From Longimicrobiales bacterium (GTDB taxonomy: Bacteria; Gemmatimonadota; Gemmatimonadetes; Longimicrobiales; Gaopeijiaceae): a stretch of DNA of 64,000 nucleotides. The position numbers were made by a program, and so were the translations under genes. Under the pieces are notes generated by a model. The model saw nothing but the letters and a program-made list of their open reading frames with translations, had not been told where the DNA came from and ran no database searches. Position 1 is the stretch's first letter. Each line of letters starts with the position of its first letter. The stretch lies in NCBI GenBank assembly GCA_965202805.1, contig OZ241869.1, positions 2,060,652 to 2,124,651 of the forward strand, given 5' to 3'. Positions 1 through 64,000 of this stretch are shown here, one piece after another.

Positions 1-105
1 GTAGTCGGCGGTGGTGTCCTCCCTGCGGCCCGCGTACAGGGACACGCCCACCACGACGCCGAGGAAGACGAGGAACGCGGCGAGATCGATCCGGTCTAGC
101 GCCAT
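1..105 (-). CDS. sodium:solute symporter (SSF) family protein, N-terminal fragment running off the window edge
   Basis: Minus-strand ATG at 105. Reads MALDRIDLAAFLVFLGVVVGVSLYAGRREDTTADY: a first TM helix plus the ...ADY(F)LAGR lead-in typical of SSF transporters. Only 35 codons are visible. Confidence 0.45.
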   Translation of the reverse strand, partial: MALDRIDLAAFLVFLGVVVGVSLYAGRREDTTADY

Positions 106-164
106 CCTTCAACGTACGTGAGTTGCTTACCGGCTGTCACCGGCGAACGGTGGGATAGGCATCC

Positions 165-563
165 CTACCTGGGATCCAGGAGCTGGTCGCAGTGCATCCA
201 GAGGACTCGCGAGTAGCGGAACAACAGCGGAACCAGCAGAGGAAGCATCACCGCCATCGTCAGGATGGACTGATTCGCCGAGAAGCCCGCGAACGCCATC
301 AGGACCACACCGAGCGGCGCGCACAGGGCCAGGCCCAACCCGTAGCTGAAGTACATGGCCCCGGTGAAGTAACCCGGCTCTCTCTCGTAGTGCAGCCCGC
401 AGGAGGGGCAAAGGGGGTGCATCCTCCAGAGGCTCTCGAAGACCGCGCCGTCCAGACAGCGCGGGCACCGGAGTCGGACGATGGCCCGGAGGCGTCTCGG
501 CAGCCCCTCTCTCATCGACGCGGCGCGCGACCGTTCGGGAGCCGGCCCGCGGCCGCGGGGCAT
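165..563 (-). CDS. DUF983-like small membrane protein with N-terminal zinc ribbon
   Basis: Last 132 codons of the shadow-extended ORF 165..2219. CPRC...CPSC zinc-ribbon pair followed by two hydrophobic helices. ATG 563 overlaps the stop of the upstream SDR gene (ATGA). Alternative start is ATG 515. Confidence 0.6.
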   Translation of the reverse strand: MPRGRGPAPERSRAASMREGLPRRLRAIVRLRCPRCLDGAVFESLWRMHPLCPSCGLHYEREPGYFTGAMYFSYGLGLALCAPLGVVLMAFAGFSANQSILTMAVMLPLLVPLLFRYSRVLWMHCDQLLDPR

Positions 564-1357
564 CAGGACCGACCCGAAGGCGGCGTGTACCTTCCGTCTA
601 TGGCGGTCCAGCCGCCGTCCGCGAAAAGGACCGACCCGGTGACGTAGCTGGCCGCGTCCGAGGCGAGGAAAACGGTCGGGCCGGCCATCTCGCGGGCGCT
701 CGCCCAGCGGTTGAGGATGTTGCGCGCGGCATAGGCGCCGTACCAGTCCGGGCTGTCCTTGATCGGGCTCGTGAGCGGCGTGTCGATCACGCCGGGCGCG
801 ACCGCATTGACCCTCACCCCGCGGGGCCCGAGTTCGGCCGCGGCGACGCGCACCATCTGCACGATCCCCGCCTTGGTGGCGGCGTACATGCTCTGGCCCG
901 GCTCGACCACCACGGACCGGATCGAGCTGAAGAGGATGATGGACCCCGAGCCCTGCGCGCTCATGATCCGTCCCGCGGACTGGATGACGTGCGCGCCACC
1001 CTTGAGGTTGAGTCCCAGAACGCGGTCGATCTCCTCGTCGGTGTAGTCGAGGAGGGGCTTGCGCACGTTCACTCCGGGGGTGCAGACGACGACGTCGAGT
1101 GAGCCGCGGGCGGTCGTGATGTCCTCGAACGCGCGCGTGACCGCCGGGCCGTCCATGATGTCCAGGGGGGCGGAGGCGGCCTCGCCCCCGGCGGCGCGGA
1201 TGGTCGCCGCGGTGCGGGCGGCGGCGGCCGCGTCGATGTCGAGGCAGGACACGTGCGCGCCCGCCTCCGCGCATCCGACCGCGACGGCCTCGCCGATGCC
1301 GGAGCCGCCTCCGACGACCGCGGCGGCACGTCCCTCCAGGCTGAACATCGTGGTCAC
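563..1357 (-). CDS. SDR family oxidoreductase
   Basis: 264 aa. Rossmann motif VVGGGSGIG, catalytic YAATK (YxxxK) and a PG motif. GTG start lies 5 nt after GGAGG. Confidence 0.85.
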   Translation of the reverse strand: MTTMFSLEGRAAAVVGGGSGIGEAVAVGCAEAGAHVSCLDIDAAAAARTAATIRAAGGEAASAPLDIMDGPAVTRAFEDITTARGSLDVVVCTPGVNVRKPLLDYTDEEIDRVLGLNLKGGAHVIQSAGRIMSAQGSGSIILFSSIRSVVVEPGQSMYAATKAGIVQMVRVAAAELGPRGVRVNAVAPGVIDTPLTSPIKDSPDWYGAYAARNILNRWASAREMAGPTVFLASDAASYVTGSVLFADGGWTAIDGRYTPPSGRS

Positions 1358-1523
1358 GGGAAGCCTCCGGCGGGGTTTCGTGTGGTGAAGGGGCGGCGCA
1401 CAATGTAAGGATCACGCGCGCGGGGCAACCCGGCTCACGGGCATGACATACGCCCCGCACACCGCCTCCGCTACCTCCAGCCCCGGCCTCCGCTACCTCC
1501 AATCCCCGGCCTCGGAGACCCGC

Positions 1524-2813
1524 ATGCACCACGTAGACCCGCCAACGCGCATTCGCCGAGACGACCGCGTCCTCGCCGAAGTGGAGGCCGCGCGCGACGA
1601 AATCGTGGCCTTTACGGCCGAGATGATCCGGATCCCCACGGTGAATCCCCCGGGAGCGTGCTACCGCGAGTGCGCCGAACTGATCGGCCGGCGGTTGCGG
1701 GCGACAGGCCTGGCGGTGGAGCACGTGGAGGCCGGGGGGCGCCCCGAGCACACCGCCGCATACCCCAGGGTGAACGTGGTCGGGCGGGGGGCGGCCGTTC
1801 CGGGGCTCCCGCGGCTCCACCTGAACGGCCACTTCGACGTGGTTCCGCCGGGGGACGGCTGGACGGTCGATCCCTTCGCGGGGGTGGTGCGCGACGGGCG
1901 CATCTACGGAAGGGGTGCGTCGGACATGAAGTCGGGGATCGCCGCCGCCGTCTTCGCGGTCGAGGCGCTGCGGCGGGCCGGAGTCGAGCTCGAGGGAGCC
2001 GTGGACATCAGCGCCACCGTCGACGAGGAGAGCGGCGGCTTCGCGGGCGTGGCGCACCTGTGCGAAACCGGGATCATCTCGAGCGACGATACCCGGTACG
2101 CAATCATCCCCGAGCCGTTCGGACCCGCCCGCGTGTGCCTGGGGCACAGGGGCGTCTACTGGTTCGATGTGGTCGCGCACGGCCACACCGCGCACGGCAG
2201 CATGAGCCATCTCGGGCACAGCGCCATCGACGACATGGGAGCCCTTCTGGAAGCCTTCCGAACCCGGCTCGCCCCCGAACTCGCGACGCGCATTTCCGCT
2301 CTGCCCATCGTGCCCGAGCCCTCCCGGCGCCCCTCCCTGAACGTCAACGCGATCACCGGCGGCCAGGCCGACGAAGGGACGCAGTCGCCCTGCGTGGCCG
2401 ACCTCTGCGTGGCCACCATCGACCGCCGTTTCATCCCCGAGGAGTCACTCGACGGGGTCCGCGGCGAAATCGCGCGCCTGGTCAGGTCGGTGGAAGGCGA
2501 CGACCCGGAACGTCGTTTCACCATCGAGGAGCGCATGGTGGTCCACCCGACCGCCGCGCCGCCCGGGTCACCGCTCGTGGCCGCCCTGTCCCGCGCGGTG
2601 GAAAGGGTACGCGGCCGCCCTGCGGAACTCGTGGCCAGTCCCGGCACCTACGACCAGAAGCATTTTGCCCGCATCGCCGGCATCGAGCACTGCGTGGCCT
2701 ACGGTCCCGGGCCCCTCGAGGAGGCACACCAGCCGGACGAGTCCTGCGCGGTGGACGACCTCGTCGCGAGCACCCAGGTGCTGGCGCTGGCGGCGCTGGA
2801 GCTGGTGGGGTGA
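1524..2813 (+). CDS. M20 family metallopeptidase (ArgE/DapE/acetylornithine deacetylase-like)
   Basis: Motifs RIPTVNPPG, HLNGHFDVVPPG, GRGASDMKSG and TVDEESGG. I chose ATG 1524 (GGAG about 6 nt upstream) over the first ATG at 1443, which has no SD. Confidence 0.8.
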   Translation: MHHVDPPTRIRRDDRVLAEVEAARDEIVAFTAEMIRIPTVNPPGACYRECAELIGRRLRATGLAVEHVEAGGRPEHTAAYPRVNVVGRGAAVPGLPRLHLNGHFDVVPPGDGWTVDPFAGVVRDGRIYGRGASDMKSGIAAAVFAVEALRRAGVELEGAVDISATVDEESGGFAGVAHLCETGIISSDDTRYAIIPEPFGPARVCLGHRGVYWFDVVAHGHTAHGSMSHLGHSAIDDMGALLEAFRTRLAPELATRISALPIVPEPSRRPSLNVNAITGGQADEGTQSPCVADLCVATIDRRFIPEESLDGVRGEIARLVRSVEGDDPERRFTIEERMVVHPTAAPPGSPLVAALSRAVERVRGRPAELVASPGTYDQKHFARIAGIEHCVAYGPGPLEEAHQPDESCAVDDLVASTQVLALAALELVG

Positions 2814-2878
2814 ACCGAACACGTCGCGCGACAGCCTCGGGCACGCCGAGAAACCGGGTGAAGCCCTGACAGGTCTGC

Positions 2879-2947
2879 ATGGGACGCTTCAGCTGAAACG
2901 CGAAGGGGGCGAAACGGGCCACGGGCTGTCCCAGCCGCGCCACCGGA
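2879..2947 (-). repeat. 69-nt degenerate copy of an internal segment of the adjacent galactokinase-like gene
   Basis: Hand alignment to 3969..4037 gives about 62/69 identities with two 1-nt indels. The minus-strand reading still gives RFAPFAFQLKRP, as in the parent gene. It lies just 3' of the kinase stop codon (2957). Confidence 0.7.
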
Positions 2948-2956
2948 GCTGCGAGG

Positions 2957-4240
2957 CTACACCTCCCGGACCCCTGCCCCTCCGCCGGGCTTCGCGACGA
3001 ACAACATGTTGCGGGTCGGCGGCCGGCCCAGGCGTGGCTCGTAGAACCGCGTGGCGAGCGCCTCCATGACGGGCGCGATGGTGGTGACATCGCATAGCGC
3101 GACGGCGCAGCCACCGAAGCCGGCTCCGGTGAGGCGCGCTCCCGCCGCCCCCGCCCCGAGGGCCACCGATACGATTTCGTCGAGCTCACCTGTGCTCACC
3201 TCGTAGTCGTCGCGGAGGCTTTCGTGCGACCGCACCATGAGGTCGCCGAAGCGGTGCAGGTCACCGTCGCGCATGGCTTGCTCGGCCTGCGCCACCCGGC
3301 GGCCCTCCGTAACCACATGGCGGAAGCGCCGAAACAGCACGGGGGCGAGGGCACGGCGCGCGTGGCGGAGCAGGCCGTCCGGGTCGTCCGAGGCGACCAG
3401 GTCGCGGTAGGTTGGCTGTCCGAGTCCCTCCAGCGCCTCCCGGCACTGCCTCGCGCGTTCGTTATAGGCCTCGCGCGCGCCCGCGGACTTCTCGGCACGA
3501 ACCAGCGACGACGCCACCACCCACCGCCACTCCTCCGGCACGGCCACCGGCGTCACGCGCAGCGGGTCGAACTCGATGCGGAGGGCGTGTCCCTCGACCC
3601 CGTGAAGGCATGCGGCCTGGTCCATCCCGCCTCCTTCGAGCCCGACGAAGCGCTCGGCGCGCGCCATCAGGGCCGCGAGTTCCAATCGGGAGAGCGCGGC
3701 CTGGATGCGAGTTGTCTCCCGGACACCCGTCCCGGGCAACGCTGCACCGCCACTCCCTGTCCGTTCCCCCACCTCGACCCCGTTCGCCCTCAGCAGCGCC
3801 AGCGCCGACGCCACCACCAGCGCCGACGACGATGAGAGCCCCGACGCGATCGGGACATCGCCGGTGACCGTCCCCTCGATGCCTCGCTCCAGCAGCACCC
3901 CGTGCTCCAGCAGTCCCCGCGCCGCGGCCCGCACGTAGTTTGACCAGTCGCCCTGGTCCGCCGCCTCAATGGGACGTTTCAGCTGAAACGCGAACGGCGC
4001 GAAACGGGTCGACGGGCTGTCCAGCCGCACCACCGGATCGTCCACGACGCGGAAATCGACGCGCACCTCCCGGTCGATTGCGATGGGGAGGACCGGCAGG
4101 CCGTTGTAGTCGGTGTGCTCGCCGATCAGGTTGACGCGGCCGGGCGCGGTGACTCGCCAACGGGCTCGAGCCGGCCGCGCGCCCGCACCGGCCTCGCGCG
4201 TCGCCCCGGACGGCCCTCCTCCTCCAACGCCACCGCTCAA
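2957..4240 (-). CDS. galK: GHMP-family anomeric sugar kinase, galactokinase-like
   Basis: APGRVNLIGEHTDYNGLPVLPIAI galactokinase signature and the GHMP motif PIASGLSSSSALVVA. There is no in-frame ATG or GTG downstream of the symporter stop. I therefore propose TTG at 4240 (TTGA overlap with the symporter stop); this start is uncertain. The rest of ORF 2957..4684 overlaps the symporter gene and is rejected. Confidence 0.8.
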   Translation of the reverse strand: MSGGVGGGGPSGATREAGAGARPARARWRVTAPGRVNLIGEHTDYNGLPVLPIAIDREVRVDFRVVDDPVVRLDSPSTRFAPFAFQLKRPIEAADQGDWSNYVRAAARGLLEHGVLLERGIEGTVTGDVPIASGLSSSSALVVASALALLRANGVEVGERTGSGGAALPGTGVRETTRIQAALSRLELAALMARAERFVGLEGGGMDQAACLHGVEGHALRIEFDPLRVTPVAVPEEWRWVVASSLVRAEKSAGAREAYNERARQCREALEGLGQPTYRDLVASDDPDGLLRHARRALAPVLFRRFRHVVTEGRRVAQAEQAMRDGDLHRFGDLMVRSHESLRDDYEVSTGELDEIVSVALGAGAAGARLTGAGFGGCAVALCDVTTIAPVMEALATRFYEPRLGRPPTRNMLFVAKPGGGAGVREV

Positions 4241-6009
4241 TCCGAGTAGCCCAGCTTCGGCAACAGCCGGAAGAGCCAGACCCCCGCTCCTGCCGAGATC
4301 GCCAGCGCGACCACCGCCGCCAGGGCCTGCCCGTACAGCAGATACCCGGTCCCGAAGAGGGCCGCGTAGACCAGCACGCACCCGAGGAACCAGGCCAGGA
4401 AGGCAGCGGTGATCGATTCGGCGCCGCGCGGCCCGTCGCCCACGTCGACGACCCGCCGCCATCCCCGGCCCATGGGCCGGATCCTGTCGTAGAAGCCCTG
4501 CAGCGTCTCGGAATCGGCGGGCGCCGTAAGGAAGGTCACCGAGAGCCAGCCGACCGTCGTTACCGCCACGCCGATCACGAGCTGCGTCCAAGCCGGGAGC
4601 GGCGCGAGTCCCAGCGCCCCGTGCACCCAGGCGAAATAGACCGCGACCAGGAACGAGATCGTCATGCCGGCCAGCTCGCTCCACACGTTCACGCGGTACC
4701 AGAACCAGCGCAGGAGGAAGATGAGCCCGGTTCCGGCCCCGATCTGGAGGAGGATCTGGAACCCCTGCCCCGCCGTGTCGAGCTGCAGCGCGATGAAGGC
4801 GCCGAGCACCATCAATCCCACCGTCGACAGCCGCCCCACGGCCACCAGCCGCCGCTGGCTCGCGTCCGGGTTCACGAAGCGGCGGTAGAAGTCGCTGACC
4901 ACGTAGGACGATCCCCAGTTGAGCTGGGTGCTGATCGTCGACATGTACGCGGCCGCCAGCGAGGCGACCACCAGCCCGAGCAGCCCGGCGGGCAGGAACA
5001 CCAGCATGGCCGGATAGGCCAGATCATTGCCCACCAGCCCGGGATCCAGCTCCGGGAAGCGGGCCTGGATGTCGGACAGCTCCGGGTATACGAGCATCGA
5101 GCACAGCGCCACGATGATCCACGGCCAGGGACGGAGCCCGTAGTGCGCGATGTTGAACCACAGCGTGGCCTTCATCGACTCCTTCTCGTTCTTCGCCGCG
5201 AGCATGCGCTGGGCGACATAGCCCCCGCCCCCGGGCTCGGCGCCGGGATACCACGCGCTCCACCACTGCACCGCGATGGGGATGATGAAGATCCCCGCGG
5301 CGACGCTCCAGTCGGAGAAGTCCGGGAAGAAGTTCATCGCAGACTGCAGGTCGGGGTGCGAGACCAGCCCCGCGAGCCCGCCGACCTCCGGCTGGCGCAG
5401 CGCGAACACGGCGGCCGCGACCGAGCCGATCATGGCCACGACGAAGAGCACGAGGTCGGTCACGACGACCCCCCAGAGCCCCGAAGTCGCGGAGTAGATC
5501 ATGGTCACGGTGCCCGCGATCAGGACCGTGGTCAGGGGATCCAGCCCCAGGAGCACGCCGCCGATCTTGGTCGCCGCGAGCGTCACCGTCGCGATGATCA
5601 TCACGTTGTAGAAGACGCCGAGATAGAGCGCCCGGAACCCCCGCAGAAACGCTGCCGCTCGCCCGGAATAGCGCAGCTCGTAGAACTCGATGTCGGTCAG
5701 CGCGCCCGACCGCCGCCAGAGCCTCGCGTAGAAGAAGACCGTGCACATCCCGGTGATCAGGAAGGCCCACCAGGACCAGTTCTGCGCGACCCCGCCGCCG
5801 CGCACGAAGTCCGCGATCAGGTTGGGCGTGTCGGTCGAGAAGGTGGTTGCGACCATCGACGTGCCCAGCAGCCACCACGGCAGCTTCCGCCCCGACAGGA
5901 AGAACTCGTCCGCCCCGGACCCCGCGCGCCGGGCGAAGCGCAGGCCGATGGCGAGGGCGGTGAGCCCGTACAGCGCGATGACGATCCAGTCGAGCGTGGT
6001 GAGTTGCAT
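4237..6009 (-). CDS. sodium:solute symporter (SSF) family transporter
   Basis: 590 aa and polytopic. The N-terminus ...FFLSGRKLPWWLLGTSMVATTFSTDTPN is typical of SSF. The ATG lies 6 nt after the upstream gene's stop. Confidence 0.85.
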   Translation of the reverse strand: MQLTTLDWIVIALYGLTALAIGLRFARRAGSGADEFFLSGRKLPWWLLGTSMVATTFSTDTPNLIADFVRGGGVAQNWSWWAFLITGMCTVFFYARLWRRSGALTDIEFYELRYSGRAAAFLRGFRALYLGVFYNVMIIATVTLAATKIGGVLLGLDPLTTVLIAGTVTMIYSATSGLWGVVVTDLVLFVVAMIGSVAAAVFALRQPEVGGLAGLVSHPDLQSAMNFFPDFSDWSVAAGIFIIPIAVQWWSAWYPGAEPGGGGYVAQRMLAAKNEKESMKATLWFNIAHYGLRPWPWIIVALCSMLVYPELSDIQARFPELDPGLVGNDLAYPAMLVFLPAGLLGLVVASLAAAYMSTISTQLNWGSSYVVSDFYRRFVNPDASQRRLVAVGRLSTVGLMVLGAFIALQLDTAGQGFQILLQIGAGTGLIFLLRWFWYRVNVWSELAGMTISFLVAVYFAWVHGALGLAPLPAWTQLVIGVAVTTVGWLSVTFLTAPADSETLQGFYDRIRPMGRGWRRVVDVGDGPRGAESITAAFLAWFLGCVLVYAALFGTGYLLYGQALAAVVALAISAGAGVWLFRLLPKLGYSD

Positions 6010-6015
6010 TCGGTG

Positions 6016-7179
6016 TCACTCGCGGGAGAAGGGGGTTGGCGGAGCGTCCCGCGGGCCTGGCGGAGCGTCCCGCAGGGTTGGCCGGGCGTCCCGCGGGCCT
6101 GGCCGGGCGTCCCGCGGGGTCGGCTGCGCGTCCCGAAGGGATGGCCGAGCGTCCCATAGCGTTGGCCGAGCGTCCCATAGCGTTGGCCGAGCGTCCCATA
6201 GGGGCATCGGATAGACCCCCGAGTCTACCAGCCCCCGCAGCGATCGGGCCACTCCCGCATGATCGCCGGGGAACGTGACGCCGAGCCACAGCTCCCGGGT
6301 GGGCAGCACGGTGCAGCGCGCACGGCCCGCCCCGATCAGGTCGTTCATCGCCTCCGAGAGGTAGAATTCGCGGTCGAGGCCCGGCCCCGAAGCGAGAAAC
6401 GCGGCGAACAAGTCGCGCAGCGGCAGAAGGATGTCCGGCTGGAAGCCCCAGAGGTTGGTGCAGACGGGGGTTCGCAGGGGGACCTCGAGCCGCTGGCCAG
6501 CTACGTCCCGGCCCATGGCGCGGTCTCCTTCGCGTCGGAGCTCGAGCCCCTCGGTCAGCCGCTGCAGCACGCCCGATTCGTCGATCTCGCAGAGGCCGCG
6601 GGAGACACCACCGCTCCCTGAGAGCGTGACTTCGAGGGGATAGCCTATGATGAAGGCGCGGGTGAGATCGCCGGAAGTCATGTCAACATTACAATCTGTA
6701 ATGTCAGCATTACTCTCCGCCGGACGTGGGCCGCTCGTTGCCGGATCCGAGCCCCGCATCGCGCGGATCAACGCTACGTACGCCCCCCGTCCGTAGAAGT
6801 CGTCGGCGTTGCACACCGCGAAGGGCCCGTTGACCTGTTCCCTCGCCGTCAGGACGGCGAAGCCGGTACCCCAGGGGCGGGTTCGCCCGGGTGGCGGGTC
6901 ATCCACGAGCCCCGGATGGACCATCCGCTGGTTCGCGTAGCGGATGTCGAGGTGGGCCGCCGCATCGCGCAGGTGCGCGTCGAAATCGGGCCGAAGCGTC
7001 TCCTGGACGACGAGCAGGAAGCGGGTGAAGCCGGCGTGCGCGGCATCGTAGAGGGCGTAGTCGAGGAGAGCCTCGCCGCCCGGGCCGATGGGCGCAAGCT
7101 GCTTCAGGCGGCCGAACCGGGTGGAGCGGCCGGCCGCGAGGATGACCAGTGTGAGGGGTGGATCCAGTTTCGTTACCAT
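6016..7179 (-). CDS. sugar-1-phosphate nucleotidylyltransferase-like protein with C-terminal heptapeptide-repeat tail
   Basis: N-terminal LVILAAGRSTRFGRLKQL (GxG(T/S)R...K pyrophosphorylase signature) and CNADDFYG. The last ~60 aa are repeats: WDARPTL WDARPTL WDARPSL RDAQPTP RDARPGP RDARPTL RDAPPGP RDAPPTP. Confidence 0.75.
   Translation of the reverse strand: MVTKLDPPLTLVILAAGRSTRFGRLKQLAPIGPGGEALLDYALYDAAHAGFTRFLLVVQETLRPDFDAHLRDAAAHLDIRYANQRMVHPGLVDDPPPGRTRPWGTGFAVLTAREQVNGPFAVCNADDFYGRGAYVALIRAMRGSDPATSGPRPAESNADITDCNVDMTSGDLTRAFIIGYPLEVTLSGSGGVSRGLCEIDESGVLQRLTEGLELRREGDRAMGRDVAGQRLEVPLRTPVCTNLWGFQPDILLPLRDLFAAFLASGPGLDREFYLSEAMNDLIGAGRARCTVLPTRELWLGVTFPGDHAGVARSLRGLVDSGVYPMPLWDARPTLWDARPTLWDARPSLRDAQPTPRDARPGPRDARPTLRDAPPGPRDAPPTPFSRE
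6038..6205. repeat. 8 x 21-bp tandem repeat (GGCCGAGCGTCCCATAGCGTT-type unit), in frame within the nucleotidylyltransferase 3' end
   Basis: Counted directly. Units start at 6038, 6059, 6080, 6101, 6122, 6143, 6164 and 6185. Units 6 and 7 are identical. Divergence increases toward the gene's 3' end. Confidence 0.95.
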
Positions 7180-7326
7180 CGATGCCGGTTTGGGTTACCG
7201 TATACAATACCGAAGTCCACCACGGCAGGAGAGGGAGGCTCTGGAGACGATGACGGGCCGGGAGGGCGCCAGACACGTGGATGCAGACACGGAACGGGAC
7301 TCGGCGGAGCGCCGGAGCTGTCCCGC

Positions 7327-8295
7327 GTGAGCCGGAGGGTCCTCATCACCGGCGGCGCCGGATTCGTCGGGAGCCACGTGGCCGACGCCCACATCGCACG
7401 GGGCGATCGGGTCTGGATCATGGACGACCTCTCTTCGGGGCGGCTCGCGAACCTCCCCTCCCGCGCCGAGTTCGTCGAGATGAAAATCGGCGACCCCCGC
7501 GCCCGGGAGCTGATCAGCGATGTCGGCTTCGACCTGATCAACCACCACGCGGCGCAGATCGACGTTCGCGCCTCCGTAACAGACCCCATCGCGGACGCCA
7601 GGACGAACATCGTCGGCCTCATCAACATCCTGGAGGCGGCGCGCGACGCGGGGACCCGGCGGGTGGTCTTCGTGTCCAGCGGAGGCGTCGTCTACGGAGA
7701 GCCCGAGGTGTATCCCACGCCCGAGAGCGCCCCCAAGCGCCCGGTGTCCCCCTACGGGGTGTCGAAGCTCGCCGGTGAACACTACCTCGACTCATTTCGC
7801 GAAGTGCACGGCCTCGAGTGCGCGGTGCTCCGGTACGGCAACGTCTACGGCCCCAGGCAGGATCCCCACGGGGAGGCGGGCGTGGTGGCCATCTTCTGCA
7901 ATCGTCTGATCGACGGCCAAACCCTGGACATCTACGGCGACGGCGAGCAGACCCGGGACTACGTCTACGCGGAGGACGTGGCGACCGCCAACCTGATCGC
8001 CGCCGACATGCCGCTCGAGGACGACGCCGGAATCGATGCGAGAGCCTTCAACGTGGGCACCGGGGAGGCGACGAGCGTGAACACGCTGGCGACCCTCCTG
8101 GAAGAGATCGCGGGCGTACGTCCCGGCCGGATCCACAGGGACGCCCGTCCCGGCGAGCTTCGTCGCAGCGTGCTCTCGACGGCGCGCATCCGCGCGATGG
8201 GCTGGTCGCCCGCGCACACCCTGCGCGAGGGGCTGGCGCGCACGTTCAGGCACATCGCGTCGGAGAGGGCGGCGACTCCTCCGCGTTCGGTCTGA
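7327..8295 (+). CDS. NAD-dependent epimerase/dehydratase (UDP-hexose 4-epimerase-like extended SDR)
   Basis: GTG 7327 is in frame with ORF 6916..8295. ITGGAGFVGSH Rossmann motif, SPYGVSK (YxxxK); 322 aa. The upstream part of the ORF is antisense to the nucleotidylyltransferase gene. Confidence 0.85.
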   Translation: MSRRVLITGGAGFVGSHVADAHIARGDRVWIMDDLSSGRLANLPSRAEFVEMKIGDPRARELISDVGFDLINHHAAQIDVRASVTDPIADARTNIVGLINILEAARDAGTRRVVFVSSGGVVYGEPEVYPTPESAPKRPVSPYGVSKLAGEHYLDSFREVHGLECAVLRYGNVYGPRQDPHGEAGVVAIFCNRLIDGQTLDIYGDGEQTRDYVYAEDVATANLIAADMPLEDDAGIDARAFNVGTGEATSVNTLATLLEEIAGVRPGRIHRDARPGELRRSVLSTARIRAMGWSPAHTLREGLARTFRHIASERAATPPRSV

Positions 8296-8316
8296 TCTCT
8301 CGACGGTGCAAATGAC

Positions 8317-8349
8317 CCACGAGGTGGGTGATTATCACCCATCAGGTGG
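8317..8349. repeat. 33-bp imperfect palindrome with perfect core GGGTGAT-T-ATCACCC
   Basis: Arms ccacgaggtgggtgat / atcacccatcaggtgg match at 13 of 16 positions. The inner 7+1+7 core is perfect. Lies in the convergent spacer just after the epimerase stop. Confidence 0.6.
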
Positions 8350-8431
8350 TCGATCTGCACTCGTTGGGGTATGACGCGCACGGCATACGTGGAGTGGATG
8401 GCGGGCCGCATCGCCCAGGCGGGAGGGTGAC

Positions 8432-9580
8432 CTACCCGGGCGGGTCGAAACCGAGCCGCCAGACCACCATCTGAGGGTAGGCGCCTTCGGTCTCGGTATT
8501 CTCGATGGCCAGCCCATCGCCTACAAAGGCCTCGAACAGCGCATCGTGACGGCGGGTGGCGATGAACGAGCCGCTGTTGAGATCGATCAGGTCGATGCGA
8601 CTCTCGAAAACGTACCCCCAGTCATCGTCGGTCGGCGCATGGGCGATCCCCCCATTGGGCATGACCCGCTCCTCCAGGTGATCCAGCCAGTCATCCCTGC
8701 GGACGTGACCGAGCACCCAGAGCCGGTGTTCGCCGTCGACCTGCATCGCGAAGATCCGGCTGTGTGGCGGATTATCGGGAGACCAGGCCCCGCGTGAGGC
8801 TTCTCTTTCGTTCAGCCTGGGTCCTCTGAGCCCCAGGATCCTGCCGCCACTCGCGCTCCATACCCGGATGAGATAGTCGCCCAGCGCTCGAGCGCTGTAG
8901 ATGCGCGCCTCCCGACCGACGGCCAATACCCGAGGTGCGAAGCCCGGACCCTCAATGCCTTCCATCTGGTCGAACGAATGAAGGATGTCCAACCCCTCGA
9001 CGATGTGGAGCGGTACGCCCTCCGCCCCGGCCGTCGTCCTGCTTGTGTTCACCAGGTATCTCCCGTCCGCCCCGAGCGGTACGGCGACCTGGTAGATCCC
9101 CGGGAAGAGAGATCTGTCCGAACGATACGAGAAGTCGGCGTTCACAACGGTTTCTCGACCGTTAGCGAGGTCGAAGACATGCATCCGTCCCTCGCCGTCG
9201 GTGCCGACCGGGGCTGGACGCCGGAATTCCATGGGTCCGTCCCCCCTGCGACCGACCTGCCTCAGGAAACTCCCCTCCGCATCCCAGACCTTCACCACGG
9301 ACTCCCGCGGCATTCCCACCCAGTAGTTGCCAAAGTCATCAACCGCCCCGTATATCGACCAGTCGATGTAGCCCGGCTCTATCGTGTCGCCCAGGGTCAC
9401 GACGCGGTCGACGGTGATGCAGTTACCGCACGTTGCCGCACTCTCGAGGATGTCTACGATGGCGGTGCTGTCCTGCAGCGTGGTGAGATCCCTCGGGGCA
9501 TCGGGCGCGCCACAGCCGGAAAGCCAGCTGGCGAGGGCAATGGCCAGGGGCAGAGATGCCGTGGTGGACTTTCCGAACAT
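8432..9580 (-). CDS. hypothetical lipoprotein, probable beta-propeller fold
   Basis: Signal peptide with lipobox (ALASWLSGC). Recurrent Gly/Asp-rich strand-like repeats (DDFGNYWVG, GEGRMHVFD, ADGRYLVNT, DGEHRLWVLG). ATG 9580 (GGAGG upstream) is preferred to GTG 9589. No family was firmly recognised. Confidence 0.6.
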   Translation of the reverse strand: MFGKSTTASLPLAIALASWLSGCGAPDAPRDLTTLQDSTAIVDILESAATCGNCITVDRVVTLGDTIEPGYIDWSIYGAVDDFGNYWVGMPRESVVKVWDAEGSFLRQVGRRGDGPMEFRRPAPVGTDGEGRMHVFDLANGRETVVNADFSYRSDRSLFPGIYQVAVPLGADGRYLVNTSRTTAGAEGVPLHIVEGLDILHSFDQMEGIEGPGFAPRVLAVGREARIYSARALGDYLIRVWSASGGRILGLRGPRLNEREASRGAWSPDNPPHSRIFAMQVDGEHRLWVLGHVRRDDWLDHLEERVMPNGGIAHAPTDDDWGYVFESRIDLIDLNSGSFIATRRHDALFEAFVGDGLAIENTETEGAYPQMVVWRLGFDPPG

Positions 9581-9776
9581 TTGAGCCACCTCCGTGGCGG
9601 GCCGCCGGAACGAGCAGGCGGCGAACTCCCTCCCTTCCCCCTTCGTTCTACCCCTGCCTGGCGAAAATGCTCTCGGTCACGCCCGAGGTCAGAGCGTCTC
9701 CTGCCAGGCCACCAGGCCCTGAACTACAGCATCGCCGATCCACTGCTCGAATCTCCGGCGCGCATCCGCCAAGGCT

Positions 9777-10562
9777 TCACTCGCTCGCCAATTCCTGACG
9801 ACGTACCTGCAGCGTGTCCGCCACCGATTGCACGACGGCCTTGAGCTGCTTCTTGCCGGCGATGATGGTCCGCGCCATGCCAACCGCCCCGTAGATTGCC
9901 CTTCTCTGAATGTCCGCAAAAAGGCGGACCAGCACTTCCTCACGCGCATGGCTCGCATGCATCGCGATAAGCCGGTCCATTTCAGAAGCCACCTGCTCGG
10001 GCGGACAATACTCATGAAGCAACCCGTCGGGGCGCAGAGGATTGTTCGGGCGCTTCTTGTACTCTCCCTTCGCCAGCGGCATCTCGACGCGTCGTCCGAA
10101 CGTGTTTCGAGCCGAAGCAGTGTCCTGATGAGCGAGCAACACCGCGTGCAGCTCCTTGACGAAGCTGGTGGACAGCTCGCGATCCCTCTTGATGAAGTCA
10201 AAGAGCCCGTCCAGAGCCAATGCGTGATCGCGCAGGATGTCGCTGACGAGGGCTGGGTCGCGGTTCGTGGCCGACGCGGCGATCAGGTTCTCCTGCAGCC
10301 CCCGCTCGACGAGAATCTCCGTCGTGTCCCGATCCAGCGTATAGATGCGCTCGATCAACCCGGTTTCGATCGCCCACTCCCGTTGCAGCCGCCGGTTGAA
10401 GTCCCGGACCCCTCCATGGGATGCAAGCTCCTCGCGGTTCTCGTTCCAATACTCGACGAGGTACGCGAGGTCGGCATCGACGAGGGTCCGCCAGTTGTCC
10501 GGCAGGTCCTCGATGGGACGCCAGTGGTGGCCAACAGGGTTCGTGGCAGTCTTTTCGGTCAT
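9777..10562 (-). CDS. Fic-family-like protein lacking the canonical HxFx(D/E)GNGRxxR motif
   Basis: The N-terminal two thirds (HHWRPIEDLP..., RLQREWAIETGLIERIY, FVKELHAVLL, HEYCPPEQVASEMDRL) resemble ~380-aa Fic proteins as I recall them. No Fic core motif is present in any position. The ORF is only 261 aa. ATGA overlap with the upstream DinB-like gene. Confidence 0.5.
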   Translation of the reverse strand: MTEKTATNPVGHHWRPIEDLPDNWRTLVDADLAYLVEYWNENREELASHGGVRDFNRRLQREWAIETGLIERIYTLDRDTTEILVERGLQENLIAASATNRDPALVSDILRDHALALDGLFDFIKRDRELSTSFVKELHAVLLAHQDTASARNTFGRRVEMPLAKGEYKKRPNNPLRPDGLLHEYCPPEQVASEMDRLIAMHASHAREEVLVRLFADIQRRAIYGAVGMARTIIAGKKQLKAVVQSVADTLQVRRQELASE

Positions 10563-11119
10563 GATTCACCCTTCGCCACATTCTCCGCGTACGTCAACGA
10601 CTTCTCCAGCACCGGATTCGCGTTGTAGGCCTCGGACTGCCCGGGCGGGATGCTCAGGTATTCCCAGTCGTCGCCGCAGAAGGACTTGGCCAGGTACACG
10701 ATCTGCCCGACGTGATAGGCGGCGTGGGCCAGAGAGCGGAGGAGCGCTTCGTCAACGCGATGGGGGACGCTGCGGATGGTCACCTCGGAAGCCATGTCGT
10801 CGTCGGTCAACTCCGCGAGCGTGTCGAAGAGCACGCCCCAACCCTGGTCCCACTTCCCGGCTACCTCGGCCGGCGAGACGTTGCGCGCCTCGAACTCCGA
10901 CTCACGGTCGCGCCAGGGCTTCTCCCCGTCCGTAGTCAGGAAGTCGGTGAAGCGCGACTCCAGGTTGCCGGCGACGTGCCAGACGATGGTCGCGACCGAG
11001 ACGGCGTGCTCGGAACCGGCGACGAGTTGCTCGGCGTCCAATTGGCGGAACGCGCGCTCCCCGAGGATCCTGTAGTGCTGGTATTCCGCTTCGATGAGAG
11101 CGAGGACCGTGCGGTTCAT
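10559..11119 (-). CDS. DinB-superfamily protein (DUF1572-like)
   Basis: 186 aa four-helix-bundle-type sequence with His residues in DinB-like positions (WHVAGNLE..., HRVDEALLRSLAHAAYHVGQIVYL). GAGGAG SD lies before ATG 11119. Confidence 0.75.
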   Translation of the reverse strand: MNRTVLALIEAEYQHYRILGERAFRQLDAEQLVAGSEHAVSVATIVWHVAGNLESRFTDFLTTDGEKPWRDRESEFEARNVSPAEVAGKWDQGWGVLFDTLAELTDDDMASEVTIRSVPHRVDEALLRSLAHAAYHVGQIVYLAKSFCGDDWEYLSIPPGQSEAYNANPVLEKSLTYAENVAKGES

Positions 11120-11129
11120 ATCGTCTCCT

Positions 11130-11226
11130 CATATTCTATTGTTAGGCCAAATAATATCATTGGAGTATATATACAACATCTATATATAGATATATAATGA
11201 TATACACAATATACAATATAATACAG
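11130..11226. promoter_or_regulatory. extremely AT-rich spacer (~20% G+C by hand count) with phased TATATA/TATACA hexamers, upstream of the DinB-like/Fic-like operon
   Basis: Sequence runs atattctattgttaggccaaataatatcattggagtatatatacaacatctatatatagatatataatgatatacacaatatacaatataataca. TATA(T/C)A starts at 11166, 11181, 11191, 11201 and 11210, a spacing of about 10 bp. Confidence 0.6.
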
Positions 11227-11236
11227 GATCCCGGGA

Positions 11237-12403
11237 CTACCAACCCTTCGGGGTGATGCCGGCCGCCAGCGTCCCGATCTCCGCCACCGGAAGTACCGAG
11301 ATCCGGTCGTCGAGCGCGTACTCCTCATTGCCCGGATACACGACCCACAGATGCTCCAACCCGAGATCCTCCAGCGCCACCCGCATCGACCGCGTGGTTC
11401 CGGGGGCGTCCGCGAACTTGCACTCGAAACCGTATCGCTTCCCTCCCCGGAGAACGAGAAGATCGAGTTCGGCGCCGGCGTGGGTAGCCCAGTAGTACGC
11501 GTCGCGCGTCTCCAGCGCGCCAACCAGCTGCTCGACCACGAATCCCTCGAACGAGGCCCCGACTTTGGGGTGACCCAGCAACTGATCTTCTCCCGGAATG
11601 CCGAGCAGGGTGTGCAGAAGGCCCGTGTCACGGACGTACACCTTCGGCGCTTTCACCTGGCGCTTCTTCAGATTCTCGAACCAGGGCGGCAGCACGCGCA
11701 GCATGAAGGCGCCCGCCAGGATGTCGAGATAGCGTCGGGCGGTGCCTCCGCTCGATCCCAGCGCCCGTGCGAACTCCGCGGCGTTCCAGGTCTGCCCGTG
11801 GTAGTGCGCGATCATCGTCCAGAAGCGCCGCAGGCTCTCGGCCGGAATGGTGATGCCAAGCTGCGGGATGTCCCGCTCCAGAAACGTGCGCACGAAGTTG
11901 CGCCTCCAGAGCGATGACGCCCGGGTGCTGCGCGCGAGGAACGCGCGCGGGAAGCCGCCACGGCCCCAGAGAGTTCGCCAGGCATCGGTTCCCGTTTCAT
12001 TCAGGCCGAAACCGCCCAGGTCGACGAGCCCGACGCGCCCGGCGAGTGACTCCGATACGCCCTTCACCAGCTCCGGGGATGCGCTGCCCAGCAAGAGGAA
12101 ACGCGCGTCGCTGCCGGGACGGTCCACCAGCACGCGCAGGGTTTCGAAGAGCGCCGGCATTCGCTGGACTTCGTCGATGATCACCAACCCACGCAGTCGG
12201 TCCAGAGTCTGTTCAGGCGTGGCCAGGCGCTGCCGGTCGACGGCGGCTTCCAGATCGAACCAGGTGCTTCCCCGGGAGTCGGCGGCGATTTGCCGGGCAA
12301 GCGTCGTTTTGCCACACTGGCGGGGACCGGTCAGCGCGGCGCAGGGATGCACTTCCAGGGCTTCGTGGATGTGCTTGGCGGGTGTCGGGCGATCAATCAG
12401 CAT
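11237..12403 (-). CDS. AAA-type ATPase with DUF4143-like C-terminal domain (COG1373-type)
   Basis: Walker A GPRQCGKTTL and Walker B LVIIDEVQ. Overall similarity to the second copy at 33012..34262. ATG 12403 (MLIDRPTP...) is preferred to the ORF-track start at 12451. Confidence 0.8.
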   Translation of the reverse strand: MLIDRPTPAKHIHEALEVHPCAALTGPRQCGKTTLARQIAADSRGSTWFDLEAAVDRQRLATPEQTLDRLRGLVIIDEVQRMPALFETLRVLVDRPGSDARFLLLGSASPELVKGVSESLAGRVGLVDLGGFGLNETGTDAWRTLWGRGGFPRAFLARSTRASSLWRRNFVRTFLERDIPQLGITIPAESLRRFWTMIAHYHGQTWNAAEFARALGSSGGTARRYLDILAGAFMLRVLPPWFENLKKRQVKAPKVYVRDTGLLHTLLGIPGEDQLLGHPKVGASFEGFVVEQLVGALETRDAYYWATHAGAELDLLVLRGGKRYGFECKFADAPGTTRSMRVALEDLGLEHLWVVYPGNEEYALDDRISVLPVAEIGTLAAGITPKGW

Positions 12404-12415
12404 CACCCACAATAT

Positions 12416-12454
12416 TCCTTGCAAATCCGCAGTGCAAGTGAGGATTTTCAAGGA
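12416..12454 (-). terminator. hairpin (13-bp arms, 12/13 paired, 13-nt loop) between the serpin stop and the ATPase start
   Basis: tccttgcaaatcc (12416-12428) pairs with ggattttcaagga (12442-12454). On the minus-strand RNA it is followed by AUAUUGU. Could alternatively be an operator for the ATPase gene. Confidence 0.4.
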
Positions 12455-12472
12455 TTGTTGGAGCGATGTCGC

Positions 12473-13795
12473 CTATCCCGCCCCCGACGGCCTCCGCAGC
12501 ACGCCCGCGAACAGGATCGCGCTCGACTCGCGCTCCCGGATCAGGTAGGCGAAGGGCCGGTCGGCGATCACCGACGGGGGAAGGCTCGTGACCCCGATCC
12601 CCACCGAGGTGGAGCCAGCCGCCTCCGCGCCCTCCTCGGACACCTCGACGAAGGTCCTCTGCTTCACTTCGGAGATGTAGAGCGGAGGAGGAGTCGCGGA
12701 GATGCCCGTGAAGTCGGCGACGTTTGGCATGAAGGGGTCCGTCATGCCGAGCGACTGGAGCGTCTCCTTCAGGCTCTTGTCGTATTCGACGCGGAACCTG
12801 GGGAGCACCACCCGCACCCTTCTCGTGGTCAGCTTGTCGAGGATGCTCTCCCAGCGCGTCTCATCCATCGACCCGATCTCGTCGTCGATGTTGCTCCCGT
12901 CTGCGGGGACCAGGACCGTCATCGCGAAGGCCCCCTCGCCGAAAGGCAGGTCCACGATCTGCAGGCTGCCGTCTCGGCCGTGGGGGAATTCGCGGGTCTG
13001 GTCCATCATCGGGATCGACTCGGACTCGCCTTCAGCGATGTGGAAAGGGGCATCGGTCGTCTTCTCGGGATCGAACGCGTACTGCCATGGACCCCTGAAG
13101 TAGACCGCGTTGATGAGGAAGAGCACCGTGCGGCTGTCGATGGGCGGCTCGATGATGCTCTCGATGCGTCCGTTCGTCTTCTCCGAGACCCATTGGTTCA
13201 TGGTGTCGGCCGCCGAGGCGTTGGAGAAGTCGAGCCCGGCGACCGTGGCATCGAAGAACGCGCGCACCGTGTTCAGGAAGGTCGGCTCGACCTCGAATCC
13301 GTGCCGATACCACGCGGAGTTGGCGATCTGCGTGTTCACGGTTGAGTCCGCCATCGGCAGATTCGTCATGAGGCCGCGATAGCCGTTGTTGATGGTGTCT
13401 ACCGCGACATCCGCGAACCCGAGCGTGGCCTGCATCTGATCGTACGTGGCGCCGCGGGCTCCGTTGAGCGCCATCCCGAGGGCCATGGAGGCGCTGAGCG
13501 GCGAGACGAGGACGTTCTCTTCCGGATCGGCGGCCATCGCGGCGGCGAGCAGATCCCGGGCGAAGAGGTTGCTCTTCTCGACGACTGCGGCCTCCGCCGA
13601 GGCCGAGCGCGGCGGGACGATGATCGAGTCGCCCGGGCCGGGGTCCGGGGGCTCGGGGATCGCGGGCTCGGCGGGACCGGGGTCGAGCGGGTCATCCGAG
13701 CAGGCCGGTGTCAGGATGACCGTCAGCCCGATCGCAAGGGCCAGCGCGGTGCGCGCCGTCGACGGAACGCGGGTCATGGAGGTAGCCGACTCCAT
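12473..13795 (-). CDS. serpin family protein (lipoprotein-type signal)
   Basis: Serpin-wide collinearity (VLVSPLSASMALGMALNGARG...). Hinge and reactive-centre loop EEGAEAAGSTSVGIGVT/SLPPSVIADRPF. Lipobox LTPAC. Confidence 0.9.
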   Translation of the reverse strand: MESATSMTRVPSTARTALALAIGLTVILTPACSDDPLDPGPAEPAIPEPPDPGPGDSIIVPPRSASAEAAVVEKSNLFARDLLAAAMAADPEENVLVSPLSASMALGMALNGARGATYDQMQATLGFADVAVDTINNGYRGLMTNLPMADSTVNTQIANSAWYRHGFEVEPTFLNTVRAFFDATVAGLDFSNASAADTMNQWVSEKTNGRIESIIEPPIDSRTVLFLINAVYFRGPWQYAFDPEKTTDAPFHIAEGESESIPMMDQTREFPHGRDGSLQIVDLPFGEGAFAMTVLVPADGSNIDDEIGSMDETRWESILDKLTTRRVRVVLPRFRVEYDKSLKETLQSLGMTDPFMPNVADFTGISATPPPLYISEVKQRTFVEVSEEGAEAAGSTSVGIGVTSLPPSVIADRPFAYLIRERESSAILFAGVLRRPSGAG

Positions 13796-13990
13796 CCAAA
13801 GGTGTTGCTGTCACCGTCCGCGAGAACGAATGGGCTGGCGAGAATGTGACGCCTGATCTGCGACCCGGTCCAGTCACGCAGCCGACCAGGCGTGTTTCTC
13901 CCCGCGCGAAGTGGGCGGCGGGGCGTTAAGCTCGACTACCTCCGGGCCGGTTCCCCAGCGCGTTTCACGGCTGTCGGGAGGAGCGACTCC

Positions 13991-16396
13991 ATGAGCATGA
14001 GGACTCCGATGAACGCCATCGTCCGTCTTGCGTTCGTGGCCGCAATGGCTTTGCCGACCGCGGCCACCGCAATTCCCCAGCAGACTCCGCCTGACGATCC
14101 CCCCGGGGCTCTTCCCTACGACCTCGCCTTCGGGATGGCGGCTTTCCTCTGGGACACGCAGTTCGCGGTCTCGGCCGACGGGCGCTTCGTCGCGTACGAG
14201 GTGCGGGTTCCTCCCGCCGACACCACGGCCAACCTGGACGAGCGCTACCAGCCCGATGGGACGCCGAGTTCGATGGTTGGGGCGGCGATCCGATACACGG
14301 AGATGGCCACGAAACGCACCGTCGAGGTATGCCCGGGGGGCGCGTGCTGGCGGCCGGTGTGGTCCCCGGACGGCACGGCGATCGCGTTCTTCTCGGACGG
14401 CGACGGCCTGCCGCAGCTGTGGGTGCACGATGTCGCGGCGGGCACATCGCGCAAGCTCTCCGATGAACCGGTGAAGCCGAAGCTGTGGCACGGCGACGAG
14501 CCCCGCTGGAGTCCGGACGGCTCCACGCTGTACGTCGGGTTTGCTCCCGAGGGGCGGTTCCGCAACCCGGTGCGGCCGGCGGAAGTCCGTGCGGACAATC
14601 CGGCGGGCGTGGTCGTACTGCGCAGCGGGAGCGAAACGGCGGCGGCTCCGGATGCCGACGGGCCGCCCCCCACGCCGATGACCGACCACTACGCGCGCGA
14701 GCACCTCGTGGCGGTGAAGGCCATCGATGTCGCCAGCGGGGAAACACGCGTGCTCGTCCCGCAAGACGCGGAGATCCCTGCCGGAACCCTGCGCCGCTCG
14801 GCATCCGGCAGATGGCTGGGATATCTCTCGACCTTCCGGCCGGAAAGCGACACGACCCAGTCGACCGTGATGGACGTCGCGGTCGTGTCGGCTGCCGGCG
14901 GCGATCCCAATACCGTCGTGCGCAACGTCCCGCTCACCCGGGGCGACTACTTCGGCGGCAGCTACGTCTGGCATCCGTCGCACGATCGGCTGATGTACCT
15001 GGACGGCAAGCGCATGCACCTGCTCGACCTCCGCTCCGGGTCGCCCGCCGACCCAGTGCCCCTCGCCCCCGCGCTGGGCGATGTCGCGCCGACCGTCTTC
15101 GCATTCACCCGCGACGGGCGGGCCGCGGTCATGGGCGTGGACATCGTCGACGACCAGAACTACGGCGACCCGCGCCCACGCTCACTCGCGGTCGTGCCCC
15201 TGGACGGCGGCACGCCGACGACCTACGCGATCGACGACGAGCGCTGGACGTACGACCAGCTCCTGAAGGCCGACGAGCGGACCGTGTGGCAGCCGGACGG
15301 CGCCTCGATCTCCGTCCTCCTCACCGAGCGCTCGACCGGCGACAAGGCGGTGGTCCGTTACGACGCGGCCACCCCCGACGGCCAGGTGCTGTGGAAGTCC
15401 CGGGCGAAGCTCGTCAATCTCACGTCCGGCGGCAGCCACGACTTCATCGTGGGCCAGTACGAGGACATGCACACGCCCGCGAACATCTTCCGCTTCAACG
15501 CGGACTTCTCATCCCGCGAGCGCATCTCCCACATCGATCCGCGCCTGGACAACGTCGAGGCCGGCAGCGCGGAGGTTTTCGAGACCAGGGTTCCGCTCCA
15601 CGACGGCACGCTCGCAACCGTCAAGACGGCCGTGCTGCTCCCGCCCGGGGCCGAGCGGGGCGACCGCCTGCCAGCCATCGTGACCATGTACCCGGGGGGC
15701 GACGTGACCCGCCGGGCCGCCGACTTCGGGGGCGGGAGCGTGTTCACGGTGCCCAACCTGATCTTCACCAGCCGGGGCTACGCGGTGGTGCTGTGCGACC
15801 TGACGCTCGGTCCCAACGAGCAGGCCGGCAACCCGATCCGCGACATGGTCGACGTGCTGCTGCCCCAGGTCTACCGGGCCGCCGAGCTCGGCTACGTCGA
15901 CCTGAACCGCCTGGCGATCACGGGTCAGTCGTACGGCGGCTACGGCACCGGCTCGATCATCACGCGCACCAACATCTTCCGCGCCGCGGTGCCCATCTCC
16001 GGCATCTTCGATCTGTTCGGCACCTACGGGCGCATCGACGTCGACGGCGGCGGGTTCTTCCTGGCCTGGAGCGAGGGCGGACAGGCGCGCATGGGGACGC
16101 ATCCGTGGGCGGACGTGCGCCGCTATCTGGACAACTCCCCCTACTACAACGCGGACAAGATCTCCACCCCGGTGCTGATCGTGCATGGCACCGCGGACAT
16201 GGCCTACCACGACGCCGGCAAGCTCTTCAGCGCCCTCCGGCGGCTGGGCAAGCCGGCACAGCTCGCCTCGTACCTGGATCAGGGCCACGTCATCTCGTCC
16301 TGGAAGCGGGAGAGCGCGGTCGACGCGGCCCGTCGCATGGTGGAGTTCTACCGGCGGCACCTGGGAGAGCCGGAATCGAGCCCCGCCATCCCTTGA
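13991..16396 (+). CDS. S9 family serine peptidase (prolyl oligopeptidase/acylaminoacyl peptidase-like) with N-terminal beta-propeller
   Basis: Signal peptide from ATG 13991. WSPDG repeats. Nucleophile elbow [18 protein letters not shown] and DQGH complete the triad region. Confidence 0.85.
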
Positions 16397-16463
16397 TTCC
16401 AGCCCGGATCGCATCCTTCTTTCCCAACAGGACCACCACCTCCAACTCAACCCGGGACCACTC

Positions 16464-16892
16464 ATGCAGCTCGGCGCCTTCTCCGTCAGCCTCTCGGTCG
16501 AGGATCTCGAAGCCTCCAGGTCCTTCTACGAGAAGCTCGGGTTCCGGCAGACCGGCGGCGGCGGCACCGGATACCTGATCATGGTCAACGACACCACGAT
16601 CATCGGCCTCTTCCACGGGATGTTCGAGGGCAACATCCTCACCTTCAATCCCGGGCTGGCGCAGGACATGTCGCGCCCGGAGATCTTCACCGACGTGCGC
16701 GAGATCCGCGCGTCGCTGGTGGCGGATGGCGTGGAGATGTCGACCGATACGGACCCGGACGGCACGGGGCCGGCGCACATCGTGGTGGTGGACCCCGACG
16801 GCAACCCGGTGCTGATCGACCAGTTCTTCCCCAGGCCGGGGAGCGAGGGGGATGAGGCACGCTCCGAAGATGATCCCGGCAGGAAACCTTGA
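16464..16892 (+). CDS. VOC (glyoxalase/bleomycin-resistance) family protein
   Basis: ATG 16464 is in frame with ORF 16185..16892. [27 protein letters not shown]... and ...[16 protein letters not shown] are typical VOC beta-alpha-beta-beta-beta modules. Confidence 0.75.
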
Positions 16893-17110
16893 GCCGAACC
16901 GAAGTCCAGCGCACCATCGCGGCGCCTCCCCCGTAACGATCCCGTCGCGAATCGCCTGATTCCCCTCCCGGGCCTCGATGCGCGGGCACCGGGGTTTGCA
17001 TCGTTGTTCGAGCGCATCCAGCTTTGGGGGCTTAAGGTTCGGGACCACGATACGCGGACGGATCCCGCGGAGAGCAGCGAACCCTTCGACCCTCTCAGAG
17101 ACGCACATCC

Positions 17111-19381
<2,271 letters not shown>

Positions 19382-19488
19382 CAACCCCTGGATCGGCAGC
19401 AGCCCGTGGACGGACTCCCCCCGGCATTCGAGCGGCGATGCCTCCGAGTCGCACCGCACGCGCCCGATCTCTTCCGAAGGAGCAAGAC

Positions 19489-20892
19489 ATGACATTCGAT
19501 GCACGCGCGCGGCGTCGCTCAGGCGGCGCGGCGCTCTTCCTGCTTGTGTTCGTCCCCGCGCTCGCGGAGGATCTGGCTGCCCAGAAGCCGGCCTACATCC
19601 CGGAAGACGTCCCGGCCCGCGTCCAGCCCCTGCCCTCCCTGCGCGAGCAGGCGGCTGAGCAGCAGGAGTGGCTTGAGCTTCGCATCGGGCGGATTCTGCC
19701 GGCGCTGATGGCGGAATACGACGTGCGCATGTGGATCCTGTCGATGCGCGAATACGCCGAGGATCCCGTCTTCTGGTCGATCACCTCGCCGACCACCTTC
19801 GCCGCCCGCCGGCGCTCGATCTACGTCTTCACCCGCCAGGACGACGGCACGGTGGAGCGGCTGGCGCTGGGCGGGACCGACCAGGGCGGGGTCTTCCAGG
19901 CGTACCGCTCCACCCGGCCGGCGCCCACCCAGCCCACCGCGGAACTGGTCGGCAACGAGCAGTGGCGGCTGCTGCGCGAGCTGGTGGAGGACCGCGATCC
20001 CGAGAACATCGTCCTCAACATCGATCCCGACTGGGCCTTCTCCGACGGACTGCACGCCGGCGAGCGCGAGGAGCTGGAGGAGGCGCTGGGCCCGGAGCTG
20101 ATGATGCGCGTGAAGCGCGAGCCGCGCCTGGCCATGAACTACATCGCCCTGCGCCTGCCGGAGATGATGCCCCGCTACCGCAAGATCGAAGAGACGGTGC
20201 ACGCGGTCATCTCGGAGGCGTTCTCGAACGCGGTGATCACGCCCGGGGAAACCACCATCGAGGACGTGGAGTGGTGGATGCGCCAGCGGGTGCGCGACCT
20301 GGGCTATACGGTCTGGTTCCAGGCCAACGTGGACGTCCAGCGGGCGGGCGACGTGCCCACGGACGGCCCCGCGGTGATCGAGCGCGGCGACCTGCTCTGG
20401 ACCGACTTCGGCGTGGTGGCCCAGAACCTCCACACCGACACCCAGCACCTGGGCTACGTCCTGCGCGAAGGCGAGACCGAGGTGCCCGCGGGGCTCCGGC
20501 AGTGCATGGCCAACTCGAACCGCCTCCAGGACATCCTGCTCGAGCACATGGAGCCGGGGCTCACCGGCAACGTGATCCTGGCCAACACGCTGGCGCAGAT
20601 GCGCGAAGAGGGCATCAACGGGACCGTCTACACGCACCCCATCGGCGACCACGGCCACGGCGCCGGGCCGCTGATCGGGCGCTGGGACGGGCAGGAGGGG
20701 GTGCCGGTGCGCGGCGACGCGGTGCTGCTGCCCTCGACCTGGCACTCGATCGAGCTGCAGGCCACGACCCCGATCCCGGAGTGGGACGGCAAGCCGGCGA
20801 GCTGCCGTCAGGAGGAGGAGGCGTACCTCGACGCCGACGGCGCGCGGCACTGGGTGTTCCGCAGGCAGAGCCGGTTCCACATCGTGTGGTAG
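19489..20892 (+). CDS. M24 family metallopeptidase (secreted, Xaa-Pro/creatinase-fold-like)
   Basis: ATG 19489 with GAAGGAG SD, followed by a signal peptide. Metal-ligand pattern LWTDFG...HTDTQ...HPIGDHGHGAG...HSIELQ. This is the last 467 codons of the 1304-aa track ORF; the rest of that ORF overlaps maeB out of frame. Confidence 0.7.
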   Translation: MTFDARARRRSGGAALFLLVFVPALAEDLAAQKPAYIPEDVPARVQPLPSLREQAAEQQEWLELRIGRILPALMAEYDVRMWILSMREYAEDPVFWSITSPTTFAARRRSIYVFTRQDDGTVERLALGGTDQGGVFQAYRSTRPAPTQPTAELVGNEQWRLLRELVEDRDPENIVLNIDPDWAFSDGLHAGEREELEEALGPELMMRVKREPRLAMNYIALRLPEMMPRYRKIEETVHAVISEAFSNAVITPGETTIEDVEWWMRQRVRDLGYTVWFQANVDVQRAGDVPTDGPAVIERGDLLWTDFGVVAQNLHTDTQHLGYVLREGETEVPAGLRQCMANSNRLQDILLEHMEPGLTGNVILANTLAQMREEGINGTVYTHPIGDHGHGAGPLIGRWDGQEGVPVRGDAVLLPSTWHSIELQATTPIPEWDGKPASCRQEEEAYLDADGARHWVFRRQSRFHIVW

Positions 20893-20946
20893 GGACCGCC
20901 GGTCACGGGGGAATCGCCGCCTCCGCCACCTGTGACGGCTGGCAGG

Positions 20947-21525
20947 TCAGTTCGGAGTCGGCGGCGTGACGACCGCGAGGCGGCCGCCGTCGTCCGGGGT
21001 CACCAGGATCACGTCTCGCGCGTCCGCGGAGACGATGGTGCTGAGAACCATGGCCGGGTCGCCGGAGGAGTCGGACGGGTCCGGGTTGGCGGCCGGGCTG
21101 GTGGTCGAATCGTCGAAGGACTGCGTCGGCGGGTCGGGAAGGAAGCTCACTTCGAGCGCGTGACGCCCGGGCGGGATCGGGAAGCGCTCGTGGACGCTGA
21201 CGGTGCGGGCCCGCGCGCTCGACCGACCCACCGGCCCGGCCCGGAGGGTGTCACCGTCCAGCAGAATCGTGAGCCGGAAGGACACCGCTTCGTCCGTGCA
21301 CACCTCCGTCGGGCGCATGTGCGGGAGGACGCCCCTCAGTTCGGCCTCCGTCGGCGGACGGCATCGCCGGTTGGATGGAGCCGGGATGCGCCACGACACC
21401 CGCAGTTCGGCGGCGTCCCCGGCCGAGGAGCGCCACGCGACCCGGGACAGGAGGACGATCCCGAGCAGGACGGTCACCGTCAGGGCCACGGCCGCCAGCT
21501 TCCGCGTGAACGTCGCTGCGGTCAT
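20947..21525 (-). CDS. hypothetical membrane-anchored protein
   Basis: ATG 21525 overlaps the upstream gene's stop (ATGA). One N-terminal TM helix (LAAVALTVTVLLGIVLL) is followed by a ~160-aa extracytoplasmic region. No family recognised. Confidence 0.45.
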   Translation of the reverse strand: MTAATFTRKLAAVALTVTVLLGIVLLSRVAWRSSAGDAAELRVSWRIPAPSNRRCRPPTEAELRGVLPHMRPTEVCTDEAVSFRLTILLDGDTLRAGPVGRSSARARTVSVHERFPIPPGRHALEVSFLPDPPTQSFDDSTTSPAANPDPSDSSGDPAMVLSTIVSADARDVILVTPDDGGRLAVVTPPTPN

Positions 21526-23063
21526 CGGGCCGCCGCCTTCCCGGGCACCTCGCACTCCGTGTCGATGGCGATCCCGTCTTCCCGGGTGGGGGCGTCGAGG
21601 AGCCCCAGCTCGCTCGCGAAATCAGCCCGGGCGCTCGCGAGGGCCTGCTCGTCGAAGCCGGACGCGTAGACGACCCGTACTCTCCGCCGGTCGACGCGCG
21701 CCTGCAGCTCCGCCTCTCTTTCGTGGTACAGCCGCTCGACGAGCCACCGGGGCCCCTCCCGGCCCCAGCAGTCGCGGGGCGGACACGCCACCACCAGAAC
21801 ACCGCCCACCCCGGCGCGCACCAGGTACTCCACCACCGAACTGTGCAGGTTGCCCGCGCACGACACCAGGAAGCGGCGGGAGTCCCTCCCCTGGCCCGGA
21901 CCGGCCGCGGACCGGCCGCACCCCACCACCACGATGTCCCCGCGCCCGAGCACCCGGCCTGCCGCGAACTCCCTGACGCGGCTCAGCTGGTCCCTGCCGG
22001 TGCGGCCGGGCGGCCCCACCCCCATGGGCGCGCACGACCCGGCGCAAATGCCGCAACTGACGCAGGCGGCCGGATTCACGCGGGCGACCAGACCCTCGCG
22101 CCCGTCGGTGCGTTCGACCATCCGGATGGCGTCCCAGGGACAGTCCACGTAGCACTGCTCGCACCCGGTGCACAGGCGCGTCGACGCCACCGAGGGCGCC
22201 GGCCGGCGGTCGGCGCGGGGACGCGTCAGGAGCGGCACGGCCAGCAGGGCCGTCCCCACCACCGCCGCGGCGAGCCACACCACCCCGGCGGAGGCGGAGC
22301 GGGCCGCCGGCAGCCAGAAGGCGTAGAAGACGTCCAGCACCACCTCCCCGGGCACCCGCAGCAGCTCCGCCGCGGGCGCCAGCGGGACGGGCAGAAGAAC
22401 CGCCGCCGCGACCAGCAGCCCGACCGTCCACCGGAGGAGCGGCCGCGGAGGCAGCATGACCGGCCGGGCGACCCGGGACACGTGCAGCCAGAGAAAGATC
22501 ACGATGCCGACCGGCAGCGCGATGTGCAGGAAGAGGTTCATGAAGAAGAAGGCGGCGGGCAGCGGGTCGGCGCCCGAGAAAGTCCGGGATATCGGTTCGG
22601 AGAAGAGCGGCAGGGCGTCGAGCAGCCGCGCACCCTCGGCGGCGAGCAACTGCCCCTGCGCGTCCCACACCATCACGTAGCCCGTCCAGCCGCAGACGTA
22701 CAGCAGGAACACCAGGAAGACGCCCGAAACCCAGGCGAGCGCGCGCGGCCCCCAGCTGCGGCCCTGGCAGAACATCCGCAGGGCGTGGGCGGCCGCGGCG
22801 ACCACGGCCAGGTCCGCCGCGTACCGGTGGAGCGACCGAATCCAGCGCCCTCCCCACACCTGGGCATCGATGCGGGCGACGGATTCCCAGGGTGCCCCGA
22901 TGCGGTAGAACAGGACCAGATAGAGCCCGGTGACGAGCACGACCGCCAGGCACGCCACCACCAGCGCGCCGGACTGGTAGAGCGGGTTCCACTTCCAGCC
23001 ATGGAGGCGGTCCACCCAGGAGTCGACGCGCCGCAGGGATTGCCCGAGGATTCGCTTGAGCAT
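21522..23063 (-). CDS. fusion protein: di-haem cytochrome b (N-terminal) + 2x[4Fe-4S] ferredoxin + MvhD/FlpD-like domain
   Basis: Two His-x13-His pairs sit on hydrophobic helices (HRYAADLAVVAAAAH; HIALPVGIVIFLWLH), as in cytochrome b. Cys clusters CTGCEQCYVDCP and CVSCGICAGSCAP. C-terminal VVVGCG...VSCAGN...VVACPPRDCW resembles the hydrogenase delta-subunit fold. Confidence 0.75.
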   Translation of the reverse strand: MLKRILGQSLRRVDSWVDRLHGWKWNPLYQSGALVVACLAVVLVTGLYLVLFYRIGAPWESVARIDAQVWGGRWIRSLHRYAADLAVVAAAAHALRMFCQGRSWGPRALAWVSGVFLVFLLYVCGWTGYVMVWDAQGQLLAAEGARLLDALPLFSEPISRTFSGADPLPAAFFFMNLFLHIALPVGIVIFLWLHVSRVARPVMLPPRPLLRWTVGLLVAAAVLLPVPLAPAAELLRVPGEVVLDVFYAFWLPAARSASAGVVWLAAAVVGTALLAVPLLTRPRADRRPAPSVASTRLCTGCEQCYVDCPWDAIRMVERTDGREGLVARVNPAACVSCGICAGSCAPMGVGPPGRTGRDQLSRVREFAAGRVLGRGDIVVVGCGRSAAGPGQGRDSRRFLVSCAGNLHSSVVEYLVRAGVGGVLVVACPPRDCWGREGPRWLVERLYHEREAELQARVDRRRVRVVYASGFDEQALASARADFASELGLLDAPTREDGIAIDTECEVPGKAAAR

Positions 23064-23312
23064 GGTGGTGTTCGCCGATTCGGCCGGAATGGACGTCGGG
23101 GGATCGCGCTCGCGTCCGCCTCCAGCCGCAACCGATTTCAGCCGGTTTCGCCGGAGGCCGCGAACGCTTGCGCGAGCATAAGTACCATATCATCATGACC
23201 TTATCCAGCATAGAGCACCGCGACGTGACCGAAGGCTCGCATGACCTCCAGGACGGCCGGCAACGCCCTTCCGGGGCGCGCCTGACCCCCAAACCCGAAG
23301 GAGCGCACACCC

Positions 23313-23498
23313 ATGGCCGACTCCGTCTCCCCTTCACCGCCCCCGGGTGACGAGGACGGGACCCCGGTTCCCCTCATGCAACGCCTCTACGACAGCCCGT
23401 TCCTGCTTCTCGCCGCGTGCATCCTGGTGATGTTCGTGTTCTTCACGGCGTGGGGCATGATCGAAATCATGTCGCTCGAACCCGCACCTTTGCCGTAG
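23313..23498 (+). CDS. small single-TM protein, possible oxidase subunit IIa analogue
   Basis: GAAGGAG SD. One TM helix (FLLLAACILVMFVFFTAWGMIEI). It sits immediately before subunit II, as cbaD does in the Thermus ba3 operon. The assignment is positional only. Confidence 0.45.
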   Translation: MADSVSPSPPPGDEDGTPVPLMQRLYDSPFLLLAACILVMFVFFTAWGMIEIMSLEPAPLP

Positions 23499-23513
23499 GG
23501 AGGGCCGCCGCCG

Positions 23514-24077
23514 ATGTACCGAACGGGAATCGAACCGCCGGAACGGATCTGGTGGAAGAAGATCGACCGCCACGAGAAGGTATGGGTGTGGATCGCCTTC
23601 GCGTGGTGCATGGTGCTCTTCGCGATGATGCCCCTCTGGCACCTGCGGGGCGGCCAGAACCCCTCCGGGATCCGGCACCGGGTGGAGCCGGCCGACTACC
23701 AGGCGAGGGTCACGGAGTTCATCCGGGAATACCAGGTGGGCACCGACAGCGGCTTCCCCGTAGTCGAACCGCCTCCGGGAAGCGATGTCTACCTGCAGGC
23801 GACGAGCTTCGCCTGGATGCCGGTGCTGCGGTTGCAACAGGGAGCCGAGTACGTCCTCCATCTCTCGTCGCTGGACGTGAACCACGGGTTCAACCTGTAC
23901 CCCCTCAACATCAATTTCCAGGTCGTTCCCGGATATGACTACGGCCTCCGGGTGGTCCCCAACGAGCCCGGTGAGTTCCACATCATATGCAACGAGTTCT
24001 GCGGAATCGGCCACCACCTGATGGTCGGCAAGATCATCGTCGAGCCGGCGGACGCGGAACAGGAAGGTGACCTGTGA
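23514..24077 (+). CDS. haem-copper oxidase subunit II (single TM helix + CuA cupredoxin domain)
   Basis: CuA ligand set: DVNHGF ... CNEFCGIGHHLM (CxExCGxxHxxM). One N-terminal TM helix, as in B-family subunit II. GGGAGG SD. Confidence 0.85.
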   Translation: MYRTGIEPPERIWWKKIDRHEKVWVWIAFAWCMVLFAMMPLWHLRGGQNPSGIRHRVEPADYQARVTEFIREYQVGTDSGFPVVEPPPGSDVYLQATSFAWMPVLRLQQGAEYVLHLSSLDVNHGFNLYPLNINFQVVPGYDYGLRVVPNEPGEFHIICNEFCGIGHHLMVGKIIVEPADAEQEGDL

Positions 24078-25795
24078 ACATCTTCCGGACCTGCCCGACG
24101 ACCGGCCTTCAGGTGCATCGAACCGCCGACCGCCTCATTCAGGCCAACGCGGTCGCGGCGACCGTGGCGCTCCTCATCGGGGGAATCGCGGCGCTGCTCG
24201 TCCTGCTGACGCGCTGGGAGGCCGTCCTCCTCCTCGACGCCGGCATGTTCTACCGCATGCTCACCGTGCACGGCATGAACATGCTCATCTTCTTCATCAT
24301 CTTCTTCGAGATGGCCGTGCTCTACTTCGCGTCCGCCGTCCTGCTCAACTGCAGGGTGCCGGCGCCCAGGGCCGGCTGGATCGCCTTCGCGCTCATGGTC
24401 GGCGGGGCGCTCATGGTCGAGTGGACGATGTGGACGGGCCGCGCCGACGTCCTGTTCACCTCCTACGTGCCGCTGCGGGCCCACCCGCTCTTCTATCTGG
24501 GGGTGATCCTGTTCGCGGTCGGCGCCCTGACCGTGGTCGGCCATTTCTTCGGCATCCTGACCGTGGCCAGGCGCGAGAATGCGTACGAGGGGTCGATGCC
24601 GCTGGTCACCTTCGGAGCACTCACCGCGGCCGCGATCGCGGCGGTCACCCTGCTGCACGGGGCGATCATCTACATCCCCACCTTCCTCTGGTCCCTCGGC
24701 CTCATGGAGGTCGATCCCCAGATGTACCGCCTGATCTGGTGGGGGCTCGGCCACTCCTCGCAGCAGATCAACGTGGCCGCCATGGTCTCGATCTGGTATC
24801 TGCTGGGCGCGCTCACGGTGGGCGCCGTGGTCCTGAACGAGAAAGTCAGCCGCACGGCGTTCGTCCTCTACGTCCTCTTCATCTCGATGGCCTCCGCGCA
24901 CCACCTGCTGGTCGACCCCGGGATGGGACCGGCGTGGAAGATCTGGAACACCAGCTACTTCATGTACATGGCCGTTCTGGCCTCGATGCTCCACGGCTTC
25001 ACCGTACCGGCCGGCATCGAATTGGGAATGCGCCTGCGGGGGGCGACCCAGGGGCTCTTCGGGTGGCTGAAGCGGGCCCCCTGGGGCGATCCCGGATTCA
25101 GCTCGCTGGTCTTCTCCATCGTGGTGTTCGGCTTCGTGGGCGGGATCACGGGAGTGACCTTCGGCACCGAACAGATCAACATCATCGCCCACAACACGCT
25201 GCGGATTCCCGGCCACTTCCACGCCACCGTGGTGTCGGGGACGGCGATGGCCTTCATGGGGATCACCTACTACGTCATTCCGCTCATCTTCCGGCGCGAG
25301 ATCGCCTTCTACCCGCTGGCCCGCATCCAGCCCTACCTGTTCGCCGTCGGCATGCTGGTGTTCTCGATGGCGATGACCTTCGCGGGCACCTTCGGCGTTC
25401 CGCGCAGGCACTGGAACGCCTCGTTCACGGGCGCGGTCTTCCAGCCCGAGTTCTCGCCCGCCGTCAACCTGATCATCGGCGTGATGGCGGTGGGCGGGCT
25501 GATCGCCATCGCCGGCGGCGCCATCTACATCGTGGTGACGGTGGTGTCGGTGTTCTTCGGGAAGAAGATGGCCGCGGACGATTCGGGGCTGGGCGCCGAG
25601 AGACGCGGTCTGCCTCCGGGCATCACCCATCCGCCACGCGCCCTGGTGGCGGAGGACAGCGAGGCGCTCGAACCCTCGGGCCGCATGGGACCGGTGCCGG
25701 GGACGATGGTGCTGGTGTTTATCTTCCTGGCCGCGTTCATCACCTACTACTTCGTGAACTGGACGCTGCTTTCGTTCCTGTGGGAGGTCGGATGA
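24074..25795 (+). CDS. haem-copper oxidoreductase subunit I, B-family-like, lacking the cross-linked Tyr
   Basis: Collinear with Thermus ba3 subunit I as I recall it: LTVHGMNM, WWGLGHSSQQ (helix VI CuB His), SAHHLLVDPG, GLFGWLKRAPWGDP, PGHFHATV, GVPRRHW. The GTG start overlaps the subunit II stop (GTGA). Confidence 0.9.
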   Translation: MNIFRTCPTTGLQVHRTADRLIQANAVAATVALLIGGIAALLVLLTRWEAVLLLDAGMFYRMLTVHGMNMLIFFIIFFEMAVLYFASAVLLNCRVPAPRAGWIAFALMVGGALMVEWTMWTGRADVLFTSYVPLRAHPLFYLGVILFAVGALTVVGHFFGILTVARRENAYEGSMPLVTFGALTAAAIAAVTLLHGAIIYIPTFLWSLGLMEVDPQMYRLIWWGLGHSSQQINVAAMVSIWYLLGALTVGAVVLNEKVSRTAFVLYVLFISMASAHHLLVDPGMGPAWKIWNTSYFMYMAVLASMLHGFTVPAGIELGMRLRGATQGLFGWLKRAPWGDPGFSSLVFSIVVFGFVGGITGVTFGTEQINIIAHNTLRIPGHFHATVVSGTAMAFMGITYYVIPLIFRREIAFYPLARIQPYLFAVGMLVFSMAMTFAGTFGVPRRHWNASFTGAVFQPEFSPAVNLIIGVMAVGGLIAIAGGAIYIVVTVVSVFFGKKMAADDSGLGAERRGLPPGITHPPRALVAEDSEALEPSGRMGPVPGTMVLVFIFLAAFITYYFVNWTLLSFLWEVG

Positions 25796-26817
25796 GAGAG
25801 GGGAGGGACGGTAGCGGGGCCGCCGCCGGGGCTGCCGCGGGCGGGGAGGGCCACGGGCCGACGGGCGTGAACGGTGCGCCCTCGTACGCGGCCGTTCGCG
25901 GGGCGATGGCGGCGATGGCGGCGCTGCTCGCGATCACGGTCGCGTGGTGGGCACTGGCGCTCTGGCCGGTGGCGGGGGTCCCGCCGGCGTGGCTGGAGCG
26001 TGCCCGCCAGGTGTGCTTCAACGCGGGTCCCTCAGGTCTCCCCGACGCGTCCGGATGGATGCTCCTGGTGGGCCAGCCCATCGGCATGCTGGCGGTGCTG
26101 ATGGTTGTCGCGGGGGATGCGGTGCGGGCGGGGCTGCGGCGGGCGCGGGGCAAACCGGCGGGCCGGGTTGCGCTCGCGGCGGCCGCCGGGGCGGTCGTGG
26201 CGGGGGCGGCGCTGGCCGGGGTGCGCGTCGCATCGGTTCCGGGGGACGCGGAGTGGCTGGAGGCCGCCCGCGCCGAGGTGCCCGCCACCTACCCGCGCCT
26301 GGACCGCCGCCTTCCGGCCATCGAGCTCGTCGACCAGCGCGGCGAAGCGTTCACGTGGGAGCGCATCGCGGGCCGCCCGGCGCTCCTCACCTTCGGCTTC
26401 GGGCACTGCGAGACCGTCTGTCCCATGACGGTCATGAACGCGCGCCGGGTCCAGGACCGGTTCCGGGGGGAGGGCCGGAAGATGGCGCTGGTGGTGATCA
26501 CGCTCGATCCCTGGCGCGACACCCCGTCCCGGCTTCCCGCCCTGGCGCGACAGTTCCACCTCGGCGGCGAGGGTTCGCATGCGAATGCGGAGGAAGGCGG
26601 CGAAGGCGGGGAGGGCGCGGGGTCCTTCCTGCTTTCCGGCTCGGTAGATGAGGTCAACGCGGCGCTGGACGCGCTGCAGGTGGCTCGCGAGCGGGTGCCG
26701 CGCACGGGAGACATCGTGCACCCGGCTCTCGTGTACCTGCTGGACGCGGAGGGTACGGTGGCCTACGCCGCGAGCGCGCACGCCGACCTGATCGAGGAGC
26801 TGGCGCGCCGCATGTAG
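25792..26817 (+). CDS. SCO1/SenC-type copper chaperone fused to an N-terminal polytopic membrane domain
   Basis: ATGA overlap with the subunit I stop. Thioredoxin-fold motif FGFGHCETVCP (CxxxC) with downstream DIVHPALVYLLD His. About 170 N-terminal residues contain 3 hydrophobic segments. Confidence 0.8.
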   Translation: MREGRDGSGAAAGAAAGGEGHGPTGVNGAPSYAAVRGAMAAMAALLAITVAWWALALWPVAGVPPAWLERARQVCFNAGPSGLPDASGWMLLVGQPIGMLAVLMVVAGDAVRAGLRRARGKPAGRVALAAAAGAVVAGAALAGVRVASVPGDAEWLEAARAEVPATYPRLDRRLPAIELVDQRGEAFTWERIAGRPALLTFGFGHCETVCPMTVMNARRVQDRFRGEGRKMALVVITLDPWRDTPSRLPALARQFHLGGEGSHANAEEGGEGGEGAGSFLLSGSVDEVNAALDALQVARERVPRTGDIVHPALVYLLDAEGTVAYAASAHADLIEELARRM

Positions 26818-26899
26818 AGTGCGTCCCCGGGCGCGGCCACGCTCGCCGCCGGCCGCGACCCGGGACGGACGAAGCTTCCCCCGACCGGGACGGACCAAC

Positions 26900-28546
26900 A
26901 TGAAGACGACACGAATCACGATGCGAGGATGGGCCCTGGCGGCCCGTGGACGAACTTCCCGCGGTATTCGAGCCGGGATGCTCCTGGCCTCCGCCGCCGC
27001 GCTGGCGGATTCGGCACAGCTTGCGGCAGCGCAGGGACTCGCCGTGCCGGATCCCGTACTCGAGGGCATCTGGACCGAGGCGATGGAAAACTCGCAGATC
27101 GAGCCCATGGGACAGGTGCTGCTGGACGCCATCGGCCCGCGGCTCACCGGCTCGCCGCACATGGAGCGGGCCCAGGAATGGGCGGTCTCGATGCTGGCCG
27201 GCTGGGGCGTGGAGGCCCGCACCGAGGAGTACGGCACCTGGGAGGGATGGGACCGCGGAGCCAGCCACGTGGACCTGGTGTCGCCGCGGGTGCGCTCGCT
27301 GGAGGGGCGCATCCTGGCCTGGAGCCCCGGGACCGGAGGTGAGCCGGTGGAGGGCGGGGTCGCCGTCCTCCCGGAGATGCGCTCGCCGGCGGATTGGCAG
27401 GCGTTTCTGGGCTCGGTGAGCGGCAAGTGGGTGATGCTCTCCTTCCCGCAGCCGACCTGCCGCGCGGACGAGCAGTGGGTCGAGTTCGCGCAGGAGGGCT
27501 CGTACGAGACCATGGCCGAGGCGCGCTCCGGAGCCAACCGGGCGTTCAACCAGAGCCTGGCCGCCACCGGATCGCGCGATCCGCGCCGCCGCGACCTGCA
27601 CGCGCAGATCGAGGAGGCGGGCGCGCTCGGCATCGTGACCTCGCTCTGGCCGGGCTCCTACGGGACCACGCGCGTCTTCAACGCCTACAACCGCGAGGCG
27701 CCCACCTTCGAGCTGGGGTGCGAGGACTACGGGCTCGTCCATCGCCTGGCCGCCAACGGACAGGAGCCGGTGCTGCGTCTGACCGCGGAAGCCGAGAATC
27801 TGGGCGAAGTGCCGGTGTCGAACGTCATCGGCACCATCCCGGGGACCGAGCTCCCGGACGAGTACGTCATGCTCTCGGCCCACTTCGACTCGTGGGAGGG
27901 CGGATCGGGCGCCACCGACAACGCGACCGGCTCGCTGCTCATGCTCGAGACCATGCGCATCCTGTCCGCCGTGTATCCGAACCCGAAGCGCACCATCCTC
28001 ATCGGGCTCTGGAACGGGGAGGAACAGGGGCTCAACGGCTCGCGCGCCTTCAGCGAGGACCATCCCGAGGTGGTGGAGGGGCTGCAGGTGCTCTTCAACC
28101 AGGACAACGGCACCGGGCGGGTGGTGAACATCTCCGCCCAGGGGTTCACGGAGGTGGGATCGTCGCTCGCGCGATGGCTGACGCGGGTTCCGGTCGAGGT
28201 CTCCGGTCACGTGAGCCTGAGGCTCCCGGGCAACCCCGGCGGAGGCGGCTCGGACTACGCCTCCTTCGTCTGCCACGGCGCGCCCGGCATCAACCTGAGC
28301 GCGCTGTCATGGGACTACGGGTCGCACACCTGGCACACCCACCGCGACACCTTCGACAAGCTCGTCTTCGACGACCTGAAGAACAACGCGGTGCTGGCCG
28401 CCTCGCTGGTCTACCTGGCTTCCGAGGACGACCGGCGGGTGAGCCGCGAACGGCGCGAGCTGATCATGGGGCTGGGGGGGACCGGCGGGCGCTGGCCGGA
28501 GTGTACGCCCGCGGTGCGGAGTTCGCTGGACAGCCAGCGGATGTAG
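26900..28546 (+). CDS. M28 family aminopeptidase (secreted)
   Basis: Signal peptide. VMLSAHFDSWEGGSGATDNATG, GLWNGEEQGLNGSRAF, GGGSDYASF and HTWHTHRDTFDK. Paralogue of 52267..53883. Confidence 0.85.
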   Translation: MKTTRITMRGWALAARGRTSRGIRAGMLLASAAALADSAQLAAAQGLAVPDPVLEGIWTEAMENSQIEPMGQVLLDAIGPRLTGSPHMERAQEWAVSMLAGWGVEARTEEYGTWEGWDRGASHVDLVSPRVRSLEGRILAWSPGTGGEPVEGGVAVLPEMRSPADWQAFLGSVSGKWVMLSFPQPTCRADEQWVEFAQEGSYETMAEARSGANRAFNQSLAATGSRDPRRRDLHAQIEEAGALGIVTSLWPGSYGTTRVFNAYNREAPTFELGCEDYGLVHRLAANGQEPVLRLTAEAENLGEVPVSNVIGTIPGTELPDEYVMLSAHFDSWEGGSGATDNATGSLLMLETMRILSAVYPNPKRTILIGLWNGEEQGLNGSRAFSEDHPEVVEGLQVLFNQDNGTGRVVNISAQGFTEVGSSLARWLTRVPVEVSGHVSLRLPGNPGGGGSDYASFVCHGAPGINLSALSWDYGSHTWHTHRDTFDKLVFDDLKNNAVLAASLVYLASEDDRRVSRERRELIMGLGGTGGRWPECTPAVRSSLDSQRM

Positions 28547-28612
28547 GGGGAGGGGCCGGAGGCCGACCGTCGCGACCGCGAAGACAAGAGCGCCTTCCGG
28601 CGGTTGACCGGG

Positions 28613-28746
28613 CCGCAAGACGGTTCTCCGATCGAACCGGGATGCGTCTTGCAAGTTTCCGTTCGATCCGCAAGTCATTTTGCAGTCTTGCGATCAAACC
28701 GATAATCGTCTTGCGAAATGCCGATCGTTCGCCGAATCGCAAGACG
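28613..28746. repeat. cluster of short inverted/direct repeats (six CGCAAGAC/GTCTTGCG copies plus GATCGAAC-type copies) in a convergent spacer
   Basis: cgcaagacg at 28614. gcgtcttgc at 28644. cgcaagtc at 28670. gtcttgcg at 28685. cgtcttgcg at 28707. cgcaagacg at 28738. gatcgaac at 28630 and gttcgatc at 28661. The outermost pairs form 8-9 bp stems with 22-nt loops. Confidence 0.7.
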
Positions 28747-28775
28747 CTCGCGGGCAGGCGGCCGTCCGCGAGCCG

Positions 28776-30002
28776 TCAGTCGTCCGCAGGCGGCCCGCCC
28801 CCGCCCCCCACCCATCGGTCGACCACCACCGAAGTAGTGATCTGCCCCCACAGGTTGGTCACCGTGCGGAACATGTCGGGGATGCGGTCGATGCCGAGCA
28901 GGATGCCCAGCCCGCCCAGCGGCACTCCCGCCACGTCCAGGGCGGGCGCCATGGTGAAGATGCTCGCCGACGGCACCGGCGCGATGGTGAGCGCGACCAG
29001 GAAGACCGCGAGCACCGCCCCGCCGGCCGCGGCGAGCGGGAACGGCACCTCGAACAGGTGCGCCAGGAAGACCACCGCGGCCCCCTGGAAGAGCGCGCTG
29101 CCGGGCCGGTAGAGCGACGCGCCCAGCGGCAGCACCAGGTCGGCGACGTTGTCCGACACGCCCAGCTTCCCGCTCGCCTCCTGGAGCGACGCCGGGAGGG
29201 CGGCCACCGTGCTGGTGCTCGCAAACGCGATGGAGGTGGCCCCGAACACGCCGGTCACGAAGCGCCCCGGGCCGATGCCGCCCACCCAGCGCAGCAACAC
29301 CAGGAACACCCCGCCGGTGAACAGGACGAGCCCCGCGAGCACGGCCGCAACGAAGATCGCCAGGCTCTGCACGAGGTCCCACCCGAGCTGCGCGGTCACC
29401 GGGGCGGCCAGCCCGAACACCCCCACCGGCGCGCACCAGAGCACCCACCAGACCAGCTTGACGAGCGTCGCGGAGACCGCCTCGGCGAAGGCGAGCAGCT
29501 GCTCCTTGTGCTTTCCGCCGAGCGCCGCCGCAGCCGCCCCGAAGAGCGCCGTGAACACGATCAGCGGGAGCAGGCTCCCCGCCGAGGCCGCCGCGAAGGG
29601 GTTGGGCGGCACCAGGGTCACGAGGAAGTCGACCACCCCGGGGATCTCGGGGGCGGCCTGGTCGCCCGCCGCCGGCATCGCGATGTCGGGCGCGAAACGC
29701 AGGAAGAAGGCCATGCTGGCCATCCCCAGCACGATCGCCGGCGGGGTGGTGATCCAGTAGAAGCCGAGGGTGGTGCCGCCCAGCCGCCCCAGCTTGCGCA
29801 GGTCGCCGAGGCGGGCCACCCCGATGAAGATGACCGCCATCACCAGCGGGATAACCACCATGCGGATGGCGTTCATGAAGACGGTGCCGATGGGAGCGGA
29901 CGCCAGCGCCACGGCCATGAGGGCGTCCGACCCGGTGGCCGCGGCGAGCAGCCCGACCGCGAAACCCAGCACGAGCCCCGCGGCGATGAGGATGTGCAGC
30001 AT
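28776..30002 (-). CDS. dicarboxylate/amino acid:cation symporter (DAACS family)
   Basis: ATG 30002 (MLHILIAAGLVLG...). Polytopic, with DAACS-like segments (FMNAIRMVVIPLVMAVIF, GATSIAFASTSTVAALP, ILLGIDRIPDMFRTVTNLWG). Confidence 0.85.
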   Translation of the reverse strand: MLHILIAAGLVLGFAVGLLAAATGSDALMAVALASAPIGTVFMNAIRMVVIPLVMAVIFIGVARLGDLRKLGRLGGTTLGFYWITTPPAIVLGMASMAFFLRFAPDIAMPAAGDQAAPEIPGVVDFLVTLVPPNPFAAASAGSLLPLIVFTALFGAAAAALGGKHKEQLLAFAEAVSATLVKLVWWVLWCAPVGVFGLAAPVTAQLGWDLVQSLAIFVAAVLAGLVLFTGGVFLVLLRWVGGIGPGRFVTGVFGATSIAFASTSTVAALPASLQEASGKLGVSDNVADLVLPLGASLYRPGSALFQGAAVVFLAHLFEVPFPLAAAGGAVLAVFLVALTIAPVPSASIFTMAPALDVAGVPLGGLGILLGIDRIPDMFRTVTNLWGQITTSVVVDRWVGGGGGPPADD

Positions 30003-30237
30003 GGGAGTACTCCGGGCTGGAGTTCGGGCGCCGGCGGCTGGACCGCGCCGGCGGGGCTGCACCGATGCTACGCCGCGGCCTTTCCGCCCGGCAACCCCAC
30101 CCCTGCTGCAACACCGCCGCCTTCAGCCGCCACCGGTCGGCGCCTCCGCGCGTCCCGGGTCGCGCAGCGCTTGCCTCCCGTCCAATCGCAGCGGAACCGG
30201 TGTATCTTCCTCCAGCCCCCAACCCGGAGACCCGCCC

Positions 30238-30648
30238 GTGAACGATCCGTACTTCCTCGCGATCGCCGTCCTCGGCGGCCTTCTCGCCCTCGCCGCCCTC
30301 GTCCTCGCCATCGTGCTGCGGCGCTACACCCGGCTGCGTCTGGAGCTGCCGGCCAGGCTGCGGGAGGCGCGGGAGGACGCGGTGGCGCGCAGCACGGCGG
30401 TCACGCGCGGGCAGGCGTTCGAGCACCTGGCGCCCTTCATGGACGACTTCGGCTACCATCCCCGCGACGCCCGCTTTCTGGGGAGCCCCATCGACCTCGT
30501 CGTATTCGACGGCCTCGGCGAGGCGGATGTGCGCGAGATCGTCTTCGTGGAGGTCAAGACGGGCCGTTCCCGCCTGAGCGCGCGTGAGCGGGCGGTGCGG
30601 AAAGCCGTGCTCGAACGGCGGGTGAGGTGGCGAGAGCTGCGGGCCTGA
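30238..30648 (+). CDS. membrane-anchored Holliday-junction-resolvase-like (COG4741-type) predicted endonuclease
   Basis: GTG 30238 is in frame with ORF 29770..30648. N-terminal TM helix (FLAIAVLGGLLALAALVLAIVL). C-terminal PIDLVVFDG...VFVEVKTGRSRLSARE fits a PD-(D/E)xK / Hjc-like core. Confidence 0.55.
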   Translation: MNDPYFLAIAVLGGLLALAALVLAIVLRRYTRLRLELPARLREAREDAVARSTAVTRGQAFEHLAPFMDDFGYHPRDARFLGSPIDLVVFDGLGEADVREIVFVEVKTGRSRLSARERAVRKAVLERRVRWRELRA

Positions 30649-30661
30649 CTAAGATACTCGC

Positions 30662-32440
30662 ATGACATACGAAATCGTGTTCGTGCTTGTGGTTGCGGCG
30701 GCGGCCCTGGTGCTCTTCGCCATGGACCGCATCCGGCTCGACCAGCTCTCCATGTCGGTTCCGGTGGTGCTCCTGCTGGGCGGGATCATCGGTCCGCGCG
30801 AGGCGCTTTCGGGCCTCTCCAGCGAGGCCACCGTAACCGTGGCGGCGATGCTGGTGCTCGGCCTCGGGCTGCGCAAGACGGGGCTGGTGGCGGCGATCGG
30901 CATCTGGGCGCGCACGGCGCCGCTGGGCGGCAAGACCCTGCGCATGTTCATCCTCTGCCTGCTGGTGGCCTTTCTGTCGCCGTTCCTGAACAACACCGCG
31001 GTGGTGATCGTGTTCATACCGGTGTTCGCGGCGCTCGCGGACCAGGCCGACGAGCCGGTCTCGCTGTACCTGATGCCGCTGTCGTTCGTGGCCATCATGG
31101 GGGGAACGGTCACCCTCATCGGGACCGCCACCAACCTGGTCGTGCACGGGGAGGCGGTCGCGCGCGGGTTCGACGAGCTGACCATGTTCTCCATCGCGCC
31201 GGTGGGGCTGATCTGCCTGGCGGTGGGGATGCTCTACCTCTTCACCATCGGACGGCGCCAGATGCCCCGCCGGGAGCGGCCGCCGGACCTGTCCAGCCGC
31301 TACGGCGTGCGCCGGTTCACGACCGAGCTGCGGGTGGGACAGGGCTCGCCCGCGGCCGGGCGCACGCTGGCCGAGTTGCGATGGGGCGAGCGCTTCGACG
31401 TCGTGGTCGTGGGGATCGAGCGCGCTGGACGGACCATCTCCCTCCCCGCCGGCGAGCGCGTCATCGAGGCCGGGGACAGGCTCTACGCCCAGGGCGCGGC
31501 GGACAACCTGCTGAGTCTCGCCCAGGTGCAGCGACTGGATACGCCCGAAGGGAAGCCGCCTCAGGCGGCGAGTGAGAATGTCGTCGGGGGACGCATGGTG
31601 GAGGTCATCATGGGGCCGGGTTCGGCGCTCGTGGGGCGGACGCTGAAGGATCTCTCCTTTGCCCAGCGCTACGACGTGACCGTTCTCGGGGTCCAGAGCC
31701 ACGGCACGACCGTCACCGACCGGATCGCCCAGATGGAGTTCTCCGTGGGCGACATCATCCTGGTGCGCGGGGAGGCGGGCGCGCTCGATCGCCTGGCCGA
31801 CGAGCCGGGCTTCATCCTGATGGCCGAGGTGGACCACCCGGTGGGCAGCCGGCCGCGCGCAGCCTTCGCGGCCGCCATCATGGCCGGGGTGGTGCTGGTC
31901 GCGAGCGTCGGCCTCTTCCCGATCTCCACCTCGGCCATGGCCGGGGTGGCGCTCATGGTGTTCACGGGGTGCGTGCGCGTCAACGAGATCTACGCGGAGC
32001 TGGACTGGCTGGTGGTGTTCGTGATGGCCGGGCTCATCCCGCTTGGGCTGGCGATGGAGTCGTCGGGCGCGGCCGCCTGGATCGCCTCGGGCGTGGTGGA
32101 CGCGACCTCCGGGCTCGGCGAGACCGGGATGATCGGGGCGTTCTACCTGCTGACGGCGGTCATGACCGCTGTGGTGGCCAACACCGCCACGGCAGTGATG
32201 CTCACCCCGGTCGCCATCCTGGTGGCGGAGAATGCAGGACTCAACCCCTACGCCCTGCTGGTGACGGTCATGTTCGGGGCCTCGGCCTCCTTCGTCACCC
32301 CCTTCGGCTACAAGACCAACGTGATGGTCTACTCTCCAGGCGGATACCGCTTCATGGACTTCGTGAAGGTGGGAGGCCCGCTCAACCTGCTGCTCGCCAT
32401 CGTAGCCTCGATCTGCATCCCGTTCTTCTGGCCGAGCTGA
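30662..32440 (+). CDS. SLC13/DASS-type permease with two internal TrkA-C (RCK_C) domains
   Basis: 592 aa. Two polytopic halves flank two tandem ~80-aa soluble domains (LRVGQGSPAAGRTLAEL...; VIMGPGSALVGRTLKDL...). Confidence 0.85.
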   Translation: MTYEIVFVLVVAAAALVLFAMDRIRLDQLSMSVPVVLLLGGIIGPREALSGLSSEATVTVAAMLVLGLGLRKTGLVAAIGIWARTAPLGGKTLRMFILCLLVAFLSPFLNNTAVVIVFIPVFAALADQADEPVSLYLMPLSFVAIMGGTVTLIGTATNLVVHGEAVARGFDELTMFSIAPVGLICLAVGMLYLFTIGRRQMPRRERPPDLSSRYGVRRFTTELRVGQGSPAAGRTLAELRWGERFDVVVVGIERAGRTISLPAGERVIEAGDRLYAQGAADNLLSLAQVQRLDTPEGKPPQAASENVVGGRMVEVIMGPGSALVGRTLKDLSFAQRYDVTVLGVQSHGTTVTDRIAQMEFSVGDIILVRGEAGALDRLADEPGFILMAEVDHPVGSRPRAAFAAAIMAGVVLVASVGLFPISTSAMAGVALMVFTGCVRVNEIYAELDWLVVFVMAGLIPLGLAMESSGAAAWIASGVVDATSGLGETGMIGAFYLLTAVMTAVVANTATAVMLTPVAILVAENAGLNPYALLVTVMFGASASFVTPFGYKTNVMVYSPGGYRFMDFVKVGGPLNLLLAIVASICIPFFWPS

Positions 32441-32522
32441 GCTGCCGCGAGCCGACCCCGGACCCGCCGCGCGGATCAGGCCTCGCTTCACAAATCCCGC
32501 ACTCTGGCGAGAGATCCGGGAT

Positions 32523-32849
32523 ATGCGTACTGGCGCGGAGTGGGCCGACGTTGTGCCTCTGCGCGCGCCCGTCGACCGCAGAGGATCGGCGTACACCCCG
32601 CCGGACGCCTGGGCGTTCGACACATGGGCGACTCGAGACGCCGCCGGACGATCGGTGAACGGCGGGACGCGCAACGCCATCCGAAACGGGACTCTGTCCC
32701 CGCTACTCGCGATGGCGATTGATATGGACCAGCCAGCCGACACCACCCGCCACCTCCCCCTGGAACGCCTGACGAGCGATCACGTATGGTGCGGACAAGT
32801 GATCCGCATCCCCAACGAGGAGGCTGAATGTCTGAGGAACGAGGTGTGA
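32523..32849 (+). CDS. hypothetical protein (weak call)
   Basis: 108-aa ORF in an otherwise unassigned 570-bp gap. No recognisable domain and no clear SD. Confidence 0.2.
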   Translation: MRTGAEWADVVPLRAPVDRRGSAYTPPDAWAFDTWATRDAAGRSVNGGTRNAIRNGTLSPLLAMAIDMDQPADTTRHLPLERLTSDHVWCGQVIRIPNEEAECLRNEV

Positions 32850-32992
32850 CGTGGGTGGTGGTTGCGAGGACGTTCGTGTCCGTCGGGATCCTGCTGGCCC
32901 TCTGGCTGCAGACCCTCGCGAACGGACGAGCGATCGAAGCGTTGCGGGTGGAGCTGAGCGAGGCGCTGGCGCAGGTGGAGGCGCAGGACTAA
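32828..32992 (+). CDS. hypothetical small membrane protein (54 aa; below ORF-track cutoff)
   Basis: GAGGAGG lies 4 nt before ATG 32828. Reads MSEERGVTWVVVARTFVSVGILLALWLQTLANGRAIEALRVELSEALAQVEAQD: one TM helix plus an amphipathic tail. Confidence 0.3.
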   Translation: MSEERGVTWVVVARTFVSVGILLALWLQTLANGRAIEALRVELSEALAQVEAQD

Positions 32993-33011
32993 GGGACGCA
33001 GGACGGGTCTC

Positions 33012-34262
33012 TTACGGCCCCAGCGCCCCGATCGGAATCACGCTCACCCCGTCTTCCCGCGTGTAGCCGTAGCCGCTGCTCACGATCACACCGAGCGCTG
33101 CCGGCTCGCCCATGCGCTTCGGGTCCACCCGTTGCGCCAGTCGCAGCAGGTTGGCGGCTCCCGCGTCCGCCCGGCCCTCGCCAAGCTTGACCTCGAAGGC
33201 CGCCCAGCGGCCGTCGTTGGCCTGCACGATCGCGTCCACCTCCAGACCGCCCTTCTCGCGGTAGTGGAAGACCTCGGCATCGGCGGCCTGGGCATAGACG
33301 CGCAGATCCCGGATCACCATCGACTCGAAGAGGAGCCCAAGGAAGTCGAGGTCGCGAAGCAGCCGAGGAGGCGTCGCGCGGACGGCGGCCACGGCGAGCG
33401 ACGGGTCCGCAAGGTGCCGGACCGGCTTGCTCCTCAGAACCGATCTCGATCTCAGATGCGTGGGCCATGACGGCTGGTTCTCCACGATCATGATGCGCTC
33501 CAGCGCTCGAAGGTAGTCCGCCGCGGTGTGCTCCCTGATGGCGGACATGCCTTCGCCGGTGTCCGAGGCGAGGGTTGCGGTCGCCACGGGTGTCGCGACG
33601 TTCCTCGCCAGAGACCGAAGGAGCATGCCCACCCGCACAGGGTCTCGCTTTCTGCCATCGCCATTGGCGATGTCGAGGCGCCGGATCTCGTCGAGGTGAT
33701 CCCTGTTGGCACGGAGCGCCGTTTGCGTGCTGCGCCCAAGGTTGACGGGCCAGCCGCCTACGCAGATCAGCGCCGCCAGGTCATCGAGGAGGACTACCGA
33801 TCTGCCTGCCCTGGCGGGCGTCCCTTCCAGGAGACCGGCCAGCGAAATTTCGCCGGACGAATGACCCAACTCGAACAGTGAGAGCGGGCGCATGCGGAGA
33901 CGCGTCAGGCGTCCGGCACCGGTATGTCGGGTGGCGTCGTCAGCCGGCACCGCCGAACCGGTGAGGATGAACTGACCCGGCTGGCGCCGATCGTCCACGG
34001 CCCTGCGCACGTGGTTCCAGATCGCCGGCTCCAGCTGCCATTCGTCGATCAACCGCGGGACGTTGCCGACCAGCACGCGGGCCGGTTCGAGGCTGGCCAG
34101 GCGTCGCGCCACATCGTCGACGTCGAGCCTCACTTCGCTGGCGGCGATCTGCTGCGCCGTGGTGGTCTTTCCGCAGGCCCGAGGGCCCTCAATCACGACT
34201 GCGCCGGTGGCCTGCAAGCGCTCCGCCAGTTCGCGGTCGACGATTCTGGGCTGGTAAGTCAA
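33012..34262 (-). CDS. AAA-type ATPase with DUF4143-like C-terminal domain (second copy)
   Basis: Walker A GPRACGKTTT and LIDEWQ. Same architecture as 11237..12403. TTG 34262 (giving MTYQPRIVDREL...) is preferred to ATG 34391. The extra 43 aa from ATG 34391 are low-complexity and overlap the repeat array. Confidence 0.75.
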   Translation of the reverse strand: MTYQPRIVDRELAERLQATGAVVIEGPRACGKTTTAQQIAASEVRLDVDDVARRLASLEPARVLVGNVPRLIDEWQLEPAIWNHVRRAVDDRRQPGQFILTGSAVPADDATRHTGAGRLTRLRMRPLSLFELGHSSGEISLAGLLEGTPARAGRSVVLLDDLAALICVGGWPVNLGRSTQTALRANRDHLDEIRRLDIANGDGRKRDPVRVGMLLRSLARNVATPVATATLASDTGEGMSAIREHTAADYLRALERIMIVENQPSWPTHLRSRSVLRSKPVRHLADPSLAVAAVRATPPRLLRDLDFLGLLFESMVIRDLRVYAQAADAEVFHYREKGGLEVDAIVQANDGRWAAFEVKLGEGRADAGAANLLRLAQRVDPKRMGEPAALGVIVSSGYGYTREDGVSVIPIGALGP

Positions 34263-34372
34263 GTTGGTACCGGCATGGGGGCAGGCGAATCCGGTTGATC
34301 GAAGATGGCCGGGGGTCTGTCGGGCGCAGGCGCACGAGGATGGTAACCGTAGGGAAGACTTCGGAAAAGGTG

Positions 34373-34464
34373 TCAGCGTCAGATTCGGCATCGTATCAGC
34401 GTCAGAAATAGCGTATTACCGACGACAGAAATATCTCATCGTCAACGTCAGAAATGGCGCAGAC
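34373..34464. repeat. four direct repeats with exact 23-bp period (TCAGCGTCAGAAAT-type), iteron-like
   Basis: Unit starts are 34373, 34396, 34419 and 34442. The 11-mer tcagcgtcaga is identical in units 1 and 2, matches 10/11 in unit 4 and 7/11 in unit 3. Local G+C is lower than in the flanks. Confidence 0.8.
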
Positions 34465-34468
34465 GGGC

Positions 34469-34492
34469 GGAGAGTTTCAGCTGAAACTCTCC
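34469..34492. repeat. 24-bp perfect palindrome GGAGAGTTTCAGCTGAAACTCTCC
   Basis: Verified base by base. It directly follows the 23-bp repeat array and lies 63 bp downstream of the HD-gene stop (34555). Confidence 0.9.
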
Positions 34493-34554
34493 TGGGCTCG
34501 TCGATCCCCGCGCCAATCAGGGCCCGGCAGGCGGCCACCCGCTGAGCCGTCCGC

Positions 34555-35151
34555 TCAGGAACCCTCCCTCGGCGCCAGGCTGAACGGTTCCCGCGCGAAC
34601 ACCCGGCGCACCATCGGCTCGAAGAACTCCAGCGGCAGCGACTCATAGTCGGGATCGAACGCGCACTGGTCCCAGCGGTGACAGAAGTCCACGGCGTCCT
34701 GATACCAGGGATGGTCGCGGTACTTGTCGCGAGCGTTGCGGTCGCCGCCCATGTGATGGGCGTAGTAGTAGTACTGGAACAGGCCGTGGTGGCGGACGAT
34801 CCAGTGGGTTCGTTCGGTCACGTAGGGGCGGAGCAGCAGCGCGGACAACTCGCCGTGGCTGTGAGGGGCCAGGAGGTCGTCCATGTCGTGGAGAAGCGCC
34901 GCCACCACCATCTCCTCTTCCGCGCCGTCGCGATGGGCGCGGGTCGCGGTCTGCAGCGAATGCTCCAGCCGGTCGACCTGGTAGCCGGAGAGCGAACCCG
35001 ACAGCTCGCGGAGATGCGCCAGCACCCGGTCGGCGGTACCGGCGGCGAACTCCTCCTCGAGTTCGTCGAGCAGCTCGTAGTCCTCGCGGGTGCCGTCCGC
35101 CATGCGGGTGAAGCTCACCACGGGGCCGCCGGGCCTTGCCATGTCGTCCAT
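34555..35151 (-). CDS. HD-domain mixed-valent diiron oxygenase-like protein (PhnZ/TmpB-like, COG4341-type)
   Basis: RLEHSLQTATRAHRDGAEEEMVVAALLHDMDD closely parallels the PhnZ segment QLEHSLQ...ADNEMVLAALLHD as I recall it. Further His/Asp ligand candidates: HWIVRHH and HRWDQCAFD. 198 aa. Confidence 0.75.
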   Translation of the reverse strand: MDDMARPGGPVVSFTRMADGTREDYELLDELEEEFAAGTADRVLAHLRELSGSLSGYQVDRLEHSLQTATRAHRDGAEEEMVVAALLHDMDDLLAPHSHGELSALLLRPYVTERTHWIVRHHGLFQYYYYAHHMGGDRNARDKYRDHPWYQDAVDFCHRWDQCAFDPDYESLPLEFFEPMVRRVFAREPFSLAPREGS

Positions 35152-35372
35152 TGCGCGTCACTCCCGCGATGAGGGCTCCTGGTCACGCAGCGTGCGCCGA
35201 AGCGCAGAGATGTGTCAAGCGGGCGCCGGCTTGCCCGGACCGGGGACCGATCCTGATGGGACCACCCCCCTCGGAGCCGGTGCTTGACGCGCGCGCCATG
35301 GGTGCACTCTGATACTCCATAGTGGCCGGGTGCGCTCCGCCCCGGGCTTCGACGGACCTGAGGAGGCCTACC

Positions 35373-36488
35373 ATGCATGACTCGATCAGCAGCCTCACCC
35401 GGAATGGGGACGCCCTGTCCGCAGTCTGGGCCGGCGGCGAACGGACCGACCTTCCCTACCTCTGGCTGCGCGACAATTGCGGGTGCAGCGAGTGCCGCGT
35501 CGTGCAGACCACCGAGAAGCGATTCCACCTCTTCCGGGTCGACAAGGACCTGAGACCAGCGCAAGCCACCATCGAATGTGCCGGATCCGCCGACGAGGCG
35601 ATCTCCATCGCCTGGCCGGACGGGCACCAATCGCGCTACCGCTCGAGCGAGATCCGCGGCCTCCTGAGCAGGCCTCGTTCCGACCTGCGCTACTGGGACG
35701 GCCGGTTCCAGCCGCGGAGGTTCGACTACCAGCGGTTCCTGGCGAGCGACCGCGCGGCGGCGGAGCTGATCGAGGAGTTTCTGCAGACCGGCGTCTGCGT
35801 GCTGATCGACGCCCCCACCGAACCGGATTCGTCCGAGCAGCTCGCGCGCCGCCTGGGCCCCGTCCGCGAGGTGCTGTTCGAGCGCATCCACAACGTCGTG
35901 CTCGATCCGAAGGGATACAACATCGCGCACACGGGTCTGGCGGTCGCGGCGCATAACGACTTCACCAGCTACACCTGGCCGCCGAGCGTGCAGGCGCTGC
36001 ACATGCTGGTGAACGAGTGCGAGGGCGGCGAATCCATCGTCGTGGACGGCTTCGGCCTGCTCAACGGGCTCCGCCGCGATCATCCCGACAAGTTCGACGT
36101 GCTGTGCGCGGTGCCGGTGCCGTTCCGCATCTTCAGCGAGCGATACGAGGTCTACGCGGCCAACCCCATGGTCGAGCTCGACAGCGCCGGCGAGGTCAGG
36201 CTGATGCGCTTCAACACCGCGCAGATGCAGGCCGTGCCTCTCTCGGAGCCGCGGCTGGGCGACTTCTACGCCGCGTACCACGAGCTTTCCAGGCGCGTGA
36301 ATGACCCTGGCGCGCAGGTGACCTTCCGGTTGGAGGGCGGGCAGGTGCTGCTGTGCGCCGGGCACCGGGTGCTGCACGGTCGTACCGCGCTGCGTTCCAA
36401 GGGACAGCGCCACCTGCAGGACGCCTACTTCGAGCACGACAACGTGCGCACCCACCTCAGGTGGCTGCGCCTCAGCGGCCGGATCTGA
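35373..36488 (+). CDS. gamma-butyrobetaine-hydroxylase-like Fe(II)/2-oxoglutarate oxygenase (TmpA/PhnY-like)
   Basis: GAGGAGG SD before ATG 35373. N-terminal DUF971/BBOX zinc motif NCGCSEC. HxD facial triad AAHNDF with distal His HRVLHGR. 371 aa. Confidence 0.8.
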   Translation: MHDSISSLTRNGDALSAVWAGGERTDLPYLWLRDNCGCSECRVVQTTEKRFHLFRVDKDLRPAQATIECAGSADEAISIAWPDGHQSRYRSSEIRGLLSRPRSDLRYWDGRFQPRRFDYQRFLASDRAAAELIEEFLQTGVCVLIDAPTEPDSSEQLARRLGPVREVLFERIHNVVLDPKGYNIAHTGLAVAAHNDFTSYTWPPSVQALHMLVNECEGGESIVVDGFGLLNGLRRDHPDKFDVLCAVPVPFRIFSERYEVYAANPMVELDSAGEVRLMRFNTAQMQAVPLSEPRLGDFYAAYHELSRRVNDPGAQVTFRLEGGQVLLCAGHRVLHGRTALRSKGQRHLQDAYFEHDNVRTHLRWLRLSGRI

Positions 36489-36501
36489 AGGCCGAAGGCC
36501 C

Positions 36502-37401
36502 GTGGGGGACCACCCGCCGACTCCTTCTGAGACCGGGATTCAAGCTGCACTCTCCGGCTTGTGCCTCGGCGCCTCGGTGGAGATCCTGCCGGGTCGGCTG
36601 CCGTCTCCGGAAGTCCTCGCCGGCCACCTCCCGCGCGGTGCCTCCGTCTATATTCCGTTCCCTCCGAAGGGCCGGTGGTTCGATACCATCGACGCCTGTG
36701 AACAGGTGCTGGCGGCGGGCATGAAGCCGGTGCCCCATCTGCCGGCGCGCTCGGTGCAGAGCGCGGGCGAACTCGACGACTGGCTGGCCGCAGCGGTGGG
36801 GACGGGAGTGGACTCCCTGATGCTGGTGGCCGGAGACCGCGCCACACCCGCCGGCCCCTACCCCGATACGCCGGCCCTGCTCGACTCCGGGCTCCTCGCC
36901 AGGCACAATCTCCGGCGGTTCGGCGTCACCTCGTATCCGGAGGGGCACCCCCTGGTCGGCCAGACCGATCTGGATGCAGCACTCCGGCGCAAGACGGAAT
37001 ACGCCCGGACGACGGGTTCGGAACTCTGGATCGTAACCCAGTTCGTGTTCTCGCCTGCCCCGGCGCTCGCCTGGCTGGCGCGGACGAGGGACGCAGGTTG
37101 CACGCTGCCGGTTCGCATCGGCATGCCGGGGCCGGTCGCGCTGAAGACGCTGATCGGATACGCGGTCCGCTCCGGCGTCGTGGCGTCCGCGCGGGCGCTG
37201 AAGCGCAAGCCCGGCATCGCGCGGTTGGCGGGCAGATGGTCGCCGACCCCCATTGCCCTGGCGCTGGCCCGGCACCTGGCGGCACACGAGAACACGCTGG
37301 GCGTCGACATTCATCTGTTTACCTTCGGTGGGCCGGCGGACGCCGCCGAATGGCTGTCAACTCTCCCCAATGAACTCTTTTGTTCGCCAGAATCGGGCTG
37401 A
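36502..37401 (+). CDS. methylenetetrahydrofolate reductase (MetF)-like protein
   Basis: GTG start 13 nt after the upstream stop. TIM-barrel MTHFR-like segments (VEILPGR..., MLVAGDRATPAGPY..., VTSYPEGHPLV..., IVTQFVFS...). Confidence 0.7.
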   Translation: MGDHPPTPSETGIQAALSGLCLGASVEILPGRLPSPEVLAGHLPRGASVYIPFPPKGRWFDTIDACEQVLAAGMKPVPHLPARSVQSAGELDDWLAAAVGTGVDSLMLVAGDRATPAGPYPDTPALLDSGLLARHNLRRFGVTSYPEGHPLVGQTDLDAALRRKTEYARTTGSELWIVTQFVFSPAPALAWLARTRDAGCTLPVRIGMPGPVALKTLIGYAVRSGVVASARALKRKPGIARLAGRWSPTPIALALARHLAAHENTLGVDIHLFTFGGPADAAEWLSTLPNELFCSPESG

Positions 37402-37418
37402 TCCGGCAAACAAAAGAG
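37375..37418. repeat. palindromic element (13/14-bp arms) overlapping the MetF-like stop codon; related in sequence to the hairpin at 41122..41173
   Basis: ctcttttgttcgcc (37375-37388) pairs with ggcaaacaaaagag (37405-37418). Its left arm gaaCTCTTTTGTtCGCCA compares with gacCCTCTTTTGTcCGCCA at 41122. Confidence 0.55.
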
Positions 37419-37620
37419 GGGCCGGCGATGAAAGCTGCACTCCCCTGATCTACGAGGACCTCCTGGCAGGCCGGCGGGAGTACAATTGTCGCGCCCATCC
37501 GGGTACTCTTGTGGCGCAGTTCGTGCAAGGTTCGGGGTTCGGGGGCGGTACCAGGCCCGCCGGTGCGGCGGAGCCGGGGTCGCCAAGCCCGTCAGTGGCT
37601 ACGGGAGGGACGTGGAAACG

Positions 37621-39957
37621 ATGTGCTCGCGATTCGCGGCGGGGACGCAGATCCTGCTTTCGCTCGTCGTCCTTGTCGCACCCCTGCCCGCATTCGCCCA
37701 GACGAACCAGCTGAGCGGTCGGATCCGGTCCGAGGACGGCCGTCCCGTCGAAGGGGCACTGGCGCAGGTCAACCCGGTTTCCGACTCGACGCGGGTCGAA
37801 TACACCCTTTCGGATGAGCTCGGCTTCTTCGCCTTCCGCAATCTCGAGCCGGGCGCGCACGTGCTCAGAGTGACCCGAATCGGTTTCGAGGAATACCGGG
37901 AACAGGTGACCGTCGAGGCCGAGGGGACCGAAGTCGAGGTCGCCATGACTTCGCAGGCCATCGAGATCGCGGGCATCACGGTCGAGGCCGAGCGCAGCCG
38001 CGCCAAGACCCGCTTCGAGGAGTCGGCCGGGATCACCGTGCAGGAGATCGAGGCCGCCGCCCTCAAGTCGCTCCCCATCATCGCCGAATCGGATCCGCTC
38101 CGGGCCATCGAGGTGCTTCCGGGCGTGACTACCGTTTCGGACTTCTCGGCGGCGTTCAACGTCCGCGGCGGCTCCGCCGACCAGAACCTCATCCTCCTCG
38201 ACGAGGTGCCGATCTTCAACCCGTTCCACCTGGGGGGCATCTTCTCCGTGTTCAACGCGGACATGGTGGACCGGGTCGAGTTGCAGTCCGGAGGCTTCGC
38301 GGCCGAGTACGGCGGGCGGGTCTCTTCGGTGTTGACCATCGAGAGCGATCCCGGGGACGGAGAGTTCGGGGTCGACGCGGGCATCAGCGTCCTGGCATCG
38401 CGCCTGGCGGTCAACGGAACGATTCCCGGGGGCGTCACCGAAAAACTGGGGTTCCAGACGACCCGCTGGCGCATGTCCGCGCGGCGTTCCTATCTGGACG
38501 TGCTCTTCAAGCCCTGGGTCGACTTCCCGTACCACATGTCGGACGTGCAGGGAGTCTTCGAGGCGTGGACGGGGCGCGGAAGCCGGCTCCGTTTCGTCGG
38601 GTACACGGGACGGGACGTCGTGGACCTCTCCGGAGTGGATGACACGCCTCTCCCGATCCGATGGTGGTGGGGGAACGACGCGATCGGCGGTTCGTGGACG
38701 CAGTCGATGAGCGGGGGCGCTTCGATGGCGGTTCGCGCCTCGCTGTCCCGCTTCGGATCCGATCTGTCCTTTCCGGAGGCCGACGCCGAGTTCAAGACCG
38801 GGGTCGAGCAGGCGAGCGTCGGCGCGGATCTCGAGTTGCTTCCCTCCTGGGCGACGCGCTGGAAGTCGGGGGTAAGCGCCAAGCAGGTCTCGTACGACAA
38901 CGGCCTGCTGGGGGGCGGGTCGACCTTCCTGGACCAGGAGGGGAGTGGTGTCGAAATCGCCGGATACAGCCAGGTGCACTGGGACCCCAGTCCGAACTGG
39001 CTGGTGGAGGGTGGCGTCCGTGCGGACTACTGGCGGCCGAACGCAGGTGAAACCGAAGCGACACTCTCGCCCCGGTTCGCCGTGCGGCGCTTCCTGCGCG
39101 ACAGGAACTCGGCGGTGCGCCTGGCGGCGGGCCGGTACAGCCAGTTCATCCACTCGACCCGGGACGAGGAGTTCCCCTTCGGGATCGACACCTGGGTGCT
39201 GGCGGGCGCGGAGGCCCCGCGCATCGTGTCCGACCAGGTGCAGGTAGGCGCCGAGACCTTCTTCGGCGAGGACGACGACTGGTTCGCGTCGCTCGAAGGC
39301 TATTACCGCACCTTCGACGGGGTCGCCGCGGTCAATGCGGTCGACGATCCCAACGACGACTCGGACGCGCTGGTGGCCGGAGATGGCGATGCCTACGGCG
39401 TGGACCTCTACGTGAAGAGGGACCGGGGCACGACCACCGGCTGGCTCTCCGTCTCGTTCCTGAAGACCCTCCGGTCCTTCCCGGACACCCGCGTCGGCAT
39501 CGAGCCCAAGCCCCTGATCACCTATCCCCCGGTTTTCGACCGCCGCTTCGAAGTCGATCTCGCCCTGCGCCGGCCCCTCGACTGGTGGGGGCTCGAAATC
39601 GGCGTCAGGGCCAATTTCGGAACCGGACTGCCGTTCACCAGGCCGCTCGGCACCTACCACGTATATCGCAGCCAGCTGACCAGCGGCGTCGCGGATCCCG
39701 ACGATGAGAATGCGGTGCTGCTCGGGCCGCGAAACGGCGCGCGCTACCCGTCCAGGCACCGGCTGGACCTGTCGTTCCGCAAGACCATCACGAAGGGGTG
39801 GGGCACGATGACGCCCTACCTGAGCGTGATCAACGTGACCAACAAGAAGAACGCGCTGTTCTACTTCTACAACTACGACGCCTCGCCCCCGACCCGGGAG
39901 GGCGTGTCGATGATCCCGCTCCTTCCCACGCTGGGCCTCGAGGCCTCGTTCCGGTGA
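37621..39957 (+). CDS. TonB-dependent receptor with N-terminal CarboxypepD_reg-like domain
   Basis: Signal peptide from ATG 37621. SGRIRSEDGRPVEGA...GFFAFRNLEPGAHVLRV. Plug motifs DPLRAIEVLPGV, FNVRGG and ILLDEVPIFNP. Long beta-barrel ending ...LGLEASFR. Confidence 0.85.
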   Translation: MCSRFAAGTQILLSLVVLVAPLPAFAQTNQLSGRIRSEDGRPVEGALAQVNPVSDSTRVEYTLSDELGFFAFRNLEPGAHVLRVTRIGFEEYREQVTVEAEGTEVEVAMTSQAIEIAGITVEAERSRAKTRFEESAGITVQEIEAAALKSLPIIAESDPLRAIEVLPGVTTVSDFSAAFNVRGGSADQNLILLDEVPIFNPFHLGGIFSVFNADMVDRVELQSGGFAAEYGGRVSSVLTIESDPGDGEFGVDAGISVLASRLAVNGTIPGGVTEKLGFQTTRWRMSARRSYLDVLFKPWVDFPYHMSDVQGVFEAWTGRGSRLRFVGYTGRDVVDLSGVDDTPLPIRWWWGNDAIGGSWTQSMSGGASMAVRASLSRFGSDLSFPEADAEFKTGVEQASVGADLELLPSWATRWKSGVSAKQVSYDNGLLGGGSTFLDQEGSGVEIAGYSQVHWDPSPNWLVEGGVRADYWRPNAGETEATLSPRFAVRRFLRDRNSAVRLAAGRYSQFIHSTRDEEFPFGIDTWVLAGAEAPRIVSDQVQVGAETFFGEDDDWFASLEGYYRTFDGVAAVNAVDDPNDDSDALVAGDGDAYGVDLYVKRDRGTTTGWLSVSFLKTLRSFPDTRVGIEPKPLITYPPVFDRRFEVDLALRRPLDWWGLEIGVRANFGTGLPFTRPLGTYHVYRSQLTSGVADPDDENAVLLGPRNGARYPSRHRLDLSFRKTITKGWGTMTPYLSVINVTNKKNALFYFYNYDASPPTREGVSMIPLLPTLGLEASFR

Positions 39958-41033
39958 TGGGCGGAGCGGGTTGGTCCAGTAGGCCCACGCGCGCGAGACA
40001 CCCGGACGTCCGCCAGCAGTTGCGCCTGCCGCTCGGCCGATCGCGGCGGCCCCGCGGGTCGGGTCCGTGTGCGGCCCTGAGCGCCCTGGCGGCGACGGCC
40101 GTCCTGCTGGGAGGTTGTGAACTCACCGAGGTGACGCTCGCGGAATCGGACGACGTGGTGATCGCCGAGACGCGGCTCGTCCTGAATCTCGAGAGCGGGG
40201 ACCGGGCAGCGTCCCTGGATGCGTACACGTACCTGCACCGTACGCTCAGCGCCGCGCGCGGGGACGAGGTGGAGGGAGCCATCGTGCGCCTGTCCGGTGC
40301 GTCGGGCGGAGTCGTTCATCTCGATCCGACGAACGACGGCAACGCGTGCCTCAGCTACGACCCGGACGAACCAAACGAGGATGTCGGTTCCTGTTACCGG
40401 GCGGTCGTCTCCCCTTCCCCCTTCGCTCCCCGCGAGGTCATCGAACTCGAGGTGACCCTGGCCGACGGCGGCACCCTCACCGCATCCAGCCGAATCCCCG
40501 GCCCCTTCGACTTCGTCGGGCTCACCCACGAGGACGGGCACTGCCGCATCGAGCCCGATACCAACTACCGATTCAACTGGACCGAGGCGGCGGGCACGTG
40601 GTCGTACCTGTCCGACACCTGGATCAGGGGATTGCCCGAGGCCCTGGCCGGGCGGGACATCGAGGTGCCCGACTCGGTATACCTGACCGGTTTCGGGATC
40701 GGCCGGGAGGACACGGATGTCCTCTTCCCCGGGGAATACGGGCTGTTCGACATAGTCGACGACGTCGAGACCGACCTGCTGCGCATTCTCGACGACGGCC
40801 TCCCCGGCGGCGCCTGGGGCCGGATCGCGTTCGCCGCCACCGACCGAAACTGGGTGAACTGGATCCGGGGCGGAAACTTCAACCCTTCGGGGATCATCCG
40901 AATCCCCTCCGTCTTCGGAGAAGGGACCGGCTTCTTCGGCACGGCGACGCAGCGCGTGCTCCACGTCCGGGCTGCCCCCGGCGGCGACGGCATGCCGCCG
41001 CTCTGCGGACCTACCGCGCCTCCGGATTCCTGA
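39957..41033 (+). CDS. lipoprotein, DUF4249-like (TonB-receptor-associated)
   Basis: The ATG overlaps the receptor stop (TGATG). Lipobox LLGGC. The family assignment rests mostly on its position after a CarboxypepD_reg-type receptor. Confidence 0.55.
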   Translation: MGGAGWSSRPTRARHPDVRQQLRLPLGRSRRPRGSGPCAALSALAATAVLLGGCELTEVTLAESDDVVIAETRLVLNLESGDRAASLDAYTYLHRTLSAARGDEVEGAIVRLSGASGGVVHLDPTNDGNACLSYDPDEPNEDVGSCYRAVVSPSPFAPREVIELEVTLADGGTLTASSRIPGPFDFVGLTHEDGHCRIEPDTNYRFNWTEAAGTWSYLSDTWIRGLPEALAGRDIEVPDSVYLTGFGIGREDTDVLFPGEYGLFDIVDDVETDLLRILDDGLPGGAWGRIAFAATDRNWVNWIRGGNFNPSGIIRIPSVFGEGTGFFGTATQRVLHVRAAPGGDGMPPLCGPTAPPDS

Positions 41034-41121
41034 GAGACCGCATACGCCGGACTGCCTCGGGTACGCAGATCGGCTCGTGATCAAGCCGCGCGACCCCTGG
41101 AAGACATAGTCCACTCCCATG

Positions 41122-41173
41122 GACCCTCTTTTGTCCGCCACTTTTCGGCTGTTGTGGCGGACAAAAGAGGGTC
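41122..41173. terminator. perfect 20-bp-stem hairpin (12-nt loop) between convergent genes; probable bidirectional terminator / REP-like element
   Basis: gaccctcttttgtccgccac (41122-41141) pairs with gtggcggacaaaagagggtc (41154-41173). It generates the mirror-image artefact ORFs that begin MADKRGS on both strands. Confidence 0.7.
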
Positions 41174-41228
41174 GCGGGTGAATGATGCCCGCAGTGTGCC
41201 CCAGCGGGGGTCGAACCGTGTTCGCGCC

Positions 41229-43379
41229 CTAAGGCGCCAGCGGGTCCGGCCGCAACTGGAACTGGAGGACCTTGCTGGGCGTTCCCTTGCCGCCCTCCAT
41301 GTGGAAGGGCGCGCGCGTGCTCACGGTCGCCCACAGGCCCCTTCCCTTCCATCCCCCGTCCGGGTCGTCGATGCGGCCGTCCAGCCACTTGGTGTAGAAG
41401 CCGAGCGGATAGGGGACCCGCAGAACGATCCATTCACCGTCCACGAGGGCCAGCAGCCCTTCGGAGGCGTTGCCGGTGTTGATGGGCACGTTATCGCCCA
41501 GCCCGAAGACGTTGAACTGGTCGACCCAGGTGTAGTAGCTCGCCTCGGCGCTGCCGGGAGCGGTCACACCCCGGATCTGCGGGAGCGGCTCCCGGTGGAA
41601 GGTCCAGCCCTCCGGGCAATGCTGGCCCGTGGCCTCCGGACCGTTGAGCGGCCCCGTGCACTTCGTGCGGTCGAAGCTGGCCATGTGCCCGCTGGCGAGC
41701 GCCACCCACATCACCCCGTTGCGGTCGATGTCCCCGCCGCGGGGCGAGAACCCTTCGATGGGCGCGCCCGAGACGTCGAGCGGCAGCTCGTACAGCTCCG
41801 CGAGCGCCGTCGCCGGGGGGTTCGGACCCGGATCCAGCCGGACCACCGCCCCCGGGTAACCGAGTGACGTCGCCCACACTGACCCGTCCGGAGCAGGCGC
41901 GACGGAGTAGAAGCCCGCCACGACCCGCTTGTCCATCGCGGGGTCGACCGGCTCGTCGGGCTCGACGTAGTCGTCGCGCCGGCCGTTGCCGTTTGTGTCC
42001 AGGATGAGCGCGGTCCAGCCCTGCGAGGCCTCCTCGTCGCCGGTCTCCTCGAACATCCTCGTATTGAGCCAGCCCACGACCTGTCCGCCGCCACTCGTCC
42101 AGAGCGTGTTGTCCTCGTCCTCGGCGAACATGAGATGGTGCGTGCTGAAGCAGGTGCGGATATGGGTGAGCTCCTGCGTCTCCGGGTCCCAGAGCTGGAG
42201 ATGGCGCCGGGCGCTGTTCGTCGGAAAGAGCCTCGCCGACGGGTGGTCCGACCCCTCGCGACAGAAGTCCGGATTCGCGGGCGGAGCCACCGTGGAGGTG
42301 AGCCAGAGCCGCCCCCGCTCGTCCAACATCGGGTTGTGGACGTTGTTCTTGCTCGTCCAGATGACTTCGTCTCCCCAGTAGGGCGAGGGCTCGGGCATGC
42401 CCGGACCCGATGCGGGCTGCGTGCTCGCATCGCGCACCGTCAGCGGGATCCGGGTCGCCGCGTGGTCCACCGGATCCAGCACCGGCACATAGTCCGCGCT
42501 GGCCTCGAGCGCCCCGTAGATGGGACCATAGGCGTTGACCGTCGGATCGCGCCGGTCGGTGGAGACCTCGTCGTGGAGGTAAGCCCTGGGATCGGCCCAG
42601 TCCCACAGCGTGACGACCACGTTGCGCTCGATGCCCTCGGGCCGCGGAGGCGCCTCCGCCGGCACTTCGCCCGCCGCGATGCGGTCGGTCCAGTCCGCGA
42701 ACATCTCGAGCATCCGCTGCCGGCCCATGCGGTTGAAGCCGCCGCTCATGCCCCCGCCGGCCTGCCCCGACTTGATGCGCCGGTCCCAAGCGTCCACCGA
42801 GGAGGCGAACTCGCCCAGTTCCGCCGGGATGTTGCGGGTGCCGAGGCCGCCCATCTGATGGCAGGCCGTGCAGTTGCCCGACTTCAGGAGCCGCATGAGC
42901 TGCGCCTGGTGCTCAAGGTTGGGCGAGATCCCGTTCCCCTCGTCACCGGTTCCCGGGAACTCGTGCTCCTCCGGCACCTGGAGCAGCGACAGCCAGTAGC
43001 CTGCGGGGTAGTATTCCGCGGCTGCGCGGGCGTCGGGCGCCGGCACCGCGGTCAGGTCCAGGGCCGCGCCCGGCGAGGCGCCCACCTTGTCCGAATCCAC
43101 CAGGCCGTACCCGCGCACCCACACCTCATAGCTCGCCTCGGGCAGGTCGGGAATCAGGTATCGCCCCTCGTCGTCGGTTACGACGATCCGGGCGAAGCGG
43201 GTGGGGAGGTCGAGCGTCTCCGCGATCACCCAGACGCCGGCTTCGGGACCGTTCGCGCCGGTCACGACGCCGCTGATGTCGTCGGCATCAATGGCGGGTG
43301 TGTCGGCAGCGGGTTCGCAGGCGGTGAGCGCGGTCAGGGCCGCGACTGCGCCCGCGCAAAAAATACGCCAATTCCTCAT
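41229..43379 (-). CDS. secreted CarboxypepD_reg-like domain protein with one c-type haem motif and a large beta-rich C-terminal region
   Basis: Lipobox or signal LTALTAC. GVVTGANGPEAGVWVIAE...DDEGRYLIPDLPEASYEVWVRGYG. Single CxxCH (NCTACHQMGG). ATG 43379 lies 6 nt after GGGAGG; ATG 43385 is an alternative start. Confidence 0.7.
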   Translation of the reverse strand: MRNWRIFCAGAVAALTALTACEPAADTPAIDADDISGVVTGANGPEAGVWVIAETLDLPTRFARIVVTDDEGRYLIPDLPEASYEVWVRGYGLVDSDKVGASPGAALDLTAVPAPDARAAAEYYPAGYWLSLLQVPEEHEFPGTGDEGNGISPNLEHQAQLMRLLKSGNCTACHQMGGLGTRNIPAELGEFASSVDAWDRRIKSGQAGGGMSGGFNRMGRQRMLEMFADWTDRIAAGEVPAEAPPRPEGIERNVVVTLWDWADPRAYLHDEVSTDRRDPTVNAYGPIYGALEASADYVPVLDPVDHAATRIPLTVRDASTQPASGPGMPEPSPYWGDEVIWTSKNNVHNPMLDERGRLWLTSTVAPPANPDFCREGSDHPSARLFPTNSARRHLQLWDPETQELTHIRTCFSTHHLMFAEDEDNTLWTSGGGQVVGWLNTRMFEETGDEEASQGWTALILDTNGNGRRDDYVEPDEPVDPAMDKRVVAGFYSVAPAPDGSVWATSLGYPGAVVRLDPGPNPPATALAELYELPLDVSGAPIEGFSPRGGDIDRNGVMWVALASGHMASFDRTKCTGPLNGPEATGQHCPEGWTFHREPLPQIRGVTAPGSAEASYYTWVDQFNVFGLGDNVPINTGNASEGLLALVDGEWIVLRVPYPLGFYTKWLDGRIDDPDGGWKGRGLWATVSTRAPFHMEGGKGTPSKVLQFQLRPDPLAP

Positions 43380-43526
43380 GTCCATCCTCCCGCTCAGGCC
43401 TTCCCGAGACACACAACCCGGGTACTCTGATTGATAGGCGGGAGCGTGATGGCGGGCCAGCGACGAGGGTTCGTGTGTAGTACAGATCACAGAGTGGCAA
43501 CGGTCGTCAAGCAGGAGACGCGGTAG

Positions 43527-43970
43527 ATGTCACACACAGGGCGATCGCCTGGTAGCCCGGAGAGGAAACCGAAACTCCTCTCCGGCGGCAACCCCCAGAT
43601 CCCGAAGGGCGACGGGGACGCGCCCGTGCAGGCCTACCTCGCGGCCATGCCCGGCTGGAAGCGCGACGTCGGCCGCTACCTCGACGGGCTGATCGAGCGC
43701 AGCGTGCCCGATGTCCGCAAGGCGGTCAGATGGAACTCGCCCTTCTACGGCATCGAGGAGCAGGGCTGGTTCCTCGCCTTCCACTGTTTCACCAAATACG
43801 TCAAGGTGACCTTCCTCAACGGTGCCTCGCTGCGCCCCGTTCCGCCGGTGGCGTCAAGGCACGAGCACGTGCGCTATTTCCACATCCACGAGGAAGACGA
43901 GCCCGACGAGGAGCTCCTGGTGAGCTGGATCAGGCAGGCGTCGGCGCTGCCGGGAGAGAAGGTCTTCTAG
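43527..43970 (+). CDS. DUF1801 (YdhG-like) domain protein
   Basis: 147 aa. ...AYLAAMPGWKRDVGRYLDGLIERSVPDVRKAVRWNSPFYG...VKVTFLNGASL matches the DUF1801 pattern as I recall it. Confidence 0.7.
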   Translation: MSHTGRSPGSPERKPKLLSGGNPQIPKGDGDAPVQAYLAAMPGWKRDVGRYLDGLIERSVPDVRKAVRWNSPFYGIEEQGWFLAFHCFTKYVKVTFLNGASLRPVPPVASRHEHVRYFHIHEEDEPDEELLVSWIRQASALPGEKVF

Positions 43971-45118
43971 TCGCGTCGGGCCGGAACATTCGCGAAGAGG
44001 CCGTTCTGAGTCCCTGAATTCGCGGTCACGATGTCGGGGAACCCGTCGCCGTTCAGATCCCCGATCCCCAGCCCGTAGGTCGAGCAGTCCGCGCACCCGA
44101 AGCGGAACTCGTCGAACGCCGAGGGCCCGCCGCCCAGGTTGAAGTAGACCGCGTTCCGCGCGCCCACGTTCGCAACGACGATGTCCGCGTCCCCGTCGAG
44201 GTCCAGGTCCGCGAGATGGACCGCGTAGCTCTCGTCGTCGGCCGGTCCGAACGGCATGCTGCGCTCGAACCGTCCCGATCCGTCACCGAAGTACACGCCG
44301 TTCGGCTCGCCGATGTTCGCCGTCACGATGTCCAGGACACCGTCGCCGTCCATGTCGCCCACCGCCACACCGCGCGTCTCGTCGCTCCCGGTTCCGTACC
44401 CGCTCACCCGTTCGAAGCTGCCGCCATCGTTCCAGTGGATGGTGTTCGCTCCACCGTCCCGGTTGGCGAGCACGAGATCCGGGTCCCCGTCGCCGTCGAG
44501 GTCCGCGGCGACGACATCGATCGTAGAGTCGTCCCCGGCCCCGAACGGCGTTCGCTCGCGGAAGGCTCCCGAGCCGTCTCCATGGAAGATGAAGTTCTGG
44601 CGGCCGCGGTTCACCACCAGGATGTCCACGTGCCCATCCCCGTCCAGATCGGCCAGCGTCAGGCTTCGCGTCGAACTTGGGGTGCCGAAGGCGGCGCCGG
44701 CCTCGAATCGGCCTGTTCCGTCGTTGAAGAAGATGAGGTTGCGCGTGCGATCGTTCCCCACCGCGACATCCAGGTCTCCGTCGCCATCGAAATCGGCGAG
44801 CGGGACGGCGTAGCTGCCCGCCTCTTCCTCCCCCAGCCGCCGCGCCAGCGTGAAGGCGGCTCGTCCATCGTTGAGGTAGACCCGGTTCTGCCCGGGCCAG
44901 TGGCGGCCGTTGGCGACGACCACGTCGAGTGCCCCGTCGGCGTTCACGTCGCCCAGGCTCACCGAGGCCGTCAGCTCGCTGCCTCCGCCCAGGGGTCTGA
45001 GGGGGCGGAAGGTGCGGTCCTGGCCCACCAGGGGGGTCGCGGCGAGGGCGAATGCGAGAACAAGGGCTGCTGCGACTACTTTAAGGATGCACGGCTCATC
45101 GATGGCCGGATGCCTCAT
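43967..45118 (-). CDS. FG-GAP/VCBS repeat protein (secreted)
   Basis: Signal peptide. At least 6 repeats of the DxDGDGxxDxVVxN type (DVNADGALDVVVAN, DFDGDGDLDVAVGN, DLDGDGHVDILVVN, ...). Confidence 0.8.
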   Translation of the reverse strand: MRHPAIDEPCILKVVAAALVLAFALAATPLVGQDRTFRPLRPLGGGSELTASVSLGDVNADGALDVVVANGRHWPGQNRVYLNDGRAAFTLARRLGEEEAGSYAVPLADFDGDGDLDVAVGNDRTRNLIFFNDGTGRFEAGAAFGTPSSTRSLTLADLDGDGHVDILVVNRGRQNFIFHGDGSGAFRERTPFGAGDDSTIDVVAADLDGDGDPDLVLANRDGGANTIHWNDGGSFERVSGYGTGSDETRGVAVGDMDGDGVLDIVTANIGEPNGVYFGDGSGRFERSMPFGPADDESYAVHLADLDLDGDADIVVANVGARNAVYFNLGGGPSAFDEFRFGCADCSTYGLGIGDLNGDGFPDIVTANSGTQNGLFANVPARRD

Positions 45119-45218
45119 GTCTTCCTCCTCTCTGCCTCGCGTGCGTCTGACGTTGCCGCTCCAGGGTTCCCACTGAGAATTCGAGTAAGGCAGGGCTGTC
45201 TTGCGGAAGCGTCGCCCC

Positions 45219-46493
45219 TCACCACCCCAACACCCCCGGCAGCCACAACACCACCCCCGGCACCACCGCGATCACGACCGTAAGCCCAAGCATCAGCGCC
45301 AGATACGGCCACAGCGGCCGCGCCACCTCCGCCGGCTCGACCCCTCCTACCGAGCAGGCCACGAGCAGGCTCACCCCCACGGGCGGCAGGAACACGGAGA
45401 TCCCCTGGGTCGCCACGATGACGGCGCCGTAGTGCACGGGGTCGATCCCGAGCTGCGTCGCCAGGGGCAGCAGGATCGGCGTCAGCAGGACGACCGCGGG
45501 CACGCCCTCGAGGATGGCCCCGAGCGGCAGAAAGACGAGGATGGTGAGGATCATGAAGCCGGCCTGCCCGCCCCCCATCCCCACCACCGACGACGCCAGC
45601 GCCTGGGGCACCTGCATGACCGCGAGCACCCAGCCGAGGAGGCGTGCGGCGCCCACCACGAACAGCACCATCCCCGACACCATGGCGGTCTGGACGACCT
45701 TGGCCCACAGGTCCCGGACGGTGAGCGACCGGTACACCGGGCCGGCCAGCACGAGCGCGTAGGCGACGGCGACGGCCGCGGCCTCCGTGGGCGTGAAGAG
45801 CCCGAAGCGGATGCCGCCCAGGATGACCACGATCATGAAGAGGGGGAGCAGGGCGTCGACCGCCGCGCGCCGGACCTCCGCGAGGGATGCGCGCTCCCCT
45901 GCCGGCCATCCCTGCCGCCGCGCCTGCCACCCGATCAGGGTCATCAGGCCCACCGCGATCAGGAGCGCGGGTACGATCGACGCGACGAACAGGGCGCCGA
46001 TGGAGACGTTGCCGATGACGCCGTAGACGACCATCACGATGGCCGGGGGAATGAGGATCCCCATCCCGCACGCGGCCGACACGATCGCGGTGGCTCGCGC
46101 CCGGCCGTATCCGTTCGCTCTCAGCTGCGGCACCATGATGCCCCCGATGGCGGCCGCGTCCGCGGAGGTGGAGCCCGACACCCCCGAGAAGAACATCTCC
46201 GCCATGATGACCACCTGCCCGAGCCCCCCGGGGAGATGCCCCACGAGCGCCCGCGCCAGCGCCACCAGGCGGCGGCTGATCCCCCCGACGTCCATCAGGA
46301 AGCCGGCCAGAATGAAGAGGGGGACGGCGAGCATGGGGAAGGAGTCCATCCCCGCGACGATCTGCTGCGGGATGATGACGAGCGGGAGGTCCGCGACCAC
46401 GATGGCGACCACGGCCGCGATCGCGAGCGCGAAGCCGATGGGCACGGCGGCCAGCACCAGGAGCCCGAAGACGCCAAGGAGAAAGGCGCCCAT
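45219..46493 (-). CDS. dctM: TRAP transporter large permease
   Basis: 424 aa. MGAFLLGVFGLLVLAAVPIGFALA..., PLFILAGFLM..., FFSGVSGSTSADAAA. The start overlaps the dctQ stop (TGATG). Confidence 0.9.
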   Translation of the reverse strand: MGAFLLGVFGLLVLAAVPIGFALAIAAVVAIVVADLPLVIIPQQIVAGMDSFPMLAVPLFILAGFLMDVGGISRRLVALARALVGHLPGGLGQVVIMAEMFFSGVSGSTSADAAAIGGIMVPQLRANGYGRARATAIVSAACGMGILIPPAIVMVVYGVIGNVSIGALFVASIVPALLIAVGLMTLIGWQARRQGWPAGERASLAEVRRAAVDALLPLFMIVVILGGIRFGLFTPTEAAAVAVAYALVLAGPVYRSLTVRDLWAKVVQTAMVSGMVLFVVGAARLLGWVLAVMQVPQALASSVVGMGGGQAGFMILTILVFLPLGAILEGVPAVVLLTPILLPLATQLGIDPVHYGAVIVATQGISVFLPPVGVSLLVACSVGGVEPAEVARPLWPYLALMLGLTVVIAVVPGVVLWLPGVLGW

Positions 46494-46969
46494 CAGCCCG
46501 ACCGCCCGCCCACCCAGCCTGCCACCATGTGCACCACCATCAGCACGCCCGACACCGGTGCCGCCGCGTAGACCAGCGCGACAGGCAGGTTCAGCGCCGG
46601 GGAGCGCTCTCCCATGGTGAGATCCATGAGCGCGATGCCCGTGCCGATGAGGATGAGCGAGAACAGGAGCACGACCGCCCCCGCGAACCTCTCCACGACC
46701 CTCTTCGCCCGCGGGGCCAGCGCCTTTGTGACCTGGTCGAACCCGAAGTGGGCCCGGTGCTCCACGGCCAGCGAAGCTCCGAGCAGCGACAGCCAGATGA
46801 AGCAGAAGCGCGACACCTCTTCGCTCCACGGATTCGGATGGGCGAAGAGATACCGCATCAGGACCTGGAGCAGGACGACCGCGGCGACCGTGACCACGAG
46901 GACGCCCGCGGCACGGGTTTCGAGTACGACGAGGAACCGGTTGAGCGTGCGGAGTCGGCGGAGCAACAT
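46493..46969 (-). CDS. dctQ: TRAP transporter small permease
   Basis: ATG 46969 with GAGGAGAGG SD. 158 aa with four TM segments (...WSEEVSRFCFIWLSLLGASLAV...). Lies immediately upstream of dctM. Confidence 0.8.
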   Translation of the reverse strand: MLLRRLRTLNRFLVVLETRAAGVLVVTVAAVVLLQVLMRYLFAHPNPWSEEVSRFCFIWLSLLGASLAVEHRAHFGFDQVTKALAPRAKRVVERFAGAVVLLFSLILIGTGIALMDLTMGERSPALNLPVALVYAAAPVSGVLMVVHMVAGWVGGRSG

Positions 46970-47103
46970 GGGCCTCTCCTCGTTGACAGCCCTCGCGGTC
47001 CTGAATGAAGATGAACCATAACCCGGAGCAGCCCGGATTAACAGCGCCATATGCCGGACGACGCCAAGCCGGAATCGTGATTCTCGCTGCAAGGAGGATT
47101 GCC

Positions 47104-47505
47104 ATGACCGAATCCACTCACACGGCGGAAGCGATCCGCGCGGCGATGGATCATCTTATCGATCGCGCGACCAATTTCGACGTCGATGCCCTGAAAACCA
47201 TCTATCACAAGGACTTTCATACAACGCTGGTGATGCCCGACAGCACCGTAACCACCTACAGCAAGGAGGAATTCATCGCCCATTTCCGCAAGCAGGCGGA
47301 AGAGGGCAAGACGCGGCTCAATCCGTGGGCGGACTGGCATGATTTCCATGTTCTGGGCGACACTGCGGTTTGTGTGCTGACCCGCAGACACAGCGGCATG
47401 AGCGGCGAGGAGATGCAACTCCTGTGCAACATCGAGTGGCGTTACGAAGACGGGCGCTGGCAAGTGCTTCGCGAGCAGATTTTCCTTCGTCCGCTGGACG
47501 CGTGA
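47104..47505 (+). CDS. NTF2/SnoaL-like (DUF4440-type) small protein
   Basis: AAGGAGG SD before ATG 47104. 133 aa, with a cone-fold-like pattern (...FDVDALKTIYHKDF..., ...CNIEWRYEDGRWQVLREQIF). Noticeably lower G+C than the flanking genes. Confidence 0.65.
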   Translation: MTESTHTAEAIRAAMDHLIDRATNFDVDALKTIYHKDFHTTLVMPDSTVTTYSKEEFIAHFRKQAEEGKTRLNPWADWHDFHVLGDTAVCVLTRRHSGMSGEEMQLLCNIEWRYEDGRWQVLREQIFLRPLDA

Positions 47506-47535
47506 AGCGCCCCCTCACCGAAAGGAGCGAAGCTC

Positions 47536-48159
47536 ATGACCACTTCAAGCCTCGACATATCCAGCGAGGCGGTACCGGCGTTTCCGGCGATCGTACCGGG
47601 GAAGCTGATCCTCAACGGCGAAAACCCGTTCATTCGCCTAAGCGATGCACCTGGCGATCCGTTCACCACCGACGCCAGCCTCTGGACGATCACCTATTCA
47701 CCCGGGGGCGCCGGTCACGCCCTGTTCATCAGGAGTGAGCTGACCGACGACCAATGGCGCATCTACACCGACAATCCGGAGATGGTGAGGTGGCTGCAGG
47801 CAACCGTTCAGGGAATGCTGAACCCGGAAACGGCCAGTAGCCGCATTGCCCTTCTGGATGCCAGCTTTTCGCGACACGGTGACGTGCAGAGCATCTGGAC
47901 CCAGACGGTGCGTTCGGATACTGACGAAATCGTGCTTTCCTGGAGCAATCTGATCGGCCCGCTCCTGATGGCGCATGACCAGCCGGCCCAGCTCCCCGAA
48001 AGGGAATACGGCGTCAGTCTCGTCATGATTCCGGCCCTGGAGGCCGGGTTGACGTTGAACGGCCGAAGGGCATCGGGCCGGGTTTGGCCCTGCCGGTATG
48101 ACGGACAGCCCTTCAGCACTTCAGCGCTGGCCTTTTCGGAAAGCTGGAGAGAACCCTGA
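47536..48159 (+). CDS. hypothetical protein (no recognised domain)
   Basis: AAAGGAG SD. 207 aa. Same strand and lower G+C as the preceding gene. No TM segments or signal peptide. Confidence 0.55.
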   Translation: MTTSSLDISSEAVPAFPAIVPGKLILNGENPFIRLSDAPGDPFTTDASLWTITYSPGGAGHALFIRSELTDDQWRIYTDNPEMVRWLQATVQGMLNPETASSRIALLDASFSRHGDVQSIWTQTVRSDTDEIVLSWSNLIGPLLMAHDQPAQLPEREYGVSLVMIPALEAGLTLNGRRASGRVWPCRYDGQPFSTSALAFSESWREP

Positions 48160-48181
48160 CGGCTCCCGTAATTCACGCCTT

Positions 48182-49231
48182 CTACCCCACCCGCTCCGCC
48201 TCTCGCACCAGCCGCTCGATCAGCGCCTCCCCGTCCGGCAGCCGATTCGCCAGCTCGTCCCGGATGCGCGGGATGACGGCGGGGGCGAACGGCGCCAGCT
48301 CCGGGCGCGAGATCTCCACGCCCGCGGCCCGCATCTGCTCGATGGCCTCCGCCTCCATCCGGCGCGCCTCTTCGCTCTGGTACGCGAGCGCGTCGGCCGC
48401 GGAACGATCCATGATCTCCCGGATGTCCGCCGGCAGCGCGCGGTAGAACGGCTCGTTCACCAACAGCGTGATCGGGTTGTAGGTGATGGAGGTGAAGCTG
48501 TAGAAGCGGGCCACCTCATGGAGCCGGCTGCTCACGAACCCGATGGCGTTCGCCTCCCCGCCGTCGATCACGCCCTGCTGCAGCGCTGAGTAGACCTCGC
48601 CGTAGTTCATCGGGGTCGCCTGCACGCCGAGCGCGGAGTAGGCCGCCAGGTAGGTCGCGTTCTGGAGGACCCGGAGCTTGAGCCCGGCGAGATCCCCGGG
48701 CGCCTGGACAGGCCGGCGCCGGTTGTAGACGTGGCGGAACCCGTAGTCGAGGAAGCCCAGCGAGCGGACGCCGGTGCGCTCGAGCAAGAGATCGCGCCAC
48801 CAGTCCCCGACGGGGCCGTTCATCACCGCGAGCCCATGGTCCCGGTTCTCGAAGAGGAACGGGAGGTCGAACATCTGCCCCTCGGGCACCCAGCCCGAGA
48901 GCACGGGGGTGCCGGTGATGGCCATGTGCACCGCGCCGACCTGGATCTGCTCGAAGGCCACGCGCTCGCCCCCAAGCTGTCCCGAGGGATAGATGACGAC
49001 CCGAAAGCGCCCGTTGGTGCGCTCGAGCATCAGGTCCCGGAAGCGCTCCGCCAGGAGATGGAACTCCGAGTTGGTCGAGAGCACGTGGGAGAAGCGGACT
49101 TCCCACGCAGGCGCGTCACCCCGCGTTGCGCTGTCGGCATCGCCGGGCGCGGGGCCGCGGCAGGACGTCAACAGGAGGGCTGCCACCAGCGCCGGCAGTC
49201 CGCGGATGATTCCGCGCGAGCCCCTACGCAC
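48182..49231 (-). CDS. dctP: TRAP transporter substrate-binding protein (lipoprotein-type signal)
   Basis: Lipobox LLLTSC. DctP-like segments (FRVVIYPSGQLGGE..., LKLRVLQNATYLAAYSALGVQATPMNYGEVYSALQQGVIDGGE). Confidence 0.9.
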   Translation of the reverse strand: MRRGSRGIIRGLPALVAALLLTSCRGPAPGDADSATRGDAPAWEVRFSHVLSTNSEFHLLAERFRDLMLERTNGRFRVVIYPSGQLGGERVAFEQIQVGAVHMAITGTPVLSGWVPEGQMFDLPFLFENRDHGLAVMNGPVGDWWRDLLLERTGVRSLGFLDYGFRHVYNRRRPVQAPGDLAGLKLRVLQNATYLAAYSALGVQATPMNYGEVYSALQQGVIDGGEANAIGFVSSRLHEVARFYSFTSITYNPITLLVNEPFYRALPADIREIMDRSAADALAYQSEEARRMEAEAIEQMRAAGVEISRPELAPFAPAVIPRIRDELANRLPDGEALIERLVREAERVG

Positions 49232-49988
49232 CCCAGATCGTCTGGCCGGCGTCGATGAACAGGCTGGCGCCGGTCACGAGACGCGCCTCGTCGCCGGACG
49301 CGAGGTACACCACCGCCCCCACCAGGTCGTCCGGGTTGCCGATCAGGCCGAGCGGGATGCGCGCCAGCCGGCGCTCGCGGAACTCCTCCTGCGCGATGTC
49401 GGCCCGGTTCAGGTCGGTCTCGATGAGGCCCGGGGCGATGGCGTTGACCCGGATCCCGCGGGGCGCGAGCTCGAGGGCCATCTGCTTCGTCAGCATCTCG
49501 ATCCCGGCCTTCGACACGCAGTAGTGGGTGAGGTTGGGGGCGGCCACCGCCTGCCCGGCGGATGACACGTTGACGATGGCGCCCGCCGTCCCGGCCTCGA
49601 CCATGCGGCGCGCCACCGCCTGCCCCACCAGGAAGTACCCCTTCAGGTTGACGTCCAGGATGGCGTCCCACTCATCCTCGGCGATCTCGAGGAAGGGCGT
49701 GCGCTTCAGGATGCCCGCATTGTTGACCAGGATGTCGATGCCGCCCAGGAAGTCGTGCGCCTCGGCGACAAAGCGCTCGACATCCGGGCGGGAGGCCGCG
49801 GACCCCTGCACGGCCACCGCGCGCCGCCCCATCTCCTCGATCTCGTGGACCGCGCTATCGGCATCCCCGCGGCTCCGCCGATAGTTGACCGCTACGTCCG
49901 CGCCCTCACTGGCCAGCCCCAGGGCGATGGCCCGGCCGATGCTCCGCGAACCACCGGTGACCAGGGCACGCTTGCCTTCAAGACGCAT
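49224..49988 (-). CDS. SDR family oxidoreductase (FabG/glucose-1-dehydrogenase-like)
   Basis: VTGGSRSIG, NNAG and YCVSKAG (YxxxK). 254 aa. Its stop overlaps the dctP start by 8 nt. Confidence 0.9.
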   Translation of the reverse strand: MRLEGKRALVTGGSRSIGRAIALGLASEGADVAVNYRRSRGDADSAVHEIEEMGRRAVAVQGSAASRPDVERFVAEAHDFLGGIDILVNNAGILKRTPFLEIAEDEWDAILDVNLKGYFLVGQAVARRMVEAGTAGAIVNVSSAGQAVAAPNLTHYCVSKAGIEMLTKQMALELAPRGIRVNAIAPGLIETDLNRADIAQEEFRERRLARIPLGLIGNPDDLVGAVVYLASGDEARLVTGASLFIDAGQTIWGA

Positions 49989-50000
49989 CGCGTGTCGAAC

Positions 50001-53883
<3,883 letters not shown>

Positions 53884-53970
53884 CTTCGGGAAGGCCTCCG
53901 GAGCGCGGACGGAAGCCGCTGCCCGCTCCCCGGGGGAGACCCGTGTCCGGAACTGCGGAGAGTGCCTGCG

Positions 53971-54798
53971 CTACTCGCGCCCCATGTCCTCCGGCTTGGA
54001 GTGAACCGCGAAGGCCGCTCCCTGCGCATCCATGCACTGGGCTATGAACTCGCCTCCCGGCACCTCCATGGGTCCGTTGAGCACCGTCCCGCCCAGTTCA
54101 GTGACCTTCTTCGCGGCGGCGAAGGCATCCGGCACCCGGACGTAGTTCAGCCACGCGGATACGGGCATCTCGGGAGGCCGGTTGTAGAAGCCCCCCAGCG
54201 GATGCGCGCCGCGATGGAACATCTGGTAGATGCCCGCCTCCCCCATGTCCATCCGGTCCGCTTCCTGCCAGCCGAACAGCTCCGAATAGAATGCCCAGGC
54301 CGCCTCCCAGTCGGTGGTCGCCAGCTCGCGCCAGGAGAACTCGCCCGGTTCTGCCGGTTCGTCGTGCCCCGGCGTCACGTCGGTGGGCTGATACGCGATG
54401 AAGACCGCGTCCAGCGGATCCTTGAGCACGGCCATGCGCCCGACCTGGTCGACATCGACCATCTCCAGGATGCTTCCGCCCAGGCTCTCGGCCTTCGCGG
54501 CGCACGCGTCGGCGTCCGGCGTCGACACGTAGAGCAGCCAGTGCGGCGGCACGCCCGCGCCCGTGAGATGCTCGGGGAGTGCCATGAGCCCGCCGACCGG
54601 CACGCCCTGGTTCATCCACAGATGGTACGGGGTCTCGGTCTCGCCTTCTCCCCACTCGCCCATGCCCCAGCCGATCACTTCACCGTAGAAGACGGCCGCG
54701 GCCTCGGGGTCGCTGGTGAGCAGTTCGTGCCAGCAGAATCGACCGGTGGGGGTGGTCGCCGTGCTCTCGGCGGGTGGTGCAGTTGTGGTGTCGGACAT
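53971..54798 (-). CDS. two-domain VOC (glyoxalase-fold) family protein
   Basis: The duplicated module FCWHELLTSDPEAAAVFY...GGSILE...MAVLKDP recurs as FSWRELATTDWEAAWAFY...GGTVLN...IAQCMDAQG. Confidence 0.8.
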   Translation of the reverse strand: MSDTTTAPPAESTATTPTGRFCWHELLTSDPEAAAVFYGEVIGWGMGEWGEGETETPYHLWMNQGVPVGGLMALPEHLTGAGVPPHWLLYVSTPDADACAAKAESLGGSILEMVDVDQVGRMAVLKDPLDAVFIAYQPTDVTPGHDEPAEPGEFSWRELATTDWEAAWAFYSELFGWQEADRMDMGEAGIYQMFHRGAHPLGGFYNRPPEMPVSAWLNYVRVPDAFAAAKKVTELGGTVLNGPMEVPGGEFIAQCMDAQGAAFAVHSKPEDMGRE

Positions 54799-55044
54799 GA
54801 CGGGATTCCTCTCGGGATGTCGGGGTGGATGTCAGGATCGGGAAGCCGGTTCTCGCGCGGCTCGCACGTTGACTCGATTGTCGGGCTCAACAATCTTGCC
54901 TCGATCCTACGTCGATTCAACGGGCGCGTTTCGCGACCCGCAAGACGCCAGCCACAGCCCGCACAACGTCGGCCGCAACACGAGACGACGCAGGCCGCGA
55001 CCCGATACGCCGCCACGCGGCTCAACACGAAAGGTGACCATCCC

Positions 55045-55518
55045 ATGACAGCCATCCGCGTGGGCGCCGATGCGCCCGACTTCACCGTGTTCGCTCCTCC
55101 CGGCGAGGCGAACTTCACGCTTTCCGAGCACCGGGGCCGGCCCGTCGTGCTCATGTTCGTGCCGCTGGCCTTCACCAGCACCTGCACGGCCGAGTTCTGC
55201 CACGTCGCCGAGCACTGGGGCCAGTGGGGCGAGCTCGGCGCCGACGTCGTCGGCATCAGCGTGGATTCCCCCTTCGTCAACCAGAAGTGGGGCGAGGAGA
55301 TGGGGGCGCCCTTCCCCATCCTCTCGGACTTCAACAAGGAAGCCGTGGCCGCATACGGGGTCCTGCAGGGCGAACTCATCGGGTTGCGCGGCGTAGCCCG
55401 GCGCTCGGTCTTCGTCGTCGACGGGGACGGACGCGTCACCTACGCGTGGGTTGCGGAGAATCCGGGGGTGCTGCCGCACTTTGACGAGATCGTGGAGGCC
55501 GTGCAGGCGGTCGCGTGA
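55045..55518 (+). CDS. peroxiredoxin (AhpE/Bcp-like)
   Basis: ATG 55045 is in frame with ORF 53962..55518. DAPDF, PLAFTSTC (PxxxTxxC peroxidatic Cys). 157 aa. Confidence 0.85.
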   Translation: MTAIRVGADAPDFTVFAPPGEANFTLSEHRGRPVVLMFVPLAFTSTCTAEFCHVAEHWGQWGELGADVVGISVDSPFVNQKWGEEMGAPFPILSDFNKEAVAAYGVLQGELIGLRGVARRSVFVVDGDGRVTYAWVAENPGVLPHFDEIVEAVQAVA

Positions 55519-55715
55519 TGGCCGGGCACCGGTCGGGAGGCGATGCTCCCGGCCACCACATCCATGCGTGTCGCGGGCGCGGTCGGCTCTGACGTATTTT
55601 CAGCGGTAAGGCCACCCCGGTTGTCCATGCGGGAGAGGGCCCGCGCCTCATCCCGCAGGCGTCTGGCCGCGAAGCAGGCAATGTCCGCAACACAAGCGAT
55701 GTCCAGGAGAGGAAG

Positions 55716-56678
55716 ATGACGCTCACACGACGCGACTGGCTCAGGCTCACGGCGGGCGGCGGTGCCGCGCTCGCACTCACCCCCGACCTGCTGGCGTCGC
55801 TGGCGCGCCAGGAAGTCATGGCCCGGGCCATTCCGGGCACCGACGAGATGCTCCCGGTGGTGGGGCTCGGAAGTTCGGCCACCTTCTCGCGCGTGGCGCG
55901 CAGCGAGGACGTGAGCGCGATCGGCGCCGTGCTGCAGACCTTCGTGGACAACGGCGGGACGGTGTTCGACACCGCGCCCAGCTACGGGGCCTCCGAGCAG
56001 GTGGCCGGCGACGTCGCCAACGAACTCGGCATCCAGGAACGGATTTTCTGGGCCACCAAGGTCAACGTGGCCGGACGCGGGGGCGGATCGGCCGATCCGG
56101 CGGCGGCGCGCGCGCAGATCGAGCGCTCCTTCGACCGCTTCCAGCTGCCGGTCATCGACCTGATCCAGGTGCACAACCTGGGCGACCCGCCCACCCAGCT
56201 CGGCATCCTCGCGGAGGAGAAGGCCGCGGGCCGGGTGCGCTACATCGGCATCACCAGCACCAGCGAGCGGCGCTATCCGGACCTCGCGGCGGTCATGCGC
56301 AACGAGCCCATCGACTTCATCGGCGTGGACTACGCGGTGGACAACCGCGCCTCGGCCGACATGATCCTGCCGCTCGCGCAGGAGCGCAACATCGGCGTGC
56401 TGGTCTACGCCCCCTTCGGCCGCACACGCCTCTGGAACCGGGTGAGCGGGCGCGACGTGCCCGTGTGGGCCGGTGAGTTCGACGCGCACAGCTGGGCCCA
56501 GTTCTTCCTCAAGTTCGTGGTGGCGCACCCGGCGGTGACCTGCGTCACCCCCGCCACCAGCCGCCCCGAGCACATGATCGACAACCTGGGCGGCGGCATG
56601 GGCGGGCTCCCGGACGAGAGCCAGCTCGAGCGCATGGTCCAGCTGGTGGAGGATCTGCCGCCGGCCCGACGCGGGTAG
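55716..56678 (+). CDS. aldo/keto reductase with Tat-type signal
   Basis: Twin-arginine TRRDWLRL plus a hydrophobic region. AKR segments GGTVFDTAPSYG, IDLIQVHN and VRYIGITS. Confidence 0.85.
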   Translation: MTLTRRDWLRLTAGGGAALALTPDLLASLARQEVMARAIPGTDEMLPVVGLGSSATFSRVARSEDVSAIGAVLQTFVDNGGTVFDTAPSYGASEQVAGDVANELGIQERIFWATKVNVAGRGGGSADPAAARAQIERSFDRFQLPVIDLIQVHNLGDPPTQLGILAEEKAAGRVRYIGITSTSERRYPDLAAVMRNEPIDFIGVDYAVDNRASADMILPLAQERNIGVLVYAPFGRTRLWNRVSGRDVPVWAGEFDAHSWAQFFLKFVVAHPAVTCVTPATSRPEHMIDNLGGGMGGLPDESQLERMVQLVEDLPPARRG

Positions 56679-56702
56679 ACAAGCGGGAATCCTCCGAAGG
56701 CC

Positions 56703-56757
56703 GCTTCGGGGCCCGCGGTTGGCCGGCGTGAAAGCGTCCGGCGTCCGGCCCCGAAGC
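56703..56757. terminator. 11-bp-stem hairpin in a convergent spacer
   Basis: gcttcggggcc (56703-56713) pairs with ggccccgaagc (56747-56757). The loop is long (33 nt), so confidence is low. Confidence 0.3.
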
Positions 56758-59189
56758 TACCCCTCCGGCCTCACGATCTCGTACTGGTGCGGTGGCTCCG
56801 CCCCCAGCAGGTGGCGCACGAAGTAGTCCCAGCGGCGGCGGATGAAGTAGGGCTCGTTGAGGCCGTGGGCGCGGTCCGGAGCCCAGATCAGGTCGAAATC
56901 GCGGTTGGCCTTGATCAGCTCGTCGATCACCTGGACGGTCATCGCGGGGTGTACGTTGTCGTCCATGTCCCCGTGCATCAGCAGCAGCTTGCCCTCCAGG
57001 TTCGCGGCGTAGGTCTTGTTGGCCGAGGCCTCGAAGTTGTCCGTGCCGATGGAGTCCTCCTCCATGACGCCCTGGTATTTCTCGGCCCAGTAGATGTTGT
57101 AGCTGCGGTTGTCGTGATTGCCGGCCCCTGAAACGGCGACCTTGAAGAACTCGGGGAAGCGCAGGATGGCATCCGTGGAGGCGAACCCGCCGCCGGAGTG
57201 TCCGTAGATGCCCACCCGGTCCAGATCGATGAAGGGATGGCGGGCGGCGAGCTGCCGGATGACGGCGATGTGATCGGGGATGCCGTTGTCGATGAAGTTC
57301 CCGTAGTAGTTGTCGTGGAAGGCCTTGGAGCGATGCGGCGTCCCCAGGTGGTCGATCTGCACGACCACGAAGCCGAGCTGCGCCAGGGCGAAGTTCTCGC
57401 CGCCGCCCTTGAACTCCCAGTCCCCGACGCTTCCCCGCTGGGGCCCGGGATAGATGTGCGAGATGATGGGGTACTTCGCGCTCTCGTCCAGATCCGGCGG
57501 GAGATAGAGGATGCCGTAGAGATCGGTGATCCCGTCGCGCGCCTTGGCCGTGAACACTTCCCCGGGGATGAAGCCGATCTCCTCGATCGCCGAGATGTCC
57601 GCGTGCTCCAGCTCGCGCACGACGCGCCCGTCGGCCGCGGTCCGCAGGACGGTGACCGGTTCCCCCTCCACGCGCGAGTACGTGTCCACGAAGTAGCTGC
57701 CGCCGGGCGAGAACTCGATGACGTGGTTCGCGTCCTCGGGGGTGAGCAGCGTCAGCCCGGAGCCGTCGAAGCCGACGCGGTACAGGTGCGCGTAGTACGG
57801 GTTGCGCCCAGGCTCGCGGCCGCGCGCGGTAAAGAAGATGCGCTGGCGCGTCTCGTCGATGAAGACGGCCTGTCCGACCGTCCACGGGCCGGAGGTTATG
57901 CGGTTCTTCAGGTTGCCCTGGCCGTCGAAACGGTACAGGTGCGCCCAGCCGTCGCGCTCGGACCACCAGATCACGTCGTCGCCGCTCTCGGAGACGTACC
58001 AGGACGGGGTGCCGCCGCTGGATCCCCCGCCCCGGTGCCCGAGCGACACGAAGGTGCGGGTGGAGTCGCCCAGGATGACCCGTGAGGCGCCGGTCGCGGC
58101 ATCGATCTCGGCCAGGTACACGCGCTGTGAGCCGCGCGTGAAATAGTTGACGTGCAGGCGGGTGCCGTCGGCGCTCCAGGCCGAGTCGGGGGCGGAGCCG
58201 GCGAAGGACAGCTGATGCGGGACAGGCGCCACCTCGACCCGGCGGTTGGCGGCCGCGCGCAAGGCGGTGACGGTCTCCGCGCCGACCCCGTTACCATCCT
58301 CCCCAACCCCGCTGCCGGCGGCCATCTCGCCCTCCTCCAGCTCCACGACGTGCACGGTGGGCAGCGGGATCACCGAGTCGCCCGGCAGCGCGTACGGCTG
58401 GGAGAAGTGCCGCGGGCGCTGCGACGTATACGAGATGTAGTGCATGTGCTCCACCTCGCGCTCGTCCCGGCGCGCCACCGCGATGTAGCGCGAGTCCGGC
58501 GACCAGGCCAGCGTGGGCGTGCGCGGCCCCGGCCCCTCCCGCAGCTGGTTGGGGCGCGGCTCGTTGTACCCGTAGGCGTAGTACTTCTCGCCGTCGGCGG
58601 TCAGCTGGATCGAGTCGCCGCCCCCCGCCGGGCGCACGAACAGGTTGTACTCGTGCGAGAAGGCCTCCCAGCGCCCGTCGGGGGACTCCACGAAGGGCAG
58701 CCGCGAAGGGAGCGTGTCCCCCACCGCGCAGGAGTAGCCCGCGATGTCGCAGGTGAAGCGCCTGCTGTTCGCCGTGAACTCGATTTCGCTCTCGCTGGCG
58801 CCGAAGCGGAAACTGCTGAAGGGCAGCTTGTCCGGGACGTAGCTGGTGTCGCCCGCGAGCGACATCGCCCCCGCCAGGCGGTAATGGTCGAAGAGCGGTT
58901 CGCGGCTGCCCCCGGCCGGGTTCACCATTACGAACTCGTACCCCGACCCCGTGTTGTTGCGGTACCAGAAGCGGGCGGTGTCCCCGGTCTCCATCCAGTT
59001 CGGGACCACTTCGGCCCCCGCGATCATGCGCTCGGTGTTCCAGGTCAGGAAGCGCTCGGCGCGGGAGTAGTCCACCTCCTGCGCCGTGGCCGCCCCGCCG
59101 CCGGCAAGAGCTGCGAGCAGAGCCGCCGGAGCGAACAGGCGAGCGATGGCAGGATGGACGGGGTATCGCATGAGTGCCTCCCGGAGCAT
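56757..59189 (-). CDS. S9B family dipeptidyl-peptidase IV-like serine peptidase
   Basis: Signal peptide. DPPIV-type N-terminal propeller. GIYGHSGGGF (GxSxGG), HGDMDDNVH and DRAHG. Confidence 0.88.
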   Translation of the reverse strand: MLREALMRYPVHPAIARLFAPAALLAALAGGGAATAQEVDYSRAERFLTWNTERMIAGAEVVPNWMETGDTARFWYRNNTGSGYEFVMVNPAGGSREPLFDHYRLAGAMSLAGDTSYVPDKLPFSSFRFGASESEIEFTANSRRFTCDIAGYSCAVGDTLPSRLPFVESPDGRWEAFSHEYNLFVRPAGGGDSIQLTADGEKYYAYGYNEPRPNQLREGPGPRTPTLAWSPDSRYIAVARRDEREVEHMHYISYTSQRPRHFSQPYALPGDSVIPLPTVHVVELEEGEMAAGSGVGEDGNGVGAETVTALRAAANRRVEVAPVPHQLSFAGSAPDSAWSADGTRLHVNYFTRGSQRVYLAEIDAATGASRVILGDSTRTFVSLGHRGGGSSGGTPSWYVSESGDDVIWWSERDGWAHLYRFDGQGNLKNRITSGPWTVGQAVFIDETRQRIFFTARGREPGRNPYYAHLYRVGFDGSGLTLLTPEDANHVIEFSPGGSYFVDTYSRVEGEPVTVLRTAADGRVVRELEHADISAIEEIGFIPGEVFTAKARDGITDLYGILYLPPDLDESAKYPIISHIYPGPQRGSVGDWEFKGGGENFALAQLGFVVVQIDHLGTPHRSKAFHDNYYGNFIDNGIPDHIAVIRQLAARHPFIDLDRVGIYGHSGGGFASTDAILRFPEFFKVAVSGAGNHDNRSYNIYWAEKYQGVMEEDSIGTDNFEASANKTYAANLEGKLLLMHGDMDDNVHPAMTVQVIDELIKANRDFDLIWAPDRAHGLNEPYFIRRRWDYFVRHLLGAEPPHQYEIVRPEG

Positions 59190-59371
59190 TCAGGGGTCGC
59201 GCGGGCGTCGGGCGTTTGCGGAATCCGCCGAGGGCGGGGATTATCCGTGCTAGCCAATCTGCCGAGAGGGACGAATGCCGGGCAATCGCCCAGTGCCCTC
59301 CCGGCGGGAACCGCGCGGCCCCGCATCGCATCCTTGAACACGCGTTTCCGACTCGAGCCCCGAGACCACAC

Positions 59372-60778
59372 ATGAGCGAGATCAGCTTTACCGCCCAGGT
59401 CGACCGCCACTTCCACAAGGCGGCCGCGTACACGAACCACCCCCCGGGCCTCCTCGAGCAGATCCGGGCGTGCAACAGCGTCTACGCGTTCACATTCCCG
59501 ATCCGGAAGGACAACGGCACCATCGAGGTCATCCACGCCTGGAGAGCGGAACACAGCATGCACAAGACCCCCACCAAGGGGGGGATTCGCTACGCCTCGC
59601 ACGCCAACCAGGACGAAGTGGTGGCGCTCGCCACCCTCATGACCTACAAGTGCGCCCTGGTCGAAGTCCCCTACGGCGGCGCCAAGGGCGCGGTCTGCAT
59701 CGACCGGCGCGAGTATTCGGACGCCGAACTCGAGCGCATCACCCGGCGCTACACCTTCGAGCTGGTGGCCAAGAACTTCATCGGCCCCGGCCTCGACGTT
59801 CCCGCCCCCGACTACGGCACCGGTGCCCGCGAGATGGCGTGGATCGTCGACACCTACGAGCAGATCGCCCCGTCCAAGCTCAACGCCGCCGCGTGCGTGA
59901 CCGGGAAGCCGATCGCGCAGGGCGGCATCAGGGGGCGGACTACCGCCACCGGGCTGGGCGTCTTCTTCGGCATCCGGGAGACCTGCCTGGACGCGGGATT
60001 CATGAAGGACCTGGGCCTGCAGCGGGGCGTGGGCGGCAAGCGCATCGTCATCCAGGGCCTCGGCAACGTGGGCTACCACGCCGCCTGCTTCCTGCACGAC
60101 GCGGGCGCCGTCATCGCGGGCATCGCCGAATACAACGGCGGCATCTGGTCCGAAGACGGGATCGATCCGCGCGCAGCCCGGAAGCACTTTCGCGAGCACG
60201 GCTCGCTGCTCGGCTTCCCGGGCGCCTCCGACGTGACCAGCAGCCTGGAGCTGCTGGAGGCCGACTGCGACATCCTCGTGCCCGCCGCCATCGAGAACGT
60301 GATCACCGAGGAAAACGCGGGACGAATCCGGGCCTCGATGATCGCGGAGGCGGCCAACGGACCCACCACCGCCGGCGCGGCGGAAATGCTCCTGGAGCGG
60401 GGCGTGCTGATCCTCCCGGACATGTATCTGAACGCGGGAGGGGTCACGGTCTCGTACTTCGAGTGGCTGAAGAACCTCTCCCACGTGCGCATGGGCAGGA
60501 TGGAGAAGCGATTCGAGGAGGCGAGCAACCGCCGGCTGCTGGCTGCGATGGAGGCAGTGACGGGGTACCAGCTTTCCGAGGCGGTGCTCGGCATGGCGGC
60601 CAAGGGCGCCAGCGAGGAGGACCTGGTCCGTTCCGGGCTCGAGGACACGATGATCAATGCCCACCGCATCAGCTGCGAGGTGGCGCGACGTCACGGGGTC
60701 GACCTCCGGACCGCCGCCTACGTCCTGGCCATCGACAAGATCGCCGTTGCCTACGCGGAGCGGGGGATCTTCCCGTAG
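59372..60778 (+). CDS. Glu/Leu/Phe/Val dehydrogenase family, glutamate dehydrogenase-like
   Basis: ATG 59372 is in frame with ORF 59174..60778. KGGIRY, VPYGGAKG and the IQGLGNVG Rossmann motif. Confidence 0.9.
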   Translation: MSEISFTAQVDRHFHKAAAYTNHPPGLLEQIRACNSVYAFTFPIRKDNGTIEVIHAWRAEHSMHKTPTKGGIRYASHANQDEVVALATLMTYKCALVEVPYGGAKGAVCIDRREYSDAELERITRRYTFELVAKNFIGPGLDVPAPDYGTGAREMAWIVDTYEQIAPSKLNAAACVTGKPIAQGGIRGRTTATGLGVFFGIRETCLDAGFMKDLGLQRGVGGKRIVIQGLGNVGYHAACFLHDAGAVIAGIAEYNGGIWSEDGIDPRAARKHFREHGSLLGFPGASDVTSSLELLEADCDILVPAAIENVITEENAGRIRASMIAEAANGPTTAGAAEMLLERGVLILPDMYLNAGGVTVSYFEWLKNLSHVRMGRMEKRFEEASNRRLLAAMEAVTGYQLSEAVLGMAAKGASEEDLVRSGLEDTMINAHRISCEVARRHGVDLRTAAYVLAIDKIAVAYAERGIFP

Positions 60779-60790
60779 AAGGGACCCTCC

Positions 60791-62494
60791 CTACTTGAAT
60801 ACGCGCTCGAACTCGTCGCGCTGCGAGTTGGTGCCGACGAAGAGCACGTGCTCTCCCCTGCGGATGACGCGTCCCGGCCGCGGATGGGGATTGACCACCC
60901 CGTTGCTCTCCACCGCGATCACGGCGAGTCCGGTGCGCGCCAGGATCCCGCTCTCGCGCAGCTGCTTGCCGTCCAGCGAGCGGGGCACTTCCGCGTTGAA
61001 GACGTCGAGTCCCTCTCCGAAGATCATGGGTTCCCTGCCCCGCAGGGCGCCCACAACCGACTGGATCTTGATCTGCGAGTCGCTCACGGCGAAATCGGCG
61101 CCGGCGCGATGGATGGCCTCGACGTTGGAGGGATGGCTGACCCGGCTGACGATGATCGTGTCCGGGTTGAGCTTCCGGCAGTAGACCGCCAGAAAGATGT
61201 TTGCGGCGTCATCGTTGGTGGTCAGCACCACGGAAGCCGCCTCCGAGATCCCGAGCCGCGTCATGACGCGGCTGTCCGCCGCGTCCCCGATCACGATGTC
61301 GCTGGTCACCTCTTCGATGCTCTCGCGCAGCGTCGGGTCACGCTCCACGATCCGAACCTCCGCCCCGCGCCCTGCCAGGGCGCGCGCCACCTCGCGTCCG
61401 ACCCGTCCTCCGCCGATGACGAGCACGCGTCCCCCGCAGGTGATGCCCTCGCTCAGGTATTCGTTGAGCGCCTCCACCTCGGCCACGCTTCCCACCGCCA
61501 GCCCGATGCAGTCCTCCCGCAGCATCGTGTCGGGCAGCCCCGGCTCCAGGTGGCCCCTCTTGGCGAGGGCGGCCACGGTCACGCCCGTTTCCGCCCGCAC
61601 CTGGGCGTCCTCCAGAGTCATCCCGGCAAGACGGGTATTGCGGATGGGAAACTCGGCGATCGCGATCTGCCTGTAACGACCGATGGTGAGCGCGCGCGCC
61701 GAACCGACCGACACCCGGCTGGCCAACTGCTTGCCGAGCCTGCGCGCGGTCAGCACGACCTGGTTGGCCCCGGCCAGTTCCAGCACCGCCTCCCCCTCCG
61801 GGTTCACCGCGGTGGCCACGATGGGCACCCGCTCCGAAACCTCGCGCGCCGTGAGCACGATGTTGGTGTTGACCTCGTCCGCCGCGTTGGCCAGCAGGAG
61901 GCTCGCGCGCCCGAACGCGCAGTTCTCGTAGGTGGCCCGCACGCCGAGGCTCCCGCGCACCACCGGCACCTTGTCGGCGTGCAGGGAGGCAGCCCGCAGC
62001 GGATCGGACTCGATCACCACGCTCTCGATTCCGGAGAGCGCCAGCCGTTCGATGAGCTCTTCGGCCACGTCGTCCCAGGTGCTGATGATGACGTGGCCGT
62101 CGAGCTCCGCGGGGACGCGTGTGCGCACCCTGGTCTTGAACTGGGCCTCCACCCAGGGCGCGTAGAAGCGGACGAAGGCCACCGGCAGGTAGATGAGCAG
62201 CATGCTGACCCCGGCCACCAGCACCACCATGCTGAATATGCGCCCGAGGTCCGACTGGAACACGATGTCGCCGAACCCCAGCGTACTCATGGTCGTGAGG
62301 GTCCAGTAGATGCCCGTGAACCAGTCGTGCTCCTGGCCCTCGCGCACCATCAGCAAGTGGAAGATCGCCGAGGAGACGCCGATGAAGGTGACCAGCACAA
62401 CCGCGAAGCCCAGCAGGTTCAGAGGCCTCAGCTCGGCGTTGCCGCGATGGCTGCCGCCGACCAGGTCGGCGATTGCGCCGATGGTTCCCTTCAT
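60791..62494 (-). CDS. potassium channel with tandem RCK/TrkA domains
   Basis: Two TM helices plus a pore with selectivity filter TTMSTLGFGD. Rossmann motifs HVIISTWDD... and VLVIGGGRVGREVA, each followed by a TrkA-C-like module. Confidence 0.85.
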   Translation of the reverse strand: MKGTIGAIADLVGGSHRGNAELRPLNLLGFAVVLVTFIGVSSAIFHLLMVREGQEHDWFTGIYWTLTTMSTLGFGDIVFQSDLGRIFSMVVLVAGVSMLLIYLPVAFVRFYAPWVEAQFKTRVRTRVPAELDGHVIISTWDDVAEELIERLALSGIESVVIESDPLRAASLHADKVPVVRGSLGVRATYENCAFGRASLLLANAADEVNTNIVLTAREVSERVPIVATAVNPEGEAVLELAGANQVVLTARRLGKQLASRVSVGSARALTIGRYRQIAIAEFPIRNTRLAGMTLEDAQVRAETGVTVAALAKRGHLEPGLPDTMLREDCIGLAVGSVAEVEALNEYLSEGITCGGRVLVIGGGRVGREVARALAGRGAEVRIVERDPTLRESIEEVTSDIVIGDAADSRVMTRLGISEAASVVLTTNDDAANIFLAVYCRKLNPDTIIVSRVSHPSNVEAIHRAGADFAVSDSQIKIQSVVGALRGREPMIFGEGLDVFNAEVPRSLDGKQLRESGILARTGLAVIAVESNGVVNPHPRPGRVIRRGEHVLFVGTNSQRDEFERVFK

Positions 62495-62706
62495 CCGGGG
62501 AAATCCCTCATGGCGTGATGTTCTTCATCCCTGCGCGTCCCTCGAATGTAATGGCTCGACTGGCCCGCGCGGAAATGTCGGGGGAGCGGTCGGCGTCCGG
62601 GTCCGCCGCTCCGACGAAGCGCCGCCTTCTCCCCGTGCCATTGCGCGAGCACGGCTCTGCACGCTACGAGTTGCCCACCGCCATCTCCGGACGCAAGGGA
62701 GGACGG

Positions 62707-63384
62707 ATGCCGGTCCGCATGATGCTCGACCCGCTGCGCCGCACAGCCCGACACCTCCCCATGGTGGTGGGCGTCCTGGTTCTCGGTGCCACCGCTCTCG
62801 CCTCACAGGCGGCGGGGCAGGACGAGCCGGGTCCCGGCGAAGCCATACCCTTCTACATCGACGACGGCGCCGGCATCCCCGGATACCAGCCGTCGGATGA
62901 CGATCTGGCCCGCGCGGCGTTCGACGCCTGGGCGCGCGAAAGCGGCGGCCGGCTGCGCTTCGCGGAAACCACCGCCCGGGACGCGCTCATCCACGTGGTC
63001 TGGATTGACCCCGCGAGCGGCGTGTATGGGGAGATGCGCACCGTGGTCGTCGACGGCCGGCCCAGGGCTCTTCTCTACGTGACGCCGAGCGTCGACCTCC
63101 AGGGACCCGCCATCGCACGCCTGGCCGCGGACGATCCGCTGCTGCGGGACACGATCGTCTACCTGACGTGCGTCCACGAACTGGGCCACGCCATCGGACT
63201 GCCGCACACCGCCGACTTCGAGGACATCATGTACTCGTTCGCCTTCGGCGGCGACATCGTGCGCTACTTCATGCGCTACCGGGAACGGCTCGCCGACCGC
63301 ACCGACATCGCGAACCACTCCGGGCTCTCGGCGGGCGACCGGGCGGTCCTGCACGGCCTGTACCCGCCACGGGAGCCGCGTTAG
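62707..63384 (+). CDS. M10 (matrixin-like) zinc metallopeptidase, secreted
   Basis: GGGAGG SD before ATG 62707, followed by a signal peptide. VHELGHAIGLPHT (HExxHxxGxxH) with downstream IMYS as a Met-turn candidate. Confidence 0.8.
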   Translation: MPVRMMLDPLRRTARHLPMVVGVLVLGATALASQAAGQDEPGPGEAIPFYIDDGAGIPGYQPSDDDLARAAFDAWARESGGRLRFAETTARDALIHVVWIDPASGVYGEMRTVVVDGRPRALLYVTPSVDLQGPAIARLAADDPLLRDTIVYLTCVHELGHAIGLPHTADFEDIMYSFAFGGDIVRYFMRYRERLADRTDIANHSGLSAGDRAVLHGLYPPREPR

Positions 63385-63490
63385 CGGCGGCGCGGGCTCA
63401 AGCCTGTCGCCTCGGCCGGACTCGTGCGGGGGCGGTTGGACGGGGACCGACCCGGACCCTGCCTGGCCGGGCGGCGGTGTCGGACCCGGC

Positions 63491-64000
63491 TCAGCGTCCG
63501 TCCACAGGCTCCAGCCTGAGCACCGCGGTCGGCTCGTCGTCACGATGGTCGATGGCGAGATAGATCAGCCCGTCGGGTCCCTGGCGCACGTCCCGGATCC
63601 GCCCCATCCCGTACACCAGCGTCTCCTCCCGGTGCACCGCCTCGCCGTCCATGACCAGGCGCGCGAGCTGCTCGAGCGCCATGCCGCCGGCGAAGATGTC
63701 GCCCCTCCAGCGCGGGAAGGCGTCCCCGGTGTAGAGCATCAGGCCGGAGGCGCCGATGGACGGCACCCAGACGTGGCTGGGGTCGGCCATGTTCTCGTCC
63801 ATGGTGCCCTTGTGGATGGCGAGCCCGCTGCGGTAGTTCACGCCGTACCCCACGACCGGCCAGCCGTAGTTCTCGCCCGCCATCACCAGGTTGAGCTCGT
63901 CACCGCCCTGGGGCCCGTGTTCGGTCTGCCAGACGGCGCCGGTCTCCATGTCGATGGCCAGCCCCTGCGCGTTGCGATGCCCGTAGGCCCAGATCTCCGG
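63491..64000 (-). CDS. PQQ-dependent sugar dehydrogenase (sGDH-like), C-terminal part; 5' end beyond the window
   Basis: The frame stays open to the window edge. EIWAYGHRNAQGLA, EHGPQGGDELN, ENYGWP and the terminal propeller blades. Confidence 0.8.
   Translation of the reverse strand, partial: PEIWAYGHRNAQGLAIDMETGAVWQTEHGPQGGDELNLVMAGENYGWPVVGYGVNYRSGLAIHKGTMDENMADPSHVWVPSIGASGLMLYTGDAFPRWRGDIFAGGMALEQLARLVMDGEAVHREETLVYGMGRIRDVRQGPDGLIYLAIDHRDDEPTAVLRLEPVDGR

Follow-up and report, generated by a model that had tools for sequence, protein, structure and literature searches.

Two overlapping genes on the reverse strand of the analysed window (the whole stretch of 64,000 nucleotides) were found to encode one membrane redox module, which is inherited together with the core genes of an eNOR-type haem-copper enzyme and with its SenC protein. 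The initial annotation had read positions 20947-23063 as a single polypeptide; the span instead holds gene A (21522-23063, reverse strand, 513 aa) and gene B (20947-21525, reverse strand, 192 aa), with the ATG of gene B in an ATGA overlap with the stop codon of gene A, in agreement with the translational coupling described there. According to its open reading frame and translation, Pfam and NCBIfam searches, homologues and an AF2 model, gene A encodes a Rieske-less, six-helix, di-haem bc-type cytochrome b followed by two [4Fe-4S] motifs and an MvhD(FlpD)-like domain, and gene B supplies a seventh helix and a beta-sandwich to the same module.

All Pfam matches of gene A exceed the gathering cut-off. 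The di-haem cytochrome b core (helices A-F, residues 1-288; 22200-23063, reverse strand) was matched by Cytochrome_B (PF00033; residues 27-195, E 2.2e-18) and by cytochrome b6 (E 3.4e-16). The two bc-type His-x13-His pairs and the extra transmembrane helices expected from the initial annotation were located as H79/H93 and H180/H194 on helices B and D, and as helices E and F, which come after helix D. All four His are invariant among 150 homologues of 28-78% identity; by bc1 numbering, H79 and H180 would be the ligands of the p-side haem, and H93 and H194 those of the n-side haem. The ferredoxin-type domain (residues ~290-350; 22014-22196, reverse strand) contains two CxxCxxCxxxC motifs (Cys 298/301/304/308 and 334/337/340/344), as had been proposed; across the 150 homologues these eight Cys show little or no variation, and the domain was matched by Fer4_7 (residues 298-344, E 2.4e-8) and by the HdrA ferredoxin domain of 5odc_A (E 6.9e-6). 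The MvhD/FlpD-like domain (residues ~375-490; 21594-21941, reverse strand), for which a likeness to hydrogenase delta subunits had been claimed, was recovered by FlpD (PF02662; residues 400-486, E 2.5e-7, 31.2 bits against a cut-off of 22.3), and relatives of gene A reach E 5.6e-19 and 68.8 bits with the same family. A match to the C-terminal region of HdrA2 (NCBIfam, region 553-769; E 2.1e-13) covers residues 272-487. In the FlpD domain, conservation across the 150 homologues is 90% or more for C382, C402 and C427, a level that C432 reaches only in a 20-sequence alignment; Cys382/402/427/432 are likely to form a candidate [2Fe-2S] site.

The AF2 model of gene A (pLDDT 95.5, pTM 0.92) was superposed over residues 23-288 on actinobacterial QcrB (9ftz_H; VIA-align Z 24.6, rmsd 2.5 Å, 255 residues), and a Foldseek search gave bc1 cytochrome b with a probability of 1.0; the hit lists of fold searches with the whole of gene A were filled by the cytochrome b core, which masked the Fe-S/MvhD part. 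The Qo position holds LDVF, including Asp244 (at least 90% conserved in the 150 homologues), where relatives have DWF[YF], DLF[YF] and similar motifs and bc1/b6f proteins have P[ED]W[YF]. From the topology, the N-terminus is expected inside, followed by six helices, with the Fe-S domains in the cytoplasm, an arrangement that fits the membrane-to-cytoplasm Fe-S wire suggested by the initial annotation, as far as the model goes.

Database searches with gene A returned 2,643 proteins at E ≤ 0.001, and three precomputed domains are common to nearly all of the 120 homologues listed. In other phyla the equivalent of gene B is the C-terminal domain of a single protein of ~700 aa: BLASTP aligned gene B with residues 563-710 of a 715-aa relative (E 2e-13), and sixteen long forms align over both the membrane helix and the gene B domain. 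Of 63 related loci, 60 have the same 4-nt start/stop overlap between genes A and B. A frameshift or an assembly artefact was rejected as the origin of the fusion and the split, given this overlap and the architecture conserved in homologues. The single contig scan returned only close kin, from Gemmatimonadota and Acidobacteriota; distant phyla with named organisms, as judged from cluster names only, are Nitrospinota and Dadabacteria.

In gene B a membrane helix at the N-terminus (residues ~6-32) is followed by a beta-sandwich that is expected in the periplasm; the AF2 model has a pLDDT of 89. Searches of gene B against the Pfam and NCBIfam families gave no match, the best Foldseek E value against the PDB was only 0.03, and a wide VIA-align search found generic beta-sandwiches at best (Z 7.9, rmsd 3.4 Å, 95 residues), in a range that the tool calls common; as modelled, the fold gives no readable function. 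Inspection for a recognisable redox cofactor site in gene B yielded none, just an invariant pair, His69-Met70, and the nearly invariant Cys55 and Cys76 (50-sequence alignment). Both Cys equivalents are missing in one relative, in which the His-Met pair is retained.

Complex prediction for genes A and B gave a score of 0.81, against 0.00 for the best of three controls; among 80 solved complexes 58 score this high, as do 2 of 110 mismatched pairs, benchmarks that apply only approximately because our own alignments were used for the present prediction. Contact agreement between runs was at least 96%, and the partner pLDDT was at least 76. The predicted interface joins residues 8-46 of gene B to residues 80-88, 154-165, 216-227 and 233-246 of gene A (Asp244 included), and the His-Met loop of gene B lies outside it. 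The predicted docking position of gene B is thus at the periplasmic side of the cytochrome b, above the ef-loop and the Qo-like region, and from the topology its sandwich would be periplasmic, roughly at the place of the Rieske protein or cytochrome c1 in bc1. We know of no similar complex that has been solved. Since gene B is fused to gene A elsewhere and its docking is predicted to be periplasmic, the module would span all three compartments; the description of gene B as a membrane-anchored unknown neighbour therefore held for the single membrane anchor and failed for its being a separate unknown.

A divergent spacer of 249 bp (23064-23312), close to the ~250 bp given before, separates gene A from the operon of the non-canonical haem-copper enzyme. 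It contains an AT-rich palindrome-like element (~23178-23215) with the core CATATCATCATG at 23186-23197; the core does not vary among the 8 closest spacers and can be found in 50 of 77 spacers when up to 2 mismatches are allowed, and from this conservation the element is probably an operator or promoter. No sigma-70-like promoter was found between 20800 and 23600. The first gene of the operon, read from the sequence, is a 61-aa single-helix membrane ORF (23313-23498, forward strand), which tblastn also located ahead of the subunit II gene in most of the related loci; distant loci have a gene of 48-57 aa at this position. It is followed on the forward strand by haem-copper subunit II (23514-24077; PF00116 and TIGR02866), whose translation shows an intact CuA motif (H...CNEFCGIGHHLM), by a B-family-derived, eNOR-type subunit I (24074-25795; PF00115, E 1.5e-57) and by an N-terminally extended SCO1/SenC copper chaperone (membrane extension of ~170 aa; 25792-26817; PF02630, E 7.8e-26), the start of which is in an ATGA overlap with the stop of subunit I.

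Subunit I was aligned to the T. thermophilus ba3 oxidase (1ehk_A). GHSSQQ stands opposite GHPIVY, with Gln at the cross-linked Tyr237, and the sequence retains its haem His ligands as well as the three His that bind the metal (motifs HH and HFH); GHxxQQ was found in 73 of 73 neighbouring oxidases of related loci. Replacement of the cross-linked Tyr by Gln is the eNOR signature (PMC8756737); NO reductase activity has been proven for the eNOR of R. marinus (PMC11214002). The neighbouring enzyme is accordingly an eNOR-type member of the haem-copper superfamily by sequence, with predicted NO-reductase activity; an sNOR identity was rejected, because the Tyr position holds Gln (eNOR), not Asn (sNOR). 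The R. marinus enzyme (Murali et al. 2024, PMC11214002) resembles the present one, at the level of sequence, in its derivation from the B family, its CuA subunit II, the Gln for Tyr and the kept His ligands, and differs in that a CtaA gene is absent from the present cluster. With Gln at the Tyr237 position, an intact CuA subunit and SenC, the context points to NO reduction and not to O2 respiration, which corrects the initial reading of the neighbour as an atypical oxidase. The genes norSY-senC-orf1 form clusters in ammonia oxidisers, and gene A is a possible counterpart of their orf1, for which the papers give no description. The organism also has an A-family oxidase. Since nirK, nirS and nosZ were not found in its genome, NO detoxification is the likely role.

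Among 301 Gemmatimonadota genomes, gene A is present in 67 and an orthologue of the oxidase (at least 68% identity) in 65. All of the 65 oxidase-bearing genomes also have gene A, nearly always on the same contig at a distance of 1-3 kb, which bears out the association with the HSSQQ-type oxidase; the genomes span many genera and include kin that are not independent, so that the figure overstates the support. All 80 named loci that had sufficient flanking sequence showed the order small ORF, subunit II, subunit I and SenC, divergent from gene A; one locus, L112, has another arrangement. In five distant metagenomic loci (28-48% identity) subunit II, COX1 (GHxSQQ), SenC and the fusion lie on one strand, and in these co-directional operons the SenC stop overlaps the start of the fusion. 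One genome (G126) has lost the oxidase, retains only the last ~180 residues of gene A and has a fragmented SenC. The eNOR core, SenC and the A+B module are thus inherited as a set. Rrf2-family regulators occur in or near the cluster in relatives, and the Rrf2 regulator of the closest relatives, used as a query against the present genome, was not found with that query. Genes for a NirK-like protein and for NnrS adjoin distant copies of gene A. No hdr or mvh gene was found in any locus examined, and the neighbours here are peptidases and the eNOR operon.

This architecture is already known, and the novelty claimed for the conduit was withdrawn: a 'PDWF-FeS' cytochrome b clade was named by Kao & Hunte (2014; PMC4122944), and a cytochrome b–FeS gene in an eNOR operon was discussed for Ferrigenium straubiae (bioRxiv 10.64898/2026.01.22.701106). 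With both, the present module has in common a cytochrome b core that carries a Qo-like motif, Fe-S domains of non-Rieske type and the absence of a Rieske gene from the cluster; with Ferrigenium it shares the eNOR operon context as well. The present locus differs in that the C-terminal helix and periplasmic domain form a separate, translationally coupled gene, the gene pair is divergent from the eNOR operon and not inside it, and the Qo motif is degenerate (LDVF). On the architecture and the homologues found, with the named proteins compared by description only, A+B is best explained as the split Gemmatimonadota/Acidobacteriota form of the 'PDWF-FeS' family, which accompanies eNOR-type NO-reductase clusters.

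The cytochrome b of bc1, b6f and QcrB is like gene A in the fold of helices A-F, the four His in H-x13-H spacing and the acidic residue of the ef-loop; in contrast, A+B has neither a Rieske protein nor a cytochrome c1/f and only six cytochrome helices, its n-side continues into Fe-S domains (the Qi-side face in bc1), and its p-side would be capped by gene B. With MvhD and the HdrA2 C-terminus of the electron-bifurcating Mvh–Hdr complexes of methanogens, gene A shares the tandem of ferredoxin and MvhD domains and probably the role of an Fe-S connector between modules. It differs in that hydrogenase, Hdr and FAD domains are absent, the tandem is joined to a membrane cytochrome in an organism with an A-family oxidase, and the [2Fe-2S] cluster is of putative type. 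In the di-haem succinate:menaquinone reductases of Bacillus and Wolinella and in DsrMK/HmeCD, a cytoplasmic Fe-S chain leads through two stacked b haems to the quinone pool, alike in outline; their cytochrome b folds (SdhC and NarI types) are unrelated to that of gene A, and homology is limited to the ferredoxin motifs.

Electron supply to eNOR is our best guess for the function of A+B, held with about as much doubt as confidence. The chain [2Fe-2S] – 2x[4Fe-4S] – n-side haem b – p-side haem b would serve as a transmembrane wire, along which electrons, supplied by a donor in the cytoplasm, by quinol in the Qo-like pocket or by both, would reach the periplasmic side and pass to the CuA centre of eNOR, where NO would be reduced; in some relatives the cytoplasmic donor may be an NAD(P)H-binding flavoprotein module. 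On one contig a NuoF-like gene lies between two paralogues of the fusion, and in the eNOR operon of Ferrigenium a cytochrome b–FeS–FAD–NADH fusion is encoded, with both cytochrome b proteins detected in the proteome (bioRxiv 10.64898/2026.01.22.701106). The position of gene A as the one PF00033 cytochrome b of the present genome also favours a respiratory role. Several observations count against electron supply. The Qo motif is degenerate (LDVF against P[DE]W[YF]), the His-Met pair lies outside the predicted interface, and a Nitrospinota copy of the fusion is found on an 8-kb contig from which the oxidase is absent. A second eNOR-like subclade (GHGTQQ), present in four Gemmatimonadota genomes, has neither SenC nor the fusion, so that such enzymes can do without the latter. 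The generic beta-sandwich of gene B, moreover, leaves the last step to CuA with no identified carrier. Purified R. marinus eNOR, which reportedly has only haem As in both haem sites, reduces NO with TMPD/ascorbate (PMC11214002), and being active alone it does not need the module for catalysis in vitro, nor can the module be a tightly bound subunit there.

Part of this evidence could also be read as pointing to maturation or repair, which we consider unlikely on balance: the wire would bring cytoplasmic reducing power with which SenC and gene B assemble or re-reduce the CuA and active-site metals of eNOR, for example by converting Cu(II) to Cu(I) or by keeping CuA/Sco thiols reduced, and would carry no catalytic electron flux. 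SenC is always in the cluster, its stop overlaps the fusion start in the co-directional operons, and the GHGTQQ subclade lacks SenC and the fusion together. The invariant His-Met of gene B, which may be compared with the His and Met ligands used by Cu(I) carriers of the periplasm, is on a loop probably stapled by Cys55-Cys76; a lone His-Met pair is, on the other hand, an incomplete copper site, and one relative that keeps it lacks the Cys pair. That purified eNOR works without any b haem (PMC11214002) also suits an assembly factor, for which, however, a chain of five cofactors together with a conserved Qo-like pocket would be a large apparatus, and the NAD(P)H-flavoprotein partners of relatives and the proteome detection look respiratory.

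The retained cytochrome b core, with Asp244 conserved in the ef-loop, would also be expected if quinol were oxidised at the Qo-like site with bifurcation, one electron going to eNOR and the other through the b haems and the Fe-S chain to NAD(P)+ or ferredoxin. Such a Rieske-less analogue of the Q-cycle, in which the eNOR electron would be pulled by the very positive NO/N2O couple, was proposed in the Ferrigenium preprint (bioRxiv 10.64898/2026.01.22.701106), and comparable ideas have been put forward for anammox Rieske/cytochrome b complexes (PMC12954380). Gene A is the sole PF00033 cytochrome b in this 98%-complete genome, and no Rieske gene is present in the cluster; the two PF00355 matches of the genome are ~160 kb and ~815 kb away, in open frames of 361 aa and 437 aa. 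Relatives carry NAD(H)-binding modules, either joined to the protein or encoded next to it (PMC4122944). Bifurcation is nevertheless doubtful here, as a high-potential one-electron acceptor equivalent to the Rieske cluster is absent and gene B is without an evident cofactor, a heterotroph in which no nirK, nirS or nosZ was found needs little reverse electron flow, and the cluster contains no cytoplasmic acceptor gene. Its more specific form, in which A+B is a Rieske-less Qo-type device that sends the outward electron through gene B, as a new kind of periplasmic domain with its His-Met loop, and the second through both b haems and the Fe-S chain to a low-potential cytoplasmic reductant, is more doubtful still; if true, NO reduction would be coupled to the regeneration of NAD(P)H or ferredoxin.

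That A+B is a general quinone/Fe-S oxidoreductase of another pathway, merely co-located or co-regulated with eNOR, is very improbable. In its favour is one distant copy that lies on a short contig without an oxidase; against it stand the 65 of 65 co-occurrence over many genera (overstated as support by the non-independence of kin), adjacency kept across phyla at 28-48% identity, and the joint gene decay in G126.

For the family, the present locus adds a near-perfect phylogenetic profile of gene A with the oxidase across one phylum, a genome in which gene A is the only bc-type cytochrome b, and a clean natural split, by which the periplasmic domain is a separable subunit. Enzymes of the eNOR type represent a large fraction of the NO reductases in the environment and produce N2O (Murali et al. 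2024, PMC11214002), and for their wiring into the respiratory chain the co-inherited five-cofactor A+B module is the obvious candidate. Whether it feeds eNOR, matures it or conserves energy would change the estimates of energy yield for the eNOR route to N2O.

Gene A (23063 to 21522, minus strand, 513 aa) and gene B (21525 to 20947, minus strand, 192 aa) encode a cytochrome b/two-[4Fe-4S]/MvhD(FlpD)-like fusion protein and its membrane-anchored partner, respectively. The initial annotation had read this span as a single polypeptide; the fusion architecture was retained within gene A, but the span itself was resolved into two minus-strand genes in different frames, with the ATG of gene B overlapping the TGA of gene A, in agreement with the ATGA coupling to a membrane-anchored protein also described there. 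Because a convergent M24 peptidase gene lies downstream, the minus-strand unit consists of genes A and B alone. The divergent spacer toward the haem-copper operon, previously put at about 250 bp, is 249 bp long (23064-23312), and the plus-strand operon starts with a one-helix membrane ORF (61 aa, 23313-23498), followed by CuA subunit II (23514-24077), haem-copper subunit I (24074-25795) and SCO1/SenC (341 aa, 25792-26817). The SenC gene overlaps the stop codon of subunit I via ATGA, and its product has a hydrophobic N-terminal extension of ~170 aa ahead of the SCO1 domain. The window has a G+C content of ~69%, the host genome is complete (one contig, 4.02 Mb), and the closest kin are Gemmatimonadota of the order Longimicrobiales.

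All three domains proposed for gene A were recovered with Pfam above the curated cut-offs: Cytochrome_B (residues 27-195), Fer4_7 (298-344) and FlpD (400-486). The top NCBIfam matches were small b-type cytochromes (ExtP, cytochrome b6), and the C-terminal ferredoxin and MvhD region of HdrA2 matched residues 272-487. Across 150 aligned homologues (28-78% identity), the invariant residues were His 79, 93, 180 and 194 and, of the eight ferredoxin Cys, all but Cys301; this residue and Cys382, Cys402 and Cys427 were at least 90% conserved. The AlphaFold model was very confident (pLDDT 95.5, pTM 0.92), and Foldseek matched it to bc1 cytochrome b with a probability of 1.0. Since model residues 23-288 superpose on actinobacterial QcrB (Z 24.6, rmsd 2.5 Å, 255 residues) and on mitochondrial and proteobacterial cytochrome b (Z 20-23), the core is helices A-F of bc-type cytochrome b, ef loop included. 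The PEWY motif of the bc1 Qo site is replaced at the same place by LDVF, whose Asp is nearly invariant (DWFY, DWFF, DLFY and similar in relatives). With six helices and the N-terminus inside, as judged from hydropathy, the Fe-S domains would be cytoplasmic. Near the C-terminus, the short, split forms of gene A keep a Cys directly after an acidic residue (ECEVP here, with Cys504 in the region of 21549-21554; DC or EC in relatives); when long forms are included, Cys504 is aligned with a Cys belonging to their gene B-like part, possibly as an alignment artefact.

When 1.8 billion cluster representatives were searched, 401 clusters matched at E<=1e-30, and most distant relatives had 650-750 aa. 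Their surplus of ~190 residues consists of a membrane helix and a domain aligning with gene B, which matched residues 563-710 of a 715-aa protein by BLASTP (E 2e-13). The 4-nt overlap between the gene B start and the gene A stop was present in 60 of the 63 related loci in which gene B could be located. In gene B, His69-Met70 is invariant and Cys55 and Cys76 are nearly so; the single relative without one of these Cys lacks both, which suggests from sequence that the loop carrying His-Met may be stapled by a disulfide. The gene B model (pLDDT 89) begins with a membrane helix and continues into a beta-sandwich, and no structural relative specific to it was found by fold searches. Prediction of the A+B complex scored 0.81 (best of three controls, 0.00). 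This mark was attained by 58 of 80 solved complexes, against 2 of 110 mismatched pairs; the counts apply only roughly to A+B, since custom alignments were used for it. The runs shared at least 96% of contacts, with a partner pLDDT of at least 76. In the predicted complex, the gene B helix packs on helices B and E of gene A, and the sandwich rests against its cd and ef loops (residues 154-165 and 233-246, Asp244 included), leaving the His-Met loop outside the interface. The surface thus covered is the p-side face, which in bc1 is occupied by the Rieske protein and cytochrome c1.

Among solved structures, subunit I is most closely related to B-family ba3 oxidases (E about 1e-44 to 1e-48). In the alignment to T. 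thermophilus ba3, the HH pair and haem His ligands are kept and GHSSQQ lies opposite GHPIVY, so that the cross-linked Tyr237 of ba3 is replaced by Gln. This Gln defines eNOR, sNOR and bNOR having Asn and gNOR Asp at the same position (PMC8756737), and the R. marinus eNOR was shown by experiment to be an NO reductase without O2 reduction (PMC11214002). The CuA ligands are intact in subunit II, and the neighbouring oxidase is, by these residues, an eNOR-type enzyme. The 61-aa ORF is kept in most related loci, and distant clusters have a 48-57-aa gene in the equivalent position; the ORF matched no Pfam family and may encode a small oxidase subunit comparable to ba3 subunit IIa.

Gene A was found in 67 and the oxidase orthologue (at least 68% identity) in 65 of 301 Gemmatimonadota genomes. 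The phylogenetic profile and neighbourhood bore out the link to the oxidase, since all 65 oxidase genomes also have gene A, although this count overstates independence because the genomes are kin; they span 42 genera. In the great majority of the 65, gene A is on the oxidase contig, 1-3 kb away. Both exceptions have an explanation. In the first, a 490-contig assembly, gene A lies on a short contig. The second is a decayed locus (G126; L120 about 7360-9000) in a genome lacking an orthologous oxidase: gene A is reduced to its final ~180 residues, a gene B homologue persists and SenC is in three fragments. The cluster pieces seem to have been lost together. Among the 80 named loci, the divergent layout was the same in every one with enough flank except L112, where the cluster is arranged differently, and GHxxQQ was present in 73 of 73 readable oxidases. 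Four Gemmatimonadota genomes (G269, G190, G260, G289) hold a second eNOR-like subclade (WIIGHGTQQIN, 45-49% identity; L118 7959-9665, L119 7959-9665), in which UbiA and an Rrf2 regulator are present whereas SenC and both module genes, A and B, are missing.

Five metagenomic loci (gene A identity 28-48%) carry subunit II, COX1 (GHxSQQ), SenC and a long fusion, which unites the gene A and gene B parts in ~700 aa, on one strand, several with NirK-like, NnrS, Crp or Rrf2 genes close by. The contig of homologue P0229 (Logan SRR22388050) encodes NirK-like, COX2, COX1, UbiA and SenC proteins, a second COX1-like protein (476 aa) and two long-fusion paralogues, between which lies a NuoF-like gene (Complex1_51K, SLBB, NADH_4Fe-4S). 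A Rieske/cytochrome b pair adjoins this cluster. No oxidase was present on the 8-kb contig of a Nitrospinota gene A copy.

In the seven closest relatives (L034-L040 about 7350-8000), the gene A/oxidase spacer contains a ~150-aa Rrf2-family gene (Pfam E 5.5e-28) with an NsrR/IscR-like C-x6-C-x5-C; this regulator is absent from the window spacer (23064-23312) and had no match genome-wide. The window spacer keeps an AT-rich palindrome-like element of the TATCAT-N6-ATGATA type (core 23186-23197), an element shared by 50 of 77 related spacers. In L037 (7201-8001, minus strand), the Rrf2 frame continues without a stop into the small membrane ORF, so that either the two are fused or the true start and stop differ from those of the mechanical ORF.

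The ligand set of gene A implies a five-cofactor chain, which would comprise [2Fe-2S], two [4Fe-4S], n-side haem b and p-side haem b, with gene B capping its outer end. We consider the chances about even that the chain supplies electrons to CuA of the eNOR, from a cytoplasmic donor, from quinol in the Qo-like pocket, or from both. Electron supply is supported by the NuoF-like gene between two fusion paralogues, by a cytochrome b–FeS–FAD–NADH fusion in the Ferrigenium eNOR operon (bioRxiv 10.64898/2026.01.22.701106), and by a cytochrome b fused to ferredoxin and flavin oxidoreductase (Kao & Hunte, PMC4122944); taken together, these point to NAD(P)H on the cytoplasmic side of the chain in some lineages. 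The activity of purified R. marinus eNOR, which reportedly contains haem As only (PMC11214002), argues against a catalytic-subunit role of the module. A maturation role, exercised jointly with SenC, is unlikely, and bifurcation, as put forward in the Ferrigenium preprint (bioRxiv 10.64898/2026.01.22.701106), is somewhat less likely still.

The gene A/B family is of a known kind, of which this is a further member: cytochrome b with 4Fe-4S and MvhD domains was described as the PDWF-FeS clade (Kao & Hunte 2014, PMC4122944), and an eNOR operon of Ferrigenium was reported in 2026 to contain cytochrome b–FeS genes, whose products were detected in the proteome (bioRxiv 10.64898/2026.01.22.701106). 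The window adds a fusion naturally split into two coupled genes, a gene B tied by the predicted complex to the p-side of the cytochrome, a one-phylum phylogenetic profile, and a probably regulatory spacer. The host genome, 98% complete, has one A-family oxidase (C1:2508086-2509492) besides the eNOR-type enzyme, gene A as its sole bc-type (PF00033) cytochrome b, two Rieske-domain ORFs far from gene A, and nothing above cut-offs for NirK, NirS or NosZ; for these reasons, NO detoxification would be a more plausible role in the host than denitrification.

What the first reader, a model, noticed from the sequence alone, without database searches (positions are those of the whole stretch)
23313..26817. 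ba3-like haem-copper oxidoreductase lacking the His-Tyr cofactor (HSSQQ in place of HPxVY): candidate NO-reductase-type or new HCO subfamily
Operon order IIa-like / II / I mirrors Thermus cbaDBA. Subunit I is collinear with ba3 and keeps all six metal-ligand His (TVHG, GLGH, AHH, HFH). Subunit II keeps a complete CuA site. The helix-VI motif, however, reads W-W-G-L-G-H-S-S-Q-Q-I-N-V. The residue at His+4 is the cross-linked Tyr in A and B families and is Glu in cNOR (HLWVE); here it is Gln, and the conserved Pro is Ser. The ba3 Y244 equivalent is also lost, while a Tyr at His+15 (Y248-like) remains. Loss of the His-Tyr cofactor in B-family-related enzymes is the hallmark described for the proposed eNOR/bNOR/sNOR/gNOR/nNOR nitric-oxide-reductase clades. 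I cannot place this sequence in one of them from memory. A helix-VII Tyr (VLYVLF, 10 residues before HH) could alternatively substitute, as in C-family oxidases. The operon ends with an unusual SCO chaperone fused to a 3-TM domain.
Basis: partly seen in the sequence, partly recalled or inferred. Interest (0 to 1): 0.75.

Follow-up and report, generated by a model that had tools for sequence, protein, structure and literature searches.

The report
eNOR-type nitric oxide reductase operon
This is a misannotated but ordinary member of the already described eNOR family, respiratory enzymes related to oxygen-reducing oxidases that make nitrous oxide from nitric oxide, found here in a Gemmatimonadota-like genome.

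Summary
Four translationally coupled genes (23313-26817, + strand) encode a 61-aa single-helix subunit, a CuA subunit II, a haem-copper subunit I and a membrane-anchored SCO copper chaperone. Subunit I keeps all six metal-ligand histidines. It has Gln231 where oxygen reductases have the cross-linked Tyr (ba3 Y237).

This is not a new subfamily. Gln at that site is the published diagnostic of the eNOR family (Hemp & Gennis 2008; Schwartz 2022). One member, from Rhodothermus marinus, was purified and reduces NO but not O2 (Murali 2024).

- 320 of 321 full-length relatives carry GHxxQQxN.
- In a bootstrap tree built without the motif columns, the protein sits inside a 95%-supported "QQ" clade. 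That clade holds Accumulibacter, haloarchaeal, Chloroflexi and Thermus sequences, which are the taxa where eNOR was named.
- A Tyr-retaining archaeal sister clade shares the helix-VII Tyr266. Tyr266 is therefore not a migrated cofactor.
- The ba3 K-type proton path is largely kept.
- A dihaem cytochrome b/Fe-S/MvhD-like fusion, transcribed divergently here, accompanies the enzyme in 79 of 86 loci.

No nir or nos genes lie in the window, and activity is inferred. Verdict: a new member of a known kind, of low interest.

The parts
23313..23498 (+). Small subunit of 61 aa with one transmembrane helix, like ba3 subunit IIa.
   Evidence: ORF. The same gene is called in two public assemblies. One hydrophobic segment at residues 30-48. 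tblastn finds a homologue directly upstream of subunit II in 47 of 86 related loci. No Pfam or NCBIfam family.
23514..24077 (+). Subunit II of 187 aa: one TM helix plus a periplasmic cupredoxin domain with a complete CuA site. Glu21 is the counterpart of ba3 subunit II Glu15, the entrance of the K-type proton path.
   Evidence: Pfam COX2. Best PDB match is ba3 subunit II, E 1.9e-21. DVNHGF and CNEFCGIGHHLM align with ba3 H114, C149, C153, H157 and M160, and 'rhEkvw' aligns with 'ayEkgw'.
24074..25795 (+). Catalytic subunit I of 573 aa, eNOR type. The low-spin haem ligands are H66 and H383. The high-spin haem ligand is H381. The non-haem metal ligands are H227, H276 and H277. Gln231 (24764-24766) replaces the cross-linked Tyr.
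   Evidence: Pfam COX1, E 1.5e-57. Alignments to ba3. Family conservation. Tree. AlphaFold model with pLDDT 86.5 and pTM 0.89, most similar to ba3 and the Aquifex B-family oxidase, TM 0.75-0.80.
24752..24772 (+). Helix VI signature H-S-S-Q-Q-I-N (H227-N233). Q230, Q231 and N233 are invariant in the family.
   Evidence: translation. Q230, Q231 and N233 are each conserved in 108 of 108 representatives.
25792..26817 (+). SCO1/SenC copper chaperone of 341 aa with an N-terminal domain of three hydrophobic segments. It presumably loads copper into CuA.
   Evidence: Pfam SCO1-SenC, E 7.7e-26, residues 177-321. CETVC motif, the TM segments, and an N-terminal domain (TVAWWxLALWP...VCFNxGPxGLPDxSGW) conserved in Gemmatimonadota relatives L091, L093 and L094 but not in the proteobacterial SCO.
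21522..23063 (-). Divergently transcribed partner of 513 aa. It has a dihaem cytochrome b6-like N-terminal domain with all four haem His present, two further TM helices, a 2x[4Fe-4S] ferredoxin domain and an MvhD/FlpD-like domain. By topology the Fe-S domains are predicted to be cytoplasmic.
   Evidence: Pfam Cytochrome_B, Fer4_7 and FlpD. PDB cytochrome b6, E 3e-16, with both His pairs aligned. The C-terminal half resembles the C-terminus of HdrA2. A homologue lies next to the oxidase genes in 79 of 86 loci.
20947..21513 (-). Protein of 188 aa with one TM helix and unknown function, downstream of the cytochrome b fusion. It may be the 'eNOR scaffold protein' of the Ferrigenium preprint.
   Evidence: Gene call. 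About 30% identity to the 172-aa protein at the same position in the Defluviimonas plasmid; homologues of that protein occur in 71 of 86 loci. No Pfam or NCBIfam family.
23064..23312 (.). Divergent intergenic region of 249 bp, presumably holding both promoters. In close relatives this position carries an Rrf2-family regulator gene that is absent here.
   Evidence: Sequence. No TTGA-N6-TCAA box anywhere in the window. An Rrf2 gene with three Cys sits at this position in L091, L093 and L094. The window has no Rrf2 homologue.

Best explanation
The locus encodes an eNOR-family haem-copper oxidoreductase, a nitric oxide reductase descended from B-family (ba3-like) oxygen reductases.

Shown here:
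- The complex has three subunits: a IIa-like helix, CuA subunit II and subunit I.
- All six metal-ligand His are retained.
- Gln occupies the position of the His-Tyr cofactor.
- Most of the ba3 K-type proton path is retained.
- The protein falls in the eNOR clade.
- A co-transcribed SCO chaperone and a conserved cytochrome b/Fe-S partner accompany it.

Inferred mechanism:
1. A periplasmic one-electron carrier reduces CuA.
2. Electrons pass to the low-spin haem (H66/H383).
3. They then reach the binuclear site, made of the high-spin haem (H381) and a non-haem metal held by H227, H276 and H277.
4. There two NO are reduced to N2O and water.
5. Without the redox-active Tyr the enzyme lacks the fourth electron needed for clean O2 reduction.
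6. Protons probably come from the cytoplasm along E21(II) - T310 - S304/H307 - Y242 - N255 - Q231/Q230. That would make the reaction electrogenic.

SCO loads copper into CuA. The role of the cytochrome b/[4Fe-4S]/MvhD-like fusion and the 188-aa protein is unknown. The physiological role, respiratory denitrification or NO detoxification, is open because the window has no nir or nos genes.
For: Diagnostic residue. Gln is at the Tyr position by two independent alignments. Published definition: eNOR has Gln there and one proton channel (PMC8756737 Table A4).

Biochemistry of the family. R. marinus eNOR reduces NO at 0.68 per second and does not reduce O2 (PMC11214002).

Conservation. GHxxQQxN occurs in 320 of 321 relatives. 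E79, Q230, Q231, N233, Y242, Y266, H307, E316 and R320 are each 108 of 108; S304 is 107 of 108.

Phylogeny, by neighbour-joining with the motif columns removed and 200 bootstraps:
- QQ clade: 95%.
- Query together with the proteobacterial sequences, including Accumulibacter: 96%.
- QQ clade plus the Tyr-retaining sister clade: 100%.

The clade holds the named eNOR taxa: Accumulibacter, a haloarchaeon, Anaerolineae, Caldilineae and Thermus. The Thermus proteins carry the His/Lys low-spin haem variant that Murali et al. ascribe to some eNORs.

Identity to the query:
- 52-56% to the proteobacterial and Accumulibacter proteins.
- 26-31% to B-family oxidases.

Subunit II. CuA is complete and the E15(II) equivalent is present.

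Synteny. The order II-I-(haem o synthase)-SCO-cytochrome b/Fe-S-small protein matches the eNOR operon described for Ferrigenium straubiae.

Links to NO metabolism:
- A full-length NirS gene lies within 10 kb in 16 of 80 proteobacterial loci and in Thermus.
- Cluster-type Rrf2 regulators lie next to the operon in Gemmatimonadota relatives and in Thermus.
Against: - No activity data exist for this protein or for any Gemmatimonadota member.
- The R. marinus sequence itself could not be retrieved. The link to the characterised enzyme runs through the diagnostic residue, the named taxa and the operon description, not through direct comparison.
- The 64-kb window has no nir, nos, nar, haem o/a synthase or Rrf2 gene.
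- The identity of the non-haem metal (Fe or Cu) is unknown, even for the family.
- The tree is neighbour-joining on 45 sequences, not maximum likelihood on the curated superfamily alignment.
Confidence: 0.8

Rival explanations
1. It is still an oxygen reductase, a B-family variant. Another residue supplies the fourth electron, for example Tyr266 in helix VII, Tyr242 or a Trp.
For: The fold and all metal ligands are those of ba3. Y266 and Y242 are invariant. The window looks like that of an aerobic heterotroph, with KatG, peptidases and no denitrification genes. A relative carries the operon next to a canonical B-family oxidase.
Against: - The only purified family member shows no O2 reduction with several donors.
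- Y266 is equally conserved in the sister clade that keeps the canonical Tyr, so it predates the loss.
- Y266 lies 10 residues before HH. The C-family Tyr lies 6 before HH, a position recalled from the P. stutzeri cbb3 structure and not tested here.
- Y242 is 15 residues from H227 on one continuous helix.
Confidence: 0.06
2. It is a member of the same clade but works on another substrate or does other chemistry, such as NO dismutation, N2O or another small oxidant. Alternatively it is a sensor or scavenger rather than a respiratory enzyme.
For: Most related loci (about 80%) have no NirS gene within 10 kb. A hemerythrin and a cytochrome b/Fe-S/MvhD-like protein of unknown role are conserved partners. 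Schwartz et al. leave 'alternative substrates' open.
Against: NO reduction was measured directly for R. marinus eNOR. The active-site residues are invariant across the clade. eNOR is expressed under denitrifying conditions in Accumulibacter, Gallionellaceae and Ferrigenium.
Confidence: 0.08
3. It is a new HCO subfamily distinct from eNOR that reached Gln at the Tyr position by convergence.
For: Convergent active sites are known in this superfamily: sNOR with bNOR, and nNOR with cNOR. The Gemmatimonadota loci differ in arrangement: a divergent cytochrome b gene, a 3-TM SCO fusion and no adjacent haem o synthase.
Against: The query groups with the proteobacterial and Accumulibacter sequences at 96% bootstrap with the motif columns excluded. 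It shares a long list of family-specific invariant residues and the same accessory genes.
Confidence: 0.04

Closest known systems
eNOR family of haem-copper nitric oxide reductases. Examples are the purified R. marinus DSM 4252 enzyme, the Magnetospirillum magnetotacticum 'cytochrome a1-like' protein, and the Accumulibacter, Ferrigenium, haloarchaeal and Chloroflexi members.
   Same: - Gln replaces the cross-linked Tyr.
- There are three His ligands for the non-haem metal.
- Subunit II carries CuA.
- A K-type proton path is present.
- The accessory genes match: SCO, cytochrome b/Fe-S and a small membrane protein.
- The protein is placed inside the clade.
   Different: - The host is Gemmatimonadota.
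- No haem o/a synthase or hemerythrin gene lies next to the operon.
- The cytochrome b fusion is transcribed divergently.
- SCO carries a lineage-specific N-terminal 3-TM domain.
- There are no nir genes nearby.
- Haem type, metal and activity are untested.
Thermus thermophilus cytochrome ba3 oxidase (B family; PDB 1EHK) and the Aquifex aeolicus B-family oxidase (PDB 7DEG).
   Same: - Gene order is IIa/II/I.
- The fold matches, TM 0.75-0.80.
- The six His ligands and the CuA site are retained.
- The equivalents of E15(II), Y248, S309 and T315 are retained.
   Different: - Only 28-31% identity.
- Changes, in ba3 numbering: Y237 to Gln, V236 to Gln, W239 to Asn, Y244 to Val, T312 to His, S261 to Asn and P234 to Ser.
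- An extra conserved Glu79 in helix II and Tyr266 in helix VII.
Tyr-retaining sister clade 'GHxxQYxN', found in Thermoproteota and Hodarchaeales MAGs. It is probably the 'K family' of O2 reductases that the FIND preprint says clusters with eNOR.
   Same: 39-44% identity for three members (P0126, P0129, P0130) and 35% for P0147. Shares Q230, N233, H307, E79 and Y266; three of the four members also have the FRxC-type N-terminal motif (P0147 lacks it). The joint clade has 100% bootstrap.
   Different: It keeps the cross-link Tyr, so it is presumably an oxygen reductase. The members whose source is named are archaeal MAGs. The identification with the K family is my inference, not a test.
bNOR (qCuANOR) of Bacillus azotoformans and the sNOR family.
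   Same: They are B-family-derived NO reductases without the Tyr. bNOR has a CuA subunit and a K-type channel and is electrogenic.
   Different: [quoted passage not shown] Both are separate clades in the published tree. No reference sequence was obtained here.

Membership tests
eNOR | Gln at the position of the cross-linked active-site Tyr (His+4 in helix VI). | tested here: met
   Q231 aligns with ba3 Y237 in phmmer and MAFFT. Definition from PMC8756737 Table A4.
eNOR | All three His ligands of the non-haem metal and the haem His ligands are retained. The low-spin haem is His/His, or His/Lys in some members. | tested here: met
   H227, H276, H277, H381, H66 and H383. The His/Lys variant is seen in the Thermus relatives.
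eNOR | A CuA-containing cupredoxin subunit II encoded immediately upstream. | tested here: met
   Complete H...CxExCGxxHxxM site. Best PDB match is ba3 subunit II.
eNOR | A conserved proton channel resembling the B-family K-channel. | tested here: met
   E21(II), T310, S304 and Y242 are conserved. H307 replaces T312, N255 replaces S261 and V238 replaces Y244. The first and third hold family-wide; at position 255 most of the family has Ser. Function of the channel is not tested.
eNOR | Phylogenetic placement inside the eNOR clade of the HCO superfamily. | tested here: met
   Neighbour-joining bootstrap of 95% for the QQ clade and 96% for the query with the proteobacterial and Accumulibacter sequences, motif columns excluded. 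The clade holds haloarchaeal, Chloroflexi and Thermus members. Caveat: the R. marinus sequence and the curated HMMs were not available.
eNOR | Typical operon content: haem o synthase and/or CtaA, SCO, and a small 'scaffold' protein. | tested here: inconclusive
   SCO, the cytochrome b/Fe-S fusion and the small membrane protein are present. Haem o/a synthase and hemerythrin are absent from the whole window.
eNOR | NO reductase activity without O2 reductase activity, and modified haem As in both haem sites. | not testable with these tools
   Known only for the R. marinus enzyme.
B-family oxygen reductase (ba3 type) | An HPxVY motif with a Tyr that can cross-link to the CuB His. | tested here: not met
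   The motif is HSSQQ. All B-family references in the alignment have Y.
C-family-type active site | The cofactor Tyr has migrated to helix VII, 6 residues before the HH pair. The position is recalled from the P. stutzeri cbb3 structure. | tested here: not met
   The residue 6 before H276 is Ile270. The only helix-VII Tyr is Y266 at minus 10, and it is also present in the Tyr-retaining sister clade.
sNOR / bNOR | Asn at the Tyr position. | tested here: not met
   Gln231. [quoted passage not shown]
cNOR / qNOR / nNOR | Glu at the Tyr position as a fourth ligand of FeB. nNOR also has a His/Met low-spin haem. | tested here: not met
   Gln231 and a His/His low-spin haem. Definitions.
gNOR | One active-site His is replaced by Asp, and subunit II lacks the CuA ligands. 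| tested here: not met
   All three His are present and CuA is complete. Definition.

The most novel reading that the evidence does not exclude
The dihaem cytochrome b/2x[4Fe-4S]/MvhD-like fusion and its small single-helix neighbour accompany eNOR genes in about 90% of the loci examined. They may be an integral, so far uncharacterised module of the enzyme system. It could be a dedicated electron route between the quinol pool or a cytoplasmic carrier and NO reduction, or a maturation device for the O2-dependent haem A-type cofactor. The Gemmatimonadota version, with a divergent operon, an Rrf2 regulator in relatives and a 3-TM SCO fusion, would be a distinct layout of it.
Probability: 0.25. Interest if true: 0.55.

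Novelty: new member of a known kind. Interest (0 to 1): 0.25.

Why it matters
The practical value is annotation. [quoted passage not shown] NCBIfam has no model for them: the best match is CtaD at 58 bits against a cut-off of 671. Genome surveys therefore score such organisms as lacking a nitric oxide reductase.

Recognising eNOR in Gemmatimonadota matters for N2O budgets. The phylum is abundant in soils and sediments and is known for nosZ. The enzyme may also conserve energy through a cytoplasmic proton path.

The family, its diagnostic Gln and its activity are already published, and recent metagenomic studies already count eNOR genes. A specialist would not be surprised.

The one open biological question that this locus makes visible is the role of the almost always co-located cytochrome b/Fe-S/MvhD-like protein.

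Tried and rejected
1. Getting the R. marinus eNOR sequence for direct comparison failed.
   - No supplement text is held for Murali 2024.
   - The plasmid tblastn, the GTDB scan (ranked towards Proteobacteria) and a search seeded with the Thermus protein did not return it.
2. Plasmid hits from Geobacillus, Deinococcus and haloarchaea were fetched in the hope of sNOR, bNOR or haloarchaeal eNOR references. All turned out to be ordinary HPxVY B-family oxidases. They were used as the outgroup.
3. A search for nir, nos or nar genes in the window by Pfam scans of 40 ORFs found none.
4. A search for an FNR/DNR-type box (TTGA-N6-TCAA) gave 0 matches in the window. No Rrf2 homologue is in the window either.
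5. A word-start literature search for 'eNOR' with 'Gemmatimonad' was swamped by 'enormous'. It was repeated with whole-word matching.
6. The structure model gave fold-level confirmation only. The tools return no coordinates, so the distance from Y266 to H227 could not be measured.
7. My first bootstrap run used wrong clade labels because a regular expression caught the first 'GH'. It was discarded and redone from the alignment column.


Full report
**What is there**

The region 23313-26817 holds four + strand genes:
- a 61-aa protein (23313-23498),
- a 187-aa subunit II (23514-24077),
- a 573-aa subunit I (24074-25795),
- a 341-aa SCO protein (25792-26817).

The II/I and I/SCO junctions overlap by 4 bp, which indicates one translationally coupled operon. 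Pfam assigns COX2, COX1 (E 1.5e-57) and SCO1-SenC. The small protein has a single hydrophobic helix.

Public gene calls on two other assemblies that carry the identical subunit I agree with these boundaries. Relatives at 91% identity are labelled Gemmatimonadetes/Gemmatimonadota MAGs. The window has about 69% G+C. It therefore most likely comes from that phylum; this is an inference.

**Checking the observation**

phmmer against PDB chains gives B-family oxidases as the only matches: 7DEG at E 6e-48 and T. thermophilus ba3 at E 2e-44. It aligns 'wwglgHssqQin' with 'fwwtgHpivYfw'. A MAFFT L-INS-i alignment of 52 sequences, read in ba3 numbering, gives the same register.

| This protein | ba3 | Role in ba3 |
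|---|---|---|
| H66, H383 | H72, H386 | low-spin haem ligands |
| H381 | H384 | high-spin haem ligand |
| H227, H276, H277 | H233, H282, H283 | CuB ligands |
| Q231 | Y237 | cross-linked Tyr |
| Q230 | V236 | |
| N233 | W239 | |
| S228 | P234 | |
| V238 | Y244 | K-path residue |
| Y242 | Y248 | K-path residue |
| N255 | S261 | K-path residue |
| S304 | S309 | K-path residue |
| H307 | T312 | K-path residue |
| T310 | T315 | K-path residue |

The model's helix VI runs unbroken from 215 to 249, so there is no room for a register shift.

Subunit II matches ba3 subunit II best (E 1.9e-21). It has every CuA ligand. It also has Glu21 at the position of ba3 Glu15(II), the entrance of the K-type proton path.

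**What it is**

The literature names this arrangement. Table A4 of Schwartz et al. 2022, after Hemp & Gennis 2008, lists the residue at the Tyr site:
- Y for oxygen reductases,
- E for cNOR and qNOR,
- N for sNOR,
- Q with one proton channel for eNOR.

Those authors used the Gln to define the eNOR ingroup. Murali et al. 2024 purified the eNOR of Rhodothermus marinus. It reduces NO (0.68 per second at 25 °C) and does not reduce O2. It contains haem As. They found no migrated Tyr in these families. They also note that some eNORs have a His/Lys low-spin haem and that eNOR keeps a K-like proton channel.

**Testing membership**

*Motif conservation.* 320 of 321 full-length relatives collected here carry GHxxQQxN. 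In 108 representatives, E79, Q230, Q231, N233, Y242, E256, R260, Y266, H307, E316 and R320 are invariant, and S304 is conserved in 107.

*Distribution.* A scan of one genome per GTDB species with the patterns L[IL]F[WF]..E and [WY]W[GI]xGH[GSM][SAT]QQ gave at least 491 confirmed relatives. The 80 retained are Proteobacteria, including five Accumulibacter genomes. Murali et al. name Accumulibacter as an eNOR carrier.

*Other members of the clade.*
- The 50%-identity representative P0124 (HGTQQIN) is from the haloarchaeon Natrarchaeobius. Haloarchaea are where eNOR was first described.
- A search seeded with the Thermus plasmid protein returned Thermus, Armatimonadota, Anaerolineae and Caldilineae proteins.
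- The Thermus proteins read HFK instead of HFH. This is the His/Lys variant.

*Tree.* I built a neighbour-joining tree on 510 columns with the motif columns removed, with 200 bootstraps.
- The QQ clade has 95% support.
- The query's Gemmatimonadota group joins the proteobacterial and Accumulibacter sequences at 96%.
- The QQ clade plus a Tyr-retaining sister clade has 100%.

| Compared with | Identity of the query |
|---|---|
| Proteobacterial and Accumulibacter proteins | 52-56% |
| Thermomicrobium | 50% |
| Thermus | 46% |
| Haloarchaeal protein | 40% |
| Sister clade | 35-44% |
| B-family oxidases, including ba3 | 26-31% |

I could not obtain the R. marinus sequence or the curated HMMs. The link to the characterised enzyme is therefore indirect.

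**The alternative Tyr**

Y266 (VLYVLF) is invariant in the family. It is equally present in the sister clade, GH(T/S)(L/A)QY(V/I)N. That clade comprises P0126, P0129 (Thermoproteota), P0130 (Hodarchaeales) and P0147, and it still has the canonical Tyr.

Y266, E79, Q230, N233 and H307 therefore predate the Tyr-to-Gln change. Y266 lies 10 residues before HH. The C-family cofactor Tyr lies 6 before HH, a position I recall from memory; that position is Ile270 here. The sister clade is probably the 'K family' that the FIND preprint reports next to eNOR. That identification is my inference.

**Surroundings**

Two genes are transcribed divergently.
- 21522-23063 encodes a 513-aa fusion. It has a dihaem cytochrome b6-like domain (PDB E 3e-16, both His pairs conserved), two more TM helices, a 2x[4Fe-4S] domain and an MvhD/FlpD-like domain.
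- 20947-21513 encodes a 188-aa single-helix protein.

tblastn over 86 loci shows a conserved cluster: small subunit - II - I - haem o synthase - (SCO) - cytochrome b fusion - small protein - hemerythrin. The fusion is present in 79 loci. This matches the eNOR operon described for Ferrigenium straubiae: II, I, haem o synthase, sco1, a scaffold protein and cytochrome b/Fe-S proteins.

Links to NO metabolism in relatives:
- A full-length NirS gene (43-55% identical to Thermus NirS) lies within 10 kb in 16 of the 80 proteobacterial loci.
- In T. thermophilus NAR1 the genes sit between nirS, cytochrome P460 and an Rrf2 regulator.
- Three Gemmatimonadota relatives at 80-88% identity have a three-Cys Rrf2 regulator exactly in the divergent intergenic region.

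The window itself has no Rrf2, haem o/a synthase, hemerythrin, nir, nos or nar gene. Its other genes are peptidases, transporters, malic enzyme, KatG and the like. The physiological role in this organism is therefore open.

The SCO N-terminal 3-TM domain is conserved within Gemmatimonadota but not in Proteobacteria.

**Structure**

An AlphaFold2 model built from a 61-sequence alignment has pLDDT 86.5 and pTM 0.89. Foldseek ranks ba3 and the Aquifex B-family oxidase first (TM 0.75-0.80), then A-family oxidases. No NOR of this type appears among the top 50 listed matches. Coordinates are not returned, so active-site distances were not measured.

**Mechanism**

*Shown:* the ligand set, the CuA site, the loss of the Tyr, the retained polar path and the clade membership.

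*Inferred from the family and from ba3:*
1. Electrons go from CuA to the low-spin haem and then to the haem/non-haem-metal centre.
2. There 2 NO + 2 e- + 2 H+ give N2O + H2O.
3. Protons are taken from the cytoplasm, so the reaction is electrogenic.
4. SCO serves CuA assembly.

*Unknown:* the metal (Fe or Cu), the haem type, the electron donor, and the role of the cytochrome b fusion.

**Verdict**

It is a new, misannotated member of a known family and is of modest interest. NCBIfam has no model for it, and records name it a cbb3-type oxidase.

Noticed in passing
window 20947-23063 (- strand); L001, L004-L083: A dihaem cytochrome b / 2x[4Fe-4S] / MvhD(FlpD)-like fusion and a small single-helix protein accompany the eNOR genes in 79 and 71 of 86 loci. 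The Ferrigenium preprint calls such cytochrome b proteins 'rather unusual', but here they are the rule. Their function is unknown.
   Followed up: partly
L091 8748-9161, L093 8749-9171, L094 8788-9255; L003 13718-14143; window 23064-23312: Gemmatimonadota relatives carry a three-Cys Rrf2-family regulator (NsrR/IscR-like spacing) between the cytochrome b fusion and the small-subunit gene. Thermus has an Rrf2 gene just downstream of subunit I. The window has only a 249-bp gap there and no Rrf2 homologue in 64 kb.
   Followed up: partly
proteins P0126, P0129, P0130, P0147 (not in the window): A sister clade of eNOR keeps the cross-link Tyr (GHxxQYxN). It already has Q230, N233, H307, E79 and Y266. 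Its two members with a named source are from Thermoproteota and Hodarchaeales MAGs. It looks like the oxygen-reductase stock from which eNOR arose by a Tyr-to-Gln change.
   Followed up: partly
proteins P0170, P0181, P0217, P0225, P0237 (not in the window): These are distant HCO-like proteins with altered ligand sets. One group has 'FHVxHY' in helix VI, Tyr-His instead of His-His in helix VII, and Tyr at the position of the high-spin haem His. Another group has 'GGGHxLQ(Y/F)' and no HH pair. The alignment at these sites was not verified.
   Followed up: no
window 24074-24130 (subunit I residues 1-15): An N-terminal cytoplasmic motif F-R-T-C-P-x-T-G-L (R5, C7 and T10 at least 97% conserved) is specific to the eNOR clade and part of its sister clade. 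It is absent from B-family oxidases. The model predicts a short beta hairpin there.
   Followed up: no
window 25792-26817: The SCO protein has a 17-aa Gly/Glu-rich insert (GGEGSHANAEEGGEGGEGAGS) that its close relatives lack. Its N-terminal 3-TM domain contains a conserved VCFNxGPxGLPDxSGW stretch with one Cys.
   Followed up: partly
L094 13100-15430 (- strand): A close relative (88% identical subunit I) has a canonical B-family oxidase (HPLVY; subunits I, II and a small subunit) about 0.4 kb downstream of the eNOR operon's SCO gene. Both enzyme types therefore coexist in this lineage.
   Followed up: partly
window 12473-13795 (-), 50001-52394 (-), 11237-12451 (-), 33012-34391 (-): Other genes in the window include a bacterial serpin (Pfam E 1e-104), a KatG-type catalase-peroxidase, and two AAA_14/DUF4143 ATPase genes. 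The rest of the window is rich in secreted peptidases (S9, M20, M24, M28) and transporters.
   Followed up: no
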